Shown: piece after piece, positions 1 through 49,697 of the stretch
How the letters are laid out: each line of letters begins with the position of its first letter
How positions within the stretch are numbered: the stretch's first letter is position 1
Origin: a phage
Assembly: GCA_026165385.1 (NCBI GenBank)
Contig: GCA_026165385.1_4524.2
Length of the DNA: 49,697 nt
Direction: 5' to 3' (one strand)
The notes under the pieces: generated by a model
Seen by the model: only the letters and a program-made list of their open reading frames with translations
The model's database searches: none
What the model was told of the DNA's origin: nothing
Translations under genes and position numbers: made by a program

Positions 1-2
1 GA

Positions 3-161
<159 letters not shown>

Positions 162-177
162 TAATTTTCACAAAACA

Positions 178-213
178 GTTTACATAAGGATGATGGTGTG
201 TTACTATCATCCT
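178..213 (+). promoter_or_regulatory. Early promoter-like element (-35 GTTTAC) with inverted repeat flanking -10
   Basis: GTTTAC at 178-183; inverted repeat AGGATGAT (187-194) / ATCATCCT (206-213) around a TACTAT-like -10; upstream of the CDS at 242. Confidence 0.45.
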
Positions 214-241
214 ATCAAATAAACAGCCTCAAGGAAATAAA

Positions 242-529
242 ATGAAAACCTATAAAGAATTTATATCACCTGTTGCTAACGTTTCTACTCTGACCGAAGC
301 ATCCCTTACTTCTGAAGTTATTAAAACAAATAAAGGACGTGAGGGTAAACCAATGATTAGTCTGGTTGACGGTGAAGAAGTAAAAGGTACTGTTTACTTA
401 GGGGATGGATGGTCTGCTAAGAAAGATGGCGCTACTATTGTTATCTCTCCAGCTGAAGAGACTGCACTGTTTAAAGCTAAGCATATTTCTGTAGCTCAGC
501 TTAAAATTATTGCAAAAACTCTTCTGTAA
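242..529 (+). CDS. Internal protein-like (capsid-targeted, injected) protein, 95 aa
   Basis: N-terminus MKTYKEFI resembles the T4 internal-protein capsid targeting sequence MKTYQEFIAE; L-T-E protease-type site at residues 17-19; SD AAGGAAA upstream. Confidence 0.7.
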   Translation: MKTYKEFISPVANVSTLTEASLTSEVIKTNKGREGKPMISLVDGEEVKGTVYLGDGWSAKKDGATIVISPAEETALFKAKHISVAQLKIIAKTLL

Positions 530-532
530 GTA

Positions 533-569
533 GTTTACAACACGATAGGACTATGTTATAGTAGTCCTA
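533..569 (+). promoter_or_regulatory. Early promoter with stem-loop (PeSL-type cassette)
   Basis: GTTTAC 533-538; inverted repeat TAGGACTA (546-553) / TAGTCCTA (562-569) flanking a TGTTATAGT -10; near-identical copies at 8209, 9504 and 19744. Confidence 0.5.
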
Positions 570-599
570 TCAAAACAAATGAGTAAATGGAGAAATAAA

Positions 600-785
600 A
601 TGAAACGCGCTGAACTGATTCGTAATGTTGCTGTAGTAATTGCTTCAATGGCTTTTAGTTTTTCGATGTTTGTAGGATTCATTTGTGGACTACTGACAAC
701 AACTGAAAACTCTATCTCATTGGTAGTAGCATTTCTAATCGGTTTAATCGCTATTGTTATGGATAAAATTGCAAAAGGTGAGTAA
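600..785 (+). CDS. Small membrane protein, 61 aa (alternative start 579)
   Basis: ATG at 600 preceded by GGAG; two hydrophobic helices (VAVVIASMAFSFSMFVGFICGLL, LVVAFLIGLIAIV). Confidence 0.5.
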   Translation: MKRAELIRNVAVVIASMAFSFSMFVGFICGLLTTTENSISLVVAFLIGLIAIVMDKIAKGE

Positions 786-1148
786 ATGAAATATCATGTA
801 TATGCAGATTTTGAAGCAAATCCTTCTAAAGACCCTGATTGTCGTTTGATACGCAGACCATTTGATTCAGCGGCTCAAGCATGGGCTTGGATTAAAACTT
901 GTACTCCTTCTTACACTTTCTTTGAAGTGGTAGACGATAACGGAGTTCTGCATCCAGAACCTACAGAAACTATTAATTTCCTTCTGTTTGCTGGTTATGA
1001 CTGTTATCCTCTTGGTGGTATTGATGATCTTGTTGCTACAGGAAAAACTGTTGAAGCTCTTCGCGAAATTTATAAAAACGCGGAAGAAAATTTTGACTGG
1101 TATCATATTGTTGATGCTCATACCTTTGAAGTGGTGGAACACTCATGA
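786..1148 (+). CDS. Hypothetical protein, 120 aa
   Basis: Intact ORF immediately following the previous stop; stop overlaps the next start (ATGA). Confidence 0.6.
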   Translation: MKYHVYADFEANPSKDPDCRLIRRPFDSAAQAWAWIKTCTPSYTFFEVVDDNGVLHPEPTETINFLLFAGYDCYPLGGIDDLVATGKTVEALREIYKNAEENFDWYHIVDAHTFEVVEHS

Positions 1149-1435
1149 TTCTTTATGCTAAAGTAAAATCTGTCGAGAATGGATATGAAAGCGATCAACG
1201 TGCAGCTAAAGCACTAGTTAATGACTACGGTATTCTAACTAATTTTGAAGTTGAAAAGGTTTACATCGACCGTTCATCTTCGCAAGTTAAATTACTCTGT
1301 GAAGACGATAAATTTAACACAGTTAACTTTGATTTCTTTATTGAAACAGAAAAAGGCCCTCTTGAATATGATATTTTCAAGAATCCTTTGAAATTACGTT
1401 GCATTGAATATAATTACATTAATATGGTACGGTGA
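1145..1435 (+). CDS. Hypothetical protein, 96 aa
   Basis: ORF with ATGA overlap to the upstream gene; compact operon context. Confidence 0.6.
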   Translation: MILYAKVKSVENGYESDQRAAKALVNDYGILTNFEVEKVYIDRSSSQVKLLCEDDKFNTVNFDFFIETEKGPLEYDIFKNPLKLRCIEYNYINMVR

Positions 1436-1439
1436 GTAA

Positions 1440-1955
1440 ATGAATATTTGTTTAGGCAGTACAATTCCTAAGGGCTACGTAATTGATGTCACTACCTATG
1501 AAAATGATGGTGACAACTATAAAACCAAAACATTGTTTGAAGTGGAAGAGCATGAGCTCCAACAGTTTAAATATCTCTTGAAGAAATTTAAGAGCCGTCA
1601 TTCTAGCACTAAAGCTGAACGTTACTGTGGTAATACACCATTCAGTGATTGCTCGCTTTTAATTTATGAATACTTGGTTGAAGGACTGTTCTCAGACCAG
1701 CTTTATCCAGAATTCATTAAAAAGGTCTTTGATATTGAAGTCGACCTTGGTAATAAATCTGAAGAAGACGAATCGCGTGTATTCGACCTGTTCCGTGAGA
1801 ATGGATATTTAGTATCAGAAGGTCTCGTTGGTATTCTTGGCCATGCTTCTGAATATTATGATTATGATTTCTTGCGTGTAGTTGAATGTGTTGAATTTGC
1901 TTATATTGAAGAAGAAATCGTTTTGCCAACTGTTAAAATGATTGATTTGCTTTAA
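1440..1955 (+). CDS. Hypothetical protein, 171 aa
   Basis: ORF with GGTGAG SD-like sequence upstream; no recognisable domain. Confidence 0.6.
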   Translation: MNICLGSTIPKGYVIDVTTYENDGDNYKTKTLFEVEEHELQQFKYLLKKFKSRHSSTKAERYCGNTPFSDCSLLIYEYLVEGLFSDQLYPEFIKKVFDIEVDLGNKSEEDESRVFDLFRENGYLVSEGLVGILGHASEYYDYDFLRVVECVEFAYIEEEIVLPTVKMIDLL

Positions 1956-2034
1956 GAATTATGTGTTATTATTAATTCATACCCTCTATTACCAAAGGTA
2001 CTCTAAAGTGCCTTTCATAATAGAAAGTTATTTA

Positions 2035-2106
2035 GGCCCTGTAGCTCAATGGGAGAGCTGTCAGCTCATAACTGATAGGTAGCTGGATCGAAACCAGCCA
2101 GGGTCA
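2035..2106 (+). tRNA. tRNA, anticodon CAT (Met, or Ile if C34 is lysidine-modified)
   Basis: Cloverleaf by eye: acceptor GGCCCTG/CAGGGTC, D-stem GCTC/GAGC, anticodon loop CTCATAA, T-stem GCTGG/CCAGC; CCA encoded at 2107-2109. Confidence 0.75.
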
Positions 2107-2112
2107 CCAATC

Positions 2113-2186
<74 letters not shown>

Positions 2187-2207
2187 CCAACTTCAAGTGA
2201 GGAAAAT

Positions 2208-2552
2208 ATGAAAGGTAATGTTTACTTAGTAGTTCATGATTTAACGTTTTATTTTAACGAACATGATACAGTTATTTCAGACCGATTGATTAATTTGTTA
2301 TACCAACATGCAGATTACATCTATGTTCAAAATGAATTCGGCCATTGGAAGTTCATTAAAAACCGTTCCGGGTTAACTAGTTTTGAATACTTTGATCGTA
2401 AAGACCTTTTAAACGAAATCCCATTGCAACATCGGTTCCAGAAACGCGAATCATTATATTATTGCCGTCATATACCAAACGCCGAATGTGTTAATGAAGC
2501 GATTAATCTATGGGGACGGCGTCGAGAGCAAATTGATGATATGCCAAAATAA
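2208..2552 (+). CDS. Hypothetical protein, 114 aa
   Basis: ATG at 2208 after SD GAGGAAAA; the track ORF start at 2160 would overlap tRNA-Arg, so the downstream ATG is preferred. Confidence 0.55.
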   Translation: MKGNVYLVVHDLTFYFNEHDTVISDRLINLLYQHADYIYVQNEFGHWKFIKNRSGLTSFEYFDRKDLLNEIPLQHRFQKRESLYYCRHIPNAECVNEAINLWGRRREQIDDMPK

Positions 2553-2863
2553 GAAGCCGGGTCGCTACCGGCAAGTCGTCGGACTGATGTTCCCTGAGTA
2601 AGGACTGGTCTTAATAAATCTTTATGATTTGTTAATATCCCCTTACATCACAGCAGAAACGGCGCACAGAATTATCGATTCGAGGAAATATCTTTGCCGT
2701 AAGCCGAGTAGCGTTTTTGACGGAACGTTCGGATATGGACGAGATATGGCCTTTTAAAAATATTGAGTAGCGTCAACTGCTTGATAACCGGGTTCAAATC
2801 CCGGCGTTTCGTACAAACACTTGCCTTAGCAGGTGGAACCCCGACAAGGTTGCCGCAAGGCTT
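2553..2863 (+). ncRNA. Structured non-coding region, possible stable RNA(s) or degenerate tRNA
   Basis: About 310 nt with no credible + strand ORF in a dense genome; hairpin GCCGG/CCGGC at 2558-2574; canonical tRNA T-arm CCGGG-TTCAAAT-CCCGG at 2788-2804; no full cloverleaf found. Confidence 0.3.
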
Positions 2864-2891
2864 AGCCCCTTCCTTACGGTTGGGGCTTTTT
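2864..2891 (+). terminator. Rho-independent terminator
   Basis: Stem AGCCCC (2864-2869) / GGGGCT (2882-2887) followed by a T-run. Confidence 0.6.
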
Positions 2892-2936
2892 GGCATAATA
2901 ATAAATAGATAAGTTAATTAACTTAGGAAAAGCAAC

Positions 2937-3401
2937 ATGAAATCATACGCTGAATTTTTGACTGAACAATCTAGTTCAGATGTAAAAGCCGCTGCGATTG
3001 CAGCAATTCAAGCAGGTAAATATTCTTACAAAGACGCCTCCGATGAAGAACGTTTCCGTTTTATTAGAGATTTTAAAGCCGAAGGTTTTACTAATGCTAA
3101 TACTGTTAGCCGAGTTTTTAAAAGCCTAGCTGCATCAGGTGAATTGTTCCAGAAAGCTACAGGTAAAGCACCTGTGCCAAAAGCGGACCATAAAACAGCT
3201 CAAGAAAAAAATATCGCCAAAGGAATTATTTCTAAGTATGAAGCAATTCTTAAAGAGCTTTTAGTAATCAAAACAGAAGGCCAGAAACTGGCACGAGCAC
3301 ATAGTTTCAAAGATAATCCTCACGCTCATAGCCTTGAGTATGTTGAAGATATCCAAAAACTTATTAAAGACCGCATTTGGTCTGCTAAACAAATCAAATA
3401 A
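2937..3401 (+). CDS. Internal protein-like (capsid-targeted) protein, 154 aa
   Basis: N-terminus MKSYAEFLTE matches the capsid targeting sequence pattern with an L-x-E cleavage-type site; SD AGGAAAAG upstream. Confidence 0.7.
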   Translation: MKSYAEFLTEQSSSDVKAAAIAAIQAGKYSYKDASDEERFRFIRDFKAEGFTNANTVSRVFKSLAASGELFQKATGKAPVPKADHKTAQEKNIAKGIISKYEAILKELLVIKTEGQKLARAHSFKDNPHAHSLEYVEDIQKLIKDRIWSAKQIK

Positions 3402-3408
3402 CATTCTT

Positions 3409-3436
3409 AGCCCCAACCTTTCTGTTGGGGCTTTTT
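3409..3436 (+). terminator. Rho-independent terminator
   Basis: Stem AGCCCCAAC / GTTGGGGCT followed by TTTTT. Confidence 0.6.
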
Positions 3437-3523
3437 AGTTTGAATCGCTCGGAGAATGCTGTTACATATAACAATGTGATAAATAATTAATAACCAACCG
3501 ATAAATTATTTCAAGGATTTTAA

Positions 3524-4087
3524 ATGAAAACCTACGCCGAATTTTTAACCGAAGCAGCAAAATTACCATCTGAAGCAGATCTTACTAAAGTATTCTTCCA
3601 CTTAGACCCAAAAGATCGTGGCGATTTTCTTAAATGGAAAGCTAAAGCTATTGAAATGTATAACATCGATACTAGTTCTTTTACGATGAGTCAAGAAAAT
3701 AGTTTCAATAAAGCGTTTTTCAAAATTTCTAAGAAACTGGCATCTAGCACGCAGGTTCCTAAATCCGCCTTAGCTACTCCTGAACGTGCACCTGTTAAAA
3801 TTTCTAAGAATATGTTTGACACTAAAAAATATGTCAATGCTTTGAATAAAGCTCTTGACGCATTGGATGATGCAAAGAAGGCAGCCCGTGATCTTCAAGA
3901 CGTGTACACTGATTTTGATCGTAAAACTAAAGGTTCTATTTCAAATAGCGAACGCAATAGTGTAAGTGTTTATTCTGATAGCCTTGATGTTCTTGGCGAT
4001 GCGTATACTGAAATTAAAAATCGTATTAACACTGCATCTAAGCTAAAAGCTGCTGCCGAAGCTATAATAACTAAACTAGGTAAATAA
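3524..4087 (+). CDS. Internal protein-like (capsid-targeted) protein, 187 aa
   Basis: N-terminus MKTYAEFLTE matches the capsid targeting sequence pattern; SD AAGGA upstream. Confidence 0.7.
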   Translation: MKTYAEFLTEAAKLPSEADLTKVFFHLDPKDRGDFLKWKAKAIEMYNIDTSSFTMSQENSFNKAFFKISKKLASSTQVPKSALATPERAPVKISKNMFDTKKYVNALNKALDALDDAKKAARDLQDVYTDFDRKTKGSISNSERNSVSVYSDSLDVLGDAYTEIKNRINTASKLKAAAEAIITKLGK

Positions 4088-4093
4088 TTTTAA

Positions 4094-4120
4094 AGCCCTA
4101 TCTAAATGATAGGGCTTTTT
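4094..4120 (+). terminator. Rho-independent terminator
   Basis: Stem AGCCCTAT / ATAGGGCT followed by TTTTT. Confidence 0.6.
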
Positions 4121-4189
4121 GGTATCTAGGCCTTTCCTCTCCCTGCCCTAGAATTCCCCAGAACTTTTTAAAAATTTTTTCACAAAACT

Positions 4190-4220
4190 GTTTACATCCC
4201 TGTTCTTCCGTGGTACTATA
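4190..4220 (+). promoter_or_regulatory. Early (sigma70-type) promoter
   Basis: GTTTAC at 4190-4195 and extended -10 TGGTACTAT at 4211-4219. Confidence 0.45.
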
Positions 4221-4261
4221 CAACTATCAACTACTGATACAGAAAAAACTTGGAGAATGAA

Positions 4262-4525
4262 ATGGATAATTACGGTGAACTGTTCAACTTCTTTATGAAA
4301 TGTGTTCCAGAAGATTTCGGACGTACGGTGAATGATATTAAAGTTATTGGACCTGAACACCCAGTGTATGAAACCTATGCAGTAATGGGTAATGAAGACG
4401 GACAGTGGTATACAATTAAAGTTGTGATTAATATGTTCTCAGCTGAAGGTTACGCTAAATCGTCTACCAAAGTTTACCATGATAATGATTTTGATGCAGA
4501 AAATTATTTCAATAATATGAAATAA
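4262..4525 (+). CDS. Hypothetical protein, 87 aa
   Basis: ATG at 4262 after SD GGAG; the track ORF begins at a TTG at 4250. Confidence 0.55.
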   Translation: MDNYGELFNFFMKCVPEDFGRTVNDIKVIGPEHPVYETYAVMGNEDGQWYTIKVVINMFSAEGYAKSSTKVYHDNDFDAENYFNNMK

Positions 4526-4556
4526 AACGTTTACATGGGCTTATGATTGAGATATT

Positions 4557-4889
4557 ATGAGCCCTATTAATGAGAAGAATGTTATGAGTCTTTATACTGA
4601 ACTGAATAAAAAATCTGAAGAATCTGCTGAAACTATTTTTAAAAACGTGCAAAAGCGTATTTTAGAAAAGATGTATAACACTGCAGCTAAAGGTGAAAAA
4701 TCTTGCCGGTTTCCGATGAGGTGTTCTTCAGATTTATGCGCAAATACTATTGAATGGCTGGAAAGTGAAGGTCTTACGGTAGAGAAAAACCCGGCGACTT
4801 CTATTGACAGTGAATCATATATTAGTATTTCTTGGGATAAACCACGTATGAATGAAGGACACTACAAGTTGTTAAGTTGGAAAAATTAA
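4557..4889 (+). CDS. Hypothetical protein, 110 aa
   Basis: Intact ORF, weak SD; contains several Cys (CRFPMRCSSDLC). Confidence 0.5.
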   Translation: MSPINEKNVMSLYTELNKKSEESAETIFKNVQKRILEKMYNTAAKGEKSCRFPMRCSSDLCANTIEWLESEGLTVEKNPATSIDSESYISISWDKPRMNEGHYKLLSWKN

Positions 4890-4897
4890 AAATAATG

Positions 4898-4928
4898 ATG
4901 TACAAGCACCAAGGATGGTGATACTATA
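4898..4928 (+). promoter_or_regulatory. Early promoter-like element with spacer hairpin
   Basis: TGTACA -35 variant, hairpin CACCAAGGATGGTG in the spacer, TACTAT -10; same CAACCAAGGATGGTTGG spacer hairpin recurs at 25537 and 26557. Confidence 0.4.
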
Positions 4929-4956
4929 GACTTATCAACTACAGAGGAGTAAACAA

Positions 4957-5121
4957 ATGACTACTTTAATTATTTGGTTCGATGAAAATGAAGAAACATA
5001 CTGTGTGAATATCGGTGAAAGTCCAATGCCTGAATTTGAATCCTCAGATAAAAACTCTGTTGTATCTTGGGCTGAAGGTTATAAAGCCGCTAAAGGTGAC
5101 GTTGAAATAATTTACATCTAA
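4957..5121 (+). CDS. Small hypothetical protein, 54 aa (not in ORF track)
   Basis: ATG at 4957 after strong SD AGGAG and a promoter-like element; in-frame stop TAA at 5119-5121. Confidence 0.45.
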   Translation: MTTLIIWFDENEETYCVNIGESPMPEFESSDKNSVVSWAEGYKAAKGDVEIIYI

Positions 5122-5167
5122 GTAAGTTTATGTTATAGTAATCACATCAAATCAAGAGGAAAACAAA

Positions 5168-5395
5168 ATGGCTAAAGTTAGTATTGATGTCGTTGATTAT
5201 GAATATACCGAAGAAGTTATTCGCAACCGTCACCCTGAAGTTCGTATCGATTCAGCCCAAGATTCCAAGTTCTGGACAACTGAGCTTAATCTGAGTGGTC
5301 CTTATGAAGCTGTTAAGAAGTTCATGGTTGAAGAATACTGTGAAGGCATGCACCCGGAAGACGCCAAGTTTTATGTCAATTTGATTAAAAAATAA
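5168..5395 (+). CDS. Hypothetical protein, 75 aa
   Basis: ATG after SD AGAGGAAAA; no recognisable domain. Confidence 0.55.
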   Translation: MAKVSIDVVDYEYTEEVIRNRHPEVRIDSAQDSKFWTTELNLSGPYEAVKKFMVEEYCEGMHPEDAKFYVNLIKK

Positions 5396-5430
5396 TTTAC
5401 AAACTCTTGAGAGCAGAGTATAATGCTCTC
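5395..5430 (+). promoter_or_regulatory. Early promoter with stem-loop around -10
   Basis: ATTTAC -35 variant; inverted repeat GAGAGCA (5409-5415) / TGCTCTC (5424-5430) enclosing GTATAAT; followed by a TTGGATAATAAA motif. Confidence 0.45.
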
Positions 5431-5465
5431 ATTGGATAATAAACCACCAATTGAAAGGTAATAAT

Positions 5466-6059
5466 ATGAACACACTGAAGAAACTTGTTGAATTCATCCG
5501 CACTAAACTGGGTACTGCTATGGCTAAAAATCTGACTGTCGAAGAACAGTATAACGCAGCTGCAGATAAGTTGATTACCCAAATCAAAGAACTAAAAACG
5601 GCTTCTGTTAAATCTATTAATGAAGAAAAACGTATTCGCGAACTTGTTATTGAAAAGAATAAGCAAGCCGCTTCTAAGGAACGTGAAATTCGTAAGCTCT
5701 TGGCTGAAGGACAAGATGTTACCGTGCATGCTAAGCTTGGTCTTCTGTATCGTCGAACTGCAGAACAACTTAATACAAAAGCTGACGGGTATGCCGCTAT
5801 GCGAATTGAAATTGCTCGTAAGGTGGTTGAACTTGATGATGCTCGTCAGAATCTGGCAATCAAACTCGAATACATTCGTGAAACTCGAGCAGCCAATGCC
5901 CTTGGTATCTCTACGGCTGATGATGTAATTGAAATCGCTGCACTGACTAAGGTTGATATCGAAGACACTCTGACTCGTGTTGAAACGTTCAATGGCACTC
6001 CAGCCGGTGTCGAAACCACTTCTGCTGATGTACAAGAATATATTAACTCTTTGAAATAA
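5466..6059 (+). CDS. Coiled-coil protein, 197 aa
   Basis: ATG at 5466 after SD GAAAGG; long predicted alpha-helical/coiled-coil sequence; any resemblance to PspA/IM30 is too weak to assert. Confidence 0.6.
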
Positions 6060-6067
6060 AATAATAC

Positions 6068-6089
6068 GGAGGACTCCGGTCCTCCTTTT
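6068..6089 (+). terminator. Rho-independent terminator
   Basis: Stem GGAGGAC / GTCCTCC with TCCG loop, followed by TTTT. Confidence 0.6.
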
Positions 6090-6108
6090 GGATAATAAAG
6101 GAGTTAAC

Positions 6109-6711
6109 ATGCGAAACCAAAATAATGATATTGACTCAATGTTCGAAGAGTTCCGAGATAAGGTAAATCCACCTACGTCTTTAGTTGATTCATTACGATA
6201 TGTTGCAACTGGGCGTAAATGGTGCTGGTCAGCTTCTTATGAGACCACTGAGAAAACGGCTAGCCATAGCAGAAAATCTTTATTAGCCCCAGGTATTATG
6301 ATTCATGATATCGGAGCTATTGCTAAACTAGTTGCAGACCATGATATTAGATTCACTGATTTCGTTGCTCCTACGTGGTCTGTTTGTTGTTTAAACACTG
6401 AATGGGAATATATCAGCGAACGTTCAGAAGATTATTATGGTTTTAGAGATAAGCTTCTGAGGTCTAATATGTTTTATATCGACACAGAAGTTCTAGTCGA
6501 TAATAAAAAATATTACTTTACGTTAATCGTCGATTCTGAAACTATGTATGAAGGCAAGCCTTTGCTTAAAAGAGTTGATGCTTTAAGTGCTATTGATGCG
6601 CTTTATGAAACTATGGTTGTTAGTCCTAATTTCACTAACAATTTAATCCTTGAGCAATTTATTATGGAATGTAGAGAATATGTCAAAGCCAACCCTGTAC
6701 ATGCCAATTAA
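6109..6711 (+). CDS. Hypothetical protein, 200 aa; C-terminal region contains an FIMECR motif
   Basis: ATG at 6109 after SD AAAGGAG (track ORF starts at a TTG at 6088); FIMECREY near the C-terminus resembles the tail motif of the downstream membrane proteins. Confidence 0.6.
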   Translation: MRNQNNDIDSMFEEFRDKVNPPTSLVDSLRYVATGRKWCWSASYETTEKTASHSRKSLLAPGIMIHDIGAIAKLVADHDIRFTDFVAPTWSVCCLNTEWEYISERSEDYYGFRDKLLRSNMFYIDTEVLVDNKKYYFTLIVDSETMYEGKPLLKRVDALSAIDALYETMVVSPNFTNNLILEQFIMECREYVKANPVHAN

Positions 6712-7075
6712 GCCCTGGGCATACGAATACAAACGTAAATTAATCCCAAACGAAGTACTATTTGGCCCTATTTTAGCTTTAGCATTTTTAATCTTTATGA
6801 TTATAGGAGCTATTTTAGATTCCAATAAAGTTATATCGTCTGATGCAGCGTTTTCATTAATGTTCGTCGCACCACTTATTGTACCGTTTTTATTAATGCC
6901 TATTAATTGGGTAGGATATTGGCACCAAGGCCGTCATCACAGAGCCCGATTAAGAGAATGGAAAGTTCAGTGCGCAAAAGCCCAAGCTCAGTATGATGAA
7001 GCTGTTAAAAAGTATGAATATGAAGAAGCTATGGAATTCGTTAAGGAAATAAGATGCAAAAGCCTCAACTCTTAA
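6680..7075 (+). CDS. Small membrane protein, 131 aa (start uncertain, alternative 6701)
   Basis: ATG at 6680 lies directly after the conserved GAATGTAGAGAAT junction motif; two hydrophobic helices; overlaps the upstream gene. Confidence 0.5.
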   Translation: MSKPTLYMPIKPWAYEYKRKLIPNEVLFGPILALAFLIFMIIGAILDSNKVISSDAAFSLMFVAPLIVPFLLMPINWVGYWHQGRHHRARLREWKVQCAKAQAQYDEAVKKYEYEEAMEFVKEIRCKSLNS

Positions 7076-7413
7076 CCGTATGGCCGTCTCTTGGTGAGAA
7101 TATTCTAATTTTTATTATGAGTATTGGCATGGGATTTGCCTTTGGATTAGTTGGATTTCTTATTGACGGAGTTGTGTTAGGATTTATAGGGAATACCGGT
7201 GGATTCACAGACCAATGGCAGGACTTACGGTATACCCAAGCCTTTGCATCCATCGCATCATTTTGTACTGTAGTCTATTTTTACTACGATTTTATAAACC
7301 ATAACAAGAAAAATAAAAAGGTTTACGCTTCTCAAATGATTAGTTATAATGAACTCCTAGCTAAACGTGAAAATGAAACAATCGAAAACTTTATTAAGGA
7401 ATGTAGAAAATGA
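7054..7413 (+). CDS. Small membrane protein, 119 aa, C-terminal NFIKECRK tail
   Basis: SD AAGGAAATAAG before ATG 7054; hydrophobic helices; the C-terminal motif is shared with the ORFs at 9562 and 10637. Confidence 0.6.
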   Translation: MQKPQLLTVWPSLGENILIFIMSIGMGFAFGLVGFLIDGVVLGFIGNTGGFTDQWQDLRYTQAFASIASFCTVVYFYYDFINHNKKNKKVYASQMISYNELLAKRENETIENFIKECRK

Positions 7414-7715
7414 GTAAGATTATTGAAATTAAAGTACCAGAGTTTAATGATGCCAAATCTGCTTCAGATGCAATTTATAAACTTCTGAATCAAGCTGAAC
7501 GTATCGAAGAAGAAGCAACAAAGATCGCAGACCAATATGCAGTATCGTTTTCTGTAGGTGATTATGGTAGCGGTCGTACTTATTATCCTAAGGGTGAAAT
7601 CGTATCCCAGTGGATGAAAGATGAAATTGAAAATAATGGTGGCGATGTTAAGCGTGAAGGTAATGGTTACGTTATTACTGAAGGTGCTTGGGTTTCGTCT
7701 TCTGCGTTGTGCTAA
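7410..7715 (+). CDS. Small protein, 101 aa, C-terminus GAWVSSSALC (tandem paralog 1 of 3)
   Basis: ATGA overlap with the upstream gene; the C-terminal WVSSS..C motif is shared with the next two ORFs. Confidence 0.6.
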   Translation: MSKIIEIKVPEFNDAKSASDAIYKLLNQAERIEEEATKIADQYAVSFSVGDYGSGRTYYPKGEIVSQWMKDEIENNGGDVKREGNGYVITEGAWVSSSALC

Positions 7716-7724
7716 GGAATCATT

Positions 7725-7997
7725 ATGTCTAAAGAACAAACCGAACTGGCTGAAGCTGTAGCAAAAATCTATGCAGCTATTGAGGCTGCCAAAGAAATTG
7801 CTGATAAACAAAACACAACATTCGACTTGTATCCAGCTTATGGTATGGGTGGAACCTATCATTCACCCGGACATCTTAAAGCCGATCTTGAACGTTGTAC
7901 AAAAAACGGCTATGCTGAATGGGCTGACGTTTACCAATACGACTACAACTTGAGCCTTGAAGACGGCGGTTGGGTTGCATCTTCTCACACTTGTTAA
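7725..7997 (+). CDS. Small protein, 90 aa, C-terminus GGWVASSHTC (tandem paralog 2 of 3)
   Basis: SD TAAGGAATCATT before the ATG; alanine-rich N-terminal helix and shared C-terminal motif. Confidence 0.6.
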   Translation: MSKEQTELAEAVAKIYAAIEAAKEIADKQNTTFDLYPAYGMGGTYHSPGHLKADLERCTKNGYAEWADVYQYDYNLSLEDGGWVASSHTC

Positions 7998-8006
7998 GGA
8001 AATCAT

Positions 8007-8204
8007 ATGTCTCGTGAATTAGACTGCGCTGTACGTACGGCAGTAGCTGCTCTGGAAAACCTGTTCCAGATTGCAACAGAAGAACGCGAAGAAGTTACAT
8101 TATGGATTGAAGATAACGCAGGTCTGAATCTCCAGGACGCGATCTCATTATCCCACAATAGTATCACTGTTCAAGGCTGGGTATCATCTAGTTATTCTTG
8201 CTAA
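8007..8204 (+). CDS. Small protein, 65 aa, C-terminus QGWVSSSYSC (tandem paralog 3 of 3)
   Basis: SD TAAGGAAATCAT before the ATG, near-identical to the previous intergenic junction; shared C-terminal motif. Confidence 0.6.
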   Translation: MSRELDCAVRTAVAALENLFQIATEEREEVTLWIEDNAGLNLQDAISLSHNSITVQGWVSSSYSC

Positions 8205-8208
8205 AACA

Positions 8209-8246
8209 GTTTACAACAAGATAGGGCTATGTTATAGTAGTCCTAT
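8209..8246 (+). promoter_or_regulatory. Early promoter with stem-loop (PeSL-type cassette)
   Basis: GTTTAC 8209-8214; inverted repeat TAGGGCTA / TAGTCCTA around TGTTATAGT; near copy of the element at 533. Confidence 0.5.
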
Positions 8247-8266
8247 CAAAACAAATGGAGTCCACA

Positions 8267-8506
8267 ATGATTTATTACGAAAGTATCGGAACCAAAGTGG
8301 TTGGTAAAACCATTACTCGTGAAAAGTTTGCAAAGATATTCGATATGCGTTATAAAAAATCTGAACACAAAGGCATCCGATTCGAAGATGCGCACTGTAC
8401 AATTTGTCCTTATAATGAAGACATAAACGGTACAATCGTTCCATTGGTAGAGGCTTCACATGATGACCTCTGGGATGAATATAATATCGCATGTCGTGAA
8501 ATTTAA
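8267..8506 (+). CDS. Hypothetical protein, 79 aa (alternative start 8255)
   Basis: ATG at 8267 follows GGAG; the upstream ATG at 8255 lies inside the ATGGAG SD-like sequence and has no SD of its own. Confidence 0.5.
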   Translation: MIYYESIGTKVVGKTITREKFAKIFDMRYKKSEHKGIRFEDAHCTICPYNEDINGTIVPLVEASHDDLWDEYNIACREI

Positions 8507-8534
8507 GTTAATGAATTAATCCGAGGAAAATATT

Positions 8535-9491
8535 ATGATGTTAGTTATTGGTTCTCGTGCACTTCACTATCATGGTCTTATTGATTCTAACGCTATCAAA
8601 AATAGTGATTGGGACTTTATTGCGGACCAATGTTCTTGGAATGCATTCAAAAATCAAATGATGGGTGTATATGTCCACCAAGATAACCCTGATGTCCAAG
8701 TTTTCAAATGCTTCCATAATGGACGCGAAACTCATTTTGAAGCATATATTGTTCCGGCAATCACTAATGTCCGTGAATTAGTTGGTGAACTCACTCCTGA
8801 AGATTTCACGTCTTCTTATGACCTTTTAAAATACGCCAAGAAAAATTTGACTAAAGATCGTTTGAACGGGTTTTACTGGGCAACTCCTGAGATATGTCTT
8901 GCAATTAAGATGTCTCATCGTTTCAAGAAAAATAATCCATTCTTTTTAAAGACTATGAACCATATTCAGTATCTTCGTGGTAAAGGTGTTACACTGAACG
9001 ATGAACTTACTGAAATTATGCTGAAACGTCAGAAAGAAACCTTGAATTATGCTCACCCGGTTCTTGACACTTCTAAAAGTGCGTTCTTTAAAGATGACAT
9101 CTATACATATGACCATGATACCATTCATGAAGCCATTGCACTAACAGACCGTCCAGCGTATACATTTTATATGAAAGATGGTTCTGAAGTCATGACCTCA
9201 CGCGAGAAGTTCGAATCATTACCAGAAATGGTCAAATTGGCCGGCGTATACGAAGAATCATGTGTACTAGCGTTAGAACGTTCTCAGATTCCTAATAACT
9301 TTGAAATCCATCCACGTGATAGTTTTATGATGGCCCTTGAAAAGGTCTGTACATCAATCACATCAGGATGGTTCCGTGAGTTCGCTTGGGAAAACTACAG
9401 CAAAGTAGTAAGTATGTACCAAAGCTTGGGACATGACGATTACGTCAAACGTTTCAAACAAAATTTCCATATGGTAAAACCTTTCAAATAA
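8535..9491 (+). CDS. Hypothetical protein, 318 aa, possible nucleotidyltransferase fold
   Basis: SD GAGGAAAA; N-terminus MMLVIGSRALHYHGL...SDWDF loosely fits the Pol-beta-type nucleotidyltransferase G[GS]...D.D signature; N-terminus resembles the ORF at 21099. Confidence 0.6.
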   Translation: MMLVIGSRALHYHGLIDSNAIKNSDWDFIADQCSWNAFKNQMMGVYVHQDNPDVQVFKCFHNGRETHFEAYIVPAITNVRELVGELTPEDFTSSYDLLKYAKKNLTKDRLNGFYWATPEICLAIKMSHRFKKNNPFFLKTMNHIQYLRGKGVTLNDELTEIMLKRQKETLNYAHPVLDTSKSAFFKDDIYTYDHDTIHEAIALTDRPAYTFYMKDGSEVMTSREKFESLPEMVKLAGVYEESCVLALERSQIPNNFEIHPRDSFMMALEKVCTSITSGWFREFAWENYSKVVSMYQSLGHDDYVKRFKQNFHMVKPFK

Positions 9492-9503
9492 CTTCACAAA
9501 ACT

Positions 9504-9541
9504 GTTTACACAATTATAGGACTATGTTATAGTAGTCCTAT
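9504..9541 (+). promoter_or_regulatory. Early promoter with stem-loop (PeSL-type cassette)
   Basis: GTTTAC 9504-9509; inverted repeat TAGGACTA / TAGTCCTA around -10; copy of the element at 533. Confidence 0.5.
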
Positions 9542-9561
9542 TAAAACATGAGGAGAATATT

Positions 9562-9867
9562 ATGAAATTAACAGAAACCAATCGAATTGGTCTTTTAACA
9601 ATACTTGCATCACCTTTTTACGCAACTCTTTCTGTTGCAGTATTACAAAAGGCTTACAGTATGGATGGTGTTCCTGGTTGTATATTTTTATCACCATTTT
9701 TGCTATTCGTTGGAGCTTTGTTATTATATGCCACGTCTGGTTTCGACCATAATGTCTGGGTCAATTATAAACGTAAATTGTCCGAAGAAGAACACGCAGA
9801 AGCTCGTAAAAAAGCTATTGAATCTACCAATCTAGAAAATTTCATTAAAGAATGTCGAGGAAAATAA
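9562..9867 (+). CDS. Small membrane protein, 101 aa, C-terminal NFIKECRGK tail
   Basis: SD GAGGAG; two hydrophobic helices; shared C-terminal motif. Confidence 0.6.
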   Translation: MKLTETNRIGLLTILASPFYATLSVAVLQKAYSMDGVPGCIFLSPFLLFVGALLLYATSGFDHNVWVNYKRKLSEEEHAEARKKAIESTNLENFIKECRGK

Positions 9868-9868
9868 T

Positions 9869-10555
9869 ATGAATAGTTCTAAAGTGTTTAATAGTCAAGC
9901 TCGTGCAGTAGGTGGTTTTGCTCATGCTATTAAAAACGACCAGATTAAAAACGAGCCTATGTTCTTCAACTGTAGTTTAGAATTTGCTTATAATAACGGC
10001 GGTCCTATTACTCGCAGCTTCATCATGAACTTGCCGGATGATTGGAACACCGACCAGGTTGTATTTGATTCACGAGTCCACATGCTGATGCCTGGCTGGT
10101 ACCCTGCTATTCCTGGATATCACCATGACGATGTTCCACGCCCTGATATTCCAGTTGGTCAACACTTTATTACTGCAGGACAACCTGACTATGACAACCC
10201 TCGTTACCATTCTGAACATATTCTTGGTCTTGTTAACGCTGATGTGTGTCCTACTCATTTTGCAACAGGAACTGCAGAGTTCAGTCAGATTCCTGATGGC
10301 GAACTTATCTATCGCCAGTGGCACAAAGAAGTCCTCGAAAAAATCGAAAAAGGTGAACTAGAGAAATGGGAAGCTCCAGACCGTACTCTTCTTCAGTTTG
10401 ATTGGCAAACATGGCACACTGGTTCTCGTGCAATTAGTAACGGATGGCGTTGGTTCGGACGTGTATCTCGTAATACAGACCGAGTTAAAAAGATTACCAA
10501 TGAAATTCGTGTCAATGCCCAAGTTTATCTGGAATTCCCTATGGAAGGCTGGTAA
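9869..10555 (+). CDS. Hypothetical protein, 228 aa
   Basis: ATG directly after the conserved junction motif GAATGTCGAGGAAAATAAT; Trp/His-rich, no recognised domain. Confidence 0.65.
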   Translation: MNSSKVFNSQARAVGGFAHAIKNDQIKNEPMFFNCSLEFAYNNGGPITRSFIMNLPDDWNTDQVVFDSRVHMLMPGWYPAIPGYHHDDVPRPDIPVGQHFITAGQPDYDNPRYHSEHILGLVNADVCPTHFATGTAEFSQIPDGELIYRQWHKEVLEKIEKGELEKWEAPDRTLLQFDWQTWHTGSRAISNGWRWFGRVSRNTDRVKKITNEIRVNAQVYLEFPMEGW

Positions 10556-10636
10556 TGATTAACAAAACATATTGGTCTAATCAACGAAGGTATTTCATAC
10601 TATTCAGTAGATTGGACAGGATGTCCATCCTACTTA

Positions 10637-11035
10637 GTGAAACATATTTGCCAAGAATTTAAAATCAACCAGCCAGCAGGTATTATCGTGAACAGATACA
10701 TTAATGGATATCAACCTATCGATGAAGTAATACGAACAACTCAAGCTGAGCTTGAAAAGTTTTTCAATAAGTGCCAATGGATAACAGGATGGATTATATT
10801 TGTACCGTCAGTGTGGTTTTTTAGTACTAAAGTAAGTGCCTTTGCCATACTAGATATTATCGCTATCTTATTAGCATCTACTATCGTAAGTATAATTGGC
10901 GGTATAATTGGTGGAGGTACTGTAGGCATCATTATTAATCTTGTTAAAAGTAGTTTACAAGAACATAAAGACAAGATAAAAGCCAAGAATAATGAAGTTG
11001 AACGTTTTATTACCGAATGCAGGAATTTGAGATGA
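10637..11035 (+). CDS. Small membrane protein, 132 aa, C-terminal RFITECRNLR tail; apparent GTG start
   Basis: The ORF has no in-frame ATG; GTG at 10637 without a clear SD; hydrophobic helices and Gly-rich GGIIGGGTVG segment. Confidence 0.4.
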   Translation: MKHICQEFKINQPAGIIVNRYINGYQPIDEVIRTTQAELEKFFNKCQWITGWIIFVPSVWFFSTKVSAFAILDIIAILLASTIVSIIGGIIGGGTVGIIINLVKSSLQEHKDKIKAKNNEVERFITECRNLR

Positions 11036-11256
11036 GTATAGCAATTTACATTAAATCAGAATCATGTGATAGTTATCTGTACACATACGATAAAGATGTG
11101 TCAGAAGAAAAAATCAAAGACGATCTTAATATGGACCTTGATATGTTCTGTCCTATTGCAGATTACAAACTTGCGGTCTCTAATAGTGAAAGTCCATCTA
11201 AAGAAACGCGCATTGAAGAATTTATGTCCGAATTAATGGCCAAATCATGGGACTGA
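11032..11256 (+). CDS. Hypothetical acidic protein, 74 aa
   Basis: ATG overlapping the upstream stop (ATGA) right after the junction motif GAATGCAGGAATTTGAG. Confidence 0.5.
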   Translation: MSIAIYIKSESCDSYLYTYDKDVSEEKIKDDLNMDLDMFCPIADYKLAVSNSESPSKETRIEEFMSELMAKSWD

Positions 11257-11257
11257 G

Positions 11258-11716
11258 ATGATGAGTAAGAAAAATAAAGTGAAAGAACTATCAGCCGGTA
11301 TTATTTTCCTTACCGAAGATAAAGAATTATTCATGGGGCGTGTAACTGGTTCTCGTCCTAAAGGTTCTTTAGCTCATCGGTGGGATATTCCTAAAGGACG
11401 TGTCGAGCCCGGTGAATCTCCTATCGAAGCCGCTATTCGTGAATGCGAAGAAGAAACTGGGTTTACACAATATGACCCTGCCTTCCTGAAAGACCTAGGT
11501 GAACATCATTACTCAGATAATAAGAATATTCATCTGTTCCTATATACCATCCCTGTAGAGCACGAGCAATTCAGAAACAGTGTTTGTAATTCCTATCATA
11601 CATTCCCAGACGGACGACAGATTCCTGAATTTGATGCATTCGCTTTAATTAAACCTTCTCAATGGGAATATGTAATGGGTAAATCATTATATAAGGTGCT
11701 CACTACCCTCCTATAA
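11258..11716 (+). CDS. nudE: Nudix hydrolase (T4 NudE / e.1-like)
   Basis: Nudix box GRVEPGESPIEAAIRECEEETGF; lies immediately upstream of lysozyme as in T4. Confidence 0.85.
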   Translation: MMSKKNKVKELSAGIIFLTEDKELFMGRVTGSRPKGSLAHRWDIPKGRVEPGESPIEAAIRECEEETGFTQYDPAFLKDLGEHHYSDNKNIHLFLYTIPVEHEQFRNSVCNSYHTFPDGRQIPEFDAFALIKPSQWEYVMGKSLYKVLTTLL

Positions 11717-11750
11717 GTAATAAATACCTCCTATAAACGTGGGAGGTATT

Positions 11751-12239
11751 ATGAATATATTTGAAATGCTTCGTAATGACGAAGGTCTTAGACTGACTTT
11801 ATACAAAGACACCGAAGGCTTTTGGACGATTGGCATAGGCCATTTAGTAACAAAGAACCCGTCTTTAGCCGTAGCTAAAGCTGAACTTGACAGAATGATC
11901 GGACGTAAATGCAACGGTACAATTACCCTTGATGAGGCTGAAAAGCTATTTAATGAAGACGTTGATAAAGCCGTTCGCGGAATCTTGGGTAATGCTAAAC
12001 TTAAACCGGTATATGATTCTTTAGATGCAGTTCGTCGATGTGCATTGGTCAATATGGTCTTCCAAATGGGTGTAGCAGGCGTCGCCGGTTTTACTAATTC
12101 TCTTCGTATGCTTCAACAGAAACGTTGGGATGAAGCGGCAGTAAATCTAGCCCAATCTAAATGGTATCGTCAGACACCTAATCGCGCGAAACGCGTAATC
12201 TCAACATTTAAAACAGGAACTTGGAAAGCGTATATATGA
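11751..12239 (+). CDS. e: Endolysin (T4 lysozyme e, muramidase)
   Basis: 162 aa starting [32 protein letters not shown], near-identical to T4 lysozyme including catalytic Glu11/Asp20 context; SD GGGAGG. Confidence 0.95.
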
Positions 12240-12517
12240 AAACATATAGTGAATTTTTATCAGAATCTATTCTTAACGAAGCTACTGACACATTTGCAAC
12301 TAAGCTAGGTGCAGCTTTGGTTGAAGCCGAAAGTCTATTAGCACGTATTTCTGAACTTGCTAGTAAGATAGATACTCGCAAATTTGAACGTACCAGCGAT
12401 ATCGCTAAGCTTGAAGCCTTGTTGCGTATGTGCGATAAACCGGAAGAAATCGCTAAGAACGGCTCGCTAATGAAACAACGTCTTGAAAAATATATTTCAG
12501 GCGCTTCAGAAAAATAG
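12236..12517 (+). CDS. Internal protein-like (capsid-targeted) protein, 93 aa
   Basis: N-terminus [10 protein letters not shown]; ATGA overlap with the lysozyme stop; position matches T4 ipII/ipIII between e and denV. Confidence 0.7.
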
Positions 12518-12518
12518 T

Positions 12519-12574
12519 GTTTACTTCCTCCAAGGTCTTTGATACTATATACATTCATCAACTACTTGGAGGAA
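12519..12574 (+). promoter_or_regulatory. Early promoter with 10-bp inverted repeat whose 3' arm contains the SD
   Basis: GTTTAC 12519-12524; TTCCTCCAAG (12525-12534) / CTTGGAGGAA (12565-12574); -10-like GATACTATAT between the arms. Confidence 0.5.
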
Positions 12575-12577
12575 ATT

Positions 12578-12991
12578 ATGACCCGTATCAATTTAACACT
12601 TGTTTCTGAACTGACCGACCAACATCTTATGGCTGAGTATCGTGAATTACCACGCGTATTTGGTGCAGTCCGTAAACATGTTCAAAACGGTAAACGTGTA
12701 AAGGATTTTAAAATCTCTCCAACATTTATCTTAGGCACAGGTCACGTAACATTCTTTTACGACAAACTCGAATTTTTACGTTTACGTCAAATCGAGCTAA
12801 TCGCTGAATGTTTGAAACGTGGTTTCAAAATCAAGGACACGACAGTCCAGGATATTTCCGACATCCCTGCCGAATTTCGTAATAATTATGTCCCGTCCGA
12901 AGCGTCCATTGCGATAAGTCAAGCACGCTTAGATGAAAAAATTGCTCAACGTCCGACTTGGTACAAATACTATGGTAAATCAATTTACTAA
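12578..12991 (+). CDS. denV: Endonuclease V (pyrimidine-dimer DNA glycosylase)
   Basis: 137 aa starting [29 protein letters not shown], near-identical to T4 DenV. Confidence 0.95.
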
Positions 12992-12997
12992 GGAAAA

Positions 12998-13258
12998 ATG
13001 AAAATGTATCAAGAATTTATCGCTGAAGCAGTTGCCAAAGGTCCTAAATTTAAAGTTAAAGCTTTCGTTGGTGATGCCGAAGACTTTGGCTCATTAAAAC
13101 GTAACGGGTATTCTTTCTTAGGTGGCGATGGTAAAGAAATCAACACCTATGCAAAACGTAGTGAAATTGCTTATGTTGTAGCAAGTCCTAAAGTAGATGT
13201 TGACGATATTGGATACGATTTTAACAACGTCGGAATTATTTCTGGCGGTAAAGCTTAA
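12998..13258 (+). CDS. Internal protein-like (capsid-targeted) protein, 86 aa
   Basis: N-terminus MKMYQEFIAEA, almost the canonical capsid targeting sequence; SD AAGGAAAAA. Confidence 0.7.
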   Translation: MKMYQEFIAEAVAKGPKFKVKAFVGDAEDFGSLKRNGYSFLGGDGKEINTYAKRSEIAYVVASPKVDVDDIGYDFNNVGIISGGKA

Positions 13259-13261
13259 ATT

Positions 13262-13291
13262 GTTTACGCTTAAGTATTAATATGGTATAAT
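13262..13291 (+). promoter_or_regulatory. Early promoter (strong consensus)
   Basis: GTTTAC 13262-13267 and extended -10 TGGTATAAT 13283-13291. Confidence 0.55.
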
Positions 13292-13321
13292 TACTCTATC
13301 AAAACAAACAAGGAAACAAAA

Positions 13322-13636
13322 ATGAAAACGTATAAAGAATTTATTGCAGAATCCGCCAACCAACGCGTTGAAGGTGGTTATATTTGGATTGAACAAGTTG
13401 AGCCACCGAGCCGCACTTCTACAGGTAAATGGAAAATTACTGTTGATGGTCCTGGCGGTAAACGTAGGACTCTTAAAGAAATTAATGGGTACTACGAAGA
13501 AGCTCTTTCGGATGCAGGAACTTACATGATGCAAATCATGATTAAAAACCCTGAAAACCGTTTTGCAGCTAAAGTCTTCCGCCGTATTGGTAATAAACTT
13601 TATGATGCATACTCTAAAAACTTCCCTAAAGAATAA
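13322..13636 (+). CDS. Internal protein-like (capsid-targeted) protein, 104 aa
   Basis: N-terminus MKTYKEFIAES; SD AAGGAAA. Confidence 0.7.
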   Translation: MKTYKEFIAESANQRVEGGYIWIEQVEPPSRTSTGKWKITVDGPGGKRRTLKEINGYYEEALSDAGTYMMQIMIKNPENRFAAKVFRRIGNKLYDAYSKNFPKE

Positions 13637-13661
13637 CATAAATTAAAACAATAGGAACAAA

Positions 13662-13991
13662 ATGAAAACATATCAAGAGTTTATCACTGAAGTTACATTA
13701 TCTGCGGAACAGAAAGCTGCTATCGAAGAAGGTAAAAATCCCAAAGTAACATATAAAGTAAATAGTAAAGGCGTTTTTGATGGCTTGGTTCAAGACCCTG
13801 AATTGAAAAAAGCTCTTTCTAAAACTAATGCGTACTTTGCTCCTAAATTTAACACAGCCGGTGTACTTATTGGATTGGATGTATTCAACTCTAAAGGTGT
13901 TCTATCTAATGCCTTTGGTTATGCCGCTAACAAAATTACCAAAGCCGCATGGGAATCCAATACCAAACAAGCTCAAAAGCCTAGAGTATAA
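13662..13991 (+). CDS. Internal protein-like (capsid-targeted) protein, 109 aa
   Basis: N-terminus MKTYQEFITEV; SD-like TAGGAACAAA. Confidence 0.7.
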   Translation: MKTYQEFITEVTLSAEQKAAIEEGKNPKVTYKVNSKGVFDGLVQDPELKKALSKTNAYFAPKFNTAGVLIGLDVFNSKGVLSNAFGYAANKITKAAWESNTKQAQKPRV

Positions 13992-14163
13992 TTCTTGTCT
14001 AATAAAGGGAAACGCAACCTCTCCTTATGAACGTCGAGTCCTCTGAGTGATGTACCTTTTCCAACCTGTAATAAGGTCGAGCGCAATGCGGTAATGGGTT
14101 TACATAGCGAGTCTAAGGACCTAACATGTGCCATGGAATGGCCCAAACCTTAAGAGAAATAAT

Positions 14164-14703
14164 ATGAGAACATTTTTAACTGGTCCTTATCTATCCCTGA
14201 TGAATGCTTTTACACACCATTCTGATGCTAGAGTAGAAGAAATTTGTAAGAACGGTTATGTCCCACCATTTGAAGACGTACTCAAGCAGTACTGTACACT
14301 TCGTTTAGACGGTGGCAGACAATCAGGTAAATCAATTGCTGTGACTAACTTTGCTGCTAATTGGCTGTATGATGGTGGAACAGTTATTGTTCTTTCTAAT
14401 ACTTCAGCTTATTCTAAAATTTCTGCTGGCAACATTAAAAAAGAATTTTCTCGTTATTCTAGCGACGATATTCGATTCCGTTTATTTACTGATTCTGTTC
14501 GTAGTTTTATTGGCAATGAAGGTTCTAAATTCCGTGGATTAACGCTTTCTCGTATTCTGTATATAATTGACGAGCCTATTAAAGCTCCTGATATGGATAA
14601 GATTTACGACATCCATATTAAAACAGTCCAACACTGTTGCAAAAGCAAATATTGCATCGGCGGTAATGCTCGTCCTCAATTTTTTGTGATTGGAATGCAA
14701 TGA
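14164..14703 (+). CDS. P-loop NTPase-like protein, 179 aa
   Basis: ATG at 14164 after SD AAGAGAAA; Walker A-like DGGRQSGKS and Walker B-like ILYIIDEP. Confidence 0.55.
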   Translation: MRTFLTGPYLSLMNAFTHHSDARVEEICKNGYVPPFEDVLKQYCTLRLDGGRQSGKSIAVTNFAANWLYDGGTVIVLSNTSAYSKISAGNIKKEFSRYSSDDIRFRLFTDSVRSFIGNEGSKFRGLTLSRILYIIDEPIKAPDMDKIYDIHIKTVQHCCKSKYCIGGNARPQFFVIGMQ

Positions 14704-15008
14704 TGACCATTATTGAAGTTTTTGAATATTGTTATAACAGCCCAGTATGCAATAAAAGGGCCCTTGTAGAAAATTACGAGATTTACCATTTTAAACCTAA
14801 ACGATACCGTTTGACTAAAGGTCCTTTCGCAGGGCAGCAGGTTCTTTGTACTGCTCCTAATGCACGGTTGATGACTAGTATTCCGCATTTCAAAATGGAA
14901 TTTATTGATGGGCCATTTAAGGGATTAATCACTCAAAGTTTAATGGCGTTTAATTCCGACCCATTTTTGATTAAAGAAAAAACTTGGATAAATTTATTTT
15001 CTAATTGA
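14700..15008 (+). CDS. Hypothetical protein, 102 aa
   Basis: ATGA overlap with the upstream gene. Confidence 0.55.
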   Translation: MMTIIEVFEYCYNSPVCNKRALVENYEIYHFKPKRYRLTKGPFAGQQVLCTAPNARLMTSIPHFKMEFIDGPFKGLITQSLMAFNSDPFLIKEKTWINLFSN

Positions 15009-15014
15009 GGTTAT

Positions 15015-15377
15015 ATGAAAGCATATCAAATTCTTGAAGGTGCACATAAAGGCACTATTTATTTTGAAGACGGTACTCAAGCCCGGATTATTGTCTCTAA
15101 GACTTTTAAAGAAGACGCTATTGTAGACCCGGAAATTTTCTACGGTTTGAATGCCCGTGAAATTGAAATTGAACATCAACCTAAAGTTAAAATTGAAGGT
15201 GGTCAACATCTGAACGTTAACGTTCTGCGTCGTGAAACTCTAGAAGATGCAGTTAAGCATCCGGAAAAATATCCGCAGCTGACCATCCGTGTATCCGGTT
15301 ATGCAGTTCGCTTTAACTCTCTGACTCCGGAACAGCAGCGCGACGTTATCGCTCGTACCTTTACTGAGAGTCTATAA
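15015..15377 (+). CDS. Autonomous glycyl radical cofactor (GrcA/YfiD-like)
   Basis: C-terminus [60 protein letters not shown] matches the glycyl-radical domain of E. coli GrcA as I recall it; 3' part uses GC-rich host-like codons. Confidence 0.8.
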
Positions 15378-15601
15378 TGGCTAAATTAATTATAGAAGGG
15401 TCTGAAGATGTTTTAAAATGTTTTGCCGCCTGGTTTAGTTGCTCTGGAGAGCAATCATTCACTGAAGCATTTAGAATGGGTGATATTACTGGAAACTATC
15501 CGACAACTGATATCACTGTACGTGGATATGGTATTAATGAGCCTATCCAATTGGTCGAATATGACCTTGCCACCGATGAGGAAATTCCTTATGTCGATTG
15601 A
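15377..15601 (+). CDS. Hypothetical acidic protein, 74 aa
   Basis: ATG overlaps the upstream stop (TAATG). Confidence 0.5.
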   Translation: MAKLIIEGSEDVLKCFAAWFSCSGEQSFTEAFRMGDITGNYPTTDITVRGYGINEPIQLVEYDLATDEEIPYVD

Positions 15602-15836
15602 AGACATCAAAGGCTACAAGCCGCATACCGATGATAAAATCGGTAAAGTGAACGCTATTAAAGATGCAGAAGTTCGTTTAGGACTTATTCTGGACGCCCT
15701 GGCAGAAGAAGCGTTATCAGCAAATACTCCTGAAGCTCTGACGGCTTTGTCCCAACTTAACTGTGCTAAAGAGCGTCTAAAGGAAGCTAGTATGTGGGCT
15801 TGTCGCGCTGTATTTCAGCCTGAGGAAAAATACTAA
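15591..15836 (+). CDS. Hypothetical protein, 81 aa
   Basis: ATG at 15591 after SD GAGGAAA; the track ORF 15423-15836 is an upstream extension overlapping the previous gene. Confidence 0.5.
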   Translation: MSIEDIKGYKPHTDDKIGKVNAIKDAEVRLGLILDALAEEALSANTPEALTALSQLNCAKERLKEASMWACRAVFQPEEKY

Positions 15837-16051
15837 TGGCTTCTACTATTACTGGGTTATTGGACTTCCAAGAAAAGGTCAACAAAATTTGTAGTGAATA
15901 CTTAAAGTATCTTGAAGAAGACCTTGAAGATTGTAAGGAAGAAGGCGAAGAAGACTATGCTGACCAGCGCCGTCGCCAAATCGAAGAGATGAGGCATTTC
16001 GCCAATATGGTATCTAAAGAATCTTGGGCTTTAACTCCATTTTATCAATAA
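15836..16051 (+). CDS. Hypothetical acidic protein, 71 aa
   Basis: TAATG overlap with the upstream gene. Confidence 0.5.
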   Translation: MASTITGLLDFQEKVNKICSEYLKYLEEDLEDCKEEGEEDYADQRRRQIEEMRHFANMVSKESWALTPFYQ

Positions 16052-16055
16052 AGTA

Positions 16056-16104
16056 GTTTACTTCTCCTCTAGTTGTGTTACTATAGACCTGTCAACTAGA
16101 GGAG
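16056..16104 (+). promoter_or_regulatory. Early promoter with inverted repeat whose 3' arm contains the SD
   Basis: GTTTAC 16056-16061; CTCCTCTAGTTG / CAACTAGAGGAG arms flanking TGTTACTATAGA. Confidence 0.5.
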
Positions 16105-16112
16105 AAATCAAA

Positions 16113-16571
16113 ATGACTATCAATTCGGAAGTTTTTATCCGCCGTAATAAACTCCGTCGAATCTTTGAAACGGAGTTCCGCAAAATAAATGCCGGTATAA
16201 AAGATGCTGCAAAGTCTCTTGGACTACCAGGCTTTCATATCAAGTATTCTCAACATCTCTTAGATCGTGCCATCCAGAGAGAAATAGATGAGAATTACGT
16301 TTTTGAATTATTTCGTAAAGTAAAAAATCATGTTAAAGAAGTTACAGAATTTTTATCAATGCCGGCACGTCCAGATGTTGATGAAGATTTTGTCGAAGGT
16401 GTCGAATACCGTCCAGGCCGTTTAGAAATAACTGATGGAAATCTTTGGTTAGGACTTACAGTTTGTCGCGAAAATCCAGCATTCAAAATGAAGACTCTTC
16501 AATGCAGAATGGCTATTATTAACAGTAAACGACTACCAGGAAAAGCTTCTAAAGCAGTGATTAAAATCTAG
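16113..16571 (+). CDS. regB: RegB-like sequence-specific endoribonuclease
   Basis: 152 aa starting MTINSEVFIRRNKLRR, matching my recollection of T4 RegB; location between denV and tk as in T4. Confidence 0.65.
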   Translation: MTINSEVFIRRNKLRRIFETEFRKINAGIKDAAKSLGLPGFHIKYSQHLLDRAIQREIDENYVFELFRKVKNHVKEVTEFLSMPARPDVDEDFVEGVEYRPGRLEITDGNLWLGLTVCRENPAFKMKTLQCRMAIINSKRLPGKASKAVIKI

Positions 16572-16579
16572 AGGTAAAC

Positions 16580-17122
16580 ATGAGAAAAGCACTACTCGCT
16601 GGTCTATTTGCTCTTTCATTATCAGCACATAGCTCCGAGCATACTTTTAGTAATGTCCAACTCGATAACTTGAATTATGCTTATCAGTTTGGGGAACAGT
16701 TTTCTAAGGATGGAAAATTTAAAACGCATGAAAATATGCATAAGAAAGGACTTGGATACATAATGGCTGCAATACTATGGCAAGAATCATCTGCCGGTAT
16801 TAATCTTAAAGATAAGAAAGGTCACCATGCGTATGGAATGTTCCAAAACTATCTACCGACAATGAGGGCAAGAATTAACCAGCTTGGTTATAATATGACT
16901 GATGCCCAAATTAAGAAAATGCTATCTAAGCGGTCTAATTCAGCCAGATGGGCTTATATCGAATTTTCTTATTGGTTAAATATACATAACGGGGATATAA
17001 GAAAAGCTATATCCTCATATAATGCGGGATGGAAGACAAGTGCTGGAAGTAAATATGCTTCTGAAGTCCTAGAAAAGGCTAATTACCTTAAATCAAATAA
17101 ACTACTGGAAATAAAAGAATGA
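16580..17122 (+). CDS. Secreted lytic transglycosylase (SLT domain) with signal peptide
   Basis: N-terminal signal peptide MRKALLAGLFALSLSAHS; SLT-like motifs WQESSAG, YGMFQ and SYNAGW. Confidence 0.7.
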   Translation: MRKALLAGLFALSLSAHSSEHTFSNVQLDNLNYAYQFGEQFSKDGKFKTHENMHKKGLGYIMAAILWQESSAGINLKDKKGHHAYGMFQNYLPTMRARINQLGYNMTDAQIKKMLSKRSNSARWAYIEFSYWLNIHNGDIRKAISSYNAGWKTSAGSKYASEVLEKANYLKSNKLLEIKE

Positions 17123-17466
17123 CCAAAATGTTGGCTTTAATAGTTGGCTTGGTTTCATTTAACACTCTTGCTAATACTACATATACTGATGTAACGGAGT
17201 ATACAAACAGAACGGCGTCTGATTATTGTGGTAAAAGTCAAGAGTGTAAAGTAGATTTTTCACAAAAATTGTTATATGCGTATAAAGACGGAGAAAAAGA
17301 TGGGGCGTCTAGTAGGTTCAAGGCGTCTACCTTAATTAAAAGATACTATAAAAAATGGCAAATATTAGAATGCTCGGTGGCGGAACCTAAAGATAAGGCA
17401 GCATGCAATTCTATGGTGGACCGTCTAGTTGACTCTTATACTAGAGGACTTGCAGCAAGTGATTAA
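17119..17466 (+). CDS. Secreted/periplasmic Cys-containing protein, 115 aa
   Basis: N-terminal signal peptide MTKMLALIVGLVSFNTLA; four Cys; ATGA overlap with the SLT gene. Confidence 0.55.
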   Translation: MTKMLALIVGLVSFNTLANTTYTDVTEYTNRTASDYCGKSQECKVDFSQKLLYAYKDGEKDGASSRFKASTLIKRYYKKWQILECSVAEPKDKAACNSMVDRLVDSYTRGLAASD

Positions 17467-17923
17467 AAACTATATCAAGGGCGATATTGTCGCCCTGTTT
17501 TCTAAAGGTAATAATATTGCTCATGGGTGTAATTGTTTTCATACAATGGGCGCTGGTGTGGCGGGTCAATTAGCAAAGGCGTATCCAAAAATTCTGGAAG
17601 CCGATAAACTTCAAACCGAATTCGGAGACGAGTCTAAACTCGGGACTTATTCGGTTTATGAAAAATATTTTAAGGCCCATAAAGCTTATTGCTTTAATCT
17701 TTATACACAGTTTAAGCCGGGACCTAATTTTGAGTACTCTGCTTTAATGAATTGTATAATAGAATTAAATGAATTCGGAAAGAATAAGATAACAAAGCCT
17801 GTAATTTATATGCCAAGAATTGGTGCAGGTATTGGTGGTGGAAACTGGGATGTCATCGAAGAGATTTTAGATACGTATTCCACTAAACTAGAAATTGTGA
17901 TTGTTGATTGGGAACCTAAATGA
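17459..17923 (+). CDS. Macro domain protein (putative ADP-ribose binding/hydrolase), GTG start
   Basis: Motifs GDIV..., NIAHGCNCFHTMGAGVAGQLAK (compare NAAN...GGGV.GAI) and PRIGAGIGGG (compare P.ISTG.YG); no in-frame ATG near the 5' end, GTG at 17459 after SD GAGGA. Confidence 0.55.
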   Translation: MIKNYIKGDIVALFSKGNNIAHGCNCFHTMGAGVAGQLAKAYPKILEADKLQTEFGDESKLGTYSVYEKYFKAHKAYCFNLYTQFKPGPNFEYSALMNCIIELNEFGKNKITKPVIYMPRIGAGIGGGNWDVIEEILDTYSTKLEIVIVDWEPK

Positions 17924-18102
17924 AATTGACTAAAGAAGAGAAAACTAAACTGTTCGAACTTATCCATGACCTATTGGATGAGCAAGCAGCCACCAATGCG
18001 TACGATGAATATGCTCCTTTAACAGATGAAGAATATCAAGCATTGATGGAATCATTTGACAGGAAAGAACAAGAACTCATTGACTACGTGAATTCACTAT
18101 AA
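17920..18102 (+). CDS. Hypothetical acidic protein, 60 aa
   Basis: ATGA overlap with the upstream gene. Confidence 0.5.
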   Translation: MKLTKEEKTKLFELIHDLLDEQAATNAYDEYAPLTDEEYQALMESFDRKEQELIDYVNSL

Positions 18103-18111
18103 GGGACTCTT

Positions 18112-18693
18112 ATGGCTAGTTTAATTTTTACATATGCCGCTATGAACGCTGGTAAGTCTGCTTCATTACTTACTGCCGCACATAACTATAAAGAACGTGG
18201 CATGGGTGTATTAGTTCTTAAACCGGCTATTGATACTCGTGATTCAAAAGGTGAAATAGTCTCTCGTATTGGTATTCGTCAGGATGCCAATATAATTACA
18301 AAAGACATGGATATCTTTGAATTCTATAAATGGGCTGCAGCACAAAAGGATATTCACTGTGTATTTGTTGACGAAGCTCAGTTCTTAACTACTGAAAAGG
18401 TGTATCAACTTAGTCGTATTGTTGACGTATACAATGTGCCGGTAATGGCATACGGACTACGAACAGATTTTAAAGGTAATCTATTTGAAGGTTCTCAAGC
18501 ATTAATGGCTATTGCCGATAAGCTTGTTGAACTTAAAGGTGTCTGTCATTGTGGTAAAAAGGCCACAATGGTAGCTAGAGTCACGGAAGACGGACTTCCA
18601 ATTACAGATGGCAGTCAAATTGAAATTGGTGATACCGATAGATATGTGTCATTATGCCGGAAGCATTGGAACGATTTGACAGGGTTGTTATAA
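18112..18693 (+). CDS. tk: Thymidine kinase
   Basis: 193 aa; P-loop AMNAGKSASLL, VFVDEAQFL, C-terminal zinc-type Cys pairs; close match to T4 Tk as I recall it. Confidence 0.95.
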   Translation: MASLIFTYAAMNAGKSASLLTAAHNYKERGMGVLVLKPAIDTRDSKGEIVSRIGIRQDANIITKDMDIFEFYKWAAAQKDIHCVFVDEAQFLTTEKVYQLSRIVDVYNVPVMAYGLRTDFKGNLFEGSQALMAIADKLVELKGVCHCGKKATMVARVTEDGLPITDGSQIEIGDTDRYVSLCRKHWNDLTGLL

Positions 18694-18696
18694 ATA
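18689..18696 (+). promoter_or_regulatory. Late promoter-like TATAAATA box
   Basis: Exact TATAAATA at 18689-18696 overlapping the tk stop, about 25 nt upstream of the next start. Confidence 0.4.
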
Positions 18697-18720
18697 CTAA
18701 TATCTAACCAAGAGGTATAT

Positions 18721-18933
18721 ATGCAGCAATTAAACGAAAGACAACTTCGTAATCTTACTGTAACCCAATTGGATGAAATCCGAAGAGAATTAGGACATTC
18801 TATTTCTCATTTAAACGAGGATATCCGTCAAACTGGTTCTAAAGCTGATTATACACGCAAGCGCAAGCTGGAAAAATACCTCGCAGATGTTAAGGCCGTC
18901 CAAAGGCGAAAAATAAATACTGGCCAAAATTAA
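18721..18933 (+). CDS. Hypothetical basic protein, 70 aa
   Basis: SD AAGAGG before the ATG. Confidence 0.55.
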
Positions 18934-18945
18934 CAGGAGGCCTAT

Positions 18946-19248
18946 ATGGCCTTAAGAGCGATAGCCATTGTGGCGATGCTGGGGTTTTTTGCAGCAACGA
19001 CTCCTATTGTTGGCACTGCATATGTTGACCCATACTTTGATAACTTTATGGAATCAGGGATTAAAAACGTATATACTTTGTTTGAAATTCAAAATGTCGA
19101 GAATTCTGAAAAATTCTATAAGTATATGGCAAAGCATTACAAAAATAGCCCCTGTGATGATGCATTTGAATGTCATGAACAAGGCATAAAAACTGCCAGA
19201 CAATTTGCCGAGTTCATGAAAATAAAATTAGAGCCTACATCTATCTAA
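18946..19248 (+). CDS. Hypothetical protein with N-terminal signal/anchor, 100 aa
   Basis: SD AGGAGG; hydrophobic N-terminus ALRAIAIVAMLGFFAATT. Confidence 0.55.
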   Translation: MALRAIAIVAMLGFFAATTPIVGTAYVDPYFDNFMESGIKNVYTLFEIQNVENSEKFYKYMAKHYKNSPCDDAFECHEQGIKTARQFAEFMKIKLEPTSI

Positions 19249-19254
19249 TTTACT

Positions 19255-19282
19255 AGCCCCTTCCGAAAGGTTGGGGCTTTTT
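19255..19282 (+). terminator. Rho-independent terminator
   Basis: Stem AGCCCC / GGGGCT then TTTTT; flanks nearly identical to the terminator at 2864. Confidence 0.6.
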
Positions 19283-19293
19283 GGCATCTATCA

Positions 19294-19345
19294 GTTTACT
19301 TCTCCTCAGGTTGTGTTATAGTAAACCTTACTTACTAGAGGAGAA
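19294..19345 (+). promoter_or_regulatory. Early promoter with inverted repeat including the SD
   Basis: GTTTAC 19294-19299; TCTCCTC / GAGGAGA arms; -10-like TGTTATAGT. Confidence 0.45.
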
Positions 19346-19349
19346 CGTT

Positions 19350-19529
19350 ATGTCACGTAAAGAAAAAATTTCTAAGTTAATGTTTTTGATTGAAGAGTAC
19401 GCTAATGCGGTATCTGATTGGGAAAATGCTCATGGTTGCGAAGATGGAGACATCGACATTAACAGAGCTATGAAAAAGATGGCTGACGCCCACACCGAAT
19501 TGCAAATGTATGTTAACGAGATTATGTGA
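19350..19529 (+). CDS. Hypothetical protein, 59 aa
   Basis: ATG at 19350 after SD GAGGAGAA. Confidence 0.5.
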   Translation: MSRKEKISKLMFLIEEYANAVSDWENAHGCEDGDIDINRAMKKMADAHTELQMYVNEIM

Positions 19530-19536
19530 GGATATT

Positions 19537-19743
19537 ATGCTTTACGATTATACTGGAAAATCTGAAGACGGCGTACTTGAACTTTTACCTGAAAGCGCTG
19601 AAGATGATGATATGGTGGTGATGTTTTGTAAAAATGGTCCTGGGGATAAGGGATGGATTTATCTTCGCCAAGAAAATGACCTAATTGTTTTGGACCCTAA
19701 ACAAGTTGAAGAACTTTATCAACATTTAAAACACAATCGGTAG
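19537..19743 (+). CDS. Hypothetical acidic protein, 68 aa
   Basis: ATG at 19537 after SD GAGGA, just downstream of the previous stop. Confidence 0.5.
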   Translation: MLYDYTGKSEDGVLELLPESAEDDDMVVMFCKNGPGDKGWIYLRQENDLIVLDPKQVEELYQHLKHNR

Positions 19744-19780
19744 TTTACATCTTGGTAGGACTATGTTATAGTAGTCCTAC
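19744..19780 (+). promoter_or_regulatory. Early promoter with stem-loop (PeSL-type cassette)
   Basis: GTTTAC 19744-19749; inverted repeat GTAGGACTA / TAGTCCTAC around TGTTATAGT; copy of the element at 533. Confidence 0.5.
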
Positions 19781-19800
19781 CAAAACAAATGGAGAACAAA

Positions 19801-19911
19801 ATGAAACTTTTGCTTATCGTATACGTTGTGATACAATACAATTATCCGATGTTTACCTATAACATGGTAAACGGCATAGTGAATCTTATTGAAACGAGTA
19901 TGGTAAAATGA
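19801..19911 (+). CDS. Small hydrophobic peptide, 36 aa (not in ORF track)
   Basis: ATG after GGAG following a promoter cassette; ATGA overlap with the next small ORF. Confidence 0.3.
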   Translation: MKLLLIVYVVIQYNYPMFTYNMVNGIVNLIETSMVK

Positions 19912-20087
19912 CCCGTGAACAAGCTAATAAATTGATGGACCTTATCCGTGACCTACGTGAAGCCGATTCAGATTTGAATGATGTAGCTTATCACGCGGTA
20001 AATGATAACGGAGACTTTTATGAAAATCAGGTTGATGCTTGCCAGGATGCTTTGGTGAATTTTGTTGAAACTTTAATTGGTGAATAA
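19908..20087 (+). CDS. Small acidic protein, 59 aa (not in ORF track)
   Basis: ATG at 19908 overlapping the upstream stop; stop TAA at 20085-20087, 1 nt before the next start. Confidence 0.4.
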   Translation: MTREQANKLMDLIRDLREADSDLNDVAYHAVNDNGDFYENQVDACQDALVNFVETLIGE

Positions 20088-20088
20088 T

Positions 20089-20619
20089 ATGAAAACTGTA
20101 ATTGAAACAACCGAGTTGTTTGGCGATTTATGTATCGAAAAACGTGGTTATGCTTACGTTCTGACACAAGAAGATGATGCTGTTACTATTCTTCCTATGG
20201 AACTGGACAAGATTTTGAAACTCAATCCGCCCGGCCATGCATCTGTAATTAACATTGATGAAGACCTTCAAGTTCGTTTTTATCACGGTCTTTATAGTGG
20301 GGTTAATATCGAAACAGAAGATGAATGCCTTTCTATCAATAATTGGAAAACATTCGTCACTAAGGTGAAAGAATTCATAGAATCTGAAACTGCCAAAAAG
20401 GCCAAACTTCAATGGGCTAAATGCCGTAATGCTTTTATTACAAATCAGGACCGCCCTGACTATACAACAGTCCTAGGCGTTAATCCTTCTTATGAAGACG
20501 GTGATGTCGTAGTTATTCGCCAAATTGATGACCTTCGTCAGCATATCGTTACATTAGACAAAGATGAAGCAGTTGCTCTTAAAGCTTATCTCGATTCTAT
20601 TATCCCAACTTTGAAATAA
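20089..20619 (+). CDS. Hypothetical protein, 176 aa
   Basis: ATG at 20089 (track ORF extends 12 nt upstream); no recognised domain. Confidence 0.6.
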   Translation: MKTVIETTELFGDLCIEKRGYAYVLTQEDDAVTILPMELDKILKLNPPGHASVINIDEDLQVRFYHGLYSGVNIETEDECLSINNWKTFVTKVKEFIESETAKKAKLQWAKCRNAFITNQDRPDYTTVLGVNPSYEDGDVVVIRQIDDLRQHIVTLDKDEAVALKAYLDSIIPTLK

Positions 20620-20628
20620 GGAATTATT

Positions 20629-21102
20629 ATGATTATCAATGAAAACTCTTGGCACTTTAAAATTTATGCCGCGTTTAATAGTACATGGAATCGTCCGAAA
20701 ACGTTGTGTGCTTATTTTTGGAAAACGTTTCTCCCGGTATTGTTTGTTTCGATTATTGGATTTGCGATTTTAGCAGCGGCCACAATCGTTGGCCAGGAAA
20801 TTTTAACTAAATTCTTTGTCTTTAGTAGTTTATGGACATTAGTTCCGGCCTCAATTGGTGTAGGTGTTTTATTCATTGCATTATGTGTTGGTATTTCTAT
20901 AGTTTTAGTATTAGGCATACCGTGGCTAATCGACTTATACAGAGAGCGGAAGTATTATAAAGAAGTTGAGCTCATTGCACAAAACCAAGAACGAATTAAA
21001 AATGGACTTGAGCCTATTGAACGTAAGAAATCATTAATAGGTGAATACCTTAAAGCTCGTAAAGAAAAAGTCTGTCCTACTCTTGAATATAAGGCTAAAT
21101 GA
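20629..21102 (+). CDS. Membrane protein, 157 aa
   Basis: SD AAGGAA; several hydrophobic helices then a charged C-terminal tail. Confidence 0.6.
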   Translation: MIINENSWHFKIYAAFNSTWNRPKTLCAYFWKTFLPVLFVSIIGFAILAAATIVGQEILTKFFVFSSLWTLVPASIGVGVLFIALCVGISIVLVLGIPWLIDLYRERKYYKEVELIAQNQERIKNGLEPIERKKSLIGEYLKARKEKVCPTLEYKAK

Positions 21103-22088
21103 TGAAAACAATTGTGAAAACTTACTTTGGTAGCCACCTTTATGGAACGTCTACTCCTGAATCTGACGTCGATTTTAAAGAAATTTATGTCCCTCATGCT
21201 CGTGATATCTTGACCGGTAACGTTAAAGAACACATGAGCAAGAACACGAATAACACATCTTCTAAGAACACAAAAGACGACGTAGACCATGAGTTGTATA
21301 GTCTCAAATATTTCTTTAAACTAGCTGCGGATGGTGAAACCGTCGCATTAGATATGCTTCACACTCCACAAAGTCTAGTAGTTAAATCTGATTTGCCTGA
21401 CGTGTGGAAGTATATTCAAGATAACAGGTCTCGTTTCTATACCACTAACATGAAATCTTATTTAGGGTATGTCCGTAAGCAAGCTTCTAAATACGGTGTC
21501 AAGGGTTCTCGACTGGCTGTTCTTCGTCAAGCCCTTAAACGTTCTAATGAATGGGGACAATACTTTGATAATGGCGCAGTAATTCGTTTATCACATATGA
21601 AGAATGTTCTGCCTGTAGGTGAATTTGCTTCGTGGGTTGAAACCGAAAACGAGAAAACAGGTAAGCAAACATTCTATAATCTGTTAGATCGTAAATTCCA
21701 AGATACGTTAACCAATAAAGAGTTCAATGCCATCCTGGTTAAACTTGAAGAGAACTATGGTGAACGTGCTCGTAAGGCAGAAGCTAACGAAGGTATTGAC
21801 TGGAAAGCATTGAGTCATGCATGTCGTGGTGGACTTCAATTATTGGAAATTTACAAAACCGGTGACTTGGTTTACCCGCTTCAGGATGCTCCATTTATTC
21901 TCGATGTTAAGCTTGGTAAACATACGTTTAAAACCGTACAGGAATTCCTAGAAGATATCGTTGACCAAGTTGAACATGCAGCAGAACAAGCTGCTAAGAA
22001 CGGTATGCAACAAAAAGTAGATATGAGTTTCTGGGATGACTTCCTTGAACAAGTCTACTTAGAAAACCACAATTCGTACTATAAATGA
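21099..22088 (+). CDS. Nucleotidyltransferase-fold protein, 329 aa
   Basis: N-terminus MMKTIVKTYFGSHLYGTSTPESDVDFKEIYVP fits the Pol-beta-type NTase signature (GS...D.D); ATGA overlap with the upstream gene. Confidence 0.65.
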   Translation: MMKTIVKTYFGSHLYGTSTPESDVDFKEIYVPHARDILTGNVKEHMSKNTNNTSSKNTKDDVDHELYSLKYFFKLAADGETVALDMLHTPQSLVVKSDLPDVWKYIQDNRSRFYTTNMKSYLGYVRKQASKYGVKGSRLAVLRQALKRSNEWGQYFDNGAVIRLSHMKNVLPVGEFASWVETENEKTGKQTFYNLLDRKFQDTLTNKEFNAILVKLEENYGERARKAEANEGIDWKALSHACRGGLQLLEIYKTGDLVYPLQDAPFILDVKLGKHTFKTVQEFLEDIVDQVEHAAEQAAKNGMQQKVDMSFWDDFLEQVYLENHNSYYK

Positions 22089-22090
22089 TA

Positions 22091-22108
22091 AGGGCCTTCG
22101 GGCCCTTT
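22091..22108 (+). terminator. Terminator-like hairpin
   Basis: AGGGCC-TTCG-GGCCCT hairpin followed by a short T-run. Confidence 0.35.
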
Positions 22109-22135
22109 AGGGGGTCAAAATATTTTTAAAAAGTA

Positions 22136-22164
22136 GTGTACATGCTTTTAGGATATGTTATTAT
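22136..22164 (+). promoter_or_regulatory. Early promoter-like element
   Basis: GTGTAC -35 variant, 17-nt spacer, TATTAT -10 at 22159-22164. Confidence 0.35.
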
Positions 22165-22192
22165 AGACCTATCAAAACAAGAGGAGAACAAA

Positions 22193-22411
22193 ATGAAAAC
22201 CAAAATGTTAGAAATGATTCGTGAAGCTGGTGATAAAGGTCTTATGGTTAACACTCGTGATGCAGACCAACGTCAAGCATTCGGTGAACTGAAATCTAAA
22301 GGTCTTGTTAAAGCATCCTTGGGAATCGGTAATGCATTACGAGTCACTTTGACTCCTGCTGGTAAAGCAGTGTTCTTTCAACCTCTTACCAAAAAATCTC
22401 GTCGCAAATAA
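22193..22411 (+). CDS. Small basic protein, 72 aa
   Basis: ATG at 22193 after SD GAGGAGAA. Confidence 0.55.
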   Translation: MKTKMLEMIREAGDKGLMVNTRDADQRQAFGELKSKGLVKASLGIGNALRVTLTPAGKAVFFQPLTKKSRRK

Positions 22412-22413
22412 TT

Positions 22414-22442
22414 GTTTACTTTTGCTTTAAACATGTTATTAT
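22414..22442 (+). promoter_or_regulatory. Early promoter-like element
   Basis: GTTTAC 22414-22419 and TATTAT -10 at 22437-22442. Confidence 0.4.
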
Positions 22443-22481
22443 AGACCTATCGAAACGAAATGAGTAAATTTGGAGAATAAA

Positions 22482-23462
22482 ATGTTCAACGTTCAAATCA
22501 AAAAAGGTATCTATCGTAATAACGAAATCTCTGGTTCTTATGTTGCCACAAAGACATGGTTCCCGGCAAAGCTTAATCCTGAATGTTCCCACTTAGGTGA
22601 CGGTAAAATTTTCGTTATGATTGATGGTTCTGAACGTGGAGTATGGGTCTTCAAATCAGACATCGTAATGGAAGGAGTTGAGACACCACCAGTTGCAGTT
22701 GTTGAAAGCACTGAAGATATGAAAACTCGTATCAACAAACGCTTTAAAGTAATGAACATGATGACGAATGGCATTATCGACGGCAAAATTCGTTCACTCA
22801 TTATTTCAGGTGCAGCCGGTATTGGTAAGACGTATTCTCTGGATAAAGCACTTAATAATGCTAATGATAATGGTTTCATCAAATACAAAAGTATTAATGG
22901 TAAAATCTCTGGTATTGGCCTTTACGAACAACTTTGGCTCAACCGTGATGCAGACAGCGTTCTCTTAATCGACGACGTTGACGTATTCTCGGATATGGAC
23001 ATCTTGAACCTTCTTAAAGCAGCATTAGATACCGGTGATAAACGCAAAGTTTGTTGGAGCACTGCGTCATCTTATCTCGAGGATAAGGGTATTGATAAAG
23101 AATTTGAGTTTGAAGGTACTATCGTTTTCATTACAAACGTTGATATCGATAAAGAGTTAGAACGCGGTTCTAAACTTGCTCCACACCTTCAAGCTTTAGT
23201 ATCTCGTTCAGTGTATCTTGACCTTGGAGTACACTCTAATGAAGAGATTATGGTTCGAGTTGAAGATGTAATATTATCTACTGACATGATGCAGAAACGT
23301 GGTCTGACTGATGCAGAAACGTATAAAGCATTATCTTGGATGAAGGCTAACGTATCTCGTCTTCGCAATGTATCATTACGTACGGCTCTTTATGTAGCAG
23401 ATTTTATTTCAACTGATAAAGATGGTTGGGAGGAAATCTCTGAAGTAACTTTACTGAAATAA
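22482..23462 (+). CDS. AAA+ family ATPase, 326 aa
   Basis: Walker A ISGAAGIGKT, Walker B VLLIDDVD; ATG at 22482 after SD GGAGAA. Confidence 0.7.
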   Translation: MFNVQIKKGIYRNNEISGSYVATKTWFPAKLNPECSHLGDGKIFVMIDGSERGVWVFKSDIVMEGVETPPVAVVESTEDMKTRINKRFKVMNMMTNGIIDGKIRSLIISGAAGIGKTYSLDKALNNANDNGFIKYKSINGKISGIGLYEQLWLNRDADSVLLIDDVDVFSDMDILNLLKAALDTGDKRKVCWSTASSYLEDKGIDKEFEFEGTIVFITNVDIDKELERGSKLAPHLQALVSRSVYLDLGVHSNEEIMVRVEDVILSTDMMQKRGLTDAETYKALSWMKANVSRLRNVSLRTALYVADFISTDKDGWEEISEVTLLK

Positions 23463-23599
23463 GCTTATAGGAAGTTCTGAGGTAACAAAAGCCATAAAGA
23501 TGAATAATCATATGGCTTACCTCAAAGAAGGACACCAGGAACCTACTGAGGGCATAGAAAATTTAAAAATAATGATGTACAAATCAAAGAGGATATGTT

Positions 23600-23887
23600 A
23601 TGGATTTTATGCAAAAAATTAAAGCCGCAGTAGAACTGTATGCTCATCGTATGGTTAGTTCTACAATGCAATATAGCGAGGAGGTTCGCCAGGACTCTTC
23701 CTTGAAAGGAAAAACTAAAGCCTTAATTACCTTAGATCGTTTGCAAAAGAATGCCATAGAGATGCTCCAGTACGACAAGGGTGTATATAAGAAAGAACAG
23801 GAAGAGAAACTTAAATCTGAAAAATTACAAAAAATCCCGAAGTCGGTTTGGTTCAGTGGAAAAAATACCGAAAAAAGTTTCTTTTAG
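23600..23887 (+). CDS. Hypothetical protein, 95 aa
   Basis: SD AAGAGGA 6 nt before the ATG. Confidence 0.55.
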   Translation: MDFMQKIKAAVELYAHRMVSSTMQYSEEVRQDSSLKGKTKALITLDRLQKNAIEMLQYDKGVYKKEQEEKLKSEKLQKIPKSVWFSGKNTEKSFF

Positions 23888-23889
23888 TT

Positions 23890-23924
23890 GTTTACAAGGT
23901 CTATGGTTATGTTATTATAGACCT
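23890..23924 (+). promoter_or_regulatory. Early promoter with stem-loop
   Basis: GTTTAC 23890-23895; inverted repeat AGGTCTAT (23897-23904) / ATAGACCT (23917-23924) flanking -10. Confidence 0.5.
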
Positions 23925-23945
23925 ATCAACTACTGGAGGTAAAAC

Positions 23946-24473
23946 ATGAACGCTAAAGATATTTTCAACCTGGTAAATTATAACGACGGTAAATTTAAAT
24001 CTGAAGCACAAAGCAAGTTCTTTAATGATGTTGCTTATGGTAACGAGATTACCGTGGACGGAGGTCAGATTTTCAAATCTCGCTGGAATTGGATTGTTAT
24101 CATCGATTCAGTTGGAATTGTGGAAGTCTACAAAAACACCAACAAAAAACGTACATTATTCTGGTCTCGTGAAACTAACGAGCAATACAAAAAGGATAAA
24201 GCATCTCGTTTATCCAAAGTAACCCAGGAAGATATCGACTTCATCAAGAAAGATATCGAGATGTACGAAAATTTAATTGCTGAAGATCAGGCAGTACTCG
24301 ATAAGTTTGATGAAATTAAAGCTTCTCGTGAAATCCCTGACTTCATGAAAGAAACAGTAAACGAACGATACGCTCTCACTTCAGAACGTATTGCAAACTA
24401 TACAAAACAGAAAGCAGAACGTATTAGTACTCTTCGGAAATTTGAAGAACGTTTAAAGACGGTTCACGCATAA
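23946..24473 (+). CDS. Hypothetical protein, 175 aa
   Basis: SD GGAGG before the ATG. Confidence 0.6.
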   Translation: MNAKDIFNLVNYNDGKFKSEAQSKFFNDVAYGNEITVDGGQIFKSRWNWIVIIDSVGIVEVYKNTNKKRTLFWSRETNEQYKKDKASRLSKVTQEDIDFIKKDIEMYENLIAEDQAVLDKFDEIKASREIPDFMKETVNERYALTSERIANYTKQKAERISTLRKFEERLKTVHA

Positions 24474-24535
24474 ACGCTTTACCCAAGGACGGGTTATAAT
24501 GGTTTTGAGTTCCAATTCAATCTGAGGAAATAGTT

Positions 24536-25531
24536 ATGAGCATTACATCTGATGCGGTAAAACATGAAATTAACGGTTTATGTGCTTCACAGATTAAAGT
24601 GTGGTTTAAAGACCATAACGATCGCAGAGCACTTAATTATGAACAAATTGCTATCCAAGTTCATCAATTACTGGTTAGTAAATTTGATTTTCATATGCCG
24701 TCTGAAATCTATACTAATCTACCGCGAGCGCTTATTAAAGCGTGTAAAGGTTACGGAAAATCAATGGCTGATGGAATCTTCAGCGCGCTGAATAAACTTA
24801 ACGTTCTGTCGATGATTAACTCTAACAATATCCTTCGTAATCTTGGATATGTTGATTTGTTCTGTCGTGACCAATGTAAAATGCCTTTGAAATGGATTGT
24901 TGCTCATCTTAACGAGAACCAAACACGTTTTCTGGCCGTAACAGCGCGTTTACAAATGGGCCTAGATCGTCAGATGAACTTTAAAACTCATCCACGTTAT
25001 TCAGGTTCAACTGACTTTTATAAATGTGAGCTTCAAAAGGTCGGTGGCAAAACCGTCTTAGTAGTTCGTGTAATGTTTGAAGGACGACGTCAAGGATATT
25101 TTAACCTAATCGGCTCTGGTCTTAAACATTGTGGATTTATCGACGAAGTTGATATCAAGCGAGACGGCACTGGATATCGTATTGGATATGTTTGTACTCT
25201 TAAAGAAGAGATTTTAGGCCCGATCCCAGGACTAAAAGACGTTAGATATAAAGACGAGCTCATTGAAGAAATAAAAGAAGTTGAATATGATATCAACCAA
25301 GAAGATGCTCTTAAAGACCTTATTGATGAACTGAACCAAGACGTTATTCCGGTTCAGAAATTTGAATCAAAACATGCTGAGCAAATCAAATACTTTGAAG
25401 CTTTGATTAACGAACTTAATGTAACTATTCAACAGACTGACGATGAAATCTCACGATTAGCAGGCTTAAACGGTAAAAATAAAACAGAACGAGCTAATCT
25501 TATTCAAGTAGTAAAACTTCTTAAGGAATGA
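24536..25531 (+). CDS. Hypothetical protein with C-terminal coiled coil, 331 aa
   Basis: SD GAGGAAA; globular N-terminal region then a helical heptad-like C-terminal tail. Confidence 0.65.
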   Translation: MSITSDAVKHEINGLCASQIKVWFKDHNDRRALNYEQIAIQVHQLLVSKFDFHMPSEIYTNLPRALIKACKGYGKSMADGIFSALNKLNVLSMINSNNILRNLGYVDLFCRDQCKMPLKWIVAHLNENQTRFLAVTARLQMGLDRQMNFKTHPRYSGSTDFYKCELQKVGGKTVLVVRVMFEGRRQGYFNLIGSGLKHCGFIDEVDIKRDGTGYRIGYVCTLKEEILGPIPGLKDVRYKDELIEEIKEVEYDINQEDALKDLIDELNQDVIPVQKFESKHAEQIKYFEALINELNVTIQQTDDEISRLAGLNGKNKTERANLIQVVKLLKE

Positions 25532-25560
25532 TGTACAACCAAGGATGGTTGGAGTATAAT
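25532..25560 (+). promoter_or_regulatory. Early promoter-like element with spacer hairpin
   Basis: TGTACA -35 variant, hairpin CAACCAAGGATGGTTG in the spacer, TATAAT at 25555-25560. Confidence 0.45.
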
Positions 25561-25586
25561 AAATTTTTCAACATGAGGAATATAAA

Positions 25587-26546
25587 ATGGCTTTTATTAC
25601 ACGTAAAGAACTTATCAAAGAATTTACCTCGAACGCATATACTCCAGGACCTAATCCTATCCGTATGCCTGTAAAGACTCCTGAAGAGATTGAGGAAGTC
25701 TGTTCATATTATGGGATTACTTCTCGTAAGTTTACTCAATTTGAATGCGTTACTAACACACCCGTTAAAGAGTTCATTAAAAATGGTGAGTTCAGCCGTT
25801 TATTAGCCAAACAGAAACTTCGTAATTTTTGTATTGGTGGTGAAGGACAATATTTCGCTAAGCAGTTCCGGAATAACCTTAACAATCTGATGGCCATTGC
25901 TTCTCGTATTCGTCCTCAAGCAATTAACATGAAACATTTGAAATATACTTATGATAAGTTGGAAATCATGGTTATCAGTGAGAATGAGTTCACTCTTACG
26001 TATAAACCTAAGAATGATAACGTTGCTCGTGTATTCCACCAAGCGTTGGAAGTTTTAGGTGATAATATCCACCAGATTAAAGCAATTTATTCTCGTGAGC
26101 TTAATATTATCGACCCTATCAAGAATAAGGGCCATATCGCTATCCAAGCTCGTGTATCTATTGGTAAAAAGGTTCCTGCGCCATGGTGGCACAAAGACTC
26201 TGAATACTATCAAAATCTTAAAAAGGAAAATGCATTGTTTGAAGGCAATATTACAGCAACACCAGTCGGTAATGCAGAGGTTCTAGGCGCATATTCTCCA
26301 GCACAATCTGGTATGTTTAAAGGTTTGCCAAATGTGTGCAAACTGTCGGCAGTAAAACTAAATGTTTCTAATGACCTTCTTCCGGCCGAAGATTATCATT
26401 ACAACCAAATCAAGGCTACTGTAGACCAACTGTCCGTTGAACTTGACAAAGCACAAGCTAAGCTTCGTGATGCTCAACAGGTGGTGACCAATCTCCAGTT
26501 GCAGTACTCTAAACTTTTTAACGCAATGAATGCATTAAAATCATAA
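25587..26546 (+). CDS. Hypothetical protein with C-terminal coiled coil, 319 aa
   Basis: SD GAGGAA; C-terminal segment DQLSVELDKAQAKLRDAQQVVTNLQLQYSKL is coiled-coil-like. Confidence 0.65.
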   Translation: MAFITRKELIKEFTSNAYTPGPNPIRMPVKTPEEIEEVCSYYGITSRKFTQFECVTNTPVKEFIKNGEFSRLLAKQKLRNFCIGGEGQYFAKQFRNNLNNLMAIASRIRPQAINMKHLKYTYDKLEIMVISENEFTLTYKPKNDNVARVFHQALEVLGDNIHQIKAIYSRELNIIDPIKNKGHIAIQARVSIGKKVPAPWWHKDSEYYQNLKKENALFEGNITATPVGNAEVLGAYSPAQSGMFKGLPNVCKLSAVKLNVSNDLLPAEDYHYNQIKATVDQLSVELDKAQAKLRDAQQVVTNLQLQYSKLFNAMNALKS

Positions 26547-26550
26547 AATA

Positions 26551-26580
26551 GTTTACAACCAAGGATGGTTGGAGTATAAT
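26551..26580 (+). promoter_or_regulatory. Early promoter with spacer hairpin
   Basis: GTTTAC 26551-26556, hairpin CAACCAAGGATGGTTG, TATAAT 26575-26580; duplicate of the element at 25532. Confidence 0.5.
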
Positions 26581-26608
26581 GAATCTATCTTAACGAGAGG
26601 AAAATATT

Positions 26609-27556
26609 ATGACACGTTCACATTACATTGAATACTTTGCAGGTCTTATCGCTAACGCTCACGCTCAACGTGCTACTGGTGCTTGGACTGATGTTCCACA
26701 TAAAGGTGTGGTTTATAGTATTCTTCGTGATTTTCTTACATACACAGGCCAAGAAAATCATATCTGTAAAGATACCCAAAATGCATATTCTCATTCATTA
26801 GGGACGCTGCTTCAATGGTTCAAACGTTCTCGTTTATTATCTTCTACTGTAGCTCGCGATAACATTAAAAACTTTATGAAGCCGAGCTTTATTAAATCTG
26901 TGACATCTAAAACCGATTTGGTTGAATTCACTATTGTTAATGATGTTAAAAAGACTCATTTGGCTGATTGGTTATCTACCATTCCTGAAACTAAATTTGC
27001 TGATAAATTTGCTTGTGAATTCAATAACCAAGTGAATATGCTTTTTAAACATTCACGTAAATTATTCACAGGCGGCGATGATCGTACAAATAAAGTTCAT
27101 GTTAAAGATTGGGTTACTGCAGTATTCAAACCAACTGGTAATGGTAACGCATCATTATCAATTGATATCCAGGTTCCTTATTACTACTCACGTAATCTCG
27201 GCACCATGAAAGCCGAAGAAATTAAGAAGCACAATAAAACCGTTCGTTCGCTGTCTTATAAACTTCGCATGATGTTAAGAATCATGGATGTGGTAGAAAT
27301 GCACAGTGAAACCGAAGATAACGGTTCGATGTTATTCAGTTCTCGCATTCAAATTAAGTTGAAGAACCCTAATACATATAAACCTAAGTCTATTAAAGAG
27401 CCTAAAGCAGAAAAAGTTGATAACTTAAGAGAAGAACGCGAATATCTCAAATCTCGTCTGAAAGAAGTCGAAGCCCAGATTGCAGAACAAACTAAATCGT
27501 TAAAAGCTCTGAATGCGAAAGCGGATGGTTTACGAAATGCCATTGAGGTGTTATAA
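26609..27556 (+). CDS. Hypothetical protein with C-terminal coiled coil, 315 aa
   Basis: SD GAGAGGAAAA; C-terminal segment EEREYLKSRLKEVEAQIAEQTKSLKALNAK is coiled-coil-like. Confidence 0.65.
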   Translation: MTRSHYIEYFAGLIANAHAQRATGAWTDVPHKGVVYSILRDFLTYTGQENHICKDTQNAYSHSLGTLLQWFKRSRLLSSTVARDNIKNFMKPSFIKSVTSKTDLVEFTIVNDVKKTHLADWLSTIPETKFADKFACEFNNQVNMLFKHSRKLFTGGDDRTNKVHVKDWVTAVFKPTGNGNASLSIDIQVPYYYSRNLGTMKAEEIKKHNKTVRSLSYKLRMMLRIMDVVEMHSETEDNGSMLFSSRIQIKLKNPNTYKPKSIKEPKAEKVDNLREEREYLKSRLKEVEAQIAEQTKSLKALNAKADGLRNAIEVL

Positions 27557-27861
27557 TGAAACTACGTCTTTTAGAAGATATTGATATGAACACTAATCAC
27601 TGCTTGGTTAAGTTTATTGACGATAGTTCAAAGATTGAATTTGTTCAACGAGATAAAATTCATAGTGAAGAAGAGTTCGTTCCTCCGGCATGGAACGAAA
27701 TCATGAAAATGGTTGAACGACGTGAAAATGCTGCCAAATCGGCAGCAAAACATCCATGTCCGGAATGTGGAACTATCCAAGTCCAACTGGTTAACTGGAC
27801 CACTGATAACTTGAAATTGAAATGCCGTAAATGCTTCCACAAATTTGAGAGAACATTATAA
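27556..27861 (+). CDS. Zinc-ribbon protein, 101 aa
   Basis: Cys pairs CPECG...CRKC; start overlaps the upstream stop. Confidence 0.55.
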   Translation: MKLRLLEDIDMNTNHCLVKFIDDSSKIEFVQRDKIHSEEEFVPPAWNEIMKMVERRENAAKSAAKHPCPECGTIQVQLVNWTTDNLKLKCRKCFHKFERTL

Positions 27862-28274
27862 TGAGATATAGCCTTCGTTGTTTTATTGCAGCTTTAGTTT
27901 TTGCCATCATTCCATTCATTTGGAACAGTCAGAATACTTACATGGAAACTAAAGTAATTCCTGTGGAAGTAGTGGAATTAATCTCAGGCCAATCTACAGG
28001 AAAATATTCTAAATTAGAATTTATTGCAGTCTATAAAGATGAGCAAGGACGAGTTTTTGACAGGCGTGTATCACCGTCATTTTATACGCTTCTGAATAAA
28101 GGTGATACGATAGCTATAGAAATTCGTGAGATGGATATCAAACAAACTACTAAAGATAACTTGATTTGGTTCTTTGGTACAGTGTTGTTGGTTTCTATCT
28201 GTATCACAGGTTTTATTACATGTATTGTATTTGGCGTTGCATATTTAATCGACGAAAGGAAAAATAATGTTTAA
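27861..28274 (+). CDS. Membrane protein, 137 aa
   Basis: Hydrophobic helices at both termini; start overlaps the upstream stop. Confidence 0.55.
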   Translation: MRYSLRCFIAALVFAIIPFIWNSQNTYMETKVIPVEVVELISGQSTGKYSKLEFIAVYKDEQGRVFDRRVSPSFYTLLNKGDTIAIEIREMDIKQTTKDNLIWFFGTVLLVSICITGFITCIVFGVAYLIDERKNNV

Positions 28275-28530
28275 AGTGTACGGGTATGACTCTACTATTC
28301 ATAAATGCATTTATTGTGATAATGCGAAACGATTGCTGACTGTTAAGAAACAGCCATTCGAATTCATTAATGTTATGCCAGAAAAAGGTGTGTTCGACGA
28401 TGAGAAAATTACTGAGCTTCTTGTTAAGCTTGGACGTGAATCACAAGTTGGATTGACTATGCCTCAAGTGTTTGCTCCTGATGGAAGTCACATTGGTGGA
28501 TTTGATCAACTGCGAGAATATTTTAAATGA
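28267..28530 (+). CDS. nrdC: Glutaredoxin/thioredoxin NrdC
   Basis: 87 aa starting MFKVYGYDSTIHKCIYCDNAKRLL with CxxC active site; matches T4 NrdC as I recall it. Confidence 0.9.
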   Translation: MFKVYGYDSTIHKCIYCDNAKRLLTVKKQPFEFINVMPEKGVFDDEKITELLVKLGRESQVGLTMPQVFAPDGSHIGGFDQLREYFK

Positions 28531-28883
28531 CATATTCATTAAATCTTAAAGATTTCCAAGATGTATACGAAGTTTGTGCCAATGAACTTGGTCCTGATGC
28601 TCCAACTATTATTGAAGTTTTAAATGTGCTCCCTTCATCATTAGCTTACGAAGCCAAATCATGGGGTTGGAATGACACTGTCGTTCGTGATGACCTTTAC
28701 GTCCTGATGAATGATATGATGGTTAAAAAGGCAGAACCGGTTGCACCAATGGTTACCATTACCGTTGAAGAATATAATCGCCTGCAAGCCATTGAAGAGC
28801 TTCTGTGGAACATTGAATGTGACCTGCCGTCAGGGCTAGAATCCTGGATTGATTATGAAGAGCTCAATAAACTCCGGGGTTAA
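28527..28883 (+). CDS. Hypothetical protein, 118 aa
   Basis: ATGA overlap with nrdC. Confidence 0.6.
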   Translation: MTYSLNLKDFQDVYEVCANELGPDAPTIIEVLNVLPSSLAYEAKSWGWNDTVVRDDLYVLMNDMMVKKAEPVAPMVTITVEEYNRLQAIEELLWNIECDLPSGLESWIDYEELNKLRG

Positions 28884-29011
28884 ACCGTGGTATTCTGCTC
28901 GATGGGAGACTGTCGAGCCAGACGTCGAAACGGTTTACAACGACGAAGAACCATGTTATGATGAACCTTCAATAAATGAATTAATTGATATGGAAATGGG
29001 AAGAGATTATT

Positions 29012-29182
29012 ATGCAAGTTAAATTATTGTACCGTTTATTAAAAAATGGCAAACATGATTGGTATTTGCTTATTAAAACCGATCCGAATTTTTTCTCTGG
29101 ACAGCCATTTACAGTTCGTCCTACTAAACGTCAGCTTCGCAAAGCTAAACGTTCTCATCGTAACTTTTATAGAGAATATTGA
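29012..29182 (+). CDS. Small basic protein, 56 aa
   Basis: ATG at 29012 after GGGAAGAGA; the track ORF starts at a TTG at 28985. Confidence 0.4.
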   Translation: MQVKLLYRLLKNGKHDWYLLIKTDPNFFSGQPFTVRPTKRQLRKAKRSHRNFYREY

Positions 29183-29183
29183 T

Positions 29184-29609
29184 ATGAATATTTCTGAAAC
29201 TCGCGGTAAATGGTTCAAGATTGTTAAAGAAGATGAAGAACTACAAGTCAAGTTTCCTGAATTAAAGAAAGATACAATCATCAAGGTAATTGGTACTACG
29301 ACCGAAGATGGTTATGGCGACCATGGCATTATTGAAGTGATGTTGAACACTGGTGAGAAACTTTGCATCTATGACCGTGATACTTCTCTTTGGTGCTTCT
29401 GGGAATCACATTCAATAGATGAACTCGAAGAAATTGATTCGGCCGATATTGCGGATGTGCTAGGTAGTAAACTTGGCGAATTCGAAGGTGAACGAATTTC
29501 TTATGCATTAGCTAAATTAGCCGGACAAGAAAATAACGACGGCTATGAAGGTAACCTGATGCAAGCAGCCGCAGAATACATTGAATATTTAGAAAGACGT
29601 TTAAGTTAA
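29184..29609 (+). CDS. Hypothetical acidic protein, 141 aa
   Basis: ATG at 29184 right after the previous stop; the track ORF 29046-29609 is a 5' extension. Confidence 0.55.
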   Translation: MNISETRGKWFKIVKEDEELQVKFPELKKDTIIKVIGTTTEDGYGDHGIIEVMLNTGEKLCIYDRDTSLWCFWESHSIDELEEIDSADIADVLGSKLGEFEGERISYALAKLAGQENNDGYEGNLMQAAAEYIEYLERRLS

Positions 29610-29614
29610 TAAAT

Positions 29615-29642
29615 ACCCTTATCTATTTAAGGTAAGGGTTTA
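29615..29642 (+). terminator. Hairpin upstream of gene 49 (terminator or RBS-masking structure)
   Basis: ACCCTTA / TAAGGGT stem with 11-nt loop followed by TTTA, ending 3 nt before the gene 49 start. Confidence 0.35.
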
Positions 29643-29644
29643 TC

Positions 29645-30118
29645 ATGTTATTATCAGGCGCAAAATATAAAGAAGAAAAACAAAAATTTTATGATGCACA
29701 GAACGGTAAGTGTCCTATTTGCCACCGTGAATTAGACCCTGATGTTCAAGGTAACCATCTTGACCACGACCATGAATTAAACGGGCCAAAAGCTGGTAAG
29801 GTTCGTGGGTTACTCTGTTCTCTGTGCAACGCAGCAGAAGGTCAAATGAAGCATAAGTTCAACCGTTCTGGTCTTAAAGGTCGTGATGTCGACTACCTCG
29901 AATGGCTTGAAGCTCTTCTTGCTTATTTGAAACAAGATTATTCTGCTAATAATATCCATCCTAATTTTGTTCCAGACAAAACTAAAGAGTTCTCAAGACT
30001 AGGTAAAGAGGAAATGATGGTCGAGATGCTTCAAAGAGGATTTGAATATAATGAATCTGATACTAAAACACAATTAATAGCTTCATTCAAAAAGCAGCTT
30101 AGAAAGAGTTTAAAATGA
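29645..30118 (+). CDS. 49: Endonuclease VII (Holliday junction resolvase, gp49)
   Basis: 157 aa starting MLLSGAKYKEEKQKFYDAQNGKCPICHREL with HLDHDHELNGPKAGKVRGLLC motif; close match to T4 endo VII as I recall it. Confidence 0.95.
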   Translation: MLLSGAKYKEEKQKFYDAQNGKCPICHRELDPDVQGNHLDHDHELNGPKAGKVRGLLCSLCNAAEGQMKHKFNRSGLKGRDVDYLEWLEALLAYLKQDYSANNIHPNFVPDKTKEFSRLGKEEMMVEMLQRGFEYNESDTKTQLIASFKKQLRKSLK

Positions 30119-31932
30119 AAATTGAAAAAGAAATTGAAGGATTAATTCATAAAACTAATAAAGATCTTTTGAACGAGAATGCTAATAAAGATTCTCGTGT
30201 TTTTCCAACTCAACGGGACCTTATGGCTGGTATTGTGTCTAAGCACATTGCCAAAAATATGGTCCCGTCTTTTATTATGAATGCGCATGAAAGCGGAATC
30301 ATTCACATGCATGATATTGATTATTCTCCTGCTCTTCCATTTACTAATTGCTGTTTAGTAGATTTAAAAGGAATGCTTGAGAACGGATTTAAGCTTGGTA
30401 ATGCACAGATTGAAACTCCTAAATCAATTGGCGTTGCTACTGCAATTATGGCACAAATTACCGCGCAAGTTGCTTCACACCAGTATGGCGGAACTACATT
30501 TGCGAATGTCGATAAAGTTCTTTCTCCTTATGTTAAACGCACATACGCTAAACATGTTGAAGATGCAGAAAAATGGCAAATACCAGACATTCTGAATTAT
30601 GCTCAATCTAAAACAGAAAAAGATGTCTATGACGCATTCCAAGCTTATGAATATGAAGTAAATACTCTCTTTAGTTCAAACGGACAAACTCCTTTTGTAA
30701 CAATTACATTTGGTACGGGAACCGATTGGACTGAACGAATGATTCAGAAGGCAATTCTTAAAAACCGCATTAAAGGTCTTGGTCGTGATGGAATAACTCC
30801 TATTTTTCCTAAACTTGTTATGTTTGTTGAAGAAGGTGTTAATCTTTATAAAGATGATCCGAACTATGATATTAAGCAGCTTGCTCTAGAGTGCGCAAGC
30901 AAAAGAATGTATCCTGATATTATTTCGGTTAAGAATAATAAAGCTATTACCGGTTCTTCAGTTCCTGTTTCTCCGATGGGTTGCCGTAGTTTCTTGAGCG
31001 TATGGAAAGATTCGACTGGTAATGAAATTCTTGATGGACGTAATAATCTTGGTGTTGTAACACTGAATCTTCCTCGTATTGCGTTAGATTCTTATATTGG
31101 AACACAGTTCAATGAACAGAAATTTGTTGAGCTATTTAACGAACGAATGGACCTGTGTTTTGAAGCTTTGATGTGTAGAATTAGTTCCTTAAAAGGAGTT
31201 AAAGCTACTGTTGCTCCTATTCTTTACCAAGAAGGTGCATTCGGGGTTCGTCTTAAACCTGATGATGACATAATTGAGTTATTTAAAAATGGTAGAAGTT
31301 CAGTGTCCCTAGGATACATTGGTATTCACGAATTGAATATTCTTGTCGGTCGTGATATTGGACAAGAAATTTTAACTAAAATGAATGCTCATCTTAAACA
31401 GTGGACTGAAAGAACCGGATTTGCTTTTAGTTTATATTCTACTCCTGCTGAAAACCTTTGTTATCGCTTCTGTAAACTCGATACAGAAAAATACGGAAAT
31501 GTAAAGGATGTTACCGATAAAGGCTGGTACACTAACAGTTTCCATGTTTCAGTAGAAGAAAATATTACTCCGTTTGAAAAGATTTCTCGTGAAGCGCCAT
31601 ATCATTTCATTGCGACAGGTGGTCACATTTCTTATGTTGAACTTCCTGATATGAAAAATAACTTAAAGGGCCTTGAGGCTGTATGGGATTATGCTGCACA
31701 ACATTTAGATTATTTTGGTGTTAATATGCCAGTAGATAAATGTTTTACATGCGGAAGTACTCATGAAATGACTCCTACTGAAAATGGATTTGTTTGTTCA
31801 GTTTGCGGAGAAACTGATCCTAAAAAGATGAACACAATAAGAAGAACATGCGGTTATTTGGGAAATCCAAACGAACGCGGATTTAATCTAGGCAAAAATA
31901 AAGAAATCATGCATAGGGTTAAACACCAATGA
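30115..31932 (+). CDS. nrdD: Anaerobic ribonucleoside-triphosphate reductase NrdD
   Basis: 605 aa; C-terminal glycyl radical motif RRTCGYLG and zinc ribbon CFTCGS...CSVCGE; uninterrupted ORF (no intron). Confidence 0.95.
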   Translation: MKIEKEIEGLIHKTNKDLLNENANKDSRVFPTQRDLMAGIVSKHIAKNMVPSFIMNAHESGIIHMHDIDYSPALPFTNCCLVDLKGMLENGFKLGNAQIETPKSIGVATAIMAQITAQVASHQYGGTTFANVDKVLSPYVKRTYAKHVEDAEKWQIPDILNYAQSKTEKDVYDAFQAYEYEVNTLFSSNGQTPFVTITFGTGTDWTERMIQKAILKNRIKGLGRDGITPIFPKLVMFVEEGVNLYKDDPNYDIKQLALECASKRMYPDIISVKNNKAITGSSVPVSPMGCRSFLSVWKDSTGNEILDGRNNLGVVTLNLPRIALDSYIGTQFNEQKFVELFNERMDLCFEALMCRISSLKGVKATVAPILYQEGAFGVRLKPDDDIIELFKNGRSSVSLGYIGIHELNILVGRDIGQEILTKMNAHLKQWTERTGFAFSLYSTPAENLCYRFCKLDTEKYGNVKDVTDKGWYTNSFHVSVEENITPFEKISREAPYHFIATGGHISYVELPDMKNNLKGLEAVWDYAAQHLDYFGVNMPVDKCFTCGSTHEMTPTENGFVCSVCGETDPKKMNTIRRTCGYLGNPNERGFNLGKNKEIMHRVKHQ

Positions 31933-32399
31933 ATTATGATAGATTTTATCCTTGCGATTTTGTGAATGGCCCTGGTTGCAGGGTCGTTCTTTTCGTTACA
32001 GGTTGTTTGCATAAATGTGAAGGGTGTTATAATAAATCAACATGGAATGCTAGAAATGGTGTTCCATTCACCGGTGAAACACTAGAACAATTAATTGAAT
32101 GTTTGAATAATGATTATATAGAAGGATTAACTATAACCGGAGGTGACCCTCTCTATCCTGATAACCGAGATGTTATTCATCGCATTGCTCAAACAGTAAA
32201 AAATCTTTATCCCAATAAAAGCATTTGGTTGTGGACAGGATATAAGTTTGAAGATATTAAACAACTAGAAATGCTTAAATATGTTGATGTTATTATTGAT
32301 GGGAAGTATGAGAAAAATCTTCCGACTAAAAAGCTGTGGCGAGGATCAGATAATCAGCGACTTTGGTCAAATACCGATGGGGTGTGGAAACATGATTAA
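31929..32399 (+). CDS. nrdG: Anaerobic RNR activating protein NrdG (radical SAM)
   Basis: Radical SAM cysteine motif GCLHKCEGCYN; ATGA overlap with nrdD. Confidence 0.9.
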   Translation: MNYDRFYPCDFVNGPGCRVVLFVTGCLHKCEGCYNKSTWNARNGVPFTGETLEQLIECLNNDYIEGLTITGGDPLYPDNRDVIHRIAQTVKNLYPNKSIWLWTGYKFEDIKQLEMLKYVDVIIDGKYEKNLPTKKLWRGSDNQRLWSNTDGVWKHD

Positions 32400-32509
32400 A
32401 TTGAATTACATTATGGATACTATAAATGATATGATTTTTCGTTTTGGTCCAGAATTTTATTCGCAATATAGTTTAATGATTATCAATGCTTAGTTAATTA
32501 AGGGTAAAT

Positions 32510-32725
32510 ATGTACAAATTTCGTAAAGGTTTAGCTGATTTTCTTACAACTGTAACGTTCTTTTTGTTTATGGCAGTTGGAGCTATTTTTCTTATTCCTT
32601 TTACTGGTGTATTTTTCGTGATTAGTTTAATTTCTCCAGAAAAGGGTTTATCCTCCAGCGAATTCAATGAACGTTTGGACAAAATTACTAATAAACTGAA
32701 TTCTGTTCTTGATAAAAAGGCTTAA
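32510..32725 (+). CDS. Small membrane protein, 71 aa
   Basis: SD AGGG; hydrophobic helices FLTTVTFFLFMAVGAIFLIPFTGVFFVISLI. Confidence 0.5.
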   Translation: MYKFRKGLADFLTTVTFFLFMAVGAIFLIPFTGVFFVISLISPEKGLSSSEFNERLDKITNKLNSVLDKKA

Positions 32726-32727
32726 TT

Positions 32728-33039
32728 ATGATTAGTTTTGAGCGGTACGTGGTAGAGAGTTGGAAGGGTTTTGATATGTTCGGTAATGACTATTATTTTT
32801 ACGAATGTAGTTTAAATCCTAGTTTTTGGGCTGGACGTGAGCAAGACCTCGAAGAAATTAACGCTCGTTCCGAATTGCTTGGTGAACTGCCTACAGTGTA
32901 TTTTACCTTTGACGAATCCGGATTCGTTATTCAGGTTTATTTCCCTGAAGAAAATTCTGGTGATGATTCTGTTAACCCGCCGTACTGGGCTTATCAAGGA
33001 ATTATTTCTCGTGGAACAAAACTCGAACCCAAAGAATAA
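32728..33039 (+). CDS. Hypothetical protein, 103 aa
   Basis: ATG 2 nt after the previous stop. Confidence 0.55.
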   Translation: MISFERYVVESWKGFDMFGNDYYFYECSLNPSFWAGREQDLEEINARSELLGELPTVYFTFDESGFVIQVYFPEENSGDDSVNPPYWAYQGIISRGTKLEPKE

Positions 33040-33334
33040 AATTGAAGTTTATGGCATCCCTGAAGAAGTTGGACGTTGTCCAGGATGTTATACTGTTACA
33101 AAACTTTTAAAGGAGCTCAATGCTCCTTATACATTTTATAAAGTCCTCACTAATAATGGTAAGATTGAATATGACCGTCCTTTAATCGTATCTCTTGCTA
33201 AACGTGCAGGATTCACTTCACTTAATATTCGTTATCCTGTCATATTTTTAAATGATAAGAAACAAAAGAATATTGCAGAGTTTAAAAAGTCCTTGATTTC
33301 ATTAGGATATGACTCTGATATCATAGAAGATTGA
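33011..33334 (+). CDS. nrdH: NrdH-like glutaredoxin (start uncertain, GTG 33011 or ATT 33041)
   Basis: Conserved part KIEVYGIPEEVGRCPGCYTV with CxxC has no in-frame ATG; the track ORF from 32837 overlaps the upstream gene in another frame. Confidence 0.55.
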   Translation: MEQNSNPKNKIEVYGIPEEVGRCPGCYTVTKLLKELNAPYTFYKVLTNNGKIEYDRPLIVSLAKRAGFTSLNIRYPVIFLNDKKQKNIAEFKKSLISLGYDSDIIED

Positions 33335-33357
33335 CCAGGTGCCGCCTGGTCTTCTTT
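33333..33357 (+). terminator. Rho-independent terminator
   Basis: GACCAGG-TGCCG-CCTGGTC hairpin followed by TTCTTT. Confidence 0.5.
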
Positions 33358-33442
33358 ATCTCGTTTCTAATATAATCCATTGGAATCTTCACTTCACTAT
33401 TTCCTTGTGCCCCTCTCAAATTGAAAATATTTTCATAAAACA

Positions 33443-33490
33443 GTTTACATCCTCAATAGATGTGTTAAGATTAAACCATCTACTATAGAG
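33443..33490 (+). promoter_or_regulatory. Early promoter with inverted repeat
   Basis: GTTTAC 33443-33448; TAGATG / CATCTA arms; TACTATAGA -10-like; SD GAGGAAAA follows. Confidence 0.45.
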
Positions 33491-33499
33491 GAAAATAAA

Positions 33500-33682
33500 A
33501 TGACAATTGAAGATAAAGAAATTAAGGTTGACCAGTACTATTCTGTCAACGGTAATGCAGTACAGATAACCAGAGTTTCAAGCCTAGATGTTTGGTACCG
33601 TTCAATCAAATATCCAGAAATTGGTGAAATGCTTTGTGACCGTGGTATCTTCTGTTCAATTGCGAAGGAAATTAAGCTATGA
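33500..33682 (+). CDS. Hypothetical protein, 60 aa
   Basis: SD GAGGAAAA before the ATG. Confidence 0.5.
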   Translation: MTIEDKEIKVDQYYSVNGNAVQITRVSSLDVWYRSIKYPEIGEMLCDRGIFCSIAKEIKL

Positions 33683-33927
33683 TTAGTTTAGATTCAAAGA
33701 AGGTTGTTCTAACCCTTAAAGTTAATGACGAGCGACCGGTATTCGTTACCATTTCCGATTTGTATGTTGAAATTGCTAATGGCGTTCGTACTTATCAAGC
33801 AAATAAAACTCATTGGGATTATATCCCGATGTTGACGCTTACTCAGCGTTTAGAATCAATCGGTCTTAAAGACCTTTCAGTAAGTGAAGTGAATTTTATC
33901 AAACGCATTGTATCAATCAACCTCTGA
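33679..33927 (+). CDS. Hypothetical protein, 82 aa
   Basis: ATGA overlap with the upstream gene. Confidence 0.5.
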   Translation: MISLDSKKVVLTLKVNDERPVFVTISDLYVEIANGVRTYQANKTHWDYIPMLTLTQRLESIGLKDLSVSEVNFIKRIVSINL

Positions 33928-33934
33928 GGTACTT

Positions 33935-34228
33935 ATGGGTAAAACATATCGTCGTAAAGATTTGAAAGTTCGCGATTACGACTATTTTGGTAAGCGTAAA
34001 GCTCCTGACGGTGTTAGCCACAAAGACATGGTTGAAAACATTTTCCGCTCAGATAAATGGAAACGTATGAAAGGCGTTGATTCTGAAGTCAAGAATGAAA
34101 TGAATCGACAACTCCGCAAAGAAGTTCGTAAGTTGAAAAAAGATGTTTACAGTAAAGAAGATTATGATTATAATACTTCTCATACTGAAGCCAAACGTAA
34201 AGCTAACGAATGTTATCGTTACAGTTGA
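33935..34228 (+). CDS. Hypothetical basic protein, 97 aa
   Basis: ATG at 33935 after SD TGAGGTA; Lys/Arg-rich. Confidence 0.5.
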   Translation: MGKTYRRKDLKVRDYDYFGKRKAPDGVSHKDMVENIFRSDKWKRMKGVDSEVKNEMNRQLRKEVRKLKKDVYSKEDYDYNTSHTEAKRKANECYRYS

Positions 34229-34235
34229 GGAAATT

Positions 34236-34367
34236 ATGAATATCAAACGCTGGCTTTTTAAGCAAGGGTTCTACACTTTAAATGCTACTCCAAAAGGCGA
34301 TACAACTAAGTGGTCAGTAACTGACTGGATTAAATTTATTGATGAAAATGGCAATTGGGAAATTTAA
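34236..34367 (+). CDS. Small protein, 43 aa
   Basis: ATG at 34236 after SD GAGGAAA; the track ORF is an upstream extension overlapping the previous gene. Confidence 0.35.
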   Translation: MNIKRWLFKQGFYTLNATPKGDTTKWSVTDWIKFIDENGNWEI

Positions 34368-34568
34368 ATGAATCCTGAAACTATGTTATCGCAAAAGCTT
34401 CGTGAAGAACGTGCCGAATTCTTTGCCAATATGAAACTCAACGGTGTTGAGGATGAAGACTTCTTACGCTGGTTCTGGATTTACAAATACAAAGAATGCC
34501 AACATGCCGTGCTATTGACTTGTGCAGTTATGTACGAAGGCTGGAAAGGCGCTAAAAAGTTCGGTTAA
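34368..34568 (+). CDS. Hypothetical protein, 66 aa
   Basis: ATG immediately after the previous stop. Confidence 0.5.
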   Translation: MNPETMLSQKLREERAEFFANMKLNGVEDEDFLRWFWIYKYKECQHAVLLTCAVMYEGWKGAKKFG

Positions 34569-34571
34569 TAA

Positions 34572-34609
34572 TGTACAACGATAGGAAGACATGTTATTAT
34601 CTTCCTATC
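34572..34609 (+). promoter_or_regulatory. Early promoter-like element with perfect 10-bp inverted repeat
   Basis: TGTACA 34572-34577; GATAGGAAGA (34580-34589) / TCTTCCTATC (34600-34609) flanking TGTTATTAT. Confidence 0.5.
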
Positions 34610-34631
34610 GTCTTAAAATGAGGAAAATATC

Positions 34632-34871
34632 GTGGCCCAAGAATTAGATTTTATCAAATTCAAAAAACACCTCGACGTTAAAATTGGGGATTCAATTGTT
34701 AGGATTGAGTATGACATTTTAACAGATGCTATTACTGTTAGTTGTGATGGAAATAGTTTCAGCTTCGATACAACCGAAAACAAATACCCAATCTATAAAG
34801 GCATCTTTGATATGGGTGTTGATATTACTCCACGTGATACAAATTACTTACTTTTCATGCTTAAAAAATAG
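34632..34871 (+). CDS. Hypothetical protein, 79 aa, GTG start
   Basis: GTG at 34632 preceded by SD GAGGAAAATAT; no nearby in-frame ATG. Confidence 0.45.
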   Translation: MAQELDFIKFKKHLDVKIGDSIVRIEYDILTDAITVSCDGNSFSFDTTENKYPIYKGIFDMGVDITPRDTNYLLFMLKK

Positions 34872-34906
34872 TATACAAACTCTTGAGAGATGAATATAAT
34901 TCTCTC
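34871..34906 (+). promoter_or_regulatory. Early promoter-like element with inverted repeat around TATAAT
   Basis: GTATACAA -35-like; GAGAGA (34885-34890) / TCTCTC (34901-34906) flanking TATAAT (34895-34900); TTGGATAATAAA follows. Confidence 0.45.
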
Positions 34907-34937
34907 GTTGGATAATAAAATAACCGAGGAAAATAAT

Positions 34938-35270
34938 ATGTCTACTAAAATCAAAAACGTAGTTAATTCTTTCGCTTTCGATAAAGTTGTTGCTCTTCTG
35001 GAATCCGGCAATATTGTTACTCCTCAAGTTCTTGACGCGTGGGAATTCCGTCTTTATGAAATCATGCAAAAACACGACCAGAAAATTGGACGTAATTCTA
35101 TTCGCGAAATTCTAGTACAATATATTCTTTCTGAATTTGACGTTGCTGCATTTGGTGTTGAATCTAAAGCTTATCAGAAACATGAAATCTCTGAAAAGAC
35201 TATCCGTCGTATGAAAAATCAACGTAAGAAAAAATTCGTTGACCTGAAAATTGTTAAGGCGGTAAAATGA
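34938..35270 (+). CDS. Hypothetical protein, 110 aa
   Basis: ATG at 34938 after SD GAGGAAAATAAT. Confidence 0.55.
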   Translation: MSTKIKNVVNSFAFDKVVALLESGNIVTPQVLDAWEFRLYEIMQKHDQKIGRNSIREILVQYILSEFDVAAFGVESKAYQKHEISEKTIRRMKNQRKKKFVDLKIVKAVK

Positions 35271-35494
35271 GCGTATTAACAGAAACTTTGATTAATGACC
35301 TGCGTCTAGCTGGTTACGAAGTTGGTACAAATAGCCTAGGTCTTCCTCAGATTGAAGGGCCTGGATTTATCCTAGAATATGAATTCAAACAATGGTGGTT
35401 ATATGCTACGGTTGACGATGCGTTGAATATTGATTTCGTTGACCAATTTGATTCGCTGGATGCTGCTCTTGAAGCAGCAAAGGAACTAGAATGA
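35267..35494 (+). CDS. Hypothetical acidic protein, 75 aa
   Basis: ATGA overlap with the upstream gene. Confidence 0.5.
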   Translation: MSVLTETLINDLRLAGYEVGTNSLGLPQIEGPGFILEYEFKQWWLYATVDDALNIDFVDQFDSLDAALEAAKELE

Positions 35495-35760
35495 AATTAA
35501 CTAGAATCAGTATAACTGAAGAAAAGCTGGGCGAATTTTATGTTGACGAATACATGAAAGTCACGTATTTTCCATTCGTTAAAGGTGTTGGTTTTTGGGA
35601 AACTCATGTATCTCAATTAAACGAAGGCGACTATAACGAAACACATGAGAACTTTTTAGATTTTCTTTATAATGCCGGTCTTACTGAGCTTTATATCGAT
35701 ATCCATGAGTTCAAACGTTTAATGGAAAAAGTGTTTCAGGCTTATTGTTTGCTCCGATAG
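35491..35760 (+). CDS. Hypothetical protein, 89 aa
   Basis: ATGA overlap with the upstream gene. Confidence 0.5.
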   Translation: MKLTRISITEEKLGEFYVDEYMKVTYFPFVKGVGFWETHVSQLNEGDYNETHENFLDFLYNAGLTELYIDIHEFKRLMEKVFQAYCLLR

Positions 35761-35767
35761 TATCTCG

Positions 35768-35811
35768 TGCTTTAAGATAGGTCTCTAAATATTATGATAT
35801 AATAGACCTAT
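35768..35811 (+). promoter_or_regulatory. Promoter-like element with inverted repeat upstream of gene 55
   Basis: TGCTTTA (35768-35774); ATAGGTCT (35777-35784) / AGACCTAT (35804-35811) flanking TATAAT (35798-35803). Confidence 0.35.
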
Positions 35812-35832
35812 GAATTGAGCTAAGAGGTACTT

Positions 35833-36390
35833 ATGACTGAACAAAAACCTAAAAATAACTATGTGAATAATAAAGAGCTTCTCGCCGCTATAATCGAGTG
35901 GAAAAAGGAGCTCTTAAATAATAAAGACCCAAACAAAATTATTCGTCAGAATGATACCATCGGTTTAGCAATTATGCTTATCGCCGAAGGCCTGTCCAAA
36001 CGTTTCAACTTTTCAGGATATACCCAGTCTTGGAAGCAGGAGATGATTGCAGATGGGATTGAAGCCTCTATTAAGGGACTTCATAATTTCGACGAAACTA
36101 AGTACAATAACCCACATGCATACATAACTCGAGCTTGTTTTAATGCTTTTGTCCAACGTATCAAAAAAGAACGTAAGGAAGTTGCAAAGAAATATAGTTA
36201 CTTCGTTCATAATGTCTACGACAGTCATGACGATGATATGGTAGCGTTGGTAGATGAAACGTTTATTCAAGACATCTACGATAAAATGACGCATTATGAA
36301 GAATCCGCTTATAAAGCTCCTGGGGCTGAAAAGAAGGAAGTTGTTAGCGATTCGCCTAGTTTGGATTTTTTATATGAGGATGACAATTGA
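35833..36390 (+). CDS. 55: Late transcription sigma factor gp55
   Basis: 185 aa starting [28 protein letters not shown], matching T4 gp55 as I recall it. Confidence 0.9.
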
Positions 36391-36589
36391 CATCTCTAAC
36401 TACTTAGAAGAACCTTTTGACGAAGCAATCCCTTATTTGGTAAAACTGTTGGGTCGAGAATTTAAAATTAATTTTGACATCGACCCTTTGAACCCACATG
36501 ACGTGTCATTTTCGATAAATGGAACTCCAGTTGAGTACGAGTTCTGTATTGAAGAGGATGGACGTTTTTATTTTAATTTAATGAGATAA
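36380..36589 (+). CDS. Hypothetical protein, 69 aa (start uncertain)
   Basis: ATG at 36380 overlapping the gene 55 stop; the track ORF extends further upstream inside gene 55. Confidence 0.4.
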
Positions 36590-36590
36590 T

Positions 36591-36914
36591 ATGACTACCG
36601 AGATTATTGAAAATAAAGAAGCAGAAGATGCAGTAGCTAAAATGCTACAAGAAATCCAAAAGAAAAATGAAGCTGAAGCACGTAAAAAATCCGAAAAGAT
36701 TCTTAAAAAGAATCGTTTTGAACTAAACCGTCTTTATGCTCATGCTCAAGAAGCAGCAATTCAAAACAACTTCGAAGCTTACGAATATGCTATTAAGAAA
36801 TCTCGGGATATTCTACGACAACCATATAATGACAAGTTAATTAAAATCCAGTGGGTTACTACTCGTCAGGCTATTGAGGACATCATTAATGGCGCTAGTT
36901 CAAATAAAGTTTAA
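36591..36914 (+). CDS. Hypothetical protein, 107 aa
   Basis: ATG 2 nt after the previous stop; helical, Lys/Glu-rich. Confidence 0.55.
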   Translation: MTTEIIENKEAEDAVAKMLQEIQKKNEAEARKKSEKILKKNRFELNRLYAHAQEAAIQNNFEAYEYAIKKSRDILRQPYNDKLIKIQWVTTRQAIEDIINGASSNKV

Positions 36915-37095
36915 ACGTCTGAAGCTGAACGCAGGGTTCACCCTTAAATTGGGAGGTCCTCTTTGTGTTAAAATTTCTGAAAAGGAATATCACGACGGTT
37001 CTATTACAGAAATTTGTCCGCCTATTGTAAAGGCAGACCCAAAACAACTCGTGTGGGTCGATTCATTTCAAGTTAAGAAATGGTGGAAACGATGA
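36889..37095 (+). CDS. Hypothetical protein, 68 aa (start uncertain)
   Basis: ATG at 36889 after SD GAGGA; overlaps the upstream gene 3' end. Confidence 0.4.
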   Translation: MALVQIKFKRLKLNAGFTLKLGGPLCVKISEKEYHDGSITEICPPIVKADPKQLVWVDSFQVKKWWKR

Positions 37096-37134
37096 GAGAA
37101 ATTGATTTAGGCATTTTCTGAGAGGTGCTTATGC

Positions 37135-37308
37135 ATGACGAACATCCCGACTTCTGAAAATTTCGATAAAATCCGTAAAGGCAAAGCAGAAAGAATGAGA
37201 CGTTTTAAAGAGTCTTATGATAAAGCTAAAGCCGAAGGAACTATTACATACAAGCCCATTCGATTTAAAAGTTCAAATGAGCCTCTGTACGGTGTACTAT
37301 GTGGATAG
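37135..37308 (+). CDS. Small basic protein, 57 aa (not in ORF track)
   Basis: ATG at 37135 after SD AGAGG; stop TAG abuts the terminator at 37308. Confidence 0.4.
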   Translation: MTNIPTSENFDKIRKGKAERMRRFKESYDKAKAEGTITYKPIRFKSSNEPLYGVLCG

Positions 37309-37332
37309 GAACTCTTCGGAGTTCCTTTTTTT
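37308..37332 (+). terminator. Rho-independent terminator
   Basis: GGAACTC-TTCG-GAGTTCC hairpin followed by TTTTTTT. Confidence 0.65.
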
Positions 37333-37355
37333 GCTTTATAAACGGATGATAGAAT
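37332..37355 (+). promoter_or_regulatory. Middle (MotA-type) promoter candidate upstream of gene 47
   Basis: MotA-box-like TGCTTTA at 37332-37338 and TAGAAT -10 at 37350-37355, 11 nt apart. Confidence 0.4.
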
Positions 37356-37378
37356 GAATTAACTAATGAGGAAATAAT

Positions 37379-38398
37379 ATGAAAATTTTGCACTTAGGCG
37401 ACTTCCATATCGGAGTCAAACAAGACGACCCATGGGTTCAAGATATTCAACGTGATGGTATTCGTCAAGCAATTGAATACTCTAAGAAACACGGGATTAA
37501 AACTTGGATTCAGTACGGTGATTGGTTTGACGTCCGTAAAGCAATAACACATCGTACAATGGAATTCAATCGTGAAATCGTTGATATGATTTCTAAAGCA
37601 GGCATTCACGTTCATGTCACGATAGGAAATCATGACATGGCGTTTAAGAATACCATAACACCTAACACTGTTTCTGAATTGTTAACTCAATTTGAAAACT
37701 TTACTATTTACGAGCATCCAACTACTGTAGATTTTGACGGATGTCTGATTGATATCGTTCCATGGATGTGTGAAGAAAATACAGGTGAAATCTTAGAGCA
37801 CATCAAGACTTCTTCTGCAGCGTATTGTGTTGGGCACTGGGAACTGAATGGTTTTTATTTCTATAAAGGAATGAAGTCTCATGGGCTTGAACCTGATTTC
37901 TTAAAGACCTATAAACAAGTCTGGTCTGGCCACTTCCACACAATCTCTGAAGCTGCTAACGTCAAATATATTGGGACACCATGGACCCTTACTGCAGGCG
38001 ATGAGAATGATCCTCGTGGATTCTGGGTATTTGACACTGATGTTGAACGTATGGAATTTATTCCTAATGAAACAACATGGCATCGACGAATCACTTATCC
38101 GTTTAAAGGCAAAATCAATTATTCTGATTATACCAATCTAGCCGTACGTGTTATAGTATCAGAAATTGATTCAGAGTTGACTAAGTTTGAATCTGAACTT
38201 GAAAAAGTAGTTCACTCTCTTCGTATGGTTTCTAAAGTTGATAACAGTGTTGAATCTGATGACGACCAGGAAATCGAGATTAAATCACTTCAAGATATCA
38301 TTAAAGAATATATTGACGCGATTCCAGATATCTCAGACGAAGACAGAGAAGCGCTGGTCAAATATTCCAACGAACTTTATATTGAGGCAACACAATGA
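37379..38398 (+). CDS. 47: Recombination endonuclease subunit gp47 (Mre11-like)
   Basis: 339 aa starting MKILHLGDFHIGV with calcineurin-type phosphoesterase motifs (GDxH, GNHD); located next to gene 46. Confidence 0.9.
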   Translation: MKILHLGDFHIGVKQDDPWVQDIQRDGIRQAIEYSKKHGIKTWIQYGDWFDVRKAITHRTMEFNREIVDMISKAGIHVHVTIGNHDMAFKNTITPNTVSELLTQFENFTIYEHPTTVDFDGCLIDIVPWMCEENTGEILEHIKTSSAAYCVGHWELNGFYFYKGMKSHGLEPDFLKTYKQVWSGHFHTISEAANVKYIGTPWTLTAGDENDPRGFWVFDTDVERMEFIPNETTWHRRITYPFKGKINYSDYTNLAVRVIVSEIDSELTKFESELEKVVHSLRMVSKVDNSVESDDDQEIEIKSLQDIIKEYIDAIPDISDEDREALVKYSNELYIEATQ

Positions 38399-38652
38399 CT
38401 TTAGATGAATTTAACAATGCTGGGCTCGGGCTTGAAGTTGAAATAGACGTTAAAGATGACGATGGATTCGAGAACACTATCAAGTATTGGATTGAGCCAT
38501 TACGCGTTGAAGGCAATGAAGTTAAAGCAGTTCATGTCTGCACCGACTGGGCTATTGAATTTAGCTTTAATATAATGGACAATGATACTCCTGGCTCTAT
38601 TCTTAAAATGGCTGAAGCGTGTATTGAGGATGCGTATAATGACGAAGACTGA
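38395..38652 (+). CDS. Hypothetical acidic protein, 85 aa
   Basis: ATGA overlap with gene 47. Confidence 0.55.
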   Translation: MTLDEFNNAGLGLEVEIDVKDDDGFENTIKYWIEPLRVEGNEVKAVHVCTDWAIEFSFNIMDNDTPGSILKMAEACIEDAYNDED

Positions 38653-38878
38653 TTATGAAATCCATCGTCATGAATTTAGTATTGGTGACGGTTATATTGG
38701 TATCGTTGAATGGACTGAGAATTACGAGGAATCAACTCCTCGTTTCTTTGGAACAATGTATGTCACCTGTGAGTACGCACCAGGTGTTGTTATGTATGCA
38801 GAACTAGATGAATATTTTGCTGATAGAGATGACATGTTAAAATATGTAGAGGACTTCATTCGAAGAGAATACATATGA
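38639..38878 (+). CDS. Hypothetical protein, 79 aa
   Basis: ATG at 38639 overlapping the previous 3' end; the track ORF from 38582 is a 5' extension. Confidence 0.5.
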   Translation: MTKTDYEIHRHEFSIGDGYIGIVEWTENYEESTPRFFGTMYVTCEYAPGVVMYAELDEYFADRDDMLKYVEDFIRREYI

Positions 38879-40563
38879 AATCATTTAAATTAAATCGTGT
38901 TCGTTATCAAAACATCATGTCGGTAGGTGGGAATCCTATCGATATCCAATTAGATAAAGTCCAAAAGACCTTAATCACTGGTAAAAATGGCGGTGGTAAA
39001 TCTACGATGTTAGAAGCCATTACTTTCGGACTTTTCGGTAAACCATTTCGTGATGTTAAGAAAGGACAAATCATTAATAGCACGAACAAGAAAGAGCTCT
39101 TAGTTGAGCTTTGGATGGAATTCGATGATAAAAAATACTTCATTAGACGTGGCCAAAAGCCCAATATTTTCGAAATCTCCGTTGACGGTGTTCGTCTCGA
39201 TGAATCTGCCAGCAGTCGTGACTTCCAAGAAGAATTTGAACGTAGCATCGGAATGTCATACGCGTCTTTTAAACAAATCGTTGTGCTTGGGACGGCAGGG
39301 TATACCCCTTTCATGGCTCTTAGCACCCCTGCTCGTAGAAAACTTGTCGAAGACCTTTTAGAAGTTGGCACACTCGCTGAAATGGATAAAATCAATAAGT
39401 CTCAAGTTCGAGAACTTAATTCCCAAGGGCAAGTTCTCGATGCCAAGAAAGATGGTGTTATCCAACAAATTAAGATTTATAACGAGAATATCGAACGTCA
39501 AAAGAAATTATCTGGTGATAATGTAGCGCGTCTACAGAATATGTATGACGACCTAGCCAAAGAAGCTCGTTCATTAAAAGCAGAAATCGAAGAAGCTAAT
39601 GAGCGACTACTTAATATCGTTCTTGATGAAGACCCTACTGAGGCATTCAACAAGATAGGACAAGAAGCATTCTTGATTAAATCTAAAATTGACTCATATA
39701 ACAAAGTTATTAAGATGTATCATGACGGTGGCACATGTCCTACTTGTGCATCACAGTTGCACCAGGGTGATCCTATTGTCTCTAAGATTACCGATAAGCT
39801 TCATGAATGTAATCACTCATTCGAGCAACTTACATGTCACAGAGATAATCTGAGTGTCCTAGTGGACGAATATAGAGCTAATGTTAAGACTAAACAGGAC
39901 CTTGCATCTGATATTCATACCAAGAAACAAGCAATGATTGCCACTATTGATAAAGCTAAGAAAGTTAAAGCTGCAATAGAACAAGCCTCGGCGGAATTTA
40001 TCGACCATGCCGATGAGATAGCTTTGCTTCAAAAAGAACTTGATAAAATAATTAAAACAAAATCAGACATCGTTCTTGAAAAATATCATCGTGGTATTAT
40101 CACAGATATGTTAAAAGATTCTGGTATTAAAGGTGCTATCATTAAAAAATACGTGCCTCTGTTCAACAAGCAGATTAACCATTATCTTAAAATTATGGAA
40201 GCTGATTACGTGTTTTCTATTGATGAAGAATTCAATGAATCTATAAAATCACGTGGTCGTGAAGATTTTAGTTATGCTTCATTTAGTCAAGGTGAAAAGG
40301 CACGTATCGATATCGCATTGTTGTTTACATGGCGAGATATTGCTGAAAAGGTCTCTGGTGTTAAAATCAACACTCTAATTCTTGACGAGGTTTTTGATGG
40401 GGCTGTTGATTCTGAGGCCGTTAAGGCTATAGATACCATTCTTGGAAGTTTACAAAATACTAATGTGTTCATTATCTCTCATAGAGACCATGACCCTCAA
40501 CGTTATGGACAACATCTTCAGATGAGCAAAGTTGGACGATTTACTGTGATGACTGTTTCATAA
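38875..40563 (+). CDS. 46: Recombination endonuclease subunit gp46 (Rad50/SbcC-like ATPase)
   Basis: 562 aa; Walker A GKNGGGKST, central coiled coil with CxxC zinc hook (CPTC), C-terminal signature and D-loop (LILDEVFDG). Confidence 0.95.
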   Translation: MKSFKLNRVRYQNIMSVGGNPIDIQLDKVQKTLITGKNGGGKSTMLEAITFGLFGKPFRDVKKGQIINSTNKKELLVELWMEFDDKKYFIRRGQKPNIFEISVDGVRLDESASSRDFQEEFERSIGMSYASFKQIVVLGTAGYTPFMALSTPARRKLVEDLLEVGTLAEMDKINKSQVRELNSQGQVLDAKKDGVIQQIKIYNENIERQKKLSGDNVARLQNMYDDLAKEARSLKAEIEEANERLLNIVLDEDPTEAFNKIGQEAFLIKSKIDSYNKVIKMYHDGGTCPTCASQLHQGDPIVSKITDKLHECNHSFEQLTCHRDNLSVLVDEYRANVKTKQDLASDIHTKKQAMIATIDKAKKVKAAIEQASAEFIDHADEIALLQKELDKIIKTKSDIVLEKYHRGIITDMLKDSGIKGAIIKKYVPLFNKQINHYLKIMEADYVFSIDEEFNESIKSRGREDFSYASFSQGEKARIDIALLFTWRDIAEKVSGVKINTLILDEVFDGAVDSEAVKAIDTILGSLQNTNVFIISHRDHDPQRYGQHLQMSKVGRFTVMTVS

Positions 40564-40576
40564 ACGCTTTAACATG

Positions 40577-40597
40577 ATGTGGTTATAATGACCACAT
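40577..40597 (+). promoter_or_regulatory. Promoter-like element with TATAAT in hairpin loop
   Basis: ATGTGGT (40577-40583) / ACCACAT (40591-40597) flanking TATAATG. Confidence 0.35.
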
Positions 40598-40617
40598 CAA
40601 ATTAAATGGAGAACAAC

Positions 40618-40806
40618 ATGGAGTATTCAACCGGACAACATCTTCTCGTTGTCCCTGAAATTAAAAAATATGTTCTGACCAATACGTTTTCAGGTGAAGA
40701 ACATATTGTCACTGAACAAATGCTCAAATCTGCTTTTAAAGATGAGTATAATAAAATAATGTCTAATCGCAATTCCGCATGGACAGTTACCGACTTCTAC
40801 GAATAA
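40618..40806 (+). CDS. Hypothetical protein, 62 aa
   Basis: ATG at 40618 after SD TGGAGAA. Confidence 0.5.
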   Translation: MEYSTGQHLLVVPEIKKYVLTNTFSGEEHIVTEQMLKSAFKDEYNKIMSNRNSAWTVTDFYE

Positions 40807-40818
40807 GAGAGAAATAAT

Positions 40819-41235
40819 ATGTTTACTACTGCTAAAGGTTTCACTGCTGCTGATCTGAAAGTTACTTCTATCCGTACTGACGCTAACCCACATAACCATA
40901 ATCGTATTCGTAAAGCATGGGTCCTGCATTGTGATGACGCAAGTGCTAAAAAACTCCAATCTTTGCCACAAGAAACTCGTTTTATGATTTATGGTTTTAT
41001 TGATAACGATGTATCTGATATGTGGATTCATCTGATGCGTAAGCACTATAAAGATTCTATCGAAGCAGGTGCTAAAATCGTTCTTGATAAAGACGGTTCT
41101 GAACGCCTTGAAGATTTTTACTGTGTTGATGCCGACGAACAACTAATTGCAGCTGGCGAAATTGTTGCTTCTAAAATTCCAGAATATATTGAATCACTGC
41201 CTGAAGCTATTAAAAAGCAGATGGTTGCTGCATAA
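40819..41235 (+). CDS. Hypothetical protein, 138 aa (occupies the T4 rpbA position)
   Basis: SD AGAGAGAAA; assignment to RpbA is by position only (immediately upstream of gene 45). Confidence 0.55.
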   Translation: MFTTAKGFTAADLKVTSIRTDANPHNHNRIRKAWVLHCDDASAKKLQSLPQETRFMIYGFIDNDVSDMWIHLMRKHYKDSIEAGAKIVLDKDGSERLEDFYCVDADEQLIAAGEIVASKIPEYIESLPEAIKKQMVAA

Positions 41236-41277
41236 TAAATTTGTTATAAACTTTGAATTGTCTTGAAAGGAAATAAA

Positions 41278-41964
41278 ATGAAACTGTCTAAAGATACTAT
41301 CGCTATTCTGAAAAACTTTGCCTCTATTAACTCTGGCATTCTGCTGAGTCAAGGTAAATTTATTATGACTCGTGCAGTTAATGGCACCACTTATGCGGAA
41401 GCAAATATCTCTGATGAAATTGATTTTGACGTAGCACTTTATGATTTGAATAGCTTCTTAAGCATTTTGAGTCTAGTGTCTGATGATGCTGAAATTTCAA
41501 TGCACACTGATGGCAATATTAAAATTGCAGATACACGTTCCACAGTTTATTGGCCTGCCGCTGACAAGAGCACTATTGTTTTTCCTAATAAGCCAATTCA
41601 ATTCCCAGTGGCTTCTGTGATTACTGAAATTAAAGCCGAAGACCTTCAACAATTGCTTCGAGTTTCACGTGGTCTTCAGATTGATACAATTGCTATTACA
41701 AATAAAGATGGTAAAATTGTTATCAATGGCTATAATAAAGTTGAAGATTCTGGACTAACTCGTCCTAAGTATTCTTTGACTCTTACCGATTATGATGGTT
41801 CTAACAACTTTAACTTCGTAATCAATATGGCTAATATGAAAATCCAGCCAGGTAACTATAAAGTAATGTTGTGGGGAGCTGGTGATAAAGTTGCAGCCAA
41901 GTTTGAAAGCTCTCAAGTAAGTTATGTTATTGCGATGGAAGCCGATTCTACTCACGACTTCTAA
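41278..41964 (+). CDS. 45: Sliding clamp gp45
   Basis: 228 aa starting MKLSKDTIAILKNFASINSGILL, near-identical to T4 gp45 as I recall it; SD AAAGGAAA; the track ORF begins at a TTG at 41263. Confidence 0.95.
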   Translation: MKLSKDTIAILKNFASINSGILLSQGKFIMTRAVNGTTYAEANISDEIDFDVALYDLNSFLSILSLVSDDAEISMHTDGNIKIADTRSTVYWPAADKSTIVFPNKPIQFPVASVITEIKAEDLQQLLRVSRGLQIDTIAITNKDGKIVINGYNKVEDSGLTRPKYSLTLTDYDGSNNFNFVINMANMKIQPGNYKVMLWGAGDKVAAKFESSQVSYVIAMEADSTHDF

Positions 41965-41996
41965 GTCAAAGCTTTACGTTTAATGTAGTACGATTA

Positions 41997-42018
41997 TGGA
42001 GGAGAAATCCTCCAGTTT
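41997..42018 (+). terminator. Hairpin with GAAA tetraloop between genes 45 and 44
   Basis: TGGAGGA-GAAA-TCCTCCA followed by GTTT; may be an attenuator or RNA-stability element. Confidence 0.35.
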
Positions 42019-42039
42019 AATGATAATGAGGAAAATTAC

Positions 42040-43002
42040 ATGATTACTATCAATTCCAAAGAACACATTCTAGAACAGAAATATCGTCCTTCTTCCATTG
42101 ACGAATGTATTCTGCCTGCGTACGACCATGAAACATTCAAGTCTTTAGTATCTAAAGGAAAACTTCCTCATATTATTTTACACTCTCCATCTCCTGGTAC
42201 CGGTAAAACAACCGTAGCAAAAGCATTATGTAATGATATCAATGCCGAAATGATGTTTGTCAACGGTTCTGATTGTAAGATTGATTTTGTACGCGGCCCG
42301 TTAACTGCATTTGCTCGTTCAGTCTCAATGGAAGGCAAGCCGAAAGTTATCGTTATCGATGAATTTGACCGTAGTGGCCTCGCCGAATCACAACGACACC
42401 TTCGTACATTCATGGAAGAATTCTCTAGTAACTGTTCTATTATTATTACTGCTAACAACATCGATGGAATTATTGAACCATTGCGTAGTCGTTGTCGAGT
42501 TATCGAATTCGGACGTCCAACCGAAGAAGATAAAATCTCGATGATGAAGAAAATGATTCATCGTATGGTTGAAATCTGTAAGAACGAAAATATTGAAATC
42601 GCTGATATGAAAGTTGTTGCAGCTCTTGTTAAAAAGAACTTCCCAGACTTTCGTCGTACAATTGGTCAATTAGACCAGTACTCGTCTAAAGGTGTTCTTG
42701 ATGCAGGTATTTTATCGATTGTAACCAATGATCGTGGCACGGTAGATGATGTCATAGAAGCAATGAAAAATAAAGATATCAAACAGCTTCGTGCATTAGC
42801 TCCAAAATACGCCGCTGATTATTCATGGTTCATCGATAAATTAGTTTCTGAGTGTTATGACAAAGTTGCACCTGGTAAAAGTATTATTTCGCTTTACGAA
42901 ATTGCAGGCGAAAATAATAAGTTTCATGGACTAGCTAGTAATATTGAATTACATGTTATGTATATGCTTCTTCAATTGACTTGTGAATTGACTTGGAAAT
43001 AA
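42040..43002 (+). CDS. 44: Clamp loader large subunit gp44 (AAA+ ATPase)
   Basis: 320 aa; Walker [11 protein letters not shown], Walker [12 protein letters not shown] motif ([10 protein letters not shown]). Confidence 0.95.
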
Positions 43003-43003
43003 T

Positions 43004-43567
43004 ATGAACTTATTTGATGATGACGTCCAACTTAACGAGCACCAAATCGCATGGAAGTCTAACGACGCTGATGCGATTCAAAAATGTGCTGACATGTTTA
43101 AAGAAAAACCTGAGAACGAATTCTTTAAAATCATTAATGCAATTAATGAAAAGAAATCAATATCAATTGCTCAGGTTGACTACTCAAAATTTATGGTTGA
43201 GAACTCATTGTCCCAGTTTCCAGAATGTATGCCCGCAGTTTACATGATGAACTTGGTAGGTTCTGAATTAAGTGATGAAGCACACTTCAACTATATGATG
43301 GCGGCAATTCCACGTGGCCGACGATTCTCTAAATGGGCTAAACTAGTCGAAGACACTTCAGAGTTACTAGTTATCAAACTGTTGATGAAACATTACACAA
43401 TCAACATGAACGATGCTACCGAGTATAAGCGGCTCCTTGAAAAAAATAACAAGCTGCCAATAGTCCTTAAAGAACTGAAGGCCATGGTCACTGATGAGTT
43501 TCTCAAAGAAGTTACAAAAAATGTGAAAGAACAAAAACAATTTAAAAAATTAGCATTGGAATGGTAA
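43004..43567 (+). CDS. 62: Clamp loader small subunit gp62
   Basis: 187 aa; sequence [12 protein letters not shown]...[16 protein letters not shown] matches T4 gp62 as I recall it; start 1 nt after the gene 44 stop. Confidence 0.9.
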
Positions 43568-43569
43568 AA

Positions 43570-43938
43570 ATGATCGAAATTAAATTGAAGAACCCCGAAG
43601 ATTTTCTGAAAGTCAAAGAGACTCTAACCCGTATGGGTATCGCTAATAACAAGGATAAAGTCCTTTATCAGTCCTGTCATATCCTCCAAAAGCAAGGTAA
43701 ATATTACATCGTCCACTTTAAAGAAATGCTGCGTATGGACGGACGACAAGTTGATATCGATGGTGAAGACTACCAACGACGTGATTCGATTGCTCAGTTG
43801 CTTGAAGACTGGGGCTTGATTGTTATTGAAGACTCTGCTCGTGAAGATCTGTTTGGCCTGACTAATAACTTCCGTGTTATCTCTTTTAAACAGAAAAATG
43901 ACTGGACTTTGAAAGCAAAATATACAATTGGTAATTAA
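43570..43938 (+). CDS. regA: Translational repressor RegA
   Basis: 122 aa starting MIEIKLKNPEDFLKVKETLTRMGIANNKDKVLYQSCHILQK, near-identical to T4 RegA as I recall it. Confidence 0.9.
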   Translation: MIEIKLKNPEDFLKVKETLTRMGIANNKDKVLYQSCHILQKQGKYYIVHFKEMLRMDGRQVDIDGEDYQRRDSIAQLLEDWGLIVIEDSAREDLFGLTNNFRVISFKQKNDWTLKAKYTIGN

Positions 43939-43942
43939 AGCA

Positions 43943-43960
43943 ATGGGACTTCGGTCCCAT
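43943..43960 (+). terminator. Hairpin with UUCG-type loop after regA
   Basis: ATGGGAC-TTCG-GTCCCAT followed by TTGG and a TATAAT-containing sequence upstream of gene 43. Confidence 0.4.
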
Positions 43961-44019
43961 TTGGAGTATAATAAGTTCATCAACAAACAAAAGACAATAA
44001 CTCGTCTAAAGGAAATTAA

Positions 44020-46731
44020 ATGAAAGAATTTTACTTAACGGTTGAACAGATTGGTGATTCAATTTTTGAACGTTACATCGATTCTAATGGCCGTGAACGT
44101 ACTCGTGAAGTAGAATATAAACCATCACTGTTTGCTCATTGTCCAGAAAGTCAGGCTACGAAATATTTTGATATCTACGGTAAGCCGTGTACTCGTAAGC
44201 TGTTCGCTAATATGCGTGATGCCTCACAATGGATTAAACGCATGGAAGATATCGGACTTGAAGCACTTGGCATGGACGATTTCAAATTGGCGTATTTGTC
44301 TGACACTTATAACTATGAAATCAAATACGACCATACAAAAATTCGTGTGGCTAACTTCGACATCGAAGTAACATCCACGGATGGGTTCCCTGAGCCGTCA
44401 CAAGCAAAACATCCGATTGATGCTATCACCCATTATGACTCAATTGACGACAGGTTCTACGTATTTGATCTATTGAATTCTCCATATGGTAATGTAGAAG
44501 AATGGTCTATTGAAATCGCTGCTAAGCTTCAAGAACAAGGCGGTGATGAAGTTCCATCTGAAATTATCGATAAAATCATTTATATGCCGTTCGATAACGA
44601 AAAAGAATTGTTGATGGAATATCTCAACTTCTGGCAACAGAAAACTCCTGTCATTTTGACTGGATGGAACGTTGAGTCATTTGATATTCCATATGTGTAT
44701 AACAGAATCAAGAATATTTTTGGCGAATCTACTGCGAAACGTTTATCACCACATCGTAAAACTCGTGTTAAAGTTATCGAAAACATGTATGGTTCTCGTG
44801 AAATCATTACATTGTTCGGTATCTCTGTTCTTGATTACATTGACCTTTACAAAAAATTCTCTTTTACCAATCAACCGTCGTATTCTCTGGATTACATTTC
44901 AGAATTTGAATTGAACGTCGGTAAACTGAAATATGACGGCCCTATTTCTAAGCTTCGTGAAAGCAATCACCAACGATATATTTCTTATAACATTATCGAC
45001 GTGTATCGTGTATTGCAAATTGATGCTAAGCGTCAGTTCATCAACTTGAGTTTGGACATGGGTTATTATGCTAAGATACAGATTCAATCTGTGTTTAGCC
45101 CAATTAAAACATGGGATGCTATTATTTTTAATAGCCTTAAAGAGCAGAACAAGGTGATTCCACAAGGTCGTTCGCATCCAGTTCAACCTTATCCTGGCGC
45201 TTTTGTTAAGGAACCTATTCCAAATCGATACAAATATGTAATGAGTTTCGACCTTACATCTCTGTATCCAAGTATTATTCGCCAAGTGAATATTAGCCCA
45301 GAAACAATAGCAGGAACGTTTAAAGTAGCTCCACTGCATGATTATATTAACGCAATCGCTGAACGTCCTTCAGATGTGTACAGTTGCTCTCCTAACGGCA
45401 TGATGTATTATAAAGACCGTGACGGTGTAGTTCCAACTGAAATCACTAAGGTCTTTAATCAACGTAAAGAACATAAAGGTTACATGCTTGCAGCTCAACG
45501 TAACGGTGAAATAATTAAAGAGGCGTTGCATAATCCTAATCTTTCTGTTGACGAACCATTAGATGTTGATTATCGTTTCGACTTCAGTGATGAGATTAAA
45601 GAAAAGATTAAAAAGTTGTCTGCTAAATCTCTTAATGAAATGTTGTTCAGAGCTCAACGTGCTGAAGTTGCAGGTATGACTGCACAAATTAACCGTAAAT
45701 TGCTTATCAACTCACTTTATGGTGCACTTGGCAACGTTTGGTTCCGTTATTATGATTTGCGTAATGCTACTGCAATCACAACATTCGGGCAAATGGCTTT
45801 ACAGTGGATTGAACGTAAAGTTAATGAATATCTGAATGAAGTTTGTGGTACAGAAGGTGAAGCTTTCGTTCTTTATGGTGATACAGACTCCATTTACGTA
45901 TCTGCTGATAAAATTATCGATAAAGTTGGTGAATCTAAATTCCGTGATACCAACCATTGGGTAGACTTCTTAGATAAGTTTGCACGTGAACGTATGGAAC
46001 CAGCTATTGATAAAGGTTTCCGTGAAATGTGTGAATACATGAACAATAAACAACACTTAATGTTCATGGACCGAGAAGCTATCGCTGGTCCTCCGCTCGG
46101 TTCTAAAGGTATTGGTGGATTCTGGACTGGTAAGAAACGTTATGCATTAAACGTGTGGGATATGGAAGGTACTCGTTACGCTGAGCCTAAACTCAAAATC
46201 ATGGGTCTAGAGACTCAGAAATCTTCGACCCCTAAAGCAGTACAGAAAGCTCTTAAAGAATGTATTCGTCGTATGCTTCAAGAAGGTGAAGAATCATTAC
46301 AAGAATATTTTAAAGAGTTTGAAAAAGAATTCCGTCAATTGAATTATATTAGCATCGCGTCGGTATCTTCTGCGAATAACATTGCTAAATATGATGTAGG
46401 TGGATATCCAGGACCTAAATGCCCATTCCATATTCGTGGAATTCTGACATATAACCGAGCTATCAAAGGTAATATTGATGCTCCACAAGTTGTAGAAGGC
46501 GAAAAGGTATACGTTCTGCCTTTACGTGATGGAAACCCGTTCGGTGATAAATGTATCGCATGGCCTTCTGGTACTGAAATCACAGATTTAATTAAAGACG
46601 ACGTACTTCATTGGATGGACTACACGGTTCTCCTTGAGAAGACATTTATTAAACCACTTGAAGGATTCACATCAGCAGCTAAACTCGATTACGAGAAGAA
46701 AGCATCTCTGTTCGATATGTTTGATTTTTGA
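44020..46731 (+). CDS. 43: DNA polymerase gp43 (family B, with 3'-5' exonuclease)
   Basis: 903 aa; exo motif FDIEV, polymerase motifs SLYPSII, KLLINSLYG and YGDTDS; sequence and length match my recollection of RB69 gp43. Confidence 0.97.
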   Translation: MKEFYLTVEQIGDSIFERYIDSNGRERTREVEYKPSLFAHCPESQATKYFDIYGKPCTRKLFANMRDASQWIKRMEDIGLEALGMDDFKLAYLSDTYNYEIKYDHTKIRVANFDIEVTSTDGFPEPSQAKHPIDAITHYDSIDDRFYVFDLLNSPYGNVEEWSIEIAAKLQEQGGDEVPSEIIDKIIYMPFDNEKELLMEYLNFWQQKTPVILTGWNVESFDIPYVYNRIKNIFGESTAKRLSPHRKTRVKVIENMYGSREIITLFGISVLDYIDLYKKFSFTNQPSYSLDYISEFELNVGKLKYDGPISKLRESNHQRYISYNIIDVYRVLQIDAKRQFINLSLDMGYYAKIQIQSVFSPIKTWDAIIFNSLKEQNKVIPQGRSHPVQPYPGAFVKEPIPNRYKYVMSFDLTSLYPSIIRQVNISPETIAGTFKVAPLHDYINAIAERPSDVYSCSPNGMMYYKDRDGVVPTEITKVFNQRKEHKGYMLAAQRNGEIIKEALHNPNLSVDEPLDVDYRFDFSDEIKEKIKKLSAKSLNEMLFRAQRAEVAGMTAQINRKLLINSLYGALGNVWFRYYDLRNATAITTFGQMALQWIERKVNEYLNEVCGTEGEAFVLYGDTDSIYVSADKIIDKVGESKFRDTNHWVDFLDKFARERMEPAIDKGFREMCEYMNNKQHLMFMDREAIAGPPLGSKGIGGFWTGKKRYALNVWDMEGTRYAEPKLKIMGLETQKSSTPKAVQKALKECIRRMLQEGEESLQEYFKEFEKEFRQLNYISIASVSSANNIAKYDVGGYPGPKCPFHIRGILTYNRAIKGNIDAPQVVEGEKVYVLPLRDGNPFGDKCIAWPSGTEITDLIKDDVLHWMDYTVLLEKTFIKPLEGFTSAAKLDYEKKASLFDMFDF

Positions 46732-46771
46732 TATAATGCCAAGGACGGCCAACTAATTAAATGAGAGAAAT

Positions 46772-47407
46772 ATGAAAACTACTCCTATTACTATCGCTAT
46801 TGACGCAATCGTAAAACAAGCTTCATCTCTTGCCACTATGGCTAAAGTAATTAGTCAAAACCCTGCCCGATATAATGCTATTCTTGAAACTCTTCGACGG
46901 CCTGGACTGAGTAATTATGAAAGTCGTGTAATTATTACAGGTGTTGGTAAGAACGCTAATATCGCAACTAAAGCTTCTGAGACATTTGCTTCACTAGGTA
47001 TTCCTAGCATGTATTTGAACACTGGGCATTATTCTCATGGTGACGCAGGATTTATTGCACCTAATGATGTATTAGTTCACATCAGTCGTTCTGGTAAGAC
47101 TGAAGAAATGATAGGTGTTGCTAAACATCTTCGTATGATTCGTCCTCAGGTTAAACAGATTCTGTTACATTGTAACCCTGACATTCCACAAGAATACGAA
47201 ACTCTTTTTGATTATACGTTCTGTACCGGTATCGCGGTAGAAGTTGACGAGAACTCTTTAGCTCCGACAATGTCTACTACATTGTTGTTAGCGCTTATCG
47301 ATACGTTCGCTATCAACCTTTCGTCTGAACGTGGATTTACCTCTAATGATTTCCTTAAGTTCCATCCAGGCGGTGCACTAGGTGCCATGTTACGAGGCGA
47401 ACAATGA
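46772..47407 (+). CDS. SIS-domain sugar phosphate isomerase (KdsD/GutQ arabinose-5-phosphate isomerase-like)
   Basis: Motifs VIITGVGKNANIATK, VLVHISRSGKTEEM, LAPTMSTT and FHPGGALGAML parallel the KdsD SIS domain; no CBS domains. Confidence 0.8.
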   Translation: MKTTPITIAIDAIVKQASSLATMAKVISQNPARYNAILETLRRPGLSNYESRVIITGVGKNANIATKASETFASLGIPSMYLNTGHYSHGDAGFIAPNDVLVHISRSGKTEEMIGVAKHLRMIRPQVKQILLHCNPDIPQEYETLFDYTFCTGIAVEVDENSLAPTMSTTLLLALIDTFAINLSSERGFTSNDFLKFHPGGALGAMLRGEQ

Positions 47408-47547
47408 AAGCAATAACAATAGGACTTTTACTATTGATGCTTGTCATGACTATCTACTGGAGCTTAACGGCTCCAGTAATGATTCCAACACTTGTAATTG
47501 GATGGATTATGATTGGACTACAAGCAAAGTATGAATGCTTTAACTAG
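47404..47547 (+). CDS. Small membrane peptide, 47 aa (not in ORF track)
   Basis: ATGA overlap with the SIS gene stop; hydrophobic sequence MKAITIGLLLLMLVMTIYWSLTAPVMIPTLVIGWIMIGL. Confidence 0.35.
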   Translation: MKAITIGLLLLMLVMTIYWSLTAPVMIPTLVIGWIMIGLQAKYECFN

Positions 47548-47560
47548 AATAGTGTACAAT
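47534..47560 (+). promoter_or_regulatory. Middle (MotA-type) promoter candidate
   Basis: MotA-box-like AATGCTTTA at 47534-47542 and TACAAT -10 at 47555-47560, 12 nt apart; SD GAGGA follows. Confidence 0.4.
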
Positions 47561-47588
47561 ACTCCTACTTACCAATGAGGACTTCAAC

Positions 47589-49274
47589 ATGAAAAAAGCT
47601 GTTATTCTTGGTGCTGGACTGGCAACTCGTTTGTATCCAATAACGCATCATATTCCTAAGGTGCTTGTTAACTATAAACAAGACACTATTCTGAGCAATT
47701 TGTATACAATTTATTCTGACCTTGGCGCAGATGAAATTATTGTAGTAGTTCATTCAAAATTTGCTGAAACTGTTCGAGCTTATTGTGAGCAAGAAGGGTT
47801 CAATGTGACTATTCGTACAGTTGATGAAGCGTATGGTTCTGCTTATGCTCTTGCTAAATTACACAAAGATTTAGACGGCCATAACGTAATTGTTAACTGG
47901 TGTGATATTATTCCTGATTTTGGTTCATGGTCTTGGAATGTTAACGCAATCTATGTTAAGGGTGACGAATGTCGATATAATTTCGACGGTGAAAATATCA
48001 CTAATGTAGGTGCAACAGGCGGTAATGTTGTAGGAATTTATCAGTTCAAAGACTGGGAATTCTACATGGGTTCTACTGATGAGGAAATTCATGAATACTG
48101 CAAAGGACGTGATTTCGTAGAATTCCTTTACAGCGGCGCATTCAATAAATCAGAGCTTATGAATCTAATTGATTTAGGTGATATGCCTAAACTTGAAAAA
48201 GCTCATGAAGTTCGTGAACTTAATCGTAGTTTTAATGCAGTTGAAATTGGTGAAGAAACTGTAACTAAATTCGCATTAACCGAACAGGGTCGAGCTCTTC
48301 AGAAAGATGAGATTTCGTGGTACTTGAAAGTGAAATCAGATTCAGTTCCTCAGTTAGTTTCTGTTAATGAAAATAACTTTGAAATGGAACGCATTAAAGG
48401 TAAGCCGGCATTTGAATATATTAAATCCAAATCAAGTCTTGCTCGTCCACAAATTGTTGATGCAATTTTAGATGCACTGAAATTCAGCACAGACACTTAT
48501 TTTGTAAGTCCTGAAACTGTCCGTCGTGATTTCACTAAAGAATTCTATACGAAAGTTATTGATCGTTGTGAAAGCATTCAACCATTGATTGATTCATTTG
48601 GTAAAATCACACATGTGAACTACACTAAGATTGGACGTCTGAAGCCAATGTTGAAACAAGCTTTAGAACACCTTATTCGTTATCATAACCGTTCTCAGGG
48701 ACAGTACTCTGTTATTCATGGCGACCCGAACTTCAGTAATACTATGATTACTGATAACGGCGAAGTCAAGTTTATCGACCCTCGTGGATATTTTGGCGAA
48801 ACCAAGATTTATGGGCCAAAATTGTATGATGAAGCTAAAGTGCTTTATGCTGTTTCAGGTTATGATGAATTCAACGCTAATCCGACCTGGGGACAGTTTA
48901 CTATTGATGAAACAACTTGTAATGTGACTATTAACATCAATCCATTAATTTACAAATATGGAAAGATGAGTTCGTTTAACGAGTATCATCATTTGGCAGT
49001 GGCAATTATCTGGATTGCATTAGGTGGTTATTTCAAGAATAATCCACTTAAAGCGGTAGCCGCATATTATAAAGGTATGGAACTTCTGACTAAGCAATTA
49101 CGTAACATGGGCCGTGTACTTCAGGACGGCTCTATTAGTTATGACATAGCAGAACCTGTAACGGCTACTCTTATTACAAAAAATCCTGGTAAATGGGTAC
49201 TAACTGATAAAGAAACTGGTGTTTCCTATCGTCCAATCGGTGGCGATATCACTCATCAATGGGAACGAATCTAA
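47589..49274 (+). CDS. Bifunctional sugar-1-phosphate nucleotidyltransferase / anomeric sugar kinase (APH-like), 561 aa
   Basis: N-terminus MKKAVILGAGLATRLYPITHHIPKVLV (G-x-G-T-R-L NTP-transferase motif); C-terminal kinase motifs IHGDPNFSN and FIDPRGYFG (aminoglycoside/choline kinase-like fold). Confidence 0.8.
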   Translation: MKKAVILGAGLATRLYPITHHIPKVLVNYKQDTILSNLYTIYSDLGADEIIVVVHSKFAETVRAYCEQEGFNVTIRTVDEAYGSAYALAKLHKDLDGHNVIVNWCDIIPDFGSWSWNVNAIYVKGDECRYNFDGENITNVGATGGNVVGIYQFKDWEFYMGSTDEEIHEYCKGRDFVEFLYSGAFNKSELMNLIDLGDMPKLEKAHEVRELNRSFNAVEIGEETVTKFALTEQGRALQKDEISWYLKVKSDSVPQLVSVNENNFEMERIKGKPAFEYIKSKSSLARPQIVDAILDALKFSTDTYFVSPETVRRDFTKEFYTKVIDRCESIQPLIDSFGKITHVNYTKIGRLKPMLKQALEHLIRYHNRSQGQYSVIHGDPNFSNTMITDNGEVKFIDPRGYFGETKIYGPKLYDEAKVLYAVSGYDEFNANPTWGQFTIDETTCNVTININPLIYKYGKMSSFNEYHHLAVAIIWIALGGYFKNNPLKAVAAYYKGMELLTKQLRNMGRVLQDGSISYDIAEPVTATLITKNPGKWVLTDKETGVSYRPIGGDITHQWERI

Positions 49275-49660
49275 TGCACCGTGTAGAAAACATGCTTAAT
49301 CTTTGTTTTGATGTCGATGATTGCATCACGGAATGGAATAACAATCGTGATTACGTGAACTTCAAACCAGACGTCGAAATGGTGTCTGCCATTAATGCCC
49401 TGTATGATGCAGGGCATACCATAACGCTTTACACTGCTCGTGGTATGAAGTCAGTAGGTCCTGGTCGTATAGCAATCGACATTCTCCCAAGTCTGATTCA
49501 GAACTTAGCAAACATTGGATTGAAGTACCATAATTTGCTAACACATAAACCAGTATATGATTGGATTATCGACGACAAAGCTATGCGTCCTGACGAATTC
49601 AAAGCTCTTATGAATAAAGGCGAATTCGAAACATTTAAATCGTATAAACCGAATCTATAA
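49274..49660 (+). CDS. HAD-superfamily phosphatase, 128 aa (alternative start 49259)
   Basis: HAD motif I CFDVDDC, motif II TLYTARG, motif IV DWIIDD; TAATG overlap with the upstream gene. Confidence 0.7.
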   Translation: MHRVENMLNLCFDVDDCITEWNNNRDYVNFKPDVEMVSAINALYDAGHTITLYTARGMKSVGPGRIAIDILPSLIQNLANIGLKYHNLLTHKPVYDWIIDDKAMRPDEFKALMNKGEFETFKSYKPNL

Positions 49661-49697
49661 TAATTTAAGTAAGACCTGCAAAAAACCATCGCATCAA

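Follow-up and report, generated by a model that had tools for sequence, protein, structure and literature searches.

Divergent tandem paralogues of a T-even early-gene family, probably with a counter-defence role, upstream of nrdC in a Mosigvirus

Among the T-even early proteins NrdC.3, NrdC.4, NrdC.5 and NrdC.6, a role was already known for T4 NrdC.5 alone, which acts against Dsr1 and whose expression restores infection of cells carrying dsr1 (Srikant, Guegler, Laub, eLife 2022, PMC9391042). A phage inhibitor has also been described for DSR2, namely DSAD1, which binds the sensor domain (PMC11087589, PMC11263360). The likeness is a functional analogy only, in that a phage protein neutralises a defence-associated sirtuin, as the NrdC.5 family may do; DSAD1 differs in its phage, its host and its target, DSR2 instead of Dsr1, and we claim no sequence relationship. 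For T4-type phages, modules combining a promoter-early stem-loop (PeSL) with an ORF have been described (Arbiol et al. 2010, Comeau et al. 2014; PMC2839356, PMC4122927). Here we analysed three consecutive genes in a 49.7-kb stretch of phage DNA (the window), and we put at about 0.55 the probability that they are divergent tandem paralogues of a T-even early-gene family, most likely with a counter-defence function.

The window belongs to a Mosigvirus, an RB69/JS09-like T4-type phage, and the three genes lie upstream of nrdC and gene 49. ORF1, ORF2 and ORF3 are homologues of T4 nrdC.6, nrdC.5 and nrdC.3, respectively, and their lengths, as given in a preliminary description of the locus, were reproduced (Table 1). 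The order nrdC.8, nrdC.6, nrdC.5, nrdC.3, nrdC.2 of the T4 nrdC interval is retained, but nrdC.4 is absent, and the nrdC.7 homologue, located between nrdC.8 and nrdC.6 in T4, here adjoins nrdC. The neighbouring genes include nrdC.10, encoding an AAA ATPase-like protein, and nrdC.11, encoding a nucleotidyltransferase. Over 100 genomes of related phages have genes annotated at the positions of the three ORFs. Many GenBank records call homologues of all three proteins 'thioredoxin', a widespread annotation error that this analysis corrects.

Table 1. Position and basis of assignment of the genes, protein segments and promoter cassettes at the locus
Feature	Position in window	Strand	Basis
Middle-type promoter cassette before ORF1: MotA-box-like GCTTTA, palindrome ACCCAAGGACGGGT, TATAAT	24476..24500	+	sequence read
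ORF1, NrdC.6-family protein, 331 aa	24536..25531	+	T4 nrdC.6 match, phrog_2257
ORF1 aa 77-159, helical segment, motifs LNKLNVLSMINSNNILRN and NENQTRFLAVTARLQMG common to NrdC.3/4/5	24764..25012	+	hhalign
ORF1 C-terminal heptad helix region, aa 281-331, broken by GLNGKN	25376..25528	+	heptad score z 3.6
Early-promoter cassette copy 1, before ORF2: TGTACA (-35), spacer palindrome CAACCAAGGATGGTTG, TATAAT (-10)	25527..25569	+	repeat comparison
ORF2, NrdC.5-family protein (Pfam DUF7235, PF23882), 319 aa	25587..26546	+	full-length HMM match
ORF2 aa 63-171, homologous to ORF3 aa 71-233, motifs FSRLLAKQKLRNF and FRNNLNNLMAIASRI	25773..26099	+	hhalign
ORF2 C-terminal heptad helix, aa 269-319	26391..26543	+	heptad score z 3.8
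Early-promoter cassette copy 2, before ORF3: TTTACA (-35), spacer palindrome CAACCAAGGATGGTTG, TATAAT (-10)	26547..26589	+	repeat comparison
ORF3, NrdC.3 orthologue, 315 aa	26609..27556	+	T4 NrdC.3 match, phrog_1435
ORF3 C-terminal heptad helix, aa 274-315	27428..27553	+	AF2 helix, heptad score z 3.1

Each of the three proteins aligns over its full length to a single known family, a result that the preliminary description had named as incompatible with its own reading. ORF2 matches DUF7235 with 402.6 bits (cut-off 30 bits, E 1.7e-120, residues 15-318 on positions 1-307 of 307), and T4 NrdC.5 matches the same model with 420.6 bits (E 5.3e-126). The two proteins are alike in their full-length match to this model, position in the cluster, similar size, C-terminal heptad helix and early-type promoter, and they share 23% identity (E 9e-10). 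Alleles of the ORF2 type occur in 133 phage records under the names of Escherichia, Shigella, Enterobacteria or Mosigvirus phages, and a profile scan of viral contigs with the NrdC.5 alignment returned four loci only. ORF1 is covered end to end by phrog_2257 (1-331 on 1-303 of 303, E 6e-124) and is 31% identical over 271 columns (E 1.5e-18) to T4 NrdC.6 (y05B, 31.7 kDa), an uncharacterised protein of the nrdC-mobD interval. PF26899 is present in close homologues of ORF1, whose relatives form only 6 clusters at 50% identity among 1.84 billion proteins. ORF3 is likewise covered end to end, by phrog_1435 (1-315 on 1-333 of 334, E 5e-104), and its full-length match to T4 NrdC.3 (y04O, 36.3 kDa, also uncharacterised and from the nrdC-mobD interval) has 56% identity over 316 columns (E 3e-118); PF26897 is present in its homologues. 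A search of PDB sequences returned weak coiled-coil matches only (keratin, prefoldin, troponin T).

A promoter-like sequence precedes each gene, as had been proposed. Phage SA79RD carries the annotation 'T4 middle promoter' at the site equivalent to the ORF1 promoter, whose palindrome has a hairpin core with paired flanks. The promoters of ORF2 (TGTACA-N17-TATAAT, 25532-25560) and ORF3 (TTTACA-N17-TATAAT, 26552-26580) have the spacer hairpin CAACCAAGGATGGTTG in common, also in line with the earlier claim; the window has two exact copies of this 16-mer and no more (25536 and 26556), where 0.02 would be expected by chance. It lies within a repeat unit of 43 nt with 86% identity between its copies, and these direct repeats flank ORF2. 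The arrangement resembles the PeSL modules in its repeated early promoters (TTTACW-N17-TAYWAT type), each accompanied by a palindrome, in its location in a hyperplastic region and in the direct repeats on either side of a non-essential ORF, so that a repeated sigma-70-like early promoter and stem-loop flanking an accessory ORF, the mark of such modules, are found around ORF2. In PeSLs, however, the stem-loop is a separate element beside the promoter, whereas here the palindrome is inside the -35/-10 spacer; it forms only a weak hairpin (-5.3 to -6.9 kcal/mol as RNA) with no T-run after it. The core of the palindrome is CCAAGGATGG, while the published PeSL consensus is a G-tract/C-tract (RB49, phi1) or AGNA-loop-TCNT (PST/T4 pair).

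The three genes diverge much faster than those that flank them, with 23-56% identity to T4 compared with 78-91% for nrdC.11, nrdC.10, nrdC.8, nrdC and gp49. The number of family copies varies from 1 to 4 across phage genera, phage ACG-C40 carries a natural deletion within the cluster, and the tails of T4 nrdC.6 and RB69 NrdC.5 are frameshifted in the reference genomes; the C-terminal helix lost in this way from the reference T4 nrdC.6 is still present in ORF1. The genes are also dispensable in evolved T4 clones (PMC9391042). The combination of fast divergence, copy-number change, deletion, frameshifts and bracketing by repeats suggests the signature of an arms race. Because T4 NrdC.5 neutralises Dsr1, counter-defence is most likely the function of the array. 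It is possible, though on balance unlikely, that the genes are paralogues with another role, as early host-takeover, regulatory or scaffold proteins, the effect of T4 NrdC.5 on Dsr1 being incidental or peculiar to that protein. Functional data exist for one member only, NrdC.3 keeps 56-97% identity across 654 phage records, a fair degree of conservation that would be less expected of arms-race genes, and the presence of nrdC.10 and nrdC.11 next to the cluster suggests a region of mixed function. Against this stand the rate of divergence relative to the flanking genes, the variable copy number with its deletions and frameshifts, and the dispensability in T4.

To the three proteins the preliminary description had attributed unrelated N-terminal domains, from which it derived a modular family whose members have a tail for oligomerisation or targeting in common and differ by swapped effector domains. 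Among ORF1, ORF2 and ORF3, pairwise BLASTP indeed detects no similarity, and an initial hhalign comparison of shallow alignments (Neff about 1.6) gave no link between the families. We then widened the families with sequences from T4, IME08, CHI14, Roth66, STML-198 and IMG/VR, and with these alignments the N-terminal and central regions are found to be homologous. The nrdC.3 and nrdC.4 profiles match with E 1.6e-9, and the combined nrdC.3+4 profile matches nrdC.5 with E 1.9e-6 (probability 90%, 128 columns), compared with E of at least 0.15 for unrelated control families. The merged nrdC.3/4/5 profile matches nrdC.6 with E 7.1e-6 (probability 84%, 80 columns), compared with at least 0.038 for the controls of this link and at least 0.047 for 30 column-shuffled controls (all controls 0.038-0.94). 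This last link is the weakest, as the direct family-to-family comparisons gave E of only 0.014-0.13 and the merged profile was made with MAFFT. In other genera, single proteins of about 330 aa bridge nrdC.3/4 and nrdC.5. The AF2 models of ORF1 and ORF3 show the same order of elements, in which about seven helices lead to a strand-helix-strand unit, after which come a linker and the terminal helix; the agreement is in element order only, since mean pLDDT is poor (49.1 for ORF1 from 5 sequences, 55.8 for ORF3 from 29 sequences). Foldseek with the ORF3 model retrieved an NrdC.3 orthologue in BFVD and otherwise low-TM noise in both BFVD and PDB.

Several other comparisons were set aside. A joint MAFFT alignment of the three families misaligned the central motifs and was dropped for structure prediction. 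In CHI14, STML-198, Roth66 and KMB20 the single paralogue comes after a conserved protein of about 260 aa, which was considered as an equivalent of NrdC.6, but no relationship emerged (E 0.26-0.53). In KMB20 and Konradin the corresponding position is taken by proteins of about 330-343 aa, which showed no link to the family.

The profile homology, together with the corresponding tails and order of secondary structure, argues for one diverged paralogous family and not for swapped effectors. By profile similarity across the N-terminal and central regions, NrdC.3, NrdC.4, NrdC.5 and NrdC.6 probably form one diverged paralogous superfamily, and this suggests joining what Pfam and PHROGs list as separate families. 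The model of a shared tail attached to unrelated, exchanged effectors is very unlikely. Besides the lack of pairwise BLASTP similarity, it draws on the tail being the part best conserved towards distant relatives and on the promoter cassettes, which could support cassette exchange. However, each protein fits its own family profile end to end, and the N-terminal regions have no match among the enzyme and effector families of Pfam and NCBIfam, the latter returning nothing above noise. No chimera joining the N-terminal region of one family to the tail of another was found, the seeming case in ACG-C40, a tail attached to another body, being the remnant of a deletion. From the earlier proposal, then, the single family with related tails is retained, and the swapped effector domains are not.

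The coiled-coil-like ends of about 50 residues that had been described are borne out, with segments of 30-50 residues. In a home-made heptad score (28-residue windows, 300 shuffles per protein) the best window is C-terminal in all three proteins (ORF1 aa 281-309, ORF2 aa 269-319, ORF3 aa 278-313; z 3.1-3.8), and it is C-terminal also in T4 NrdC.3 and T4 NrdC.5, while the nrdC.10 and nrdC.11 proteins reach z of at most 1.6 in the same test. By eye, the 3-4 hydrophobic spacing is uninterrupted for about 3.5 heptads in ORF1, 6 in ORF2, where the a/d positions are unbroken from I275 to L317, and 5 in ORF3, so that periodicity over at least four heptads in a predicted helix is present overall, with ORF1 reaching only about 3.5 without interruption. 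In the AF2 models the ORF1 tail consists of helices at 281-296, 302-312 and 316-330, of low confidence, and the ORF3 tail is one helix at 274-314, with pLDDT of 52 at its start and 68-84 in 10-residue blocks from about residue 281. The tails are conserved within their families: that of ORF1 is kept in P0057, P0058 and P0060, that of ORF2 is invariant among relatives, the linker before it (aa 216-262) being rich in indels, and that of ORF3 is close to invariant within the NrdC.3 family. On this sequence pattern the tails are judged coiled-coil-like. Comparison of the tails only, between nrdC.3 and nrdC.5, gave E 3.4e-5, which indicates that they are related beyond generic heptads, and the distant relatives CHI14 (against DUF7235) and phrog_26858 match the ORF2 family through the tail only. 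That the three genes are unrelated and the C-terminal pattern a coincidence among helix-rich, charged phage proteins is extremely improbable: the tails are short and each protein's heptad score exceeds only about 99% of its shuffles, but tail and body profiles are both significantly related, the best window is C-terminal in all five proteins, and the nrdC.10 and nrdC.11 proteins score low.

If the three ORFs are tandem paralogues with a counter-defence function, each gene would be expressed as an independent unit, from an early or middle promoter and a Shine-Dalgarno sequence that belong to it alone. The proteins would share a common architecture. About 220-250 aa at the N-terminus would be globular, with a helical subdomain ahead of the strand-helix-strand unit; next would come a variable linker rich in indels, and last the conserved heptad helix, amphipathic and 30-50 aa long. 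The N-terminal region would bind and block a host immune protein, which for the NrdC.5 family would be Dsr1, a SIR2 NADase, while the tail would oligomerise the inhibitor or touch a conserved partner, and divergence among the paralogues would serve to meet different immune variants. By comparison with T4 NrdC.5, ORF2 would keep anti-Dsr1 activity, and ORF1 and ORF3 would be counter-defence proteins as well; as ORF2 is only 23% identical to T4 NrdC.5, its target may differ or its activity may be lost. A more elaborate scheme is speculative and rather doubtful: the cluster would consist of tandem paralogous inhibitors of immune receptors, each tuned to another TPR-sensor protein of the Dsr1/Avs7 type, with the tail helix building homo- or hetero-oligomers and the cassettes permitting gain, loss and exchange of copies between T-even phages.

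If NrdC.3, NrdC.4, NrdC.5 and NrdC.6 do form one rapidly diverging family with a conserved tail, three more early genes, as yet uncharacterised and carried by hundreds of T-even coliphages, would become candidate counter-defence genes, and comparison of the paralogues would separate target recognition, in the variable N-terminal region, from the structural part, in the conserved tail.

The window comes from a T4-type coliphage, a Mosigvirus, and more than 100 Mosigvirus genomes are 95-98% identical to it over positions 24000-28600. In several of them the match is split in two pieces with a span about 315 bp longer than in the window, which implies that the cluster differs by a short indel at some point. 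The three consecutive genes ORF1, ORF2 and ORF3 have the positions and lengths given in the preliminary description, and each is preceded by a GAGGA Shine-Dalgarno sequence and a promoter-like element. Their order on the + strand towards nrdC and gene 49 places them in the accessory cluster upstream of nrdC, which in T4 comprises nrdC.1 to nrdC.11. The window carries neither nrdC.1 nor nrdC.4, and the gene immediately before nrdC is a homologue (41% identical) of T4 nrdC.7, which is predicted to encode a membrane protein and in T4 itself sits between nrdC.8 and nrdC.6. A further promoter-like element lies within the final ORF3 codons, its -10 box overlapping the ORF3 stop and the ATG of an nrdC.2 homologue (TTATAATGA; 101 aa) with a CxxC...CxxC zinc-ribbon signature.

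Coordinates of the genes and sequence elements discussed (window positions unless another sequence is named)
Feature	Position	Strand	Remarks
ORF1 promoter-like element	24476-24500	+	GCTTTA...TATAAT; MotA-box middle type, so annotated in phage SA79RD
ORF1	24536-25531	+	331 aa; best heptad window aa 281-309
ORF2 promoter-like element	25532-25560	+	TGTACA-N17-TATAAT
ORF2	25587-26546	+	319 aa; best heptad window aa 269-319
ORF3 promoter-like element	26552-26580	+	TTTACA-N17-TATAAT
ORF3	26609-27556	+	315 aa; best heptad window aa 278-313
Direct repeats	25527-25569, 26547-26589		43 nt
CCAAGGA(T/C)GG cores	4909, 24483, 25539, 26559, 46739
Element in ORF3 end	27529-27557		TTTACG-N17-TATAAT
nrdC.7 homologue	27861-28274
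nrdC	28267-28530	+	early-transcription strand, downstream
Gene 49	29645-30118	+	early-transcription strand, downstream
T4 nrdC.6 (NC_000866)	5997-6894	-	275 aa
ACG-C40 deletion locus (L016)	3805-4213
About 260-aa protein	L009 12019-12792, L010 11328-12110, L011 12295-13083, L012 12216-12992		pairwise E 1e-117 to 1e-144

All three are already known T-even accessory genes. Identity to T4 NrdC.6 is 31% for ORF1 (E = 1.5e-18), and ORF3 shares 56% identity with T4 NrdC.3 over its full length. ORF2 is a full-length match to Pfam DUF7235 (E = 1.7e-120), a model also matched by T4 NrdC.5 (E = 5.3e-126) and IME08 orf82, although ORF2 and T4 NrdC.5 share only 23% identity. Each of the three also matches one PHROG family end to end, and the precomputed Pfam labels of their close homologues are PF26899 (ORF1), PF23882 (ORF2) and PF26897 (ORF3). 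Homologues of ORF1, ORF2, NrdC.10 and NrdC.11 are commonly annotated in GenBank as "thioredoxin" or "thioredoxin, phage-associated", and those of ORF3 occasionally so; these proteins gave no match to a thioredoxin family, and the label, which is without sequence support, seems to derive from the names of the genes (nrdC.x).

The three proteins had been described as unrelated N-terminal domains, or swapped effectors, on a common tail. Pairwise BLASTP between them found no similarity, and profiles built from close homologues alone found no link between the three families. The first links came when the T4 proteins were added, T4 NrdC.4 matching ORF3 (E = 7e-5) and T4 NrdC.3 (E = 0.011). We gathered the equivalent interval from T4, IME08 (Dhakavirus), CHI14 (Winklervirus), STML-198 (Gelderlandvirus), Klebsiella phage Roth66, KMB20 (Karamvirus), one Acinetobacter phage and two IMG/VR contigs, and this comparison gave profile links that speak against unrelated domains. 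In hhalign alignments of families with no sequence common to both sides, nrdC.3 matched nrdC.4 (E = 1.6e-9, probability 96%, 202 columns), and nrdC.3 and nrdC.4 together matched nrdC.5 (E = 1.9e-6, probability 90%, 128 columns, placing ORF3 aa 71-233 on ORF2 aa 63-171), while the control families NrdC.10 and NrdC.11 gave E of at least 0.15. Roth66, CHI14 and STML-198 each have a single protein of about 330 aa that links the nrdC.3/4 group with nrdC.5. For NrdC.6, an exhaustive representative search of 1.84 billion proteins returned only six clusters, two of them new full-length members, and the family thus enlarged matched the merged NrdC.3/4/5 profile (E = 7.1e-6, probability 84%, 80 columns, ORF1 aa 77-159), against best E values of 0.047 for 30 column-shuffled controls, 0.038 for a reversed control and 0.19-0.77 for unrelated families. 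Two motifs, S-R-L-L-S..A....h.N-F and F..N....hh..A.R-L, can be recognized by eye in the aligned block of all members, and two AF2 models, both of poor quality, agree in running from about seven helices through a strand-helix-strand unit and a linker to a terminal helix. Matches of this kind across the N-terminal and central regions do not support unrelated domains on a shared tail. From these profile comparisons we conclude with good confidence that ORF2 and ORF3 are homologous, and ORF1 is probably homologous to both; the three are diverged paralogues, and no further paralogue was found in the window.

The single NrdC.3/4/5-like gene of Winklervirus, Gelderlandvirus, Karamvirus and a Klebsiella phage always has in front of it a gene for a well-conserved protein of about 260 aa; no relation of this protein to NrdC.6 or the other paralogues was detected.

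The common coiled-coil-like C-terminal tail, for its part, holds up. By a home-made heptad score the best 28-residue window is C-terminal in every protein (z = 3.1-3.8 against shuffles), with z of at most 1.6 for the neighbouring NrdC.10 and NrdC.11 in the same test, and an AlphaFold2 model gives ORF3 aa 274-314 as a single helix. Profiles of the NrdC.3 and NrdC.5 tails alone match each other (E = 3.4e-5), and it is in the tail that similarity to distant relatives can still be detected. Among Mosigvirus alleles, ORF2 hardly varies in its body and tail, and indels are frequent in the linker before the tail (aa 216-262).

Flanking genes (nrdC.11, nrdC.10, nrdC.8, nrdC and gp49) are 78-91% identical to those of T4, against 31%, 23% and 56% for ORF1, ORF2 and ORF3, and the family itself varies in copy number: T4 has four members, the window three (without nrdC.4), IME08 three (without nrdC.3), and CHI14, STML-198 and Roth66 one detectable member each. 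About 2.7 kb is naturally deleted in ACG-C40, from the nrdC.5 N-terminus to the nrdC.3 tail; what is left is a 71-aa nrdC.5 stub followed directly by the last 72 or so nrdC.3 codons (82% identical to ORF3 aa 244-315), with nrdC.4 and the greater part of nrdC.5 and nrdC.3 lost. The T4 reference nrdC.6 has a frameshifted end (...IEELIFLFNNMMMKFSDYLD*) that removes the tail, unlike its relatives, which end ...IEELNISIQQYDDEIFRLSGLSSKAKSEREKLIKIVDLLKS, and its final tail codons (SKAKSEREKLIKIVDLLKS*) persist in the "intergenic" DNA before nrdC.5, so that either the C-terminal helix has been lost or the reference sequence contains an indel. Beyond about residue 230 the RB69 NrdC.5 entry is wholly unlike the other Mosigvirus alleles, and it has no heptad tail (compared with window 26200-26546), as if the RB69 sequence were frameshifted in the linker. 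Among the phage records that include Tequatrovirus, matches to ORF3 fall in two bands, 352 at 60-80% identity (76-78% in sampled rows) and 140 below 60% (about 55% in sampled rows, like the T4 protein), which may reflect alleles passing from one genus to another.

Each ORF has its own promoter cassette, and two share a spacer palindrome, as had been noted: the window has exactly two copies of CAACCAAGGATGGTTG (chance expectation 0.02), in the spacers upstream of ORF2 and ORF3. Its core CCAAGGATGG recurs in promoter spacers upstream of nrdC-cluster genes, not only in the window but also in T4 and IME08, and CCAAGGA(T/C)GG is found in T4 and IME08 intergenic regions. These palindromes lie within early or middle promoter-like elements, with one just after. 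With one mismatch allowed there are nine in the window against 1.6 expected, and their flanks vary yet still pair (CAACC/GGTTG, CATCC/GGATG, AGCC/GGCT, TATACC/GGTATA, CACC/GGTG), which suggests a selected hairpin or protein-binding palindrome. It may act in DNA, through recombination or protein binding, or else in read-through RNA. The arrangement resembles the promoter-early stem-loop (PeSL) modules of T4-type phages (PMC2839356, PMC4122927), except that here the palindrome is inside the promoter spacer and has no T-run. The direct repeats bracketing ORF2 (86% identity, 1020 nt apart) would let the gene be excised or exchanged through homologous recombination, in the way described for PeSL modules.

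As to function, evolved T4 clones without this region do not infect ECOR17 because that strain carries dsr1, and expression of T4 nrdC.5 restores plating on dsr1-carrying cells (PMC9391042). Dsr1 is a SIR2 NADase, and its TPR sensor domain, shared with Avs7, is reported in a 2026 preprint to recognize phage major capsid proteins (PMC12803255). By analogy with DSAD1, the phage inhibitor of DSR2, a family member could plausibly be expressed early and bind the sensor or the effector. The T4 result with nrdC.5 and dsr1 is the sole experimental datum for the family, and the main rival reading is that the family has another role in early infection and that the Dsr1 effect is peculiar to one member, which we consider less likely. 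We favor, at a probability of roughly 0.55, a paralogous counter-defence set in which the N-terminal regions would diverge along with their targets and the conserved helix would oligomerize the proteins; our confidence is higher for the identity and paralogy of the genes, and lower as to what ORF1 and ORF3 do. What is new here is that NrdC.3, NrdC.4, NrdC.5 and NrdC.6 are united into one fast-evolving family, with the testable prediction that its uncharacterized members would be counter-defence proteins.

What the first reader, a model, noticed from the sequence alone, without database searches (positions are those of the whole stretch)
46772..49660. Sugar-nucleotide biosynthesis cassette directly downstream of DNA polymerase: candidate DNA hypermodification donor pathway
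Seen: three co-oriented genes follow gene 43. (1) 46772-47407 has SIS-domain motifs matching KdsD/GutQ-type arabinose-5-phosphate isomerases (ITGVGKNANIATK, HISRSGKTEEM, LAPTMSTT, HPGGALGAML). (2) 47589-49274 fuses an N-terminal sugar-1-phosphate nucleotidyltransferase motif (VILGAGLATRLYPITHHIPKVLV) to a C-terminal aminoglycoside/choline-kinase-like kinase (IHGDPNFSN, FIDPRGYFG), the fold used by anomeric sugar kinases such as NahK/AmgK. (3) 49274-49660 has HAD phosphatase motifs (CFDVDDC, TLYTARG, DWIIDD). A 47-aa membrane peptide and a MotA-type promoter candidate lie inside the cassette. Established: in T4 the interval next to gene 43 holds imm, gene 42 (dCMP hydroxymethylase) and beta-glucosyltransferase; the isomerase-kinase-phosphatase-nucleotidyltransferase logic parallels the GmhA/HldE/GmhB ADP-heptose pathway; some T-even relatives that lack glucosyltransferases (RB69) are reported to carry arabinosyl-hmC. 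Inference: the cassette converts ribulose-5-P via arabinose-5-P into an NDP-arabinose (or related NDP-pentose) donor for glycosylating hydroxymethylcytosine. The transferase itself is not in this window. I cannot tell from sequence whether this pathway has been biochemically described.
Basis: partly seen in the sequence, partly recalled or inferred. Interest (0 to 1): 0.88.

Follow-up and report, generated by a model that had tools for sequence, protein, structure and literature searches.

The report
Known phage UDP-arabinose synthesis cassette

Summary
Downstream of an RB69-type DNA polymerase lie three co-oriented genes: a single-domain SIS arabinose-5-phosphate isomerase (46772-47407), a 561-aa sugar-1-phosphate nucleotidyltransferase fused to an APH/choline-kinase-fold kinase (47589-49274), and a small HAD phosphatase (49274-49660). 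The window is a Mosigvirus, 98.5% identical here to phage Bas46, whose GenBank record already says "UDP-arabinose biosynthesis". The HAD protein is 100% identical to PDB entry 9iqw.

Thomas et al. (2018) predicted these genes. Lee et al. (NAR 2026) summarise the biochemistry of He et al. (2026) in phage HY126: ribulose-5-P, arabinose-5-P, arabinofuranose-1,5-bisphosphate, arabinofuranose-1-P, UDP-arabinofuranose.

One correction: the acceptor base is 5-hydroxycytosine, not hydroxymethylcytosine. The "gene 42" homologue is a flavin-dependent dCMP hydroxylase.

The 47-aa membrane peptide is not part of the pathway. It is a T-even backbone gene, also present but unannotated in T4.

Verdict: already known, low interest. 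The best side lead starts 20 nt past the window: a U32-family protein, with a chorismate mutase next to it in some lineages, may be an RlhA-like oxygen-independent cytosine hydroxylase.

The parts
46772..47407 (+). Single-domain SIS arabinose-5-phosphate isomerase (orthologue of RB69 ORF055c/gp55). Proposed reaction: D-ribulose-5-P to D-arabinose-5-P.
   Evidence: Pfam SIS 1.4e-9. PHROG 5670 3e-116. TIGR00393 KpsF/GutQ 1e-31 and KdsD NF008141 6e-30, both sub-threshold because the CBS domains are missing. PDB 3etn 9.5e-25 and 2xhz 3e-18, with KdsD K59/H88/E111/E152/H193 aligned to K60/H89/E112/E157/H199. 99% identical to Bas46 bas46_0148, annotated 'putative phosphosugar isomerase involved in UDP-arabinose biosynthesis'.
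47404..47547 (+). 47-aa single-pass membrane peptide (RB69 ORF054c homologue). Its start overlaps the SIS stop (ATGA). It is embedded in the cassette by position, but it is a conserved T-even backbone gene, not an arabinose-pathway enzyme. Function unknown.
   Evidence: PHROG 3610 7e-27. 60% identical to the LC53 peptide in the same position. tblastn finds it in 576 phage records, including T2, T4 and Dhakavirus. It is a 49-aa ORF between imm and gene 42 in T2, and an intact but unannotated one in T4. Invariant core PxMIPTL and C-terminal EC(F/I)N.
47536..47560 (+). MotA-type (T4 middle) promoter candidate: MotA box TGCTTTA (47536-47542), 12-nt spacer, -10 TACAAT (47555-47560). It lies 29 nt upstream of the 561-aa gene. 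The box overlaps codons C45-F46-N47 of the peptide.
   Evidence: The pattern TGCTTNA-N11-13-TANNNT occurs 13 times in the window against 2.92 expected, 11 of them on the + strand. The same box and -10 with a diverged spacer are present at the same place in LC53, and are identical in Bas46. This is sequence evidence only. Part of the box conservation may reflect the coding constraint.
47589..48212 (+). N-terminal domain (aa 1-208) of the 561-aa bifunctional enzyme (RB69 ORF53_52c / gp52:53; counterpart of HY126 AfhE): RmlA/LicC/MurU-type sugar-1-phosphate nucleotidyltransferase. Proposed reaction: arabinofuranose-1-P + UTP to UDP-arabinofuranose.
48213..49274 (+). C-terminal domain (aa 209-561, plus stop codon) of the same protein: APH/choline-kinase (eukaryotic-like kinase) fold. 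Proposed reaction: arabinose-5-P + ATP to arabinofuranose-1,5-bisphosphate (anomeric kinase).
49274..49660 (+). Small cap-less HAD-superfamily phosphatase (128 aa from Met at 49274; GenBank records use 49259). RB69 gp51 homologue and counterpart of HY126 AfhF. Proposed reaction: arabinofuranose-1,5-bisphosphate to arabinofuranose-1-P.
   Evidence: 100% identical over residues 5-133 to PDB 9iqw, E=8e-88. 1xpj 5e-10 with motifs DxD, T, K and DD aligned. TIGR01689 EcbF/BcbF capsule phosphatase 4e-13. PHROG 1238 5e-43, there mis-named 'phosphoheptose isomerase'. Start-codon context.

Best explanation
The interval is the sugar-donor half of the Mosigvirus (RB69-group) cytosine arabinosylation system.

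Step 1 (inferred from homology and conserved catalytic residues): the SIS protein isomerises host pentose-phosphate-pathway D-ribulose-5-P to D-arabinose-5-P.

Step 2 (shown for the HY126 counterpart AfhE, according to NAR 2026; here the fold and motifs are shown): the C-terminal APH-fold kinase of the 561-aa protein phosphorylates the anomeric hydroxyl, giving arabinofuranose-1,5-bisphosphate.

Step 3 (shown for HY126 AfhF; the window protein is identical to a crystallised protein): the small Mg-dependent HAD phosphatase removes the 5-phosphate, giving arabinofuranose-1-P.

Step 4 (shown for AfhE; here the fold and motifs are shown): the N-terminal RmlA/LicC-like nucleotidyltransferase condenses it with UTP to give UDP-D-arabinofuranose.

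GT-B arabinosyltransferases encoded outside the window then attach one or two arabinoses to 5-hydroxycytosine. That base is made as 5-hydroxy-dCMP by a ThyA-like flavin hydroxylase. The resulting DNA resists restriction endonucleases.

Expression probably uses read-through from gene 43 plus a MotA-dependent middle promoter at 47536-47560 (inferred). The 47-aa membrane peptide is a bystander backbone gene.
For: Orthology: the cassette is 98.5% identical in DNA to Bas46 and present in 159 near-full-length phage records. The bifunctional protein is 99.8% identical to Bas46 and 98.8% to RB69 ORF53_52c. The HAD is 100% identical to PDB 9iqw.

Family assignments. Catalytic residues invariant.

Synteny in the closest relative: cassette, U32 protein, ThyA-like hydroxylase, 299-aa transferase candidate, kinase, uvsX. 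The same order is found in LC53 and DLP3.

Independent functional coupling: 890-955-aa proteins fuse HAD, SIS, NTase and kinase in one chain, with all ten catalytic positions conserved. A jumbo-phage contig repeats the set SIS + glycosyltransferase + NTase/kinase + HAD + ThyA homologue.

Literature: genes predicted in 2018 (PMC6024577). RB69 DNA carries mono- and di-arabinosyl-5-hydroxycytosine, UDP-Araf is the donor used in vitro by DLP3 gp76+gp77, and the AfhE/AfhF activities are summarised (PMC13326640). Mosigvirus NP carries 5-ara-dC and 5-ara-ara-dC (PMC13390438).
Against: No enzyme of this particular phage was assayed, and its DNA chemistry is unknown to me.

I could not read He et al. 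2026 or Mahler et al. 2025. The step order and the UDP specificity rest on the summary in NAR 2026, whose own Table 1 gives a different order (phosphatase first, then kinase on free arabinose).

The kinase domain misses every Pfam cut-off, and the SIS and HAD proteins miss the NCBIfam cut-offs.

E. coli already makes arabinose-5-P with KdsD and GutQ. Dhakavirus relatives have no recognisable SIS gene in this slot. So the isomerase may be a flux booster rather than strictly required.
Confidence: 0.9

Rival explanations
1. One reading: the cassette supplies NDP-arabinose for glycosylating 5-hydroxymethylcytosine (ara-hmC), downstream of a gene-42-type dCMP hydroxymethylase.
For: Thomas et al. 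2018 reported ara-hmC in RB69. The downstream ThyA-family gene is still annotated 'dCMP hydroxymethylase' in Bas46 and matches Pfam Thymidylat_synt.
Against: NAR 2026 uses NMR, MS and 18O2 labelling to show arabinose ether-linked to 5-hydroxycytosine, and a flavin-dependent 5-hydroxy-dCMP synthase. The Durham Collection paper calls the hmC assignment erroneous and finds 5-ara-dC in another Mosigvirus.
Confidence: 0.04
2. Same enzymes, different order. The HAD first dephosphorylates arabinose-5-P to free arabinose. The kinase then makes arabinose-1-P directly, as NahK or AmgK do on free sugars, and the NTase activates it. No bisphosphate intermediate is formed.
For: Table 1 of NAR 2026 annotates RB69 gp51 as 'dephosphorylates Araf5p to Ara' and the kinase domain as 'phosphorylates Ara to Araf1p'. 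The kinase fold is that of kinases acting on unphosphorylated substrates such as choline, aminoglycosides and fructosamine.
Against: The text of the same paper, citing in vitro work on HY126 AfhE/AfhF, describes arabinose-5-P kinase activity and dephosphorylation of the 1,5-bisphosphate. Structure searches in that paper link the HAD to GmhB-type bisphosphate phosphatases. Free arabinose would equilibrate to the pyranose form, whereas the donor used is the furanose.
Confidence: 0.07
3. The genes are auxiliary metabolic genes for host envelope glycans: arabinose-5-P for Kdo/LPS or capsule, as the database names 'capsule biosynthesis protein', 'GlmU' and 'phosphoheptose isomerase' suggest. On this reading they have nothing to do with DNA modification.
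For: The closest characterised relatives of the SIS and HAD proteins belong to capsule and LPS pathways: KpsF/KdsD, and the EcbF/BcbF family TIGR01689. GenBank and PHROG names point the same way.
Against: There is no Kdo-8-P synthase or CMP-Kdo synthetase nearby. Synteny with a ThyA-like base-modifying enzyme and DNA glycosyltransferases is conserved across Mosigvirus, Winklervirus, Lazarusvirus and a jumbo phage. Phages carrying the cassette have arabinosylated DNA. The database names are transferred homology labels scoring below the family cut-offs.
Confidence: 0.02
4. The cassette activates a different pentose or uses a different nucleotide in this phage, for example UDP-xylose or a CDP/GDP-pentose, as was suggested for the Shewanella phage Thanatos homologue.
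For: The Thanatos paper discusses its homologue TH1_060 (53% identical to RB69 ORF53_52c) as possibly producing activated xylose. The top structural neighbour of the NTase is a cytidylyltransferase, LicC. Nucleotide specificity cannot be read from sequence.
Against: The window proteins are 98.8-100% identical to those of RB69, Bas46 and the crystallised protein, from phages whose DNA carries arabinose. The SIS enzyme keeps the arabinose-5-P isomerase catalytic set. UDP-Araf, not UDP-Arap, served as donor in vitro. NAR 2026 treats Thanatos as mono-arabinosylated.
Confidence: 0.03

Closest known systems
RB69 gp55 / gp52:53 / gp51 and HY126 AfhE / AfhF: the phage UDP-D-arabinofuranose pathway for arabinosyl-5-hydroxycytosine DNA (Thomas 2018; Mahler 2025; He 2026; Lee 2026)
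   Same: Same genes in the same order after gene 43. Identity is 98.8-100% at protein level. The domain architecture is the same, as is the proposed chemistry.
   Different: Nothing of substance. In this window the 561-aa gene is intact, whereas the RB69 GenBank record splits it through a sequencing error.
GmhA / HldE (or HldA+HldC) / GmhB ADP-L-glycero-D-manno-heptose pathway
   Same: The logic is identical: SIS-fold isomerase, anomeric kinase making a bisphosphate, HAD phosphatase removing the distal phosphate, then nucleotidyltransferase. Kinase and transferase are fused in one protein.
   Different: This is analogy, not homology, for the two central activities. From established knowledge, the HldE kinase is ribokinase/PfkB-fold and its transferase is a cytidylyltransferase-fold adenylyltransferase. 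Here the kinase is APH/choline-kinase fold and the transferase is RmlA/LicC fold, in the opposite domain order. The substrate is a pentose and the nucleotide is UDP.
AmgK/MurU (MurNAc recycling) and LicA/LicC (phosphocholine activation)
   Same: Both pair an APH/choline-kinase-fold kinase with an RmlA-like nucleotidyltransferase. MurU, LicC and LicA are among the best structural matches.
   Different: Those are separate proteins acting on unphosphorylated substrates. They need no isomerase and no phosphatase. Here the two are fused and the kinase substrate is already 5-phosphorylated.
KdsD / GutQ / KpsF arabinose-5-phosphate isomerases, especially the single-domain forms (Bacteroides fragilis 3etn, 5uqi)
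   Same: SIS fold. All five KdsD active-site residues are conserved, and the E-values to solved isomerases are 1e-18 to 1e-25.
   Different: There is no tandem CBS domain (211 aa against about 320-330), so the NCBIfam equivalog cut-offs are not reached. The product feeds a DNA modification rather than Kdo.
HAD-SIS-NTase-kinase four-domain fusion proteins (about 890-955 aa) in giant-virus-like contigs, metagenomes and an amoebozoan transcriptome
   Same: They combine the same four activities. The NTase/kinase part is 30-35% identical and all ten catalytic positions are conserved.
   Different: They are single polypeptides. Their HAD is a classical capped HAD_2/PF00702 type, not the small 1xpj/EcbF type. 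The product and its acceptor are unknown. The genomic context is that of a eukaryotic giant virus rather than a phage.

Membership tests
Phage UDP-arabinofuranose / arabinosyl-5-hydroxycytosine system (RB69 gp55, gp52:53, gp51; HY126 AfhE, AfhF) | Orthology of all three enzymes to the RB69/Bas46/HY126 proteins | tested here: met
   DNA is 98.5% identical to Bas46. Protein identities to Bas46: SIS 99%, NTase/kinase 99.8%, HAD 100%. RB69 98.8%. HAD 100% identical to PDB 9iqw.
Phage UDP-arabinofuranose / arabinosyl-5-hydroxycytosine system | Synteny with the ThyA-like 5-hydroxy-dCMP synthase and the DNA arabinosyltransferase | tested here: inconclusive
   The window ends 37 nt after the HAD stop, and none of these genes is inside it. 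In the 98.5%-identical Bas46 genome they follow within 3.5 kb, as they do in LC53 and DLP3.
Phage UDP-arabinofuranose / arabinosyl-5-hydroxycytosine system | Virion DNA contains arabinosylated 5-hydroxycytosine | not testable with these tools
   Shown for RB69, DLP3, NP, Bas46 and Bas47 in the literature, not for this isolate.
Phage UDP-arabinofuranose / arabinosyl-5-hydroxycytosine system | Enzymatic conversion of arabinose-5-P to UDP-Araf | not testable with these tools
   Reported for HY126 AfhE/AfhF, as summarised in PMC13326640. The primary paper is not readable here.
KdsD/GutQ/KpsF arabinose-5-phosphate isomerase | SIS domain with catalytic Lys, two His and two Glu (E. coli KdsD K59, H88, E111, E152, H193; residue list recalled from the KdsD literature) | tested here: met
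   PF01380 1.4e-9. Alignments to 2xhz and 5uqi place K60, H89, E112, E157 and H199 at those positions.
KdsD/GutQ/KpsF arabinose-5-phosphate isomerase | C-terminal tandem CBS domains and the full-length family score | tested here: not met
   Only 211 aa and no CBS hit. TIGR00393 scores 110 bits against a cut-off of 203.7, and the KdsD equivalog 105 bits against 505. It resembles the single-domain isomerases 3etn and 5uqi instead.
Sugar-1-phosphate nucleotidyltransferase (PF00483; RmlA/LicC/MurU type) | N-terminal G-x-G-x-R-L...PK signature and Rossmann-like fold | tested here: met
APH / choline-kinase (eukaryotic-like kinase) superfamily | Bilobal kinase fold with beta3 Lys, alphaC Glu, HxDxxxxN catalytic loop and a Mg-binding Asp | tested here: met
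APH / choline-kinase (eukaryotic-like kinase) superfamily | Score above the gathering threshold of a curated Pfam kinase family | tested here: not met
   Fructosamin_kin 17.1 against 22.4, EcKL 16.2 against 22, APH 14.3 against 23.2. It is a divergent subfamily of its own (PHROG 4098, function listed as unknown).
HAD-superfamily phosphatase (cap-less; EcbF/BcbF / 1xpj type) | Motifs I (DxD), II (T/S), III (K) and IV (DD) | tested here: met
   FDVDDC, YTARG, HKP and IIDD align with DLDGT, STARN, GKP and YIDD of 1xpj, E=5e-10. TIGR01689 4e-13, 49 bits against a cut-off of 162. No Pfam model matches.
GmhA/HldE/GmhB ADP-heptose pathway | PfkB/ribokinase-fold kinase fused to a cytidylyltransferase-fold adenylyltransferase (HldE; architecture from established knowledge) | tested here: not met
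   The kinase half matches APH/ChoK-fold structures and the transferase half RmlA/LicC-fold structures. The pathway works like this family but is not a member.
T4 MotA-dependent middle promoter | MotA box (a/t)(a/t)(a/t)TGCTTtA about 12 nt upstream of a TAnnnT -10 element (consensus from established T4 knowledge) | tested here: met
   GAATGCTTTA-N12-TACAAT at 47533-47560. The pattern is enriched 13 against 2.9 expected and conserved in LC53. Promoter activity itself is not testable here.

The most novel reading that the evidence does not exclude
For the three cassette genes themselves, nothing novel remains. The most novel reading my evidence leaves open concerns the gene that starts 20 nt beyond the window's end. 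This is a U32-family protein, the homologue of RB69 gp50, which the 2026 NAR paper labels only 'sugar or heterocycle reductase'. It could be an RlhA-like, Fe-S and prephenate-dependent, O2-independent cytosine-5 hydroxylase. If so, it would let these phages make 5-hydroxycytosine, the acceptor for the UDP-arabinose made here, when the host grows anaerobically and the O2-dependent ThyA-like flavin hydroxylase cannot work.

Support: Pfam Peptidase_U32 7e-11. A chorismate mutase, which makes prephenate, lies next to it in LC53 and in Erwinia phage Virsaitis27. There are 13 conserved Cys, including Cx4Cx3Cx2C. All listed hosts are facultative anaerobes, and the gene is absent from DLP3, a phage of strictly aerobic Acinetobacter. 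RlhA makes exactly 5-hydroxycytidine in rRNA (PMC5727448). Prephenate is the O donor for U32 enzymes (PMC10990095).

Caveats: E. coli Dhakaviruses lack the gene. He 2026 and Mahler 2025, which I could not read, may already address it.
Probability: 0.25. Interest if true: 0.6.

Novelty: already known. Interest (0 to 1): 0.15.

Why it matters
Arabinosylated 5-hydroxycytosine makes phage DNA resistant to most restriction enzymes. According to the literature it also changes sensitivity to other defence systems, which matters when choosing and engineering therapeutic phages. The cassette is also a compact enzymatic route to UDP-D-arabinofuranose, a rare sugar nucleotide. All of that has been recognised in print, so the value of this finding is confirmation: a reader working from sequence alone reconstructed the published pathway logic correctly. 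The remaining open points lie at the edges:
- the role of the adjacent U32 protein;
- why some lineages lack the isomerase;
- what the fused four-domain versions do in giant viruses.

Tried and rejected
(1) Reading the two primary papers (Mahler 2025, Cell Host Microbe; He 2026, Nat Chem Biol) failed because neither is held. I rely on the NAR 2026 summary of them.

(2) A full-text search for 'ara-hC' returned only irrelevant hepatocellular-carcinoma papers. A search for 'HY126' found only the NAR paper.

(3) A single-sequence AlphaFold model of the HAD protein was poor (pLDDT 38). The Foldseek search with it gave only noise and did not retrieve 9iqw. I therefore could not obtain the title or source organism of 9iqw. 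That it is HY126 AfhF is an inference.

(4) I considered the 47-aa peptide as a cassette-specific membrane component and rejected that. Homologues exist in T2, T4 and Dhakavirus, next to imm.

(5) I looked for a T4 Imm homologue in the window and found none (best E=0.3).

(6) I tested whether the 79-aa ORF after the U32 gene in Bas46 is a diverged chorismate mutase. There is no similarity and no family hit.

(7) I tested whether the Dhakavirus 166-aa protein in the isomerase slot is a diverged SIS protein. There is no significant similarity, no Pfam family and no PDB match.

(8) The sigma-70 promoter and terminator scans gave no more matches than shuffled sequence.

(9) Base composition shows no sign of recent foreign origin for the cassette. 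Its GC of 0.37-0.39 matches the rest of the window.

Full report
WHAT IS THERE. The window is a T-even-type phage region. All genes near the finding run on the + strand: clamp loader, regA, and a 903-aa RB69-type DNA polymerase ending at 46731. Four ORFs follow, at 46772-47407 (211 aa), 47404-47547 (47 aa), 47589-49274 (561 aa) and 49259/49274-49660 (133/128 aa). GC content across the cassette (0.37-0.39) matches the rest of the window. A megablast of 46700-49697 against deposited phage genomes finds 186 records, 159 of them covering at least 80% of the query. The best is Escherichia phage ChristianSchoenbein (Bas46, genus Mosigvirus) at 98.5% identity. The window therefore comes from an RB69-group phage.

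CHECKING THE THREE ASSIGNMENTS.

Gene 1 is a SIS-domain protein (Pfam E=1.4e-9, above cut-off). It belongs to PHROG 5670, 'arabinose 5-phosphate isomerase' (3e-116). It matches the solved arabinose-5-P isomerases 3etn (9.5e-25) and 5uqi (2.4e-22), and the E. coli KdsD SIS domain 2xhz (3e-18). In those alignments the KdsD active-site residues (K59, H88, E111, E152, H193; list recalled from the KdsD literature) correspond to K60, H89, E112, E157 and H199. The protein lacks the CBS pair of KdsD and GutQ, so it stays below the NCBIfam equivalog cut-offs. It resembles the single-domain isomerases.

Gene 3 has no Pfam match. It is nevertheless 100% identical over residues 5-133 to PDB entry 9iqw, deposited as 'Capsule biosynthesis protein'. 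It also aligns at 5e-10 with the HAD-fold protein 1xpj, with all four HAD motifs in register. NCBIfam's capsule-biosynthesis phosphatase family TIGR01689 matches at 4e-13. The crystallised construct begins at the Met encoded at 49274. That codon overlaps the upstream stop (TAATG) and has a GGGA ten bases upstream, whereas 49259 has no such context.

IT IS ALREADY DESCRIBED. The Bas46 record annotates these very genes as 'putative phosphosugar isomerase involved in UDP-arabinose biosynthesis', 'putative enzyme involved in UDP-arabinose biosynthesis' and 'putative phosphatase'.

Thomas et al. 2018 (PMC6024577) found arabinose in RB69 DNA. They showed that ORF053c and ORF052c are one 561-residue gene split by a sequencing error. 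They proposed that it and the SIS protein ORF055c generate UDP-arabinose, and they noted the gene module between the polymerase and uvsX.

Lee et al. 2026 (PMC13326640) showed that RB69 and Acinetobacter phage DLP3 carry mono- and poly-arabinosylated cytosine. The sugar is ether-linked to 5-hydroxycytosine, which is made as the mononucleotide by a ThyA-like flavin enzyme. They assign gp55, gp52:53 and gp51 to the route ribulose-5-P, arabinofuranose-5-P, arabinofuranose-1,5-bisphosphate, arabinofuranose-1-P, UDP-arabinofuranose. For this they cite in vitro work on the HY126 proteins AfhE (arabinose-5-P kinase plus UDP-arabinose pyrophosphorylase) and AfhF (Mg-dependent phosphatase) from He et al. 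2026, and the study of Bas46, Bas47 and Serratia phages by Mahler et al. 2025. UDP-Araf, not UDP-Arap, was the donor that worked in their transferase assay.

A further paper finds 5-ara-dC and 5-ara-ara-dC in another Mosigvirus and calls the earlier hydroxymethyl assignment erroneous. I could not read He 2026 or Mahler 2025 directly.

The pathway logic, including the analogy with GmhA/HldE/GmhB, matches the published scheme. The resemblance is functional only. The kinase here is APH/choline-kinase fold and the transferase RmlA/LicC fold, whereas HldE (from established knowledge) combines a ribokinase-fold kinase with a cytidylyltransferase-fold enzyme. The nearest homologous pairs are AmgK/MurU and LicA/LicC.

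The acceptor base needs correcting: it is 5-hydroxycytosine, not hydroxymethylcytosine. tblastn with the Bas46 transferase candidate, the DLP3 transferases, the ThyA-like hydroxylase, the U32 protein and the kinase finds nothing in the window. In Bas46 these genes begin just past the window's end.

INDEPENDENT SUPPORT FOR FUNCTIONAL COUPLING. A database search with the 561-aa protein returned 308 homologues. Among the distant ones (30-35% identity) are proteins of 890-955 aa that carry HAD, SIS, NTP-transferase and kinase domains in one chain. All ten catalytic positions of the NTase/kinase part are conserved in them.

A 350-kb jumbo-phage contig carries a SIS gene, a GT2 glycosyltransferase, the NTase/kinase, a HAD of a different subfamily, a thymidylate-synthase homologue and a T4 EndoIV-like gene in one block. 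The link between this sugar-nucleotide module and pyrimidine modification therefore recurs outside the T-even group.

THE PEPTIDE AND THE PROMOTER. The 47-aa ORF is a genuine conserved gene (PHROG 3610, 7e-27), and it is 60% identical in LC53 at the same position. It is not specific to arabinosylating phages. tblastn finds it in 576 records. In T2 it is a 49-aa ORF between imm and gene 42. In T4 an intact 49-aa ORF lies unannotated in the 153-nt gap between imm and 42. In Dhakavirus VR5 it follows imm and precedes the cassette. The alignment shows an invariant PxMIPTL core and an EC(F/I)N end. The cassette was evidently assembled around a backbone gene, at different points in different genera.

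The promoter candidate is TGCTTTA-N12-TACAAT at 47536-47560. The pattern is over-represented in the window: 13 matches against 2.9 expected, none of 100 shuffles reaching 13, and 11 matches on the coding strand. The box and the -10 element are kept in LC53 although the spacer differs. The box overlaps the last codons of the peptide, so part of that conservation may be a coding constraint.

SIDE OBSERVATIONS.

(i) Twenty nucleotides beyond the window begins a 386-aa Peptidase_U32-family gene (7e-11), the homologue of RB69 gp50. NAR 2026 calls it only a 'sugar or heterocycle reductase' and never mentions U32, prephenate or chorismate. In LC53 it is followed by a type II chorismate mutase (1.7e-11), and Erwinia phage Virsaitis27 has the same pairing.

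U32 proteins are Fe-S enzymes for O2-independent hydroxylation with prephenate as oxygen donor (PMC10990095). The U32 member RlhA makes 5-hydroxycytidine in 23S rRNA (PMC5727448). The phage protein keeps 13 cysteines, including C340-x4-C345-x3-C349-x2-C352. It is at least 82% identical across 222 phage records, even where the NTase/kinase has drifted to 43%. Every host genus listed is a facultative anaerobe. Acinetobacter is not among the ten genera listed, although 57 Acinetobacter phages carry the NTase/kinase, and DLP3 lacks the gene. An O2-independent route to 5-hydroxycytosine is therefore a reasonable hypothesis. It is weakened by the gene's absence from E. coli Dhakaviruses, and the papers I could not read may already address it.

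(ii) Two of the four-domain fusion proteins lie in contexts typical of giant viruses: MutS with HNH, RNA polymerase Rpb2 and Rpb10, an SNF2 helicase, and a Ulp1-type peptidase. Another comes from an amoebozoan transcriptome.

(iii) Dhakavirus AnYang has the NTase/kinase (43% identity) and the HAD (64%), but the 166-aa protein in the isomerase slot matches nothing. Those phages may depend on the host's KdsD or GutQ.

VERDICT. It would not surprise a specialist and opens no new question by itself. Interest is low (0.15). The only correction of substance concerns the acceptor base, and the only additions lie at the margins.

Noticed in passing
Just outside the window (would start near 49717); L001 11018-12178 (Bas46); L002 8681-9850 and 9847-10191 (LC53): A U32-family protein (RB69 gp50 homologue) follows the cassette, and a type II chorismate mutase follows it in LC53 and Erwinia phage Virsaitis27. 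U32 enzymes such as RlhA make 5-hydroxycytidine in rRNA without O2, using prephenate. The phage protein has 13 conserved Cys (including Cx4Cx3Cx2C), is found in 222 phage records whose listed hosts are all facultative anaerobes, and is absent from Acinetobacter phage DLP3. It may be an anaerobic route to 5-hydroxycytosine. The papers I could read do not mention this.
   Followed up: partly
L011 2228-2377, minus strand (= T4 NC_000866 26227-26376): T4 has an intact 49-aa membrane ORF (MKSKIIAALLL...QVKYECIN) in the 'empty' 153-nt gap between imm and gene 42. It is not annotated in the RefSeq record. It is homologous to the window's 47-aa peptide, and its start overlaps the imm stop codon.
   Followed up: yes
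L006 8001-10781; L012 5545-8283; proteins P0084, P0088, P0089, P0091, P0092, P0096, P0108: Single polypeptides of 890-955 aa fuse HAD, SIS, NTP-transferase and kinase domains, with all catalytic residues kept. Two of them sit among giant-virus hallmark genes (MutS+HNH, Rpb2, Rpb10, SNF2 helicase, Ulp1-type peptidase). One comes from the amoebozoan Ceratiomyxa transcriptome. Their product and target are unknown.
   Followed up: partly
L014 4135-10689 (JGI metagenome contig of 350 kb): A jumbo-phage-like contig carries SIS, a GT2 glycosyltransferase, the NTase/kinase homologue, a Hydrolase_3-type HAD, a thymidylate-synthase homologue and a T4 EndoIV-like gene in one block. This looks like a distant variant of the same base-glycosylation system, with a different transferase fold.
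   Followed up: no
L004 5353-5853 (Dhakavirus AnYang); L009 2648-3148 (VR5): Dhakaviruses keep the NTase/kinase (43% identity) and the HAD (64%), but the 166-aa protein in the isomerase slot has no detectable similarity to SIS proteins, any Pfam family or any PDB chain. These phages may rely on host KdsD or GutQ for arabinose-5-P.
   Followed up: partly
window 1948, 7460, 17740, 30027, 32272, 37332, 40025, 46987, 47536, 48841 (+ strand) and others: MotA-type middle-promoter patterns (TGCTTNA-N11-13-TANNNT) occur 13 times against 2.9 expected, 11 of them on the coding strand. This suggests a dense set of middle promoters across this early/middle gene region.
   Followed up: partly
window 49259-49660, and database names for all three genes: Public annotation is inconsistent. 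The HAD is called 'phosphoheptose isomerase' (PHROG 1238 and several RefSeq records) or 'capsule biosynthesis protein'. The bifunctional enzyme is called 'GlmU' or 'hypothetical'. The HAD start is usually set at an upstream in-frame ATG with no ribosome-binding site.
   Followed up: yes
L001 11018-12178 compared with L001 8890-10575 across phage genera: The U32 protein is far more conserved than its neighbours. For example, in Klebsiella phage F48 it is 86% identical while the NTase/kinase is 43%, and in Shewanella phage Thanatos 82% against 54%. This points to very strong constraint or recent horizontal spread.
   Followed up: no
PMC13326640, Table 1 compared with the section on UDP-arabinose genes: The published table says the HAD dephosphorylates arabinose-5-P to arabinose and the kinase acts on free arabinose. 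The text describes a 1,5-bisphosphate intermediate. The order of steps should be checked in the primary paper.
   Followed up: no
window 2035-2109 and 2113-2189: Two adjacent tRNA genes: tRNA with anticodon CAT (annotated as tRNA-Ile/ATA in Bas46, so probably lysidine-modified) and tRNA-Arg(TCT). This pair is ordinary for T-even phages.
   Followed up: no
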